Virus record (IMG/VR): IMGVR_UViG_2529292829_000010
Span: 1 to 33,790 of that record
Reading direction: 5' to 3' (one strand)
Length of the DNA: 33,790 bases
Origin: a virus
Taxonomy: Duplodnaviria > Heunggongvirae > Uroviricota > Caudoviricetes
The position numbers and the translations under genes are program-made. A model generated the notes under the pieces. It saw nothing but the letters and a program-made list of their open reading frames with translations. It searched no databases and had not been told where the DNA came from. Positions 1-33,790 of the stretch are shown here, one piece after another; within the stretch, counting starts at the first letter, position 1; each line of letters begins with the position of its first letter.

Positions 1-1020
1 CTACTTACTGACCACAAGCGGCAAATCCAGTGTTGGGGTGATTTTGGTTTTACGATCGTAAATCAACACCTGATTTTCTGTTTTGTGTCCACTGAAAATT
101 TGTTTGTCGCGACTGCTGCCTTCGTAATCTGAAATCCCTTTGGCTTTTATGTCATGGAAGTTGCATCCAAACGGAACGCCGGCTTTTTGCTCGGCTGCAC
201 GTTTAGCCTGATTCCACCAGTTGTTCAGCGTCTTGGCTATTACCTTCTCGCCTTTGGTTGTGTTGATCACATACTCGCATGTGCCGGAAGATACATTTCG
301 GGCTAACTGGATCGCCGTACGTAATCGCGGAGACCATTCCTTGATTTGTTTAGTGCCAGTCTTGTTTTGCTCAATGTAAATCCCTTTATCCATAATATCC
401 TGCCATTTCAGCTCGAGTACATCACCGAGCCTTGCCGCACAAAGATAGGATATCTCCATTGCAATACATAACTGTGGAATTGCTTCCGCATATATTGCAG
501 CATACTGTTCATCGGTGATGTAAACAGTACGGGCTTTAAGTGTGAATTTTCTGACTCCTTTGCATGGATTATTTTTTACATACCCACGCTCGTATCCCCA
601 TCCGTATATACGGCTCAGACTTGCCAGTTCATGGTTTGCCTGGGTCTTGCTCTCAAGTCCTCGCTTATCCATGAAAATTCTTACCTGTTCAATTTTTACA
701 TTATCAGCAAGCACTTTTCCGAATACTGCCAACAATGCCCTTTGATGTTGCCGATAATCTTTTTGGGTTCGGGGGGCCAGTTCTGTAAATGCAGGGGAGT
801 CCATAAACATGTGCCATAATTTAGCTACTGTCATTATGTTGTGGAGTTTTGCTTTTTCCAGCTCATAATTTTGCCAGACTTTAGCTATGCTGGTTTCCCG
901 CACTCTTCCGAGCCCTATAGTTCTTGTGCTTCCTTCGGGTTTCCATACGTAACTGTAACCATTCGATCTAACACGCGGTGGTAGTGCATTATCTTTTTTG
1001 TTTTTTCTTGGTCTTCCCAT
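1..1020 (-). CDS. int: Tyrosine-type site-specific integrase, 339 aa
   Basis: Complete ORF: ATG at 1018-1020, TAG stop at 1-3. C-terminal ...SGHKTENQVLIYDR resembles lambda Int ...LGHKSDTMASQYRD (catalytic His/Tyr region). Terminal position next to a xis-like ORF. Confidence 0.9.
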   Translation of the reverse strand: MGRPRKNKKDNALPPRVRSNGYSYVWKPEGSTRTIGLGRVRETSIAKVWQNYELEKAKLHNIMTVAKLWHMFMDSPAFTELAPRTQKDYRQHQRALLAVFGKVLADNVKIEQVRIFMDKRGLESKTQANHELASLSRIYGWGYERGYVKNNPCKGVRKFTLKARTVYITDEQYAAIYAEAIPQLCIAMEISYLCAARLGDVLELKWQDIMDKGIYIEQNKTGTKQIKEWSPRLRTAIQLARNVSSGTCEYVINTTKGEKVIAKTLNNWWNQAKRAAEQKAGVPFGCNFHDIKAKGISDYEGSSRDKQIFSGHKTENQVLIYDRKTKITPTLDLPLVVSK

Positions 1021-1240
1021 TGTTCAGCGCCTCAAAATCGGGTTCAGCGGAAACCAGTTCAGGTGCTTTTGGCATCGTAGTCAGTCCGTGTGGAATATCC
1101 CTGCGAAGAACTATTGGTTCGTTTTTAGGACCGATTACAAATGGGATACCGTGCAGCCTTAACTGGTGTTGCTGTTTTGTGTATCGCTCGTATTTCGTGA
1201 TCTCTTGAATCTCTGCTGGCGATAGAGTTAATTCGTACAT
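989..1240 (-). CDS. xis: Excisionase-like protein, 83 aa
   Basis: Small ORF directly upstream of int and overlapping its start by 32 nt. Starts MYELTL (lambda Xis starts MYLTLQ) and ends in a Lys-rich tail NGKTKKKQKR (lambda ...NGKKAKS). Confidence 0.6.
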   Translation of the reverse strand: MYELTLSPAEIQEITKYERYTKQQHQLRLHGIPFVIGPKNEPIVLRRDIPHGLTTMPKAPELVSAEPDFEALNNGKTKKKQKR

Positions 1241-1306
1241 GTGGTCACGTGCCTTACAGCATGACCGCCGCCAATATAATTCGGGGACGGCGATCAGGGT
1301 TGAACA

Positions 1307-3787
1307 TTAAAAATCAACCGGATTCGGGATCAGTTTTTGCCAGATTGCTGAAACGTATTTTGCCTGGTGACGGGCATCATCCAGCGCATTGTGGCGCACG
1401 CCTTCAAATGGAATAACGATTCTGGCATCAAAGTCGATTGTTTTTCCCAGCTCAACGATTGTGCGTACATCGCGATCGTTGTAGTAACGCCACGGGCAGG
1501 GGATCCCCTGCCGTTCGTATGAACGGCGCAAAATTGCGTTATCGAAAGTTGCACCATTACCCCATACCTGAACGAATTTTTCATCTGAGTATTCGTGGAT
1601 GAACTCCCGAAACCGCGAAAGGGCATCCTTCAGTTTTACCTGGTCTGTTAAAATGGCAGCTCTGGCTTCACTGGACTGCTTCAGCCACCATTCGATGGTT
1701 CCACCGTCAGGAACAGCCCCTGTATTCATTGCGTCAGTCAGACTGATAACGATATAAAATACTGGCCCGATTTCCCCTGTTTGTGGGTCGAAGAAAACCG
1801 CACCAATAACCACGATGGGCGCATTGGTGTTGGTTCCCATTGTTTCAAGGTCGATCATCAGGTGATACCACACTCTGCTGGTGGATGTGATAATGTGACG
1901 ACCGTTCACCGCAATTAAGGGAGCTGCCGTCTCGCCAGTTTCATTATCGCTGGCGTGGTCCTGAGCGCTGCCAGCATTCTCCTTGTGTGGATGTTCAGCG
2001 CCTTCCATTTCCTTCGGATCATTTTCCTGAACTTCAACCTGATTCTTGTCATCGAATGTTTCCTGGTATGTTGCGTCGCCCATCACCGCGCCACAATCAG
2101 GGCAGTTGCCGCCACCGATCTGACCGCAGGCGGTGCAGACTTTTTCCGCTTCCTGTTGTGCTACCGGTTCGGATTGTTTCGTTTCTGGCTCGTTTTGTTG
2201 CGTATTTGGGCTGTTTTGTTCCGCTTTCTGGTCGTTCTGTTCCGTTTCTTGCTGGTTCTGGTTCACAGTATCGCGGGTCTGGATCCCCTTAACCCATTTC
2301 GGATCATTCGGGTCGCTAATCCCTGCAACAAATTCACCACGTGATACTGCAAGCAGTTCATCGGCGTCAGGCTGGCTGATATTGGCTGCCTGCATAATTT
2401 TGTTTACTTCGTTAGCGGTAACTTTTACCGGCCCTGGTTGTGCGGTCGTGTCAGATGCACCAGTATTTTGTTGTGAACCTGAGTATGTACCGTTTTTGCG
2501 GGCGAAATATTCTTCTTTCGTGATTTCAGTAGCCCCTGCAGCCAGTGCCTTATCCAGACCAGAAAGTTTGTTTGCGCGACCGTATTTTTCGCCATCCTTG
2601 TCGGTGAAGAGGAAGTAGAACGGCCCCTCACGCTCTACAGATGGTTCGACTTCCACTTTGCATTCGGTTTTTTCGTTGTCCGGAATTGCCGTTTCCACTG
2701 CATCAGTTTCTGGTACTGGCGACGAGAGAGTATCAGTTGCGCTCTGATTTGTTCCTTCATCTTCAAACACGCCCTTTGTAGTCAGGTATTCAGTAATGTA
2801 TTTGTTCAGTGCCACAGGATCTTTGTGAATGTCGATCGGACGTTCACGGACAAGGCCAAAAATAGTCTGGCGGTCGTAGCGAAGGGCATCAGGCTGTTTG
2901 CGCATCGATGCCGAGATACGCTTCCAGTCTTCGCGGTCGTTGTCGATAACTTCATTTTTTGCCCAGCGATGGATGCTGCCGTCAATGTTTCCGGCATCCA
3001 CATCACCAGGCCAGAGAGCGTAGGCCAGTTCGTCATCCAGTGTTTTCCATGTCTGCTTGTATTCGCGATGAGTGGCAGCAATGACCGGGTTGATTTTTCC
3101 TGTTGAATTTTCAGTGTTCTGTTGATTGACTCTGGCGCGGGCAAGATCAACAACAGACGTGTATTTTCCGGTTTCCTTGCGTTCACCTTCGCGACGTTTT
3201 TTCCAGATGCGCATCTCTGCCTGAATTTCGGGCCATTTGGCACCAGGCTTACATTTATGCTTAACCCACCCGATGGCATGCAGCTTAAGCTCCGGATACA
3301 TGGCGTTAACTTCTGGCATTTTCATCAACGCTTCAACGATATGTCCGTCGAATGTTGCCATGTCTTCCTGCAACAATTCCTGTGCGCTAATAACCATATC
3401 AACGGTGATGTTTTCACATGTGTCGAACTTAACCATGACAGCGTTCTGTACTTCAGGGGCCAGCTTGTCAAAAGTGACGTTCATCGGATCTGATTCAGTC
3501 TCAACCGGAACAAAGGAAGCAGACTCCTCATCCCAGCGGTTTTCCTGCATATATTCAGCATCCCAGGAATCGAGGGCAGGGCGGGGTATACCGGGTTTAT
3601 CCTCGCAAACAAGAAATTTATAAGCGCAGTCCTGAGCAGCCGGATATTGCTCCAGGAATTGCCAGGTAAATTTGGCACGGGCGCGGCGTTCGTCACCGGC
3701 TTCAATGGCAGTGGCTACAGCAACTGCACCTTCTTCCTTTATTGCCTGTTCGTCCGGAATGGCAGCGCAAATAAAGACTTTACTCAT
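1307..3787 (-). CDS. Large early-left protein, 826 aa: unknown N-terminal domain, Cys4 zinc ribbon, acidic linker, C-terminal DnaQ-like DEDDh 3'-5' exonuclease
   Basis: ATG at 3785-3787 with GAGG upstream. Exo motifs in the C-terminus: MIDLETMG (Exo I), WGNGATFDNAIL (Exo II), HNALDDARHQAKY (Exo III). CTACGQIGGGNCPDCG zinc ribbon. Gln/Glu/Asn-rich low-complexity linker. Confidence 0.8.
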   Translation of the reverse strand: MSKVFICAAIPDEQAIKEEGAVAVATAIEAGDERRARAKFTWQFLEQYPAAQDCAYKFLVCEDKPGIPRPALDSWDAEYMQENRWDEESASFVPVETESDPMNVTFDKLAPEVQNAVMVKFDTCENITVDMVISAQELLQEDMATFDGHIVEALMKMPEVNAMYPELKLHAIGWVKHKCKPGAKWPEIQAEMRIWKKRREGERKETGKYTSVVDLARARVNQQNTENSTGKINPVIAATHREYKQTWKTLDDELAYALWPGDVDAGNIDGSIHRWAKNEVIDNDREDWKRISASMRKQPDALRYDRQTIFGLVRERPIDIHKDPVALNKYITEYLTTKGVFEDEGTNQSATDTLSSPVPETDAVETAIPDNEKTECKVEVEPSVEREGPFYFLFTDKDGEKYGRANKLSGLDKALAAGATEITKEEYFARKNGTYSGSQQNTGASDTTAQPGPVKVTANEVNKIMQAANISQPDADELLAVSRGEFVAGISDPNDPKWVKGIQTRDTVNQNQQETEQNDQKAEQNSPNTQQNEPETKQSEPVAQQEAEKVCTACGQIGGGNCPDCGAVMGDATYQETFDDKNQVEVQENDPKEMEGAEHPHKENAGSAQDHASDNETGETAAPLIAVNGRHIITSTSRVWYHLMIDLETMGTNTNAPIVVIGAVFFDPQTGEIGPVFYIVISLTDAMNTGAVPDGGTIEWWLKQSSEARAAILTDQVKLKDALSRFREFIHEYSDEKFVQVWGNGATFDNAILRRSYERQGIPCPWRYYNDRDVRTIVELGKTIDFDARIVIPFEGVRHNALDDARHQAKYVSAIWQKLIPNPVDF

Positions 3788-3866
3788 TTTGTTTTACCTC
3801 ATTACAGATTTAAGGGTGAACAAATCCCTGCCATTGCTGGCATATAAAAATGAAACTGGATATTAA

Positions 3867-4070
3867 TTACGGCGCTGTTTTTAATCCTGCCGGGATTTCG
3901 TTATTATCCATGCGAATAACTTTCTCGACCAGATAACAGTTACCAGGAATTTTCTGTTCTGCTGCGGCAGCCATACATTCTTTCATTGAACCATATATAC
4001 CAGTAACCACATCAACAGGTTCGCCAGTATTAAGAAAAACAGTCAGAGTGAGGGCAACAGCAGTCTTCAT
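3867..4070 (-). CDS. Small membrane protein, 67 aa, YdfD-like by position
   Basis: ATG at 4068-4070 preceded by AAGGA; overlaps the dicB stop (ATGA). N-terminal hydrophobic segment MKTAVALTLTVFL. Identity to YdfD not verified. Confidence 0.55.
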   Translation of the reverse strand: MKTAVALTLTVFLNTGEPVDVVTGIYGSMKECMAAAAEQKIPGNCYLVEKVIRMDNNEIPAGLKTAP

Positions 4071-4255
4071 TGCCAGCGTCCTTTTTGCATCAGGCGTAAA
4101 CGGGCCAGCATTGAAACAATGCATATTTTATTTAATAACTCCCGTTCGTGTTTTCTCTTGTTAATGGCATCTTCAGTAAATACAGGGTTACTGATAGTGA
4201 CACCAATTTCAAAACAACCTTCAGACGTATTAACGTTTGGTAATAACGTTTCCAT
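4067..4255 (-). CDS. dicB: Cell-division inhibitor DicB, 62 aa
   Basis: ATG at 4253-4255 preceded by GAGGA. Protein METLLPNVNTSEGCFEIGVTISNPVFTEDAINKRKHERELLNKICIVSMLARLRLMQKGRWQ matches my recollection of E. coli DicB in length and sequence. Lies immediately downstream of a DicF-like RNA on the same strand. Confidence 0.8.
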   Translation of the reverse strand: METLLPNVNTSEGCFEIGVTISNPVFTEDAINKRKHERELLNKICIVSMLARLRLMQKGRWQ

Positions 4256-4424
4256 TATCGCGTCCTCAACAATGAATTTTGTGATGCGGTGCCTGGTGCC
4301 TCCAGGTGACGTTAACCAGTTAACAATTAACGCCGGATACAGAGAATCCACCCATAACACTGTTTTTGGTTTTAACTGTTCCGCGTGCGCTTAGCCGCAT
4401 TCACCGCATCATAAAATTCACTTT

Positions 4425-4482
4425 AAAAAGGGCGGCAGAGCAGTCACGGAGTAAAACTGATACCGCCAAACGTCACCAGAAA
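4425..4482 (-). ncRNA. dicF: DicF-like small regulatory RNA (ftsZ translation inhibitor)
   Basis: Minus-strand transcript 5'-UUUCUGGUGACGUUUGGCGGUAUCAGUUUUACUCCGUGACUGCUCUGCCGCCCUUUUU-3' matches my recollection of DicF, with a GC-rich 3' stem and U-run. Sits directly upstream of dicB, as in the Qin dicB operon. Confidence 0.75.
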
Positions 4483-4822
4483 ATTGATAACAGAGGGCGT
4501 TGCAGCGGGGTTGTCACTTAAGCGTATGGTCAACCTGACAACCCGGTGTCCTCAACGGGGAAGGAATACCCCCGCCATACTTACCGCCGCGCCATTTCGC
4601 GGAGTGCCACAACCGGAAGCGCACGGTCGACGAAAATTTAACGACAGGCTATCTATGAACCAGCTACCTCGCCGTGCGCTTTCGCGTTATGGTCTGACTT
4701 TTCAGGGAAATATCCTTTCAGTAAACTGTCAATGCCGGATGCTCACCCGTGTCCGGCGCACGCACTCCACCTCACCCGTGGAGAACTCCTTAATTACTAA
4801 CCTTAGCTTTGTTGATTAGCTA

Positions 4823-5041
4823 CTAACGCGGGTATGTAATCATTCTGGCAATGCTTAATGCCGCTGCTTTTTCCAGATTGGTGATATCCTGCTCCAGAGC
4901 GGACATATTTTCAGCCTGCTTAGCCCTGGCTTCATTGGCCCATTTCAAATCCTGCGCTGCATTAATTTTCTGGCGCATCCACTCATAAAGTTCATCATCG
5001 GTATAGTCTGGCGCGATGATGACGGGTTCTCGTTTCTGCAT
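4823..5041 (-). CDS. Small early-left protein, 72 aa, YdfC-like by position and size
   Basis: Internal ATG at 5039-5041 preceded by AAGGAG. Protein MQKREPVIIAPDYTDDELYEWMRQKINAAQDLKWANEARAKQAENMSALEQDITNLEKAAALSIARMITYPR. The frame is open upstream, so the true start is unresolved. Confidence 0.5.
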   Translation of the reverse strand: MQKREPVIIAPDYTDDELYEWMRQKINAAQDLKWANEARAKQAENMSALEQDITNLEKAAALSIARMITYPR

Positions 5042-5560
5042 GTCGACTCCTTGTGGTTCGTGTTGCCTGCTTTTAACCACATCAGGCGAGGTGGTATCCT
5101 GAAAGCCGACCAAAGCTTTACGGATAAATAAGTTATGTTGCAACCACCAATAAATCCGCTTAAAAATATGAAAATTGATTACTGGTATAAAGCACTTACA
5201 GTTGTTGGTGCTGCGTTGTTTGTCTTTAATGGAACATCTTTTTTTGACAGATACCCCGCTGTTCCACTGGCTTTTTTGTCCTCCGGTATTTTCTTCACTG
5301 GCCTTGGAGAGTGGATCAATCACCCTCTCAGAGTGAGATTTATTGGTCCCGGAGCCGTTGCCCGGGGGCATAACCGTTCTCCGTGCACACTCGGCATTAT
5401 CTTCGATATATTGGGTGTCTGCCTGATTGTTACAGGAGTCGTCAAATTCTTCTGAAGAGAATCCACACACAGGGCATACAACCGGAATACGGCAAATGAT
5501 TTCACCCGGCTCGATGTGTGGGTACTCGCCATCAATTTTTTGTTGCTCCCGTATACCCAT
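4823..5560 (-). CDS. Alternative long reading of the same frame (246 codons) with a Cys-rich CPVCG N-terminus
   Basis: ATG at 5558-5560 with GAGG upstream is the first leftward ORF after the PL-like promoter. No stop until 4823. The central segment looks low-complexity and an antisense membrane-protein ORF overlaps at 5168-5455. Confidence 0.3.
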   Translation of the reverse strand: MGIREQQKIDGEYPHIEPGEIICRIPVVCPVCGFSSEEFDDSCNNQADTQYIEDNAECARRTVMPPGNGSGTNKSHSERVIDPLSKASEENTGGQKSQWNSGVSVKKRCSIKDKQRSTNNCKCFIPVINFHIFKRIYWWLQHNLFIRKALVGFQDTTSPDVVKSRQHEPQGVDMQKREPVIIAPDYTDDELYEWMRQKINAAQDLKWANEARAKQAENMSALEQDITNLEKAAALSIARMITYPR

Positions 5561-5741
5561 GTTGACCTCATTTCCCCTTAACGCCGGGGTAGCGGAACAA
5601 AAACCTGCTGCATAGTTATTAAAGTTGAACCCTGCCGTCATGTTCTTACGCCTCGGGCTGGCTACTTAACCCCTGACCACTGCCTGGTAACTCGAAGTAT
5701 TGCCCTGCATTCTGTGGGGCGGGGTGGGTTGGCATGCAATA

Positions 5742-5770
5742 AATCTAAAAGTATTTAGTTTTATAGTCAA
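5742..5770 (-). promoter_or_regulatory. PL-like leftward early promoter with overlapping palindromic operator
   Basis: On the minus strand: -35 TTGACT (5765-5770), 17-nt spacer, -10 TAGATT (5742-5747). Operator-like palindrome TCTAAAAGTATTTAG at 5744-5758, related to the PR operator. Confidence 0.5.
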
Positions 5771-5788
5771 GAGGAATCTAAATTAATT

Positions 5789-5816
5789 TAAAAAAAAGGT
5801 CGGCATAACCGACCTT
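5789..5816 (-). terminator. Rho-independent terminator downstream of the repressor gene
   Basis: Minus-strand RNA AAGGUCGG-UUAUG-CCGACCUU followed by 8 U, located about 20 nt after the cI stop. Confidence 0.8.
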
Positions 5817-5837
5817 AAGTTCAAGAACATGGCAGGG

Positions 5838-6485
5838 TTATAGGTTGAACTGTACACCTTTTGCTACGGCAACAATTTTACACTCTGGCGTAAGCAAGGA
5901 TGATTGATAGCGCGGATTGAGAGGACTTAAATACACAAGTTTTCCATCAATAACTAATTTTTTTATAGTCATAGACGGTTCATTTGTAAGAGGATCTGGA
6001 ACTATTACAGCGACGATACTGCCATTTTTATAACTTTCTCCTGGTCTTAGGATCACAGTGGCACCAACTGGGATACTTGGCGACCCTGAGGGGTTATGCA
6101 TAGTGTCATCAGGCATTGAAACGGCAAAATCACCTTCCACTACATCAAAGAATGTGGTGATCCTATCGACATTTCCCATTGTTTTCTCTCCTTCTAAGAT
6201 TAGGAAAGAAATCGCGTCACCCCACGAAAGGTAGGGGATCTTGGTGCCTGGATTGTTCTGCACAAAAGATAGTTCAGGAGACGATACTCCATACAGGAGA
6301 TAGGACTCAGTAGTTCCTAATGCTTGGGCTAACTTACTTAGAGCTTTGCTGCCGGGTTCGTTTAGATCTTTCTCCCAGTACCCTATAGTAACCCCAGTCA
6401 CGCCTGAAAGCTTACCCAGCTCTACTTGGGTGAGTCCCTTATCTTTTCTGAGTTTCTTAAGCCTGATGCCAAGGCTTTCCATCAT
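5838..6485 (-). CDS. cI: CI-type prophage repressor: HTH_XRE N-domain plus S24/LexA-like autopeptidase C-domain, 215 aa
   Basis: HTH LTQVELGKLSGVTGVTIGYWE. C-domain AVSMPDDT and TIKKLVIDGKLVYLSPLNPRY parallel lambda CI NSMTAPT and [21 protein letters not shown] (Ser/Lys dyad). Divergent from the cro-like gene. Confidence 0.9.
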   Translation of the reverse strand: MMESLGIRLKKLRKDKGLTQVELGKLSGVTGVTIGYWEKDLNEPGSKALSKLAQALGTTESYLLYGVSSPELSFVQNNPGTKIPYLSWGDAISFLILEGEKTMGNVDRITTFFDVVEGDFAVSMPDDTMHNPSGSPSIPVGATVILRPGESYKNGSIVAVIVPDPLTNEPSMTIKKLVIDGKLVYLSPLNPRYQSSLLTPECKIVAVAKGVQFNL

Positions 6486-6511
6486 TTTCTCCCGCGAGTT
6501 GAATATAAATT

Positions 6512-6568
6512 ATTTTAGATTGCATTGACCTAAAAAAAATTATCCTGTAATCTAAAAATACTTAGATT
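6512..6568 (+). promoter_or_regulatory. PR-like rightward promoter and OR operators
   Basis: -35 TTGACC (6525-6530), 17-nt spacer, -10 TAATCT (6548-6553). 20-bp palindrome AATCTAAAAATACTTAGATT (6549-6568) overlaps the -10. A second imperfect palindrome TTTTAGATTGCATTGACCTAAAA lies at 6512-6535. Confidence 0.55.
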
Positions 6569-6581
6569 TTAGGAGGGTGAA

Positions 6582-6809
6582 ATGCGAGTTGATGAACTTG
6601 TTCAGTTTTTTGGCTCTGTTCAGAGGGTCGCTGATTTTTATGGGATAACCCGCGAAGCTATTTACATGTGGCGTAAGCGCCCCGGTGAAATAGTTCCGAA
6701 AGGGAGAGCTGCGGAAGCTGCTGCATACTCCAAGGGAAAATTATCTTTGGACCCAGAGCTTTACAAAAAGAAGGATACCACTCAGAGCGAAAGGAAGAGT
6801 GATTCATGA
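6582..6809 (+). CDS. cro: Cro-like HTH regulator (YdaS-like), 75 aa
   Basis: AGGAGGG RBS. HTH VADFYGITREAIYMW. First rightward gene, divergent from cI. Confidence 0.8.
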   Translation: MRVDELVQFFGSVQRVADFYGITREAIYMWRKRPGEIVPKGRAAEAAAYSKGKLSLDPELYKKKDTTQSERKSDS

Positions 6810-7231
6810 AAATCAAGCATGAACACATCCGCATGGCGATGAATGCCTGGGCGCATCCGGACGGCGAGAAAGTACCGGCTGCAGAGATTACCAAAGCGTA
6901 TTTCGAGCTGGGAATGACGTTCCCGGAACTGTATGACGACAGCCATCCGGAAGCCCTGGCTCGCAATACCCAGAAAATTTTCCGCTGGGTAGAGAAAGAC
7001 ACCCCTGATGCGGTTAAAAAAATTCAGGCGTTGTTACCGGCGATCGAAAAAGCAATGCCACCTTTGCTGGTGGCCCGAATGCGCAGCCACAGTTCAGCCT
7101 GGTTTCGGGAGCTGGTGGAGACGCGGGAACGGCTGGTGAGAGACGCTGATGATTTTGTCGCAGTGGCGATCGCTGGTTTCAACCAGATGAATCGTGGTGG
7201 CCCTGCAGGAAATATTGTGGCTGTGCATTGA
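6806..7231 (+). CDS. CII-like / YdaT-family regulator, 141 aa
   Basis: ATGA start-stop overlap with cro. Size and position match YdaT of Rac-type immunity regions. Family assignment is from memory of that architecture, not from sequence identity. Confidence 0.55.
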   Translation: MKIKHEHIRMAMNAWAHPDGEKVPAAEITKAYFELGMTFPELYDDSHPEALARNTQKIFRWVEKDTPDAVKKIQALLPAIEKAMPPLLVARMRSHSSAWFRELVETRERLVRDADDFVAVAIAGFNQMNRGGPAGNIVAVH

Positions 7232-7302
7232 CTCGCAATATTCATACCGGATCACTTCCGGCAATTTGTGAGTAAAAAGATTCGGTATCAAAAGAGGTGA
7301 GT

Positions 7303-8343
7303 ATGGCTAACGCCTGGCTCAGATTATGGCATGACATGCCAAACGATCCTAAGTGGCGAACAATTTCCAGGTTGTCAGGACAGCCAATCGCAACAGTGAT
7401 GGCTGTGTATATCCACCTTCTGGTGAGTGCGTCACGAAATGTCACGACATGTCACGGTGTGTCACTACGTGGTCACATTGATGTCACGGCGGAAGATTTA
7501 GCAAGTGCGCTTGATGTGACGGAAGAAGTAATTGATTCAATTTTACAGGCAATGCAGGGGCGGGTACTTGATGGAGATTTGATCAGTGGATGGGAAAAAC
7601 GCCAGGTACTGAAAGAGGACAATGGCAACGTTTCACAAACCGCGAAATCCCCGGCAGAGCGCAAGAGAGCGCAGCGCGAGAGGGAAAAATTACGAAAACA
7701 GAATGAGGGGGCGCGCGACGAGTCACGCATCTGTCACGACATGTCACGACGAGTCACGACAGATAAAGATACAGATAAAGAATTAAACCCCACACATAAC
7801 GCGCGCGTGCGAGAGAGTGCTCCTGCCAGTGAGGCAAATGGCGTGCCGTTGCAAACAGCGGAACCTGATTACCTGGAAGGCCTGAGCGAACCCATCGGGA
7901 AATTTCCGATGACCGATGGCTGGCATCCGTCGCCGGATTTTCGACGACGGGCTGCGCTGTGGGGCGTGGCTCTTCCTGAGCCGGAATTTACACCAGCTGA
8001 ACTTTCCGCCTTCCGGGACTACTGGGCAGCGGAGGGCAAAGTGTTCACGCAGGTTCAGTGGGAGCAGAAATTCGCCCGTCACGTAAATCACGTCAGGGCG
8101 CAGGCTAAACCAGTCAGCAAGGGGGTAAACCATGCAGCAGCACCAGGTGGCACCGCATCACGGGCAGTTCAGGAAATTCGGGCAGCACGTGAGCAGTGGG
8201 AACGTGAAAACGGATTTATCAGCGACGGAAACGGCCTGGAAGCTGTGGGAACTCATGGGGGAGGTTTATTCGAACCGCTGGACCCAGAAGAACGGGGCCG
8301 CACCTTCGAAGCTCTGGATTGCACAGATTGGCGCGATGACTGA
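7303..8343 (+). CDS. Replication initiator (O-like), about 346 aa, with internal iterons
   Basis: ATG at 7303 six nt after AAAGAGG (GTG at 7297 is an alternative). Lies directly upstream of the P homolog. Contains two arrays of GTCAC direct repeats and an AT-rich tract. Confidence 0.7.
   Translation: MANAWLRLWHDMPNDPKWRTISRLSGQPIATVMAVYIHLLVSASRNVTTCHGVSLRGHIDVTAEDLASALDVTEEVIDSILQAMQGRVLDGDLISGWEKRQVLKEDNGNVSQTAKSPAERKRAQREREKLRKQNEGARDESRICHDMSRRVTTDKDTDKELNPTHNARVRESAPASEANGVPLQTAEPDYLEGLSEPIGKFPMTDGWHPSPDFRRRAALWGVALPEPEFTPAELSAFRDYWAAEGKVFTQVQWEQKFARHVNHVRAQAKPVSKGVNHAAAPGGTASRAVQEIRAAREQWERENGFISDGNGLEAVGTHGGGLFEPLDPEERGRTFEALDCTDWRDD
7429..7489. repeat. Iteron array 1: six GTCAC-core repeats at about 10-11 bp spacing
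   Basis: GTCAC at 7431, 7441, 7451, 7461, 7472 and 7483 inside the O-like ORF. Confidence 0.7.
7721..7792. repeat. Iteron array 2 (four GTCACG repeats) plus adjacent AT-rich tract: candidate origin
   Basis: GTCAC at 7722, 7733, 7743 and 7753, followed by AGATAAAGATACAGATAAAGAATTAAA (7761-7790). This resembles the lambda ori arrangement inside O. Confidence 0.65.
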
Positions 8344-8797
8344 GCAGCAAATCCGACAGGTCTGCCGCCAGTGCATGGACCGCTGCCGGGCGGGTGAAAC
8401 ATGGCCTCCGGACCTGGCTGAGTTTGTGGCACTGATTTCGGAGAGTGGGGCAAATCCATTTGGTCTGACGGTGGATGCTGTGATGGAGGAGTACCGTCGC
8501 TGGCGCAATGAGTCCTGGCGATACGACGGAAGCGATAAATACCCATGGACTCAGCCTGTGCTGTATCACATTTGCCTCGAGATGCGTTCAAAGGGGATTG
8601 AGCGCCAGATGACCGAAGGGGAATTAAAACGGCTTGCAGAACGGCAGCTGACGAAATGGGCAAAGCATGTTAGTAACGGCCTGAGCGTTCCGCCAGTCCG
8701 GCGACAACTGGCGGCACCCAAACGCCCGTCGGGACCAACGCCAATTGAGTTACTGAAACAGGAATATGAACGCCGGAAAGCGGCTGGGTTTGTTTGA
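8132..8797 (+). CDS. Replication protein P-like helicase loader, 221 aa
   Basis: C-terminal similarity to lambda P: YPW..., [14 protein letters not shown] versus [24 protein letters not shown] versus SPGQFVAW. ATG at 8132 has AAGGGGG upstream. Overlaps the O-like gene by 212 nt in another frame; later starts at 8255 or 8337 are possible. Confidence 0.75.
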
Positions 8798-8831
8798 GTT
8801 GAGAAGTAATTTTTACCGGGAGGAAATTTTA

Positions 8832-9593
8832 ATGGAGACCGTTTTTGACGCACTGAAAGCGATGGGAAAAGCTACGTCGGTAGAACTGGCTGAGCGACTT
8901 GATATCAGTCGTGAAGAAGTGCTGAACGAACTATGGGAACTGAAAAAGGCTGGTTTCGTTGATAAAAGCGCGTACACCTGGCGTGTGGCTGATAACAACG
9001 TTCAGCAGGAACAGCCAGCGCCAGAAGAACAGCCGGAAGAAACCTCCACGGCGACAGTAGCGAAAATCTCAGAGTGCGATTTAACCGCGACGATTGAACA
9101 ACGCGGACCACAAACGGCTGATGAGCTGGCTACATTGTTTGGTACCACATCACGCAAAGTGGCTTCAACGCTGGCAATGGCAATCAGCAAAGGCCGTCTG
9201 ATTCGTGCTAATCAGGACGGTAAATTTCGTTACTGTATGCCGGGCGATAATTTACCAGCAGAGCCGAAAGCAGCATCGGTAGCGGAAACTGATGGTAAAG
9301 CCTTTCCTCAGCCTGCATGCGTTGCGTTACCAGTACAGGAAGCTGCAACACAGGAAGATATTAAAACAGAGACTGTGGCGGACATTGTGCAGTCGCTGCC
9401 ATCGTTTACTGAAACGCGAGCGGATGACCTGGTTTTACCATCGCTGCATATGGCAAACCGCGAACTGCGTCGGGCGAAAAATCATGTCCAGAAGTGGGAG
9501 CGAGTCTGCGCCGCGCTGCGGGAGCTGAACAAGCACCGGGATATTGTACGACAGATTACTGATTCTTCCCGCCATGTTGCATCGGAAAAGTGA
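8832..9593 (+). CDS. Hypothetical protein with two winged-helix-like segments and a C-terminal helical region, 253 aa
   Basis: ATG at 8832 with GGGAGG upstream. Segments [30 protein letters not shown] and [32 protein letters not shown] look like wHTH. Confidence 0.65.
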
Positions 9594-9608
9594 TTGCCGG
9601 AGGCACCT

Positions 9609-10025
9609 GTGGCAAAAGTATTTACACCAGAAGAGCGGGAAAAAATTAAAGGGCAGGTTATTGAACTCGTGCGCCAGAGTGGGCGCGAGACGTTACGGCA
9701 ACTGGAAGCTAAAACAGGGGCGACAAGATACCTGATGAGCGTTCTCGCCAGAGAGCTGGTTGCCAGTGGTGATGTATACAACTCTGGCTACGGGTTATTC
9801 CCGTCTGAACAGGCTCGTAAGGACTGGATAAAGGCCCGCAAAAAGATGTCGAAAGCAGCAGTGAAAAAAAAGAGCGACCCGGACTTGGTTTATTCATTAC
9901 CAGACGGAGAAATACGTCGTTACAACAGACGACAGAACATAATCTGTCGCGAGTGCCGGAAGAGTGAGGTTATGCAGCGAGTGCTGGCGTTTTATCAGGG
10001 GAATTTTGAGGAGGAGGTACTGTGA
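9609..10025 (+). CDS. Hypothetical protein, about 138 aa (GTG start)
   Basis: GTG at 9609 six nt after GGAGG (TTG at 9594 is an alternative). Possible HTH GRETLRQLEAKTGATRYLMSVLAREL. Cys pair CRECRK near the C-terminus. Confidence 0.55.
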   Translation: MAKVFTPEEREKIKGQVIELVRQSGRETLRQLEAKTGATRYLMSVLARELVASGDVYNSGYGLFPSEQARKDWIKARKKMSKAAVKKKSDPDLVYSLPDGEIRRYNRRQNIICRECRKSEVMQRVLAFYQGNFEEEVL

Positions 10026-10082
10026 GTGAAATTAGCTATCAGGCTTCAATTACCGCTGGCATTCGCATCAAAGGAGAGGAGC

Positions 10083-10442
10083 ATGGAAATAAAACCAGAA
10101 GATGAGTTAAGTAATATTGTTTTATTTCCGGTAAAAGAGGATGACCCACGTAATCAGGTTAATTTTCTTTATGAGCCATCGGAAAGACCATGCTGCCATC
10201 ACGCTTCTGTCCGGGTTGACGAAAAAGAGCGTCAGGTCCGCTGTAAAATCTGCGGTGCAGTTGTGGAGCCATTTGACTGGATGCTCTCTGTGGCGAAAAG
10301 AGAAACCAGACTGGCAGATGGTGTAAAACAATTGCGTCAGGAGGAACGGGAAAGACGGAAAAATATAGAAAAGTTAATTCAGATTGAGCGTAACGCGAAA
10401 GCGCGGATACGCAGGGCGAAAAAAACAGAACTGAATAATTAA
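10083..10442 (+). CDS. Hypothetical zinc-ribbon protein, 119 aa
   Basis: ATG at 10083 with AAAGGAGAGGAG upstream. CCHH...C-x2-C pattern (PCCHHASVRV...CKICGAV). Basic coiled C-terminus. Confidence 0.6.
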   Translation: MEIKPEDELSNIVLFPVKEDDPRNQVNFLYEPSERPCCHHASVRVDEKERQVRCKICGAVVEPFDWMLSVAKRETRLADGVKQLRQEERERRKNIEKLIQIERNAKARIRRAKKTELNN

Positions 10443-10586
10443 ATTTAGCACTGTAAATAATTTTAATCCTTAACCTGAGGGATTTCTGCACCCTCAGAAC
10501 ATCAGTAGGCCGCCCGAAAGGGCGGGAAGCAGTCACACATTTGTTTCCGATAGTCCCGTTCTAATGCTAGACTATTTGATATTTTC

Positions 10587-11273
10587 ATGACCACAATAAA
10601 TACGTTTATGACAGTTGCTGATTTCAAACGGCCTAAATTGGAGCTCCCAAACGGGGCAAACAAACTACTACTGCACTCTTGCTGTGCTCCATGTTCCGGT
10701 GAAGTGATGGAGGCGCTTCAGGCCTCGGGAATCGACTACACCATCTTTTTCTACAACCCGAACATTCATCCTCAGAAAGAGTATTTAATTCGTAAGGATG
10801 AGAATATTCGCTTTGCTGAACAACACGGCGTGCAGTTTATCGATGCTGATTACGACACAGACAACTGGTTTGAACGTGCCAAAGGAATGGAATGGGAGCC
10901 CGAGAGGGGGATCCGTTGTACCATGTGTTTTGACATGCGTTTTGAGCGGACAGCGTTGTACGCTGCTGAAAATGGTTTCAGTGTGATCAGCAGTTCGCTG
11001 GGCATTTCACGCTGGAAAAATATGCAGCAGGTTAACGACTGTGGGCGGCGAGCCGTCGCGCATTATCCGGGAATGGTGTACTGGGATTATAACTGGCGCA
11101 AGCAGGGCGGCTCGTCCCGTATGATTGAAATCAGCAAGCGCGAAAAATTCTATCAGCAGGAATATTGTGGCTGTGTGTATTCTCTGCGCGATACCAATCT
11201 ACACCGCAAATCTCAGGGACGCCCTCTTATCAAAATTGGTCAACTCCACTACGGTAAAGAAGAGAAGGAGTGA
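10587..11273 (+). CDS. QueH-like (DUF208) epoxyqueuosine reductase family protein, 228 aa
   Basis: Motif [11 protein letters not shown] near the N-terminus, plus RCTMCFD and YCGCVY Cys clusters, as I recall for DUF208/QueH. Preceded by two stem-loops and an AT-rich leader. Weak SD, so start is uncertain. Confidence 0.7.
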
Positions 11274-11399
11274 TTTTATGGATCACCTTTCTGATTGATT
11301 TCATATTGGCGAGGTAGCAGGAGTTAAGTAGAATTGCTGCGGGTGCTTGAGGCTATCTGTCTCAGGCATGAACACCAAAAGGCAGATAGAGAAAAGCCC

Positions 11400-11462
11400 C
11401 AGTTAACATTACGCGTCCTGCAAGACGCTTAACATTAATCTGAGGCCATATCTATGCGACAC
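11400..11462 (-). ncRNA. Putative Sok-like antisense RNA
   Basis: Minus-strand promoter-like TTGACC (plus 11491-11496) with a weak -10 near 11466-11471. Antisense to the mok-like start at 11454. Hairpin GCGUCUUGCAGGACGC (plus 11412-11427) near the predicted 3' end. Boundaries inferred. Confidence 0.35.
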
Positions 11463-11513
11463 ATAGAGATTAGCCTCTTACGGACCGAAAGGTCAAGGAG
11501 AAGCAGGCTATGA
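11454..11513 (+). CDS. mok-like leader ORF, 19 codons, translationally coupled to hok
   Basis: ATG at 11454; its TGA stop (11511-11513) overlaps the hok ATG (11510-11512). Confidence 0.35.
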   Translation: MRHIEISLLRTERSRRSRL

Positions 11514-11665
11514 AGCAGCGAAAGGCGATGTTAATCGCCCTGATCGTCATCTGTTTAACCGTCATAGTGACGGCACTGGTAACGAGGAAAGACCTCTGCG
11601 AGGTACGAATCCGAACCGGCCAGACGGAGGTCGCTGTCTTCACAGCTTACGAACCTGAGGAGTAA
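11510..11665 (+). CDS. hokD: Hok/Gef-family type I toxin, 51 aa
   Basis: MKQRKAMLIALIVICLTVIVTALVTRKDLCEVRIRTGQTEVAVFTAYEPEE: single TM segment and conserved Cys pattern, matching my recollection of HokD/RelF. AGGAG 10 nt upstream. Below the 60-aa cutoff of the ORF track. Confidence 0.85.
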   Translation: MKQRKAMLIALIVICLTVIVTALVTRKDLCEVRIRTGQTEVAVFTAYEPEE

Positions 11666-11832
11666 GAGACCTGGCGGGGGAGAAATCCCTCGCCACCTCT
11701 GATGTGTCAGGCATCCTCAATGCACCCGCACTTAACCCGCTTCGGCGGGTTTTGTTTTTTCTGAGCATCCTGGTTTACAATCCACATGCCAGCCTGAACA
11801 ACTGGCACCTGCTGCGCCAGCAGAGAAAACAG

Positions 11833-12105
11833 ATGGCGCACAAGACCAAATTACACAATTCTGATACCGTTCGTGCCAGCAGGCACGGGCGGTGTTCGCA
11901 CGCATTCAAATATGACTGGTATCAGCACGACCCCTGCACTGAAGAACAGGCCGAATGGCTGATTCATAACTACCGCAGACGTGGGTATGAGTTTAGGAAA
12001 GCCCTCAGCCTCGATTATCGTCACTGGATAATCTACGTCAGACTCCCTTATTCCGAACGCCCACCGCGTCCGTCCCGCACATTCCAGCAACGCATCTGGA
12101 GGTAA
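11833..12105 (+). CDS. Hypothetical protein, 90 aa, Rem-like by position
   Basis: ATG at 11833. Position between hok and the YdfU-like gene mirrors the Qin order hokD-rem-ydfU. The upstream part of the 133-aa ORF overlaps the hok 3' structure and is unlikely to be coding. Confidence 0.45.
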   Translation: MAHKTKLHNSDTVRASRHGRCSHAFKYDWYQHDPCTEEQAEWLIHNYRRRGYEFRKALSLDYRHWIIYVRLPYSERPPRPSRTFQQRIWR

Positions 12106-12106
12106 C

Positions 12107-13156
12107 GTGCGGGTATTACTTCGACCTGTTCTGGTGCCGGAACTTGGGGTGGTTATCGTTAAGCCTGGTCGTGAATCCATGCAGGTATTCCATAACGGCA
12201 GAGTGCTGGTTGAACCGGAGCCAAAAAGCATGCGCGGTCTGCCGTCCGGGGTCGTTCCTGCCGTTCGCCAGCCGCTGGCGGAAGACAAATCTCTGCTGCC
12301 ATTTTTCAGCGATGAGCGGGTGATTCGTGCTGCCGGCGGCGCTGGTGCACTGTCTGACTGGCTCCTGCGTCATGTTAAATCCTGCCAGTGGCCTCATGGT
12401 GACTACCATCACAGTGAAACCGTCATACATCGTTACGGTACCGGCGCGATGGTGCTGTGCTGGCACTGCGACAACCAGCTGCGTGACCAGACATCCGAAT
12501 CACTCGGGCAACTTGCTCATCAAAACCTGTCAGCATGGATGATTGACGTCATACGCCATGCAGTGAATGGCACGCAGGAGCGGGAATTATCGCTGGCTGA
12601 ATTATCCTGGTGGGCGGTCCGCAATCAGGTGGCGGACGCGCTTCCGGAGGCAGTATTACGTCGTTCTCTGGGGTTACGTGCGGAAAAAATCCGCTCTGTC
12701 TACCGTGAAAGCGACATCATACCGGGAGAGCAGACAGCCACCAGCATACTGAAGCAGCGCACAAAAAATATTGTGCTACCGCCTCACGCCCACCAGCAAC
12801 AGAACCCACCACAGGAAAAGACGGTGGTCAGCATTGCCGTTGATCCGGAGTCTCCTGAATCTTTCATGAAGCGACCTAAACGTCGCCGCTGGGTTAACGA
12901 AAAGTACACGCGCTGGGTTAAGACACATCCGTGTGCATGTTGTGGTAAGCCAGCCGACGATCCCCATCACCTGATTGGTCACGGTCAGGGAGGGATGGGG
13001 ACAAAAGCCCACGATATTTTCACGCTACCGCTGTGCCGGGAGCATCACAATGAACTTCATGCTGATCCGCTGGCATTTGAAGAAAAGCATGGTTCCCAGA
13101 TTGATTTAATTTTTCGTTTTCTTGATCACGCCTTTGCAACCGGCGTGCTCGGGTAA
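12107..13156 (+). CDS. YdfU-like (DUF968) protein with C-terminal Cys/His cluster, 349 aa
   Basis: GTG at 12107 four nt after GGAGG. C-terminal HPCACCGKPADDPHHLIGHG...LCREHHNELH. Same size and position as Qin YdfU. Confidence 0.65.
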   Translation: MRVLLRPVLVPELGVVIVKPGRESMQVFHNGRVLVEPEPKSMRGLPSGVVPAVRQPLAEDKSLLPFFSDERVIRAAGGAGALSDWLLRHVKSCQWPHGDYHHSETVIHRYGTGAMVLCWHCDNQLRDQTSESLGQLAHQNLSAWMIDVIRHAVNGTQERELSLAELSWWAVRNQVADALPEAVLRRSLGLRAEKIRSVYRESDIIPGEQTATSILKQRTKNIVLPPHAHQQQNPPQEKTVVSIAVDPESPESFMKRPKRRRWVNEKYTRWVKTHPCACCGKPADDPHHLIGHGQGGMGTKAHDIFTLPLCREHHNELHADPLAFEEKHGSQIDLIFRFLDHAFATGVLG

Positions 13157-13168
13157 AAGAGGTTACTG

Positions 13169-13540
13169 ATGCGTATAGAGTTTGTTTTGCCTTACCCGCC
13201 AACGGTGAACACCTACTGGCGACGTCGTGGCAGTACATATTTTGTATCAAAAGCCGGTGAGCGTTATCGCCGTGATGTGGCGCTCATTGTTCGCCAGCAG
13301 CGACTGAAATTAAATCTGTCCGGAAGGCTAGCGATCAGGATTATTGTGGAGCCACCGGATAAGCGCCGTCGTGACCTGGACAATATCCTGAAAGCGCCAC
13401 TGGATGCACTGACACATGCGGGACTGCTTATCGACGACGAGCAGTTTGATGAAATTAATATTGTGCGCAGTCAGCTTGTACCTGGTGGTCGGCTGGGCGT
13501 GAAGATTTACGAAATTACAGGTGGTAACGATGGCACGTGA
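13169..13540 (+). CDS. rusA: Holliday junction resolvase RusA, 123 aa
   Basis: [31 protein letters not shown] closely parallels E. coli RusA [31 protein letters not shown]. AGAGG RBS. Confidence 0.9.
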
Positions 13541-13895
13541 TATTCAGATGGTTCTTGAGCGTTGGGGAGCGTGGGTGGCAAATAATCATGAGGATGTCAC
13601 ATGGCCATCGATTGCTGCTGGCTTTAAAGGATTAATACCGTCGAAAGTTAAATCGCGTCCGCAATGTTCCGACGATGACGCAATGATCATTTGTGGCTGT
13701 ATGGCCCGGTTGAATAAGAACAACAAAGAATTACACGATTTGCTGGTAGATTATTACGTGGCGGGCATGACGTTTATGGCGCTAGCACGAAAGCATGGTC
13801 GTTCGGATTGCTGGGTTGGCCGTTTGTTGCAAAAGGCTGAAGGGATAGTTGACGGCATGTTGATGATGCTTGATATCAAGCTGGACATGGACTGA
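13530..13895 (+). CDS. Late-gene antiterminator Q (short QuuD-type), 121 aa
   Basis: ATG at 13530 six nt after AGGTGG; overlaps the rusA stop. Cys cluster [16 protein letters not shown]. Canonical Q position between rusA and the late region. Confidence 0.75.
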
Positions 13896-13913
13896 TAAAA
13901 CTTAACTCACATA

Positions 13914-13933
13914 CCCTCTCCATGCGGAGAGGG
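13914..13933. terminator. Hairpin between convergent Q and lipoprotein genes (possible bidirectional terminator)
   Basis: CCCTCTCC-ATGC-GGAGAGGG, 8-bp stem. U-rich sequence on both sides is not immediately adjacent. Confidence 0.4.
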
Positions 13934-13939
13934 TATGAA

Positions 13940-14419
13940 TTAAATGTTTTTATAATAACTCGCTTTTTCGTTAAAATTATTTTTGTTTTCTCTGGATGGA
14001 GAACTTACGTAGTTTTCCCATGCGCTATACGTTTTGATTAATGCTTCTCGCTCTGTAGGTGATTTTGTGTTTGCCTTGAGTTTTTCAAATGGTTCTTTTG
14101 CTGCATTTAAAACGATCATCATTTGCTCGATGTCGCAGTCAGCGATTGCTTTTGATATATCGGGATCCCAGCCAACTCTCACTAACATATCTTGCTTGCT
14201 GGAAGTAATAAATTGTGTAGTGTTGATTATCATTTCTCCCTTATATAGAAGCTTTAAAAAATTATTTTTGTTAACTTGCTGGGGCGTGTTGTCCAAGGTG
14301 ATATTTTCGCATTTCTTTAAATACGCATAATGATCACTATTTCTGTTTTCTGCGGAAGATTGAGCCGTACACCCTGTAATGATCAATGTACTTAATAATG
14401 TCAATGCTATTTTTTTCAT
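13940..14419 (-). CDS. Lipoprotein of unknown function, 159 aa (moron)
   Basis: Signal peptide MKKIALTLLSTLIITGC with lipobox ITGC. Gene is visibly AT-rich relative to its flanks and oriented against the surrounding operons. Confidence 0.75.
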   Translation of the reverse strand: MKKIALTLLSTLIITGCTAQSSAENRNSDHYAYLKKCENITLDNTPQQVNKNNFLKLLYKGEMIINTTQFITSSKQDMLVRVGWDPDISKAIADCDIEQMMIVLNAAKEPFEKLKANTKSPTEREALIKTYSAWENYVSSPSRENKNNFNEKASYYKNI

Positions 14420-14495
14420 ATGGGCCTGCTTGTGAATTATCGCACAAGAAAAGTTCGACTAAATTTTATCGTAAAAAGACATCGCCGAACAGATG

Positions 14496-14523
14496 TTTAC
14501 AATCGTAAAAAATCAAATATGCT
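14496..14523 (+). promoter_or_regulatory. Candidate Q-dependent late promoter (PR'-like)
   Basis: -35 TTTACA (14496-14501), 16-nt spacer, -10 TATGCT (14518-14523). A short-transcript terminator follows about 35 nt downstream. Confidence 0.35.
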
Positions 14524-14557
14524 GTTAAGAGTGGTTACTTCGCCACACAGCTTAAAC

Positions 14558-14577
14558 CCGCCGCCAGGCGGTTTTTT
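14558..14577 (+). terminator. Candidate tR'-like intrinsic terminator
   Basis: CCGCC-GCCA-GGCGG followed by TTTTTT. Confidence 0.5.
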
Positions 14578-14700
14578 GTGTCCGAAAAACGGCGCAGTAC
14601 GTTAAACGTGCTGGTGGTTGCGAATACCGGTCTTTCAGCTTGCTGGCTTTTTCGACAAGAGTTATTGGTATGTCACGTTAACCAGAAAAGGGAAAAAGAC

Positions 14701-14898
14701 ATGCTAAAACAGCAGGATATGACCGAAACTGCCAGAGTGGTGTTTAATGAATTAAGCGTCACCGAACCGGCGACCGTCGGGGAGATTGCGCAGAATACTT
14801 ACCTTTCACGCGAACGCTGCCAGTTAATACTGACCCAGCTTGTTATGGCGGGTCTGGCAGATTATCAGTTCGGTTGTTACAGACGCCTTCCGCGGTGA
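14701..14898 (+). CDS. Small winged-helix-like protein, 65 aa
   Basis: ATG at 14701. PATVGEIAQNTYLSRERCQLILTQLVMAGL resembles a wHTH recognition region. Weak RBS. Confidence 0.45.
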   Translation: MLKQQDMTETARVVFNELSVTEPATVGEIAQNTYLSRERCQLILTQLVMAGLADYQFGCYRRLPR

Positions 14899-15048
14899 AG
14901 GTTTTTTAATTTGTGGTAATGGGCGGCTGGTGGGTGTTAGCGGCCCCTGCCAGCCATCTGCTCATGCGTTGTGGTCACAAGCAAACCTCAGGCCCATCTG
15001 CTTTGCGCAAAAGCGGTATGAGCCTATCAGAGAAGTGCTTATTGATCT

Positions 15049-16098
15049 ATGGCTAATACTGTAAAAATATCCAGTTGTGAGTTAATCAACGCTGATTGTC
15101 TGGAATTTATCCAGACCTTACCGGAAAATTCTGTCGATCTGATAGTCACAGACCCGCCATACTTTAAAGTGAAGCCCGAGGGCTGGGATAACCAGTGGAA
15201 GGGCGACGATGATTACCTGAAATGGCTGAATCAGTGTCTGGCGCAGTTCTGGCGGGTACTGAAGCCCGCAGGAAGTCTTTACCTGTTCTGTGGTCATCGC
15301 CTGGCATCTGACACCGAAATCATGATGCGTCAGCGCTTTAATGTGCTGAACCACATTATCTGGGCGAAGCCGTCAGGGCGCTGGAACGGGTGCAACAAGG
15401 AAAGCCTGCGGGCGTATTTCCCGGCAACAGAGCGCATTCTGTTTGCAGAACATTATCAGGGGCCATACCAGCCCAAAAATGACGGCTATGAGGCAAAGGG
15501 GCGTGAGCTAAAACAGCACGTCATGGCCCCGCTGATTTCTTACTTTCGTGATGCGCGTGAATCACTGGGAATAACGTCAAAACAGATAGCGGAAGCCACC
15601 GGAAAGAAAAACATGGCTTCGCACTGGTTTGGTACCAGTCAGTGGCAATTACCGAACGAGGGTGATTACAACAAATTGCAGGCGTTGTTTGCGCGTGTTG
15701 CGGCAGAAAAGCATCAGCGAGGGGAACTGGAAAAGCCACACCACCAGCTGGTCAGCACATACAGTGAACTGAACCGGCAATATGCCAGCCTGCTGGAAGA
15801 GTATAAATCTTTGCGGCGTTATTTTTCCGTATCGGCTGCCGTTCCGTATACGGATGTCTGGACGCATAAATCCGTGCAGTTTTATCCGGGCAAACATCCC
15901 TGTGAAAAACCGGCAGATATGTTGCGGCAGATAATTGAGGCCAGCAGTCACCCTGGTGATTTGGTTGCGGATTTTTTTATGGGTTCAGGTTCAACGGTAA
16001 AAGCGGCGATGGCACTGGGGCGTTGTGCGATTGGTGTTGAGCTGGAGACCGGACGTTTTGAACAGACAGTCAGGGAAGTTCAGGATTTAATCGTTTGA
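15049..16098 (+). CDS. DNA methyltransferase, beta-class amino-MTase (probably N6-adenine), 349 aa
   Basis: Motif IV IVTDPPYF near the N-terminus and motif I DFFMGSGST near the C-terminus (IV-TRD-I order). No adjacent restriction endonuclease. Confidence 0.85.
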   Translation: MANTVKISSCELINADCLEFIQTLPENSVDLIVTDPPYFKVKPEGWDNQWKGDDDYLKWLNQCLAQFWRVLKPAGSLYLFCGHRLASDTEIMMRQRFNVLNHIIWAKPSGRWNGCNKESLRAYFPATERILFAEHYQGPYQPKNDGYEAKGRELKQHVMAPLISYFRDARESLGITSKQIAEATGKKNMASHWFGTSQWQLPNEGDYNKLQALFARVAAEKHQRGELEKPHHQLVSTYSELNRQYASLLEEYKSLRRYFSVSAAVPYTDVWTHKSVQFYPGKHPCEKPADMLRQIIEASSHPGDLVADFFMGSGSTVKAAMALGRCAIGVELETGRFEQTVREVQDLIV

Positions 16099-16148
16099 AA
16101 CGGATGAGATTGCAGAATTAATTACGCACCATTATTATTCTGCTCCCG

Positions 16149-16224
16149 GCCCTTTAGCTCAGTGGTGAGAGCGAGCGACTCATAATCGCCAGGTCGCTGG
16201 TTCAAATCCAGCAAGGGCCACCAT
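16149..16224 (+). tRNA. tRNA-Ile2 (anticodon CAU, lysidine type; ileZ/ileX-like)
   Basis: Cloverleaf: acceptor GGCCCTT/AAGGGCC, D-arm GCTC-AGTGGTGA-GAGC, anticodon loop CUCAUAA (CAT at 16182-16184), T-loop TTCAAAT, encoded CCA. Close to E. coli ileX as I recall it. Confidence 0.85.
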
Positions 16225-16231
16225 CACATAC

Positions 16232-16305
16232 CGCCATTAGCTCATCGACAGAGAGTGCCAGCTTTCGAAACTGGCTGTGTGGGGCTCGGGTCCCCGATGG
16301 CAATC
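16232..16305 (+). tRNA. Degenerate tRNA-like element (possible pseudo-tRNA, Arg-like UCG)
   Basis: tRNA-like arms, but the D-loop lacks GG, the anticodon stem GCCAG/CTGGC encloses a 9-nt loop CTTTCGAAA, the T-loop is CTCGGGT (no A58), the acceptor pairing is imperfect and there is no CCA. Confidence 0.35.
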
Positions 16306-16320
16306 TATTATCTGCATTAT

Positions 16321-16397
16321 GCGTTGTTAGCTCAGCCGGACAGAGCAATTGCCTTCTAAGCAATCGGTCACTGGTTCGAATCCAGTACAACGCGCCA
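16321..16397 (+). tRNA. tRNA-Arg (anticodon UCU, decodes AGA; argO-like)
   Basis: Acceptor GCGTTGT/ACAACGC, anticodon stem ATTGC/GCAAT with loop CTTCTAA (TCT at 16355-16357), T-loop TTCGAAT, encoded CCA. Confidence 0.85.
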
Positions 16398-16411
16398 CGC
16401 TTATTTTTCCA

Positions 16412-16435
16412 GGCTCGCTTCGGCGGGCCTTTTTC
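16412..16435 (+). terminator. Intrinsic terminator after the tRNA array
   Basis: GGCTCGC-TTCG-GCGGGCC (one G-U pair) followed by TTTTTC. Confidence 0.65.
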
Positions 16436-16572
16436 ATATCCGCGCCACGCCCGGCGAATATCAAAAAACCACAGAGCCTTTCAGGGGTGAGCTTACGGGA
16501 TGGTCAGTGTGACTTTCTCTGTGGGCTGGTCACCACCGGGCGCAGGCTCACCCACTAAAAGGAAAAGTCACG

Positions 16573-16998
16573 ATGTTTGGTATTTTCAAAAAGAAAACCC
16601 GCAAGGCCATTACCGAAGTGAAGAAGATGGAGAACCGCGACGCAGTGGAGGCGACCGTCTGGGGCGCGTATTCCATTGCATACGCTGACGGCACCTGTGA
16701 TGCGAAAGAAATCGCAGTACTGGAGAAAACCATTGCAGCACTTCCTGCCTTTGCGCCGTTCTCCGGTGAGATTGCCCAGATGAGCGCCAATATCCGCGCC
16801 CGTTATGAAGCATCCCCGCGTTCAGCCAATGCCGAAGCCCTTCGTCAGCTGGCTGATGTCGCCGGTACTGATGATGCAGTTAATGTGCTGTGCCTGTGTC
16901 TGGATATCGCTGACCAGGATGGCATTGGTCCGGATGAAGAAGCACAGCTCAAGAAAATTGCGCAGGCGCTTCAGCTACCGCTGGAGCAGTACCTGTGA
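16573..16998 (+). CDS. TerB-like domain protein, 141 aa
   Basis: Helical pattern of acidic and hydrophobic residues (AYADGTCDAKEIAVLEKTIAAL ... LDIADQDGIGPDEEAQLKKIAQAL) typical of TerB/DjlA-N-type domains. AAGGA 10 nt upstream. Confidence 0.6.
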   Translation: MFGIFKKKTRKAITEVKKMENRDAVEATVWGAYSIAYADGTCDAKEIAVLEKTIAALPAFAPFSGEIAQMSANIRARYEASPRSANAEALRQLADVAGTDDAVNVLCLCLDIADQDGIGPDEEAQLKKIAQALQLPLEQYL

Positions 16999-17147
16999 AA
17001 AGTGCGCGCCTTGTGCTGGCTGCCATCCTGCTGTTTCTGGTAGTGGCAGTGGATTTCACCGGACGGCTGATGTCGGTGCTGGCAGATGGTGTGCTGGTGG
17101 TGATGGCGCTGGTCGTGCTCCGGCCTTTACTGCGTAAATCTGAATAA
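16995..17147 (+). CDS. Putative 50-aa membrane microprotein (GTG start)
   Basis: GTG at 16995 overlaps the TerB TGA (GTGA). VKSARLVLAAILLFLVVAVDFTGRLMSVLADGVLVVMALVVLRPLLRKSE has two hydrophobic segments. Not in the ORF track. Confidence 0.4.
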   Translation: MKSARLVLAAILLFLVVAVDFTGRLMSVLADGVLVVMALVVLRPLLRKSE

Positions 17148-17198
17148 CACCACACAAAAGGCATCTGCGGGTGCCTTTGACGGGGTATTGTTTTTTAC

Positions 17199-17222
17199 GG
17201 GCCGCTGGTGGCCCTTTTTTAT
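17199..17222 (+). terminator. Intrinsic terminator before the lysis cassette
   Basis: GGGCC-GCTGGT-GGCCC followed by TTTTTTATTT. A weaker hairpin AAAGGCA...TGCCTTT lies at 17157-17178. Confidence 0.7.
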
Positions 17223-17239
17223 TTACAGGAGAAAAAAGT

Positions 17240-17632
17240 ATGTCTGAACCCTTATCCGGTTCCGGTACGGCTGCGGCGCTCGGTGGAGCGACGGTATTCG
17301 GGCTGTTTACCGGAACGGATTTCGGGATTGTGTTTGGTGCGTTCGCCGGGGCGTTATTTGTGGCAACAATTCCGCAGGCGCTTTCAGCCTGGCGTGTGGC
17401 GGCGCATTTTCTGGTGTCGTTCATTATCGGCGTGCTGGGGGCAGGGGTTCTGGCATCCTGGCTGGTAAAGCACACAGGGTTTGACGGAGCGCCTGTCGAC
17501 GCACTGTGTGCAGTACTGGTGTCAGTGGTGTCGGTGAAGATTCTCTCGTTCATCCACCAACAGGATATCGCATCACTGGTGTCCGGCCTGTTATCTCGCC
17601 TGCGTGGCGGAGGAGGCGGCAATGTTAAGTAA
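17240..17632 (+). CDS. Holin-like membrane protein, 130 aa, three predicted TM segments
   Basis: ATG at 17240 with AGGAGAAAAAAG upstream. Three hydrophobic segments. Immediately upstream of a second membrane protein and the endolysin. Confidence 0.55.
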   Translation: MSEPLSGSGTAAALGGATVFGLFTGTDFGIVFGAFAGALFVATIPQALSAWRVAAHFLVSFIIGVLGAGVLASWLVKHTGFDGAPVDALCAVLVSVVSVKILSFIHQQDIASLVSGLLSRLRGGGGGNVK

Positions 17633-17900
17633 CCTTCCCGGATTACTGAATGTGGCGTTATGCACGGTTATCGTGCTGACGCTCTTTTTTTATCGTCGCC
17701 GTGATTCCAGACATAAACCGCTGATGTCATGGCTGGCCTGGCTGCTGATGCTGCTGTATGCCTTTGTGCCCCTCAGCTATCTGTGTGGTCGCCCGTTAGC
17801 GGTGAACTGGCTGGCGGTGGGGCTTAATCTGCTGTTCTGCGTGCTGGTGATTCGCGCACGCGGGAACGTTTCAAAAATCTTTGTATTACGAAGGCGCTGA
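17622..17900 (+). CDS. Second holin/antiholin-like membrane protein, 92 aa
   Basis: ATG at 17622 overlaps the end of the previous ORF. Three hydrophobic segments and a basic C-terminus RARGNVSKIFVLRRR. Confidence 0.55.
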   Translation: MLSNLPGLLNVALCTVIVLTLFFYRRRDSRHKPLMSWLAWLLMLLYAFVPLSYLCGRPLAVNWLAVGLNLLFCVLVIRARGNVSKIFVLRRR

Positions 17901-17901
17901 T

Positions 17902-18447
17902 ATGAAGTCGAAAGATGAAATTTTTGACGAAGTTCTGGGAAAAGAGGGCGGTTACGTCAATCACCCGGATGATAAAGGCGGACCGACAAAATGGGGTATT
18001 ACAGAAAAAGTCGCCCGCGCTCACGGATATCGCGGCGATATGCGTGACCTGACGCGCGGGCAGGCGCTGGAAATACTCGAGGCGGATTACTGGTTCGGAC
18101 CACGTTTTGACCAGGTCGCCGCATTATCCCCTGATATTGCTGCAGAGTTGTGTGATACCGGTGTGAATATGGGGCCGTCCGTAGCATCGAAAATGCTCCA
18201 GCGCTGGCTGAACGTTTTCAACCTGCAAGGCAAATTGTTCCCGGATATGGACGCAGACGGGCGTATCGGCCCCCGCACGATTAATGCACTACGGGCTTAT
18301 CTGCAAAAACGCGGCAAAGACGGCGAACTGGTAATGCTGACTGCGCTGAACTGTACGCAGGGTGACCGCTATCTGGAGCTGGCAGAGAAACGGGAGGCTA
18401 ACGAGTCATTTGTCTACGGCTGGATGAAAGAGCGCGTAGCAGTTTAA
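17902..18447 (+). CDS. Endolysin: GH108-family muramidase with C-terminal peptidoglycan-binding domain, 181 aa
   Basis: N-terminal FDEVLGKEGGYVNHPDDKGGPTKWGIT is the GH108 signature. C-terminal region resembles PG_binding_3. Follows the holin-like genes. Confidence 0.8.
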   Translation: MKSKDEIFDEVLGKEGGYVNHPDDKGGPTKWGITEKVARAHGYRGDMRDLTRGQALEILEADYWFGPRFDQVAALSPDIAAELCDTGVNMGPSVASKMLQRWLNVFNLQGKLFPDMDADGRIGPRTINALRAYLQKRGKDGELVMLTALNCTQGDRYLELAEKREANESFVYGWMKERVAV

Positions 18448-18545
18448 AAACTGACGCTGAAGTGCTGAACACCCTCAACTCATGCAGGCTCTTTTCTGGG
18501 GTTACGATGAGCGAAAGCAAGGGGTACCGCATCAGATAGCAAAAA

Positions 18546-18580
18546 CCCCGGCTGCTGGAACAGTCCGGGGTTTTCTGTTT
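18546..18580 (+). terminator. Intrinsic terminator after the endolysin
   Basis: CCCCGG ... CCGGGG stem followed by TTTTCTGTTT. Confidence 0.65.
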
Positions 18581-18607
18581 CTGGCCTTGGGTAAGGCAAA
18601 GGAGAAC

Positions 18608-18790
18608 ATGAGGAAGTATAAACTAATTCTGTTGAGGTTGACTATGAAAAACGGCCTTGAATTGAAAGCGCCTGTAACTGATGACATCAGCAGAGCGGTG
18701 GCTTTTGCCATTAAGTGGGTGGCGGTTGGTATCGCCGTGTCTCCGATGCTGTATGGGCTGGCAAAACTGGTCATTGCGGTGAAATCGTAA
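18608..18790 (+). CDS. Small membrane protein, 60 aa
   Basis: ATG at 18608 with AAGGAGAAC upstream. C-terminal TM segment VAFAIKWVAVGIAVSPMLYGLAKLVIAV. Confidence 0.45.
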   Translation: MRKYKLILLRLTMKNGLELKAPVTDDISRAVAFAIKWVAVGIAVSPMLYGLAKLVIAVKS

Positions 18791-18801
18791 GTGGGGCGGG
18801 G

Positions 18802-18942
18802 ATGAGTATGTCAGATAGCATCATAAAACTGGCGCGGATTCTTTGTGTGGTTGTTGGCCTTTCATTTTCAGCAATGTTGGTTGCTATTTTCATTTCCACT
18901 GCCTGGCGAGTATTGAGCCTATCCGGATTGATTGGTGGATAG
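18802..18942 (+). CDS. Small membrane protein, 46 aa
   Basis: ATG at 18802. Hydrophobic core ILCVVVGLSFSAMLVAIFISTAW. Weak RBS. Not in the ORF track as a separate gene. Confidence 0.35.
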   Translation: MSMSDSIIKLARILCVVVGLSFSAMLVAIFISTAWRVLSLSGLIGG

Positions 18943-18946
18943 CGAG

Positions 18947-19129
18947 ATGAAGCGAAAACACTGGATACACAGAATGCCGCGAACGGCGGCGAAATGGGTA
19001 CTGGTAGCGATACTTGTGCCTTTTTTATTGGTGGGATGCGTCAGCCTGGATAAGGCGCACCAGCTTTTCGATGCAGCTTCTCAGGTCTGTGAAATTGTCG
19101 ACGGTGTTCGGCAGTGTATGCAGAACTGA
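18947..19129 (+). CDS. Small lipoprotein, 60 aa
   Basis: Signal peptide with lipobox LLVGC. Mature part carries three Cys. Could be an o-spanin-like or exclusion lipoprotein. Confidence 0.5.
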   Translation: MKRKHWIHRMPRTAAKWVLVAILVPFLLVGCVSLDKAHQLFDAASQVCEIVDGVRQCMQN

Positions 19130-19302
19130 TCGCCTGTAATAGCAGAATATTTTGCTGAAAAATGAAGAGCGTGCCAGCGTCCGGAAAGCATGAAATTCTG
19201 CTGTGTGTGTCAATTTTTCTTATACATTCTGAATCTTGCCGAATCAGGATGAACTTTGAACAACAGTCCGGGCGGCAAGGGGTATTTTTATCCGGAGGGG
19301 AT

Positions 19303-19527
19303 ATGAAGAGATTACTGGTAACCGTAAAGCCCTTTAACGGAACGATTCCATTCAGGGTTTTGCAGCGTGGACGTGTTCTGGTTAAGGATATCTTCAGTGG
19401 TAAATGCACGGAGTGTTACTCCCAGACATATGAAGTGGGTGCCACGGACGAAGAAATTTCTGTTGAATGCGATCTGAAGGCAAATATGGCGGGGATTGTA
19501 ACAGCCACGTTGTTGCCTGTTTCATGA
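19303..19527 (+). CDS. Hypothetical protein, 74 aa
   Basis: ATG at 19303 with GGAGGGG upstream. Confidence 0.5.
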   Translation: MKRLLVTVKPFNGTIPFRVLQRGRVLVKDIFSGKCTECYSQTYEVGATDEEISVECDLKANMAGIVTATLLPVS

Positions 19528-19567
19528 ATGACATAGAATGTCTCTGGGTACCCAAAAGGAGAACACT

Positions 19568-19783
19568 ATGTTTGTAGAAAATAACCTGAAGGCTGATCCT
19601 GATAATCAGGGATGGGTTCTGGGTTGGGCTGTAGTACGTGACAAACCCTGGCATCTGGTCGGCATTTATGCAACGGAGGATGGCGCAAAGTCTAAACGCT
19701 CTGAATTGAATGGGGAGTATGAAGTTCGTTATGGTTCCCATCGTTTAGGTAGTGATGATTTTATGTCTGTCGGACTCAGCTAA
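19568..19783 (+). CDS. Hypothetical protein, 71 aa
   Basis: ATG at 19568 with AAAGGAGAAC upstream. Followed by a strong terminator. Confidence 0.55.
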   Translation: MFVENNLKADPDNQGWVLGWAVVRDKPWHLVGIYATEDGAKSKRSELNGEYEVRYGSHRLGSDDFMSVGLS

Positions 19784-19804
19784 CTGGCTGTGATGCCTGT
19801 TTGT

Positions 19805-19830
19805 AGCCCCGCAAATGCGGGGCTTTTTTA
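19805..19830 (+). terminator. Intrinsic terminator
   Basis: AGCCCCGC-AAAT-GCGGGGCT followed by TTTTTT. Confidence 0.85.
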
Positions 19831-19925
19831 TATCTGGAGATGATGATGGAAAAACAGAAAACAAACCGATTGTAATCGGCGTTGCTGCTGTTCCGTTTGA
19901 GTTTGAGTTGTGTCAACTGGTGGGG

Positions 19926-20141
19926 ATGCGCATCAGTGATGAATGGGGTGAGGTTAAAGCCAGCGCGCAGTATGCGGATGGCGAAAACCAGTACTTGATC
20001 CACTACAAAGCAGCTGATGGTCGCGCCACGACGGAGTGGTTTGGTGAGTCAATGTTGGAAGCAACAGAAGATGATCGTCATCCGGGTTGTCCGGTATTTG
20101 CCGGTATGGAATTACCGGAAGGTGCAGTCGTTACTGAGTAA
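19926..20141 (+). CDS. Hypothetical acidic protein, 71 aa
   Basis: ATG at 19926. The upstream part of the 108-aa ORF overlaps the terminator hairpin. Start uncertain (TTG/GTG alternatives at about 19908 and 19920). Confidence 0.4.
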   Translation: MRISDEWGEVKASAQYADGENQYLIHYKAADGRATTEWFGESMLEATEDDRHPGCPVFAGMELPEGAVVTE

Positions 20142-20228
20142 CAGGCATTACAGCAGCCCTTCACACAGCGAGGGGCTGCGATAATGCAGGTGTTGGAGTG
20201 TGTGTAAATGATGATCGCTCTCATTTTG

Positions 20229-20276
20229 CGGGTCCTCCCGGTGGGGTACCCTTGCCACGGGGCGGGAGCGGCGCGG
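20229..20276. other. Candidate cos (cosN-like GC-rich element) about 190 bp upstream of terS
   Basis: GC-rich segment ...CACGGGGCGGGAGCGGCGCGG... with partial twofold symmetry, followed by an AT-rich tract before terS. Spacing is comparable to lambda cosN-Nu1. Confidence 0.3.
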
Positions 20277-20445
20277 AAAAAGGCTAGTTTTTGCATTTTT
20301 ATCGGCCACCATCATCTTTGCATCTTATTGATTATTAATGGTTATTTGTTTTTTGTATGTCTAATTGAGCGGTTTTTGTTCGACATCGAACGCGTTTTCT
20401 TAAAGTTGTTCGCACGATGCATGTTTAAAGCTATCCGGAGGAAAT

Positions 20446-20937
20446 ATGGATCATGAGTTGAAAAAACTGGTGCTGAATATTAATCAACTGGCGGCTTTAT
20501 CTGGTCTGCACCGCCAGACTGTCGTGGCAAGACTGAAAAACATTCGTCCCGCTGGTGGACATGACAAACTCAAGCTATACCGGTTGACCGATATTCTGAC
20601 TGAATTTATGGGGTTACCACCGCCGGTTGCTGAGGGCGAAATGGATCCACATGAACGCAAAGCCTGGTATCAGTCTGAACGTGAGCGTCTTAAGTTCGAA
20701 CAGGAAACGGCACAACTCATTCCGGCCAGTGATGTCAGACGGGAGTTTGCCATCTGGGCAAAAGCGGTCGTGCAGGTGCTGGAGACATTACCGGATATTC
20801 TTGAACGTGACTGCGGTCTGCAGCCTGCCGCTGTGAGCCGTGTTCAGTCCATTATTGATGATCTGCGCGATCAGATAGCCCTGCGGGTGACTGAAACAGG
20901 TGCGGATGATGAGGAGGAATTACAGCAGGAGGAGTAA
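20446..20937 (+). CDS. Terminase small subunit (Nu1-like), 163 aa
   Basis: GGAGG RBS. N-terminal HTH LNINQLAALSGLHRQTVVARL. Acidic C-terminus. Directly upstream of and overlapping the large terminase subunit. Confidence 0.8.
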   Translation: MDHELKKLVLNINQLAALSGLHRQTVVARLKNIRPAGGHDKLKLYRLTDILTEFMGLPPPVAEGEMDPHERKAWYQSERERLKFEQETAQLIPASDVRREFAIWAKAVVQVLETLPDILERDCGLQPAAVSRVQSIIDDLRDQIALRVTETGADDEEELQQEE

Positions 20938-30002: not shown

Positions 30003-33000
30003 CCTTGTTATTGATTTAAGTGTTGATACGGCTGATTTTAAGGAACAGCTTCCGCGTATTAAAGCGCAACTCAATGGTACCGCCAGCGAAGCGGCGCGCG
30101 CAGAAGCGCGGGTCAGACAGTTTGAAGCGAGTCAGAAGCAGGCGGCGACTACCGCGGTGAAACAGACTCAGGCACTGGCGGGGAATGCGCAGGCGCATGT
30201 TTCGTTGTCAGAGGATGTGGAACAGACCCGTCAGCGACTTGATGCCCTGAACCGGAAAATGCGTGAGGAGCAGGCGCAGGCGGCGGCACTGGCTGCTGCT
30301 CAGGATAAAGCCGCTGCTGCATTTTATCGTCAGATTGACAGTGTGAAACAGGCGGGGGCCGGACTGCAGGAGCTGCAGCGTATTCAGCAGCAGGTCCGTC
30401 AGGCCAGAAACAATGGTGGCATCGCGCAGCAGGATTATCTGGCGTTAATCTCCGAAGTGACGGCAAAAACCCGCGTGCTGGCTCAGGCTGAAGAATCCGC
30501 CCCCCGCCAGAAGACGGCCTTTATCCGGCGGCTGAAGGAGCAGGTATCCGCTCAGAATCTTTCATCCACGGAGCTGCTCAGGGCAAAAGCCGCGCAGCTG
30601 GGTGTCAGTAGTGCGGCTGAGGTGTATATCAGCAAAATGGAAAAAGCCGGGAAGGTCACGCATTCGCTGGGGCTGAAAAGTGCGGCGGCCCGCCAGGAGA
30701 TAGGTGTTCTGATAGGTGAAATTGCCCGGGGTAATTTCGGTGCGCTTCGTGGCTCCGGGATCACCCTGGCTAACCGTGCCGGATGGATTGACGCGCTGAT
30801 GTCCCCGAAAGGCATGGCTGTCGGCGGGGTTATCGGTGGACTCACTGCTGCTGTTGTCGGGCTGGGAAAGGCCTGGTATGACGGTCAGAAGGAGGGGGAG
30901 GTGTTTAATCGTCAGCTGGCGTTGACAGGGCATTATGCGGGCATCACTACCGGACAGCTGTGGACTCTCAGTCGCGCCATTTCCGGGAATGGTATCACGC
31001 AACATGCTGCAGCCAGTGCGCTGGCTCAGGCGGTTGGCAGCGGTGCATTTCGTGGAGGTGATATCGCCATGGTGGCGAAAGCTGCCGCGCAAATGGAAAG
31101 TTCAGTGGGGCAGTCTGTCAGCGACACCATCAGTCAGTTTAAGCGACTGAAGGATGACCCGGTAAATGCAGCCAGGACGCTGGATAATGAACTGCATTTC
31201 CTGACTGCCACCCAGCTTGAACAAATCCGTGTTCTCGGGGAACAGGGGCGTGCCAGTGATGCTGCCCGGATCGCCATGTCAGCGCTGGCAGAGGAAACCG
31301 GTAAACGCACATCTGATATTGATAATAATCTCAATGCGCTGGGCAGTACGCTGCAAACCTTATCTGACTGGTGGAAGCAGTTCTGGGATGCCGCCATGAA
31401 TATCGGGCGTAATGATTCCCTTGATGCGCAGATTGCGGCGCTGCAGGAAAAAATTCAGCGTGCGAAAAAATCGCCCTGGACAAATGCATCCACCACAGTG
31501 GAATACGACCAGCAGCGCCTTGATGAACTTCAGGAGAAAAAGCGCCAGAAAGATTTACAGGATGCAAAAGAGCAGGCAGAGCGGAATTATCAGGAGCAAC
31601 AGAAACGCCGGAATGCTGAAAATGCCGCGCTGAACCGGATGAACGAAACGGAAGCGGCACGACATCAGCGTGAAATTGCGCGTATTAATGCCATGCAGTA
31701 CGCAGATCAGTCGGTCAGGGACGCAGCGATACAGCGTGAAAATAAACGTCACAAAAAAGCCATTAAGAAAGAAACGCCTGCCACCCGTAATGATGAGGCC
31801 ACCCGGTTATTACTGCAGTACAGCCAGCAACAGGCGCAGGTGGAGGGGCAGATCGCCGCCGCCAGACAGTCCGCGGGACTGACCACGAAAAAAATGACGG
31901 AAGCGCATAAGCAGCTTCTGGCCCTGCAGCAGCGTATCAGTGATTTAGCCGGTAAAAAGCTGACGGCAGATGAAAAAAGCGTGCTGGCGCATAAGGATGA
32001 ACTGATTCAGGCGCTGACGCTGCTGGATGCAAAACAGCAGGAGCTGCAGAAGCAGACGGCGCTGAATGACCTTAAGAAAAAATCCATTCAGCTTGCCAGC
32101 CAGCTGGCGGAAGAGGAGCGGGTTCTGCGTCAGCAACATGACCTGGATATCGCCACGACAGGGATGGGGGATAAACAGCGTCAGCGATACCAGGCACAGT
32201 TCAGTCTGCAACAAAAATATCAGCAGCAGCGGGAACAGTTGGAGCGTGACAGTAAGCGGAAAGGAACATATGGCACAGATGAATACCGGAATGCTGAGCA
32301 GACGCTGACAGACAGTCTTAACCGGCAACTGAACGAAAACAGACGCTACTGGCAGGAGCAGGAACTGATGCAGGCAGACTGGAAAAACGGTGCCATGCGG
32401 GCGTTTCAGAATTTTACGGCAGATGCGGATAATGCGGCAGGAACTGCTGAGCAGATGTTTACAGCGGCATTTAACAGTGCAGGTAATGCACTGGCGACGT
32501 TCTGCACGACAGGTAAACTGAATTTCAAATCCTTTACCGCCTCGCTTCTTTCCGACCTGGCAAAAATCATGGCGCAGATGGCCATTATGCAGGCGGTGAA
32601 GGGGATTGGTTCGGCGTTTGGCTGGGGGAGCGCATCCGCTGCCAGTGTGACGCCCAATGCAGATGGCGGTGTTTATCAGTCTGCGGATTTGAGCCGTTAC
32701 AGTGGCTCAGTGGTTAACCGCCCGACGTTTTTTGCCTTTGCAAAAGGCGCGGGGGTGATGGGAGAAGCGGGACCTGAAGCCATTCTGCCACTGCGTCGTG
32801 GTGCCGACGGTAAGCTGGGCGTTGTGGCGGATATTGGTGGTTCAGGCATGGTGATGTTTGCCCCGCAGTACAACATCGCGATCAATAACGACGGTACGAA
32901 CGGGCAGATAGGTCCGGCTGCCCTGAAGGTGGTTTATGACCTCGGGAAAAAAGCTGCAGCGGACTTTATGCAACAGCAGTCCCGTGATGGCGGTCAGTTA

Positions 33001-33018
33001 AGCGGAGTGTATCGGTAA
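29986..33018 (+). CDS. H: Tail tape measure protein H-like, 1010 aa (TTG start)
   Basis: N-terminus SQIADLVIDLSVDTADFKEQ parallels lambda H PVGDLVVDLSLDAARFDEQ. C-terminus ...INNDGTNGQIGPAALKVVYDL...RDGGQLSGVYR parallels lambda H ...INNDGTNGQIGPAALKAVYDM...RDGG. The frame opens after TAA at 29980-29982, so TTG at 29986 (after GGGAGGA) is the only plausible start. Confidence 0.9.
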   Translation: MSQIADLVIDLSVDTADFKEQLPRIKAQLNGTASEAARAEARVRQFEASQKQAATTAVKQTQALAGNAQAHVSLSEDVEQTRQRLDALNRKMREEQAQAAALAAAQDKAAAAFYRQIDSVKQAGAGLQELQRIQQQVRQARNNGGIAQQDYLALISEVTAKTRVLAQAEESAPRQKTAFIRRLKEQVSAQNLSSTELLRAKAAQLGVSSAAEVYISKMEKAGKVTHSLGLKSAAARQEIGVLIGEIARGNFGALRGSGITLANRAGWIDALMSPKGMAVGGVIGGLTAAVVGLGKAWYDGQKEGEVFNRQLALTGHYAGITTGQLWTLSRAISGNGITQHAAASALAQAVGSGAFRGGDIAMVAKAAAQMESSVGQSVSDTISQFKRLKDDPVNAARTLDNELHFLTATQLEQIRVLGEQGRASDAARIAMSALAEETGKRTSDIDNNLNALGSTLQTLSDWWKQFWDAAMNIGRNDSLDAQIAALQEKIQRAKKSPWTNASTTVEYDQQRLDELQEKKRQKDLQDAKEQAERNYQEQQKRRNAENAALNRMNETEAARHQREIARINAMQYADQSVRDAAIQRENKRHKKAIKKETPATRNDEATRLLLQYSQQQAQVEGQIAAARQSAGLTTKKMTEAHKQLLALQQRISDLAGKKLTADEKSVLAHKDELIQALTLLDAKQQELQKQTALNDLKKKSIQLASQLAEEERVLRQQHDLDIATTGMGDKQRQRYQAQFSLQQKYQQQREQLERDSKRKGTYGTDEYRNAEQTLTDSLNRQLNENRRYWQEQELMQADWKNGAMRAFQNFTADADNAAGTAEQMFTAAFNSAGNALATFCTTGKLNFKSFTASLLSDLAKIMAQMAIMQAVKGIGSAFGWGSASAASVTPNADGGVYQSADLSRYSGSVVNRPTFFAFAKGAGVMGEAGPEAILPLRRGADGKLGVVADIGGSGMVMFAPQYNIAINNDGTNGQIGPAALKVVYDLGKKAAADFMQQQSRDGGQLSGVYR

Positions 33019-33347
33019 TGGAGACGTTTCACTGGAAAATTCGTCCTGATATGACAGTTGCATCGGAACCGAAGGTGTTGACGGTAAAGCTGGGGGATGG
33101 CTATGAACAGCGGCGACCGGCAGGACTGAATAATTTATTGTCTGTTTACAGTGTGACTATCCGGATACGTAAAGGAGAACATCAGTCACTGGAGGATTTT
33201 CTGGCGCGGCATGGCGGTGTCAGGGCGTTTCAGTGGGTGCCGCCTTATGGCTGGAAACCAGTCAGGGTGGTTTGTCGTAAATGGTCGACACGCGTTGGGG
33301 CGTTATGGGTGACTGTAACGGCAGATTTTGAGCAGGTGGTGAACTGA
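33018..33347 (+). CDS. M: Minor tail protein M-like, 109 aa
   Basis: METFHWKIRPDMTVAS ... FQWVPPYGWKPVRVVCRKWSTRVG ... FEQVVN is colinear with lambda gpM (109 aa). ATG overlaps the H stop. Confidence 0.9.
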   Translation: METFHWKIRPDMTVASEPKVLTVKLGDGYEQRRPAGLNNLLSVYSVTIRIRKGEHQSLEDFLARHGGVRAFQWVPPYGWKPVRVVCRKWSTRVGALWVTVTADFEQVVN

Positions 33348-33790
33348 TGCAGGATATACAGCAGGAAACACTGAATGAATGCACCCGTGCGGAGCAGTCG
33401 GCCAGCGTGGTGCTCTGGGAAATCGATCTGACAGAGGTCGGTGGAGAACGTTATTTTTTCTGTAATGAGCAGAACGAAAAAGGTGAGCCGGTCACCTGGC
33501 AGGGGCGACAGTATCAGGCGTATCCCATTCAGGGGAGTGGTTTTGAACTGAATGGCAAGGGCAGTGCTGCCCGTCCGACACTGACGGTTTCTAACCTGCA
33601 CGGCATGGTCACCGGGATGGCGGAAGACCTGCAGAGTCTGGTCGGCGGAACGGTGGTCAGGCGTAAGGTTTACGCCCGTTTTCTGGATGCGGTGAACTTC
33701 GTCAACGGAAACAGTGACGCCGATCCGGAGCAGGAGGTGATCAGCCGCTGGCGCATTGAGCAGTGCAGCGAACTGAGCGCGGTGAGTGCC
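33347..33790 (+). CDS. L: Minor tail protein L-like, 5' part (runs off the window end)
   Basis: ATG at 33347 overlaps the M stop (ATGA). MQDIQQETLNECTRAEQSASVVLWEIDLTEVGGERYFFCNEQNEKGEPVTWQGRQYQ... is near-identical to lambda gpL as I recall it. No stop inside the window. Confidence 0.9.
   Translation, partial: MQDIQQETLNECTRAEQSASVVLWEIDLTEVGGERYFFCNEQNEKGEPVTWQGRQYQAYPIQGSGFELNGKGSAARPTLTVSNLHGMVTGMAEDLQSLVGGTVVRRKVYARFLDAVNFVNGNSDADPEQEVISRWRIEQCSELSAVSA

What the first reader, a model, noticed from the sequence alone, without database searches (positions are those of the whole stretch)
17240..19129. Lysis cassette lacks a canonical spanin pair; three small membrane/lipoprotein ORFs form a separate unit
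Two three-TM holin-like proteins and a GH108 endolysin are clear, but no Rz/Rz1-type i-spanin/o-spanin pair follows. After a terminator comes a new unit with a 60-aa membrane protein, a 46-aa membrane protein and a 60-aa lipoprotein (lipobox LLVGC, three Cys in the mature part). These are too short for a normal i-spanin. They could be an unconventional spanin, or a superinfection-exclusion or membrane-effector set.
Basis: partly seen in the sequence, partly recalled or inferred. Interest (0 to 1): 0.45.

Follow-up and report, generated by a model that had tools for sequence, protein, structure and literature searches.

The report
Partner-less mini-lipoprotein in spanin slot
This E. coli prophage's cell-bursting gene set has no normal outer-membrane-breaking (spanin) pair; in that position it carries only a tiny conserved outer-membrane lipoprotein, and two small membrane-protein genes have been inserted in front of it as a separate mobile piece.

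Summary
The window is a phiP27-like lambdoid prophage. Its late operon carries two holins (17240-17632, 17622-17900), a GH108/PG_binding_3 endolysin (17902-18447), a conserved hairpin, and three small ORFs that are all under purifying selection. No Rz/Rz1-type, embedded or unimolecular spanin exists in the window.

The three ORFs are not one unit. ORF3 (18947-19129) is a lipoprotein with a 30-residue mature peptide. It is the constant fourth gene of this cassette: in 77 related loci it follows the endolysin, and in 33 of them it starts 14 nt after the stop or overlaps it (ATGA). This holds with different holins and endolysins in four genera. It never has an inner-membrane partner.

ORF1 and ORF2, with the hairpin, form a separate mobile module. 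In other E. coli prophages this module sits between the lysozyme gene and canonical Rz/Rz1. In Salmonella, ORF1 alone sits after tail-fibre genes.

Kongari et al. (2018) already called the phiP27 ORF3 homologue an o-spanin, but the i-spanin they paired with it looks spurious.

Best reading: ORF3 is a stand-alone outer-membrane lysis lipoprotein, mechanism unproven, and ORF1/ORF2 are accessory. Moderately interesting and directly testable.

The parts
17199..17214 (+). Terminator-like hairpin immediately upstream of the first holin gene
   Evidence: Consensus scan: 6-bp G+C-rich stem followed by TTTTTTATTT.
17240..17632 (+). Holin 1 (130 aa), Phage_holin_8 family
   Evidence: Pfam PF16931 E 1.3e-23; phrog_198 holin E 4e-42. 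Three hydrophobic segments. dN/dS 0.19.
17622..17900 (+). Holin 2 (92 aa), Phage_holin_3_7 family (3 TM); overlaps holin 1 by 11 nt
   Evidence: Pfam PF05449 E 2.7e-21; phrog_217 holin E 6e-38. Three hydrophobic segments.
17902..18447 (+). Endolysin (181 aa), GH108 catalytic domain plus PG_binding_3; no signal sequence or TM segment
   Evidence: Pfam PF05838 E 6e-26 and PF09374 E 2e-25. Matches PDB 6V3Z 'Sen1395' at E 8e-110 and 6V40 at E 1.5e-85. No hydrophobic segment.
18532..18584 (+). Conserved hairpin with an A-tract before and a T-tract after (intrinsic-terminator-like); it marks the left edge of the mobile ORF1 module
   Evidence: RNA fold -27.6 kcal/mol, z -3.9. Conserved in four other ORF1 contexts, with the inner stem changed on both sides (GGCTG..CAGTCC versus GTTTG..CAAAC). 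Homology with O157-type prophages begins here.
18608..18790 (+). ORF1, small membrane protein (60 aa as listed; probably 48 aa from Met13 at 18644); hydrophobic segment at the C-terminal end
   Evidence: phrog_1115 E 2e-41. The family core is the invariant C-terminal segment AFAIKWVAVGIAVSPMLYGLAKL.IA.KS, while the N-terminus varies. dN/dS 0.32. GAGG Shine-Dalgarno 6 nt before Met13, and GGAGG before the same Met in Salmonella.
18802..18942 (+). ORF2, small single-pass membrane protein (46 aa; the family norm is 44 aa from 18808)
   Evidence: phrog_4906 E 2e-19. 17 database clusters, mostly 44 aa, in Escherichia, Citrobacter, Cronobacter and Salmonella. dN/dS 0.15.
18947..19129 (+). ORF3, lipoprotein precursor (60 aa): long basic n-region, lipobox LLVG-C31, 30-residue amphipathic mature peptide with Cys48 and Cys57. 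It is the constant fourth gene of the lysis cassette, in the spanin slot
   Evidence: phrog_7528 E 4e-37. Lipobox, C48 and C57 invariant or nearly so. Residues after the lipid Cys are V/A/T-S/T/N, never Asp. dN/dS 0.24 overall and 0.12 for the mature part. Follows the endolysin in 77 loci.
19805..19824 (+). Strong terminator-like hairpin that closes the stretch downstream of the small ORFs
   Evidence: 8-bp stem with 7 G-C pairs, followed by TTTTTATATC.

Best explanation
The region contains two evolutionarily separable things.

(1) A four-gene lysis cassette: holin, holin, endolysin, ORF3.
- Shown: ORF3 is a 60-aa lipoprotein precursor. Its mature 30-residue peptide is amphipathic and predicted helical (low confidence), and carries a conserved Cys-x8/9-Cys pair.
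- Inferred: the absence of Asp after the lipid cysteine should send it to the inner leaflet of the outer membrane.
- Shown: it occupies the position that related cassettes give to Rz/Rz1-type spanins, and it is translationally abutted to the endolysin gene.
- Inferred: it performs the outer-membrane step of lysis without any phage-encoded inner-membrane partner.
- Mechanism, inferred and not tested: once the holins and endolysin have removed the wall, the lipid-anchored amphipathic peptide, possibly as disulfide-linked oligomers, destabilises the outer membrane. It could do this directly, or in the manner of small bacteriolytic lipoproteins such as colicin lysis proteins and entericidin B, for example through activation of outer-membrane phospholipase A.

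(2) A mobile accessory module: hairpin, ORF1, ORF2.
- Shown: this module has been inserted between the endolysin gene and ORF3.
- Shown: it is dispensable for ORF3 and co-exists with canonical spanins elsewhere.
- Inferred: it is read as part of the Q-antiterminated late transcript.
- Its function is open. It could modulate membranes or lysis timing, or exclude superinfecting phage.
For: Cassette identity.

No other spanin candidate:
- None in the window.
- None among the annotated genes of the complete phiP27 genome.

ORF3 is linked to the cassette:
- All 80 IMG/VR loci that encode ORF3 carry holin8 + holin3_7 + an M15 or GH108 endolysin wherever the flank is present. None carries Rz/Rz1.
- In 32 loci ORF3 starts 14 nt after the M15 stop, and in one locus it overlaps the GH108 stop as ATGA.
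- Distant family members, 35-55% identical, again sit directly after the endolysin. They do so next to a different holin family (Phage_holin_3_1) in two metagenome/genome loci and in Lelliottia, and next to M15 in Citrobacter.

The position is the spanin slot:
- Related two-holin cassettes in HK639 and mEp390 carry a small two-component spanin there.
- Salmonella phage F1055 carries a classical embedded Rz/Rz1 there.
- The same ORF1-ORF2 module is followed by Rz/Rz1 in O157-type prophages and by ORF3 here.

Selection on ORF3:
- dN/dS is 0.12 in loci that lack ORF1/2.
- The mature peptide is essentially identical across the three locus classes.

The family is small and uniform:
- An exhaustive profile search of 1.84 billion representatives found 21 proteins. 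Nineteen are 44-84 aa. The 111-aa and 220-aa hits match the profile over only part of their length, at the C-terminal and N-terminal end respectively. None was identified as a two-anchor or longer-domain relative; not all hits were inspected for a C-terminal membrane segment.

ORF1/2 are separable:
- Contexts.
- Alternative inserts at the same junction: a KilA-N gene, a 93-aa gene, a reverse-strand gene and an ORF1b variant.

Late-operon context: a Q-like antiterminator gene lies upstream, and no promoter was found for the small ORFs.

Prior annotation: Kongari et al. 2018 (PMC6139136) list the phiP27 homologue as an o-spanin.
Against: - There is no experimental evidence for any lysis role of this family.
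- LT-II toxin phages Rac-SA53 and SerU-LTIIb carry the same holins and GH108 endolysin but have toxin genes in place of ORF3.
- In complete E. coli genomes the holin pair occurs at 647 places and ORF3 at 409. ORF3 is therefore not obligatory for the cassette, and the site is also a moron hot spot.
- The mature peptide has about zero net charge, unlike the cationic disruptin, and is too short to bridge the periplasm.
- The AlphaFold model is low confidence, pLDDT 67.
- About half of the ORF3 loci do carry an ORF1-type membrane protein 1-4 nt upstream, so a facultative partnership is not excluded.
Confidence: 0.5

Rival explanations
1. ORF3 is a moron lipoprotein unrelated to lysis, for example a Cor/Llp-like receptor mask or a Bor-like surface factor. 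It happens to sit in the insertion hot spot after the endolysin gene. On this reading these phages are truly spanin-less and rely on shear or envelope fragility to break the outer membrane.
For: - The same junction hosts unrelated cargo: LT-II toxin genes, a KilA-N gene, a 93-aa gene and ORF1/2.
- About a third of the holin-pair cassettes in E. coli genomes lack ORF3.
- From general knowledge: lambda carries the lipoprotein gene bor just after Rz, and small outer-membrane lipoproteins are a classic exclusion device.
Against: - ORF3 is abutted to, or overlaps, the endolysin stop codon (14 nt, 0 nt, or ATGA). This leaves no room for its own promoter or terminator.
- It stays in that position across different holin and endolysin families and four genera.
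- In the 84 ORF3-bearing loci examined it was never away from a lysis cassette.
- From general knowledge: exclusion lipoproteins are usually encoded next to tail-fibre or receptor-binding genes and have mature domains about twice as long.
Confidence: 0.25
2. ORF1 (perhaps with ORF2) and ORF3 form a minimal two-component spanin. ORF1, started at Met13, would have N-out/C-in topology and present about 15-18 residues to the periplasm. That tail would pair with the 29-residue ORF3 peptide once wall degradation lets the inner membrane press against the outer membrane.
For: - Gene order and spacing resemble a 'separated' spanin. ORF2 stops 4 nt before ORF3, and the ORF1b variant stops 1 nt before ORF3.
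- About half of the ORF3 loci have an ORF1-type protein directly upstream.
- For the 48-aa form the flank charges favour N-out: -1 on the N side and +2 on the C side.
- Kongari et al. raise the idea of type I i-spanins.
Against: - 33 of 77 loci have ORF3 with no ORF1/2, under equally strong selection and with the same mature sequence.
- ORF1/2 sit in front of a complete Rz/Rz1 in 4 of 4 sampled non-P27 prophages, and their DNA is present in 1791 of 5426 E. coli genomes against 281 for ORF3.
- An ORF1 homologue stands alone after tail-fibre genes in Salmonella.
- The combined periplasmic length, under 50 residues, is below every spanin catalogued; the shortest listed is 62, and that value rests on a doubtful ORF.
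Confidence: 0.12
3. ORF3 is a normal o-spanin, and its i-spanin is encoded elsewhere in the prophage (as in T4) or is supplied by a host inner-membrane protein.
For: - The window does not cover the whole prophage.
- Kongari et al. note 31 genomes with a lipoprotein gene but no linked i-spanin, and allow for distant partners.
Against: - In the complete phiP27 genome the only annotated N-terminally anchored single-pass protein other than secreted toxins and lipoproteins is a 409-aa GIY-YIG nuclease-family protein. It is absent from this window.
- The published phiP27 'i-spanin' (20348-20542) starts with TTG and matches no PHROG. It lies antisense to a 90-aa gene that does match one (phrog_36812, E 5e-20), and its region is present in only 1 of the loci examined.
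- A 29-residue peptide would need an unusually long partner.
Confidence: 0.08
4. The small ORFs are not expressed or are decaying remnants.
For: NCBI's pipeline often leaves ORF3 unannotated, and all three ORFs are 'hypothetical' wherever they are annotated.
Against: - dN/dS is 0.15-0.32, in the same range as the holins.
- ORF3 has an intact reading frame in all 84 loci.
- The lipobox and both cysteines are invariant down to 35% identity.
- Shine-Dalgarno motifs precede the starts, and the junctions suggest translational coupling.
Confidence: 0.03

Closest known systems
o-spanin subunit of two-component spanins (lambda Rz1 type)
   Same: - Outer-membrane lipoprotein signal and small size (Rz1 is also a 60-aa precursor).
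- Periplasmic cysteines.
- Located at the 3' end of the lysis cassette.
- The phiP27 homologue is already listed as an o-spanin, a singleton family, by Kongari et al. 2018.
   Different: - No cognate i-spanin in the window, in phiP27, or in any of about 90 related loci.
- The mature part is predicted helical and amphipathic, not proline-rich or unstructured.
- 30 residues cannot reach an inner-membrane partner across an intact periplasm.
- Different PHROG family: phrog_7528, of unknown function, against the 'Rz-like spanin' families.
Unimolecular spanin (T1 gp11 type)
   Same: A single gene with an N-terminal lipoprotein signal, in a lysis cassette.
   Different: - ORF3 has no C-terminal transmembrane domain, so it cannot connect the two membranes.
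- The exhaustive search turned up no identified two-anchor relative, though not every hit was inspected for a C-terminal membrane segment.
Disruptin (phiKT gp28), the cationic peptide that replaces spanins
   Same: A short, single-component amphipathic peptide encoded in a lysis cassette of a phage without a spanin (abstract of bioRxiv 10.1101/515445). ORF3's 18-residue hydrophobic moment is about 0.57.
   Different: - gp28 is described as a cationic antimicrobial-peptide-like protein. It has no lipobox (from memory).
- ORF3 is lipid-anchored and has about zero net charge in its mature part.
- No sequence relationship was found.
Small bacteriolytic lipoproteins: colicin lysis proteins (bacteriocin release proteins) and entericidin B
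   Same: From general knowledge: precursors of about 45-52 aa give lipopeptides of about 25-33 residues, which on their own permeabilise or lyse the envelope. Colicin lysis proteins do so through outer-membrane phospholipase A. ColE1 lysis protein even shares the lipobox LLVGC. ORF3 has the same size and design.
   Different: - No sequence similarity, and ORF3 lacks the CQANYIRDVQGGTV motif.
- Those proteins are plasmid or chromosomal genes, not parts of a holin-endolysin cassette.
- The resemblance is a recalled analogy, not a tested relationship.
Small accessory membrane proteins of lysis or exclusion: LambdaSo Lcc6, HK97 gp15-type entry blockers (comparison for ORF1/ORF2)
   Same: - Lcc6 is a 65-aa single-pass phage protein needed at the holin step.
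- From general knowledge: exclusion morons are small membrane proteins flanked by terminators, often placed after tail-fibre genes. The Salmonella ORF1 homologue has exactly that setting.
   Different: - No sequence similarity to either.
- ORF1/2 occur next to unrelated holin families (class II/pinholin-type and holin8/holin3_7), which argues against a holin-specific partner.
- No functional data exist.

Membership tests
Two-component spanin (i-spanin + o-spanin) | An outer-membrane lipoprotein subunit with a lipobox and an outer-membrane sorting signal | tested here: met
   ORF3 has LLVG-C31, invariant across the family. The residue after the Cys is V, A or T, never Asp.
Two-component spanin (i-spanin + o-spanin) | A cognate type II inner-membrane protein (N-terminal TMD, periplasmic coiled-coil domain) encoded embedded in, overlapping or adjacent to the lipoprotein gene | tested here: not met
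   - No such ORF in the window or among phiP27's annotated genes.
- 33 loci have ORF3 directly after the endolysin, with unrelated genes downstream.
- The published phiP27 i-spanin ORF is antisense to a PHROG-supported gene and is not conserved.
Two-component spanin (i-spanin + o-spanin) | Combined periplasmic length sufficient to span the periplasm (62-300 residues in the catalogue) | tested here: not met
   - ORF3's mature part is 29 residues beyond the lipid Cys.
- ORF2's C-terminal tail is about 11-14 residues, and ORF1's N-tail is about 14-18 residues if it faces out.
Two-component spanin (i-spanin + o-spanin) | Periplasmic cysteine(s) able to form intermolecular disulfides | tested here: met
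   Cys48 and Cys57 are invariant or nearly so, including in members only 35% identical, where the spacing is 9 instead of 8. Whether disulfides actually form was not testable.
Two-component spanin (i-spanin + o-spanin) | Complements the Mg2+-stabilised spherical-cell lysis defect of a spanin mutant | not testable with these tools
   Requires induction of a lambda Rz-am Rz1-am lysogen carrying ORF3 on a plasmid.
Unimolecular spanin (T1 gp11 type) | N-terminal lipoprotein signal plus a C-terminal transmembrane domain in the same polypeptide | tested here: not met
   The lipobox is present, but the only hydrophobic segment is the signal peptide.
Disruptin (phiKT gp28 type) | Cationic amphipathic peptide without a membrane anchor | tested here: not met
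   - The mature peptide's net charge averages 0, range -4 to +2.
- It is amphipathic (muH about 0.57) but lipid-anchored.
Colicin lysis protein / bacteriocin release protein | Small lipoprotein with the conserved mature motif CQANYIRDVQGG and a colicin-operon context | tested here: not met
   - ORF3's mature sequence is CVSLDKA.QLFD.ASQVC.IVDGVRQC.
- Pfam and NCBIfam give no hit.
- The context is a prophage lysis cassette.
- Size and lipobox match only as an analogy.
Phage_holin_8 / Phage_holin_3_7 / GH108 + PG_binding_3 endolysin (the upstream cassette) | Score above Pfam's gathering threshold over the full model length | tested here: met
   Scores against cut-offs: 83.8 vs 26.4, 75.8 vs 25.4, 91.2 vs 21.2 and 89.2 vs 24.6 bits, all covering full or nearly full profiles.
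Anti-phage defence systems (PADLOC) | Match to any known defence-protein model | tested here: not met
   No hit for ORF1, ORF2, ORF3 or their neighbours at E <= 1.

The most novel reading that the evidence does not exclude
ORF3 defines a fourth kind of phage outer-membrane lysis protein, after two-component spanins, unimolecular spanins and disruptin. It would be a stand-alone, lipid-anchored amphipathic peptide of about 30 residues that ruptures the outer membrane from its inner leaflet, without any connection to the inner membrane. A bolder variant is a 'self-spanin'. In that version the unusually long, conserved, basic signal peptide keeps some precursor in the inner membrane, where it pairs through the Cys-x8-Cys region with mature copies in the outer membrane.
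Probability: 0.35. Interest if true: 0.7.

Novelty: new variant of a known kind. Interest (0 to 1): 0.52.

Why it matters
How tailed phages breach the outer membrane when they lack a spanin is an acknowledged open question. Kongari et al. list 13% of genomes as spanin-less, and 31 genomes with an orphan lipoprotein gene.

This family offers a clean and genetically tractable case for that question:
- The host is E. coli, the phage is lambdoid, and lambda Rz/Rz1 complementation assays already exist.
- A roughly 30-residue outer-membrane lipopeptide is the only conserved candidate.
- It is present in 281 of 5426 complete E. coli genomes and in the Shiga-toxin 2e phage P27.

The analysis also has practical consequences:
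- It corrects a published annotation. The phiP27 'two-component spanin', quoted as the shortest known, rests on an i-spanin ORF that is probably spurious.
- It identifies a widespread two-gene membrane module, with DNA matches in about a third of E. coli genomes, that sits inside lysis cassettes and has no known function.
- If ORF3 does lyse on its own, it would be a very small, lipid-anchored membrane-disrupting peptide, of interest for engineered lysis systems.

Tried and rejected
- Pfam, NCBIfam and PADLOC scans of the three small ORFs gave nothing above noise. PHROGs gave only families of unknown function.
- Profile searches of ORF3 and ORF1 against PDB sequences found no meaningful hit.
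- AlphaFold2 of ORF3 with a 25-sequence alignment returned one long helix at pLDDT 67. That is too weak for a fold search, so none was run.
- Rfam found no RNA family in the cassette.
- A genome-contig scan with the distant-subgroup alignment found nothing. An alignment that mixed both subgroups was too divergent to build patterns from.
- Literature searches for the RefSeq accessions of the O157 ORF1/ORF2 homologues returned no paper. No experimental paper on this lipoprotein family was found.
- I first assumed that Kongari's phiP27 i-spanin was the ORF1 homologue. Translating the coordinates showed it is a different, TTG-started antisense ORF.
- I considered an embedded Rz1 inside the endolysin or holin genes. 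Two lipobox scans rejected this.
- I considered a membrane-active C-terminal tail on the endolysin. The C-terminus is acidic/neutral and belongs to the PG_binding_3 domain.
- I considered a cationic disruptin-like action for ORF3. The charge analysis rejected it.


Full report
**What the window is.** Megablast of 17100-19300 against phage records hits phiP27 (a Stx2e phage), LT-II toxin phages and a few relatives in pieces. The wider window has a lambdoid layout:
- HNH endonuclease-family (phrog_96) gene, RusA gene, and a Q-like antiterminator gene at 13521-13895.
- A DNA methyltransferase gene and two tRNA genes.
- A TerB-like/DUF3927 gene pair, sitting where phiP27 carries stx2e.
- The lysis genes, followed by the small and large terminase genes.

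The finding therefore lies inside the operon downstream of the Q-like antiterminator gene.

**Checking the observation.** The lysis genes are as described:
- 17240-17632 is a Phage_holin_8 protein.
- 17622-17900 is a Phage_holin_3_7 ('3TM') protein.
- 17902-18447 is a GH108 + PG_binding_3 endolysin.

The endolysin has no hydrophobic segment. It matches the solved Salmonella muramidase Sen1395 (PDB 6V3Z) at E 8e-110.

A hairpin at about 18532-18584 folds at -27.6 kcal/mol, z -3.9. Three tightly packed small ORFs follow, at 18608-18790, 18802-18942 and 18947-19129. Each matches a PHROG family of unknown function. Across related loci their dN/dS values are 0.32, 0.15 and 0.24, in the range of the two holins (0.19 and 0.31), so they are real genes.

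No canonical spanin is hidden in the region:
- Two all-frame lipobox scans found only ORF3, plus an unrelated 159-aa lipoprotein gene on the minus strand at 13940-14419.
- A scan for N-terminally anchored single-pass proteins found only spurious overlapping frames.

No sigma-70-like promoter was found on the + strand anywhere in the scanned 16400-20500 stretch, and only about 20-30 nt separate the hairpin from the ORF1 reading frame. The 'new unit after a terminator' is therefore more likely read through by Q-modified polymerase than transcribed on its own. That last step is an inference from lambdoid biology.

**What is already in the literature.** Kongari et al. 2018 (PMC6139136) list phiP27 as having a 'separated' two-component spanin. 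It is the shortest in their catalogue, with 62 periplasmic residues. Their supplementary coordinates place the i-spanin at 20348-20542 (64 aa) and the o-spanin at 20706-20861 (51 aa).

Translating those coordinates gave two results:
- The o-spanin is the ORF3 homologue, started at its Met10.
- The 'i-spanin' is not an ORF1 homologue. It is a TTG-started ORF lying antisense to a 90-aa ORF.

The 90-aa ORF matches phrog_36812 at E 5e-20, whereas the 'i-spanin' matches no PHROG. That region occurs in only one of the loci I examined. The published i-spanin call is therefore probably spurious, and ORF3-type lipoproteins have no documented partner. I found no experimental work on this family.

Pinto et al. 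2021 (PMC8136144) report Rz in 277 of 279 Stx phages, and place the metallopeptidase (M15) canonical endolysin exclusively in their cluster C. I infer that the two Rz-less phages are the phiP27-type, cluster C ones; the paper does not state this.

**ORF3 belongs to the lysis cassette.** A scan of IMG/VR returned 80 loci that encode ORF3 homologues.
- Wherever the flank is present, these loci carry holin8 + holin3_7 + an M15 or GH108 endolysin. None carries Rz/Rz1.
- Among 77 loci with both an endolysin and ORF3, 33 are 'compact'. In 32 of them ORF3 starts 14 nt after the M15 stop, behind an AGGTG motif. In one it overlaps the GH108 stop as ATGA.

An exhaustive profile search of 1.84 billion representative proteins found only 21 family members. 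Nineteen are 44-84 aa; the 111-aa and 220-aa hits match the profile over only part of their length (C-terminal and N-terminal end respectively) and look like fusion or frame artefacts.

Members only 35-55% identical to ORF3 again sit directly after the endolysin:
- After an M15-like enzyme, beside a Phage_holin_3_1 holin, with a 0-nt gap.
- After a PG_binding_3 enzyme.
- Overlapping a GH108 gene in Lelliottia nimipressuralis.
- 14 nt after an M15 gene in Citrobacter braakii.

None of these loci has a type II membrane gene next to the lipoprotein gene. In the complete phiP27 genome the only annotated N-terminally anchored single-pass protein, apart from signal-peptide-bearing secreted or lipoprotein gene products, is a 409-aa GIY-YIG nuclease-family protein. 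It is absent from this window.

**The position is the spanin slot.** Related two-holin cassettes put spanins exactly there:
- HK639 and mEp390 carry a 91-aa i-spanin and a 49-50-aa o-spanin (phrog_1026 and phrog_1275, both 'Rz-like spanin').
- Salmonella phage F1055 carries a 179-aa Rz with an embedded 84-aa Rz1.

In addition, the same ORF1-ORF2 module is followed by Rz/Rz1 in O157:H7 and by ORF3 here, with junctions of 7 nt and 4 nt.

**Properties of ORF3.**
- Invariant or nearly invariant positions are the lipobox L-L-V-G-C31, Cys48 and Cys57. In the distant subgroup the Cys spacing is 9 rather than 8.
- The residue after the lipid Cys is V, A or T. By the Lol sorting rule (established knowledge) this predicts outer-membrane localisation.
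- The n-region is unusually long, basic (about +6) and conserved. dN/dS for residues 1-9 is 0.18, which supports Met1 as the start.
- The mature 30-mer is amphipathic (18-residue hydrophobic moment about 0.57) but has about zero net charge.
- AlphaFold gives one helix at low confidence.
- The mature part is the most constrained region, with dN/dS 0.12.

**ORF1 and ORF2 are a separate, mobile module.**
- DNA matching ORF1/ORF2 occurs in 1791 of 5426 complete E. coli genomes. ORF3 occurs in 281 and the holin pair in 362.
- In four of four sampled non-P27 prophages the pair sits between the lysozyme gene and the Rz 'lysis protein' gene.
- The hairpin travels with ORF1. Homology between contexts begins at the hairpin, and its inner stem differs by changes on both sides that preserve pairing.
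- In Salmonella, an ORF1 homologue stands alone after tail-fibre and tail-fibre-assembly genes, between terminators. It has GGAGG in front of the Met that corresponds to Met13 here. That is a classic moron arrangement, and it argues that the true product is 48 aa.
- The conserved core of ORF1 is its C-terminal hydrophobic segment, while the N-terminus varies. Some database proteins are fusions of an ORF2 N-terminus with an ORF1 C-terminus.
- At the endolysin-ORF3 junction other loci carry different cargo: a KilA-N gene, a 93-aa gene, a reverse-strand gene, or a shorter ORF1b variant that stops 1 nt before ORF3.
- ORF3's mature sequence and its selective constraint are the same in compact, ORF1b and ORF1+2 loci (dN/dS 0.12, 0.18 and 0.17). 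ORF3 therefore does not co-vary with these proteins.

**Interpretation.** Several things are shown:
- The cassette lacks any canonical or unimolecular spanin.
- ORF3 is a conserved, selected lipoprotein gene coupled to the endolysin gene in the spanin slot.
- ORF1/ORF2 are separable from ORF3.

The functional reading is inferred. ORF3 would carry out the outer-membrane step on its own. Its size and design recall small bacteriolytic lipoproteins (colicin lysis proteins, entericidin B; from general knowledge). They do not fit spanins, which must bridge the periplasm, or disruptin, which is cationic and unanchored.

The main counter-evidence is that the cassette exists without ORF3:
- LT-II phages carry toxin genes there instead.
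- About a third of the E. coli holin-pair copies lack ORF3.
- The junction is plainly a cargo hot spot.

A lysis-unrelated moron therefore remains a serious rival, at about 0.25. The mini-spanin idea (ORF1 N-out plus ORF3) is kept at about 0.12. About half of the ORF3 loci have an ORF1-type gene 1-4 nt upstream, and the charge distribution of the 48-aa form favours N-out. The distribution data speak against an obligatory partnership.

**Verdict.** The finding is a new variant of a known kind: an o-spanin-like lipoprotein without a partner. It has been noticed bioinformatically before but was mis-paired. It is moderately interesting because it makes the question of how spanin-less phages breach the outer membrane testable in E. 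coli with standard lambda tools.

Noticed in passing
L001 4323-4517 (+) = phiP27 record 20348-20542: The i-spanin that Kongari et al. 2018 assign to phiP27 is a TTG-started ORF with no PHROG match. It lies antisense to a 90-aa ORF (L001 4307-4579, minus strand) that matches phrog_36812 at E 5e-20. The 'shortest known two-component spanin' probably rests on a spurious ORF.
   Followed up: yes
window 16573-17147: A TerB-like gene (141 aa) and a DUF3927/'TciB-like' gene (50 aa) occupy the position where phiP27 carries stx2e. Terminator-like hairpins bracket them at 16411-16430 and 17199-17214. The pair recurs in many related loci.
   Followed up: partly
window 11341-11512 (+) and 4430-4481 (-): Rfam matches above the gathering score to the sok antitoxin RNA (106.7 bits), which implies a hok/sok-type locus, and to the DicF RNA (76.7 bits).
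   Followed up: no
window 13940-14419 (-): A 159-aa lipoprotein gene (lipobox IITGC, phrog_8179) lies on the opposite strand immediately after the Q-like antiterminator gene. It is the only other lipoprotein in the window and looks like a moron.
   Followed up: no
window 17902-18447: The endolysin matches PDB 6V3Z 'Sen1395' at E 8e-110 and 6V40 at E 1.5e-85. From memory, these are the Salmonella muramidases related to the typhoid-toxin secretion protein TtsA.
   Followed up: partly
L094 3501-3701 (Salmonella enterica contig) and L095: An ORF1 homologue stands alone after the GpJ-like, tail-fibre and DUF4376 tail-fibre-assembly genes, between two terminator hairpins. This is the position typical of exclusion morons.
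   Followed up: partly
P0208, P0213 (E. coli proteins); L088 2367-2617: Some prophages encode fusions of the ORF2 N-terminal half with the ORF1 C-terminal hydrophobic segment, or carry the two genes in reversed order before Rz. This hints that the two small proteins work together.
   Followed up: no
L037 3886-3999 and 12 similar loci: A shorter ORF1-like variant ('ORF1b', MKGIEVETPASLDLTRAAAFAIRLVAVAVLIWAVRWW) replaces ORF1+ORF2 and stops 1 nt before the ORF3 start codon.
   Followed up: partly
L090 3001-3258; hits H36, H49, H50, H56: RefSeq (PGAP) annotation frequently leaves the ORF3 lipoprotein gene uncalled ('none' under the match). GenBank records for phiP27 and pPE4 annotate wrong-frame or opposite-strand ORFs there instead.
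   Followed up: partly
L102 14266-15495 (phiP27 P27p22): A 409-aa protein annotated as a GIY-YIG nuclease has an N-terminal hydrophobic anchor followed by a charged, coiled-coil-looking stretch. It lies directly after Q and is absent from this window. It may be a membrane-anchored nuclease moron.
   Followed up: no
window 16148-16223: ARAGORN calls this tRNA tRNA-Met (anticodon CAT). The corresponding gene in phiP27 is annotated tRNA-Ile (ileZ), so it may be a lysidine-modified isoleucine tRNA.
   Followed up: no
L085, L086 (phages SerU-LTIIb, Rac-SA53): LT-II enterotoxin genes occupy exactly the slot after the same holin/holin/GH108 cassette, where ORF3 sits here. These phages have neither ORF3 nor Rz/Rz1.
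   Followed up: partly
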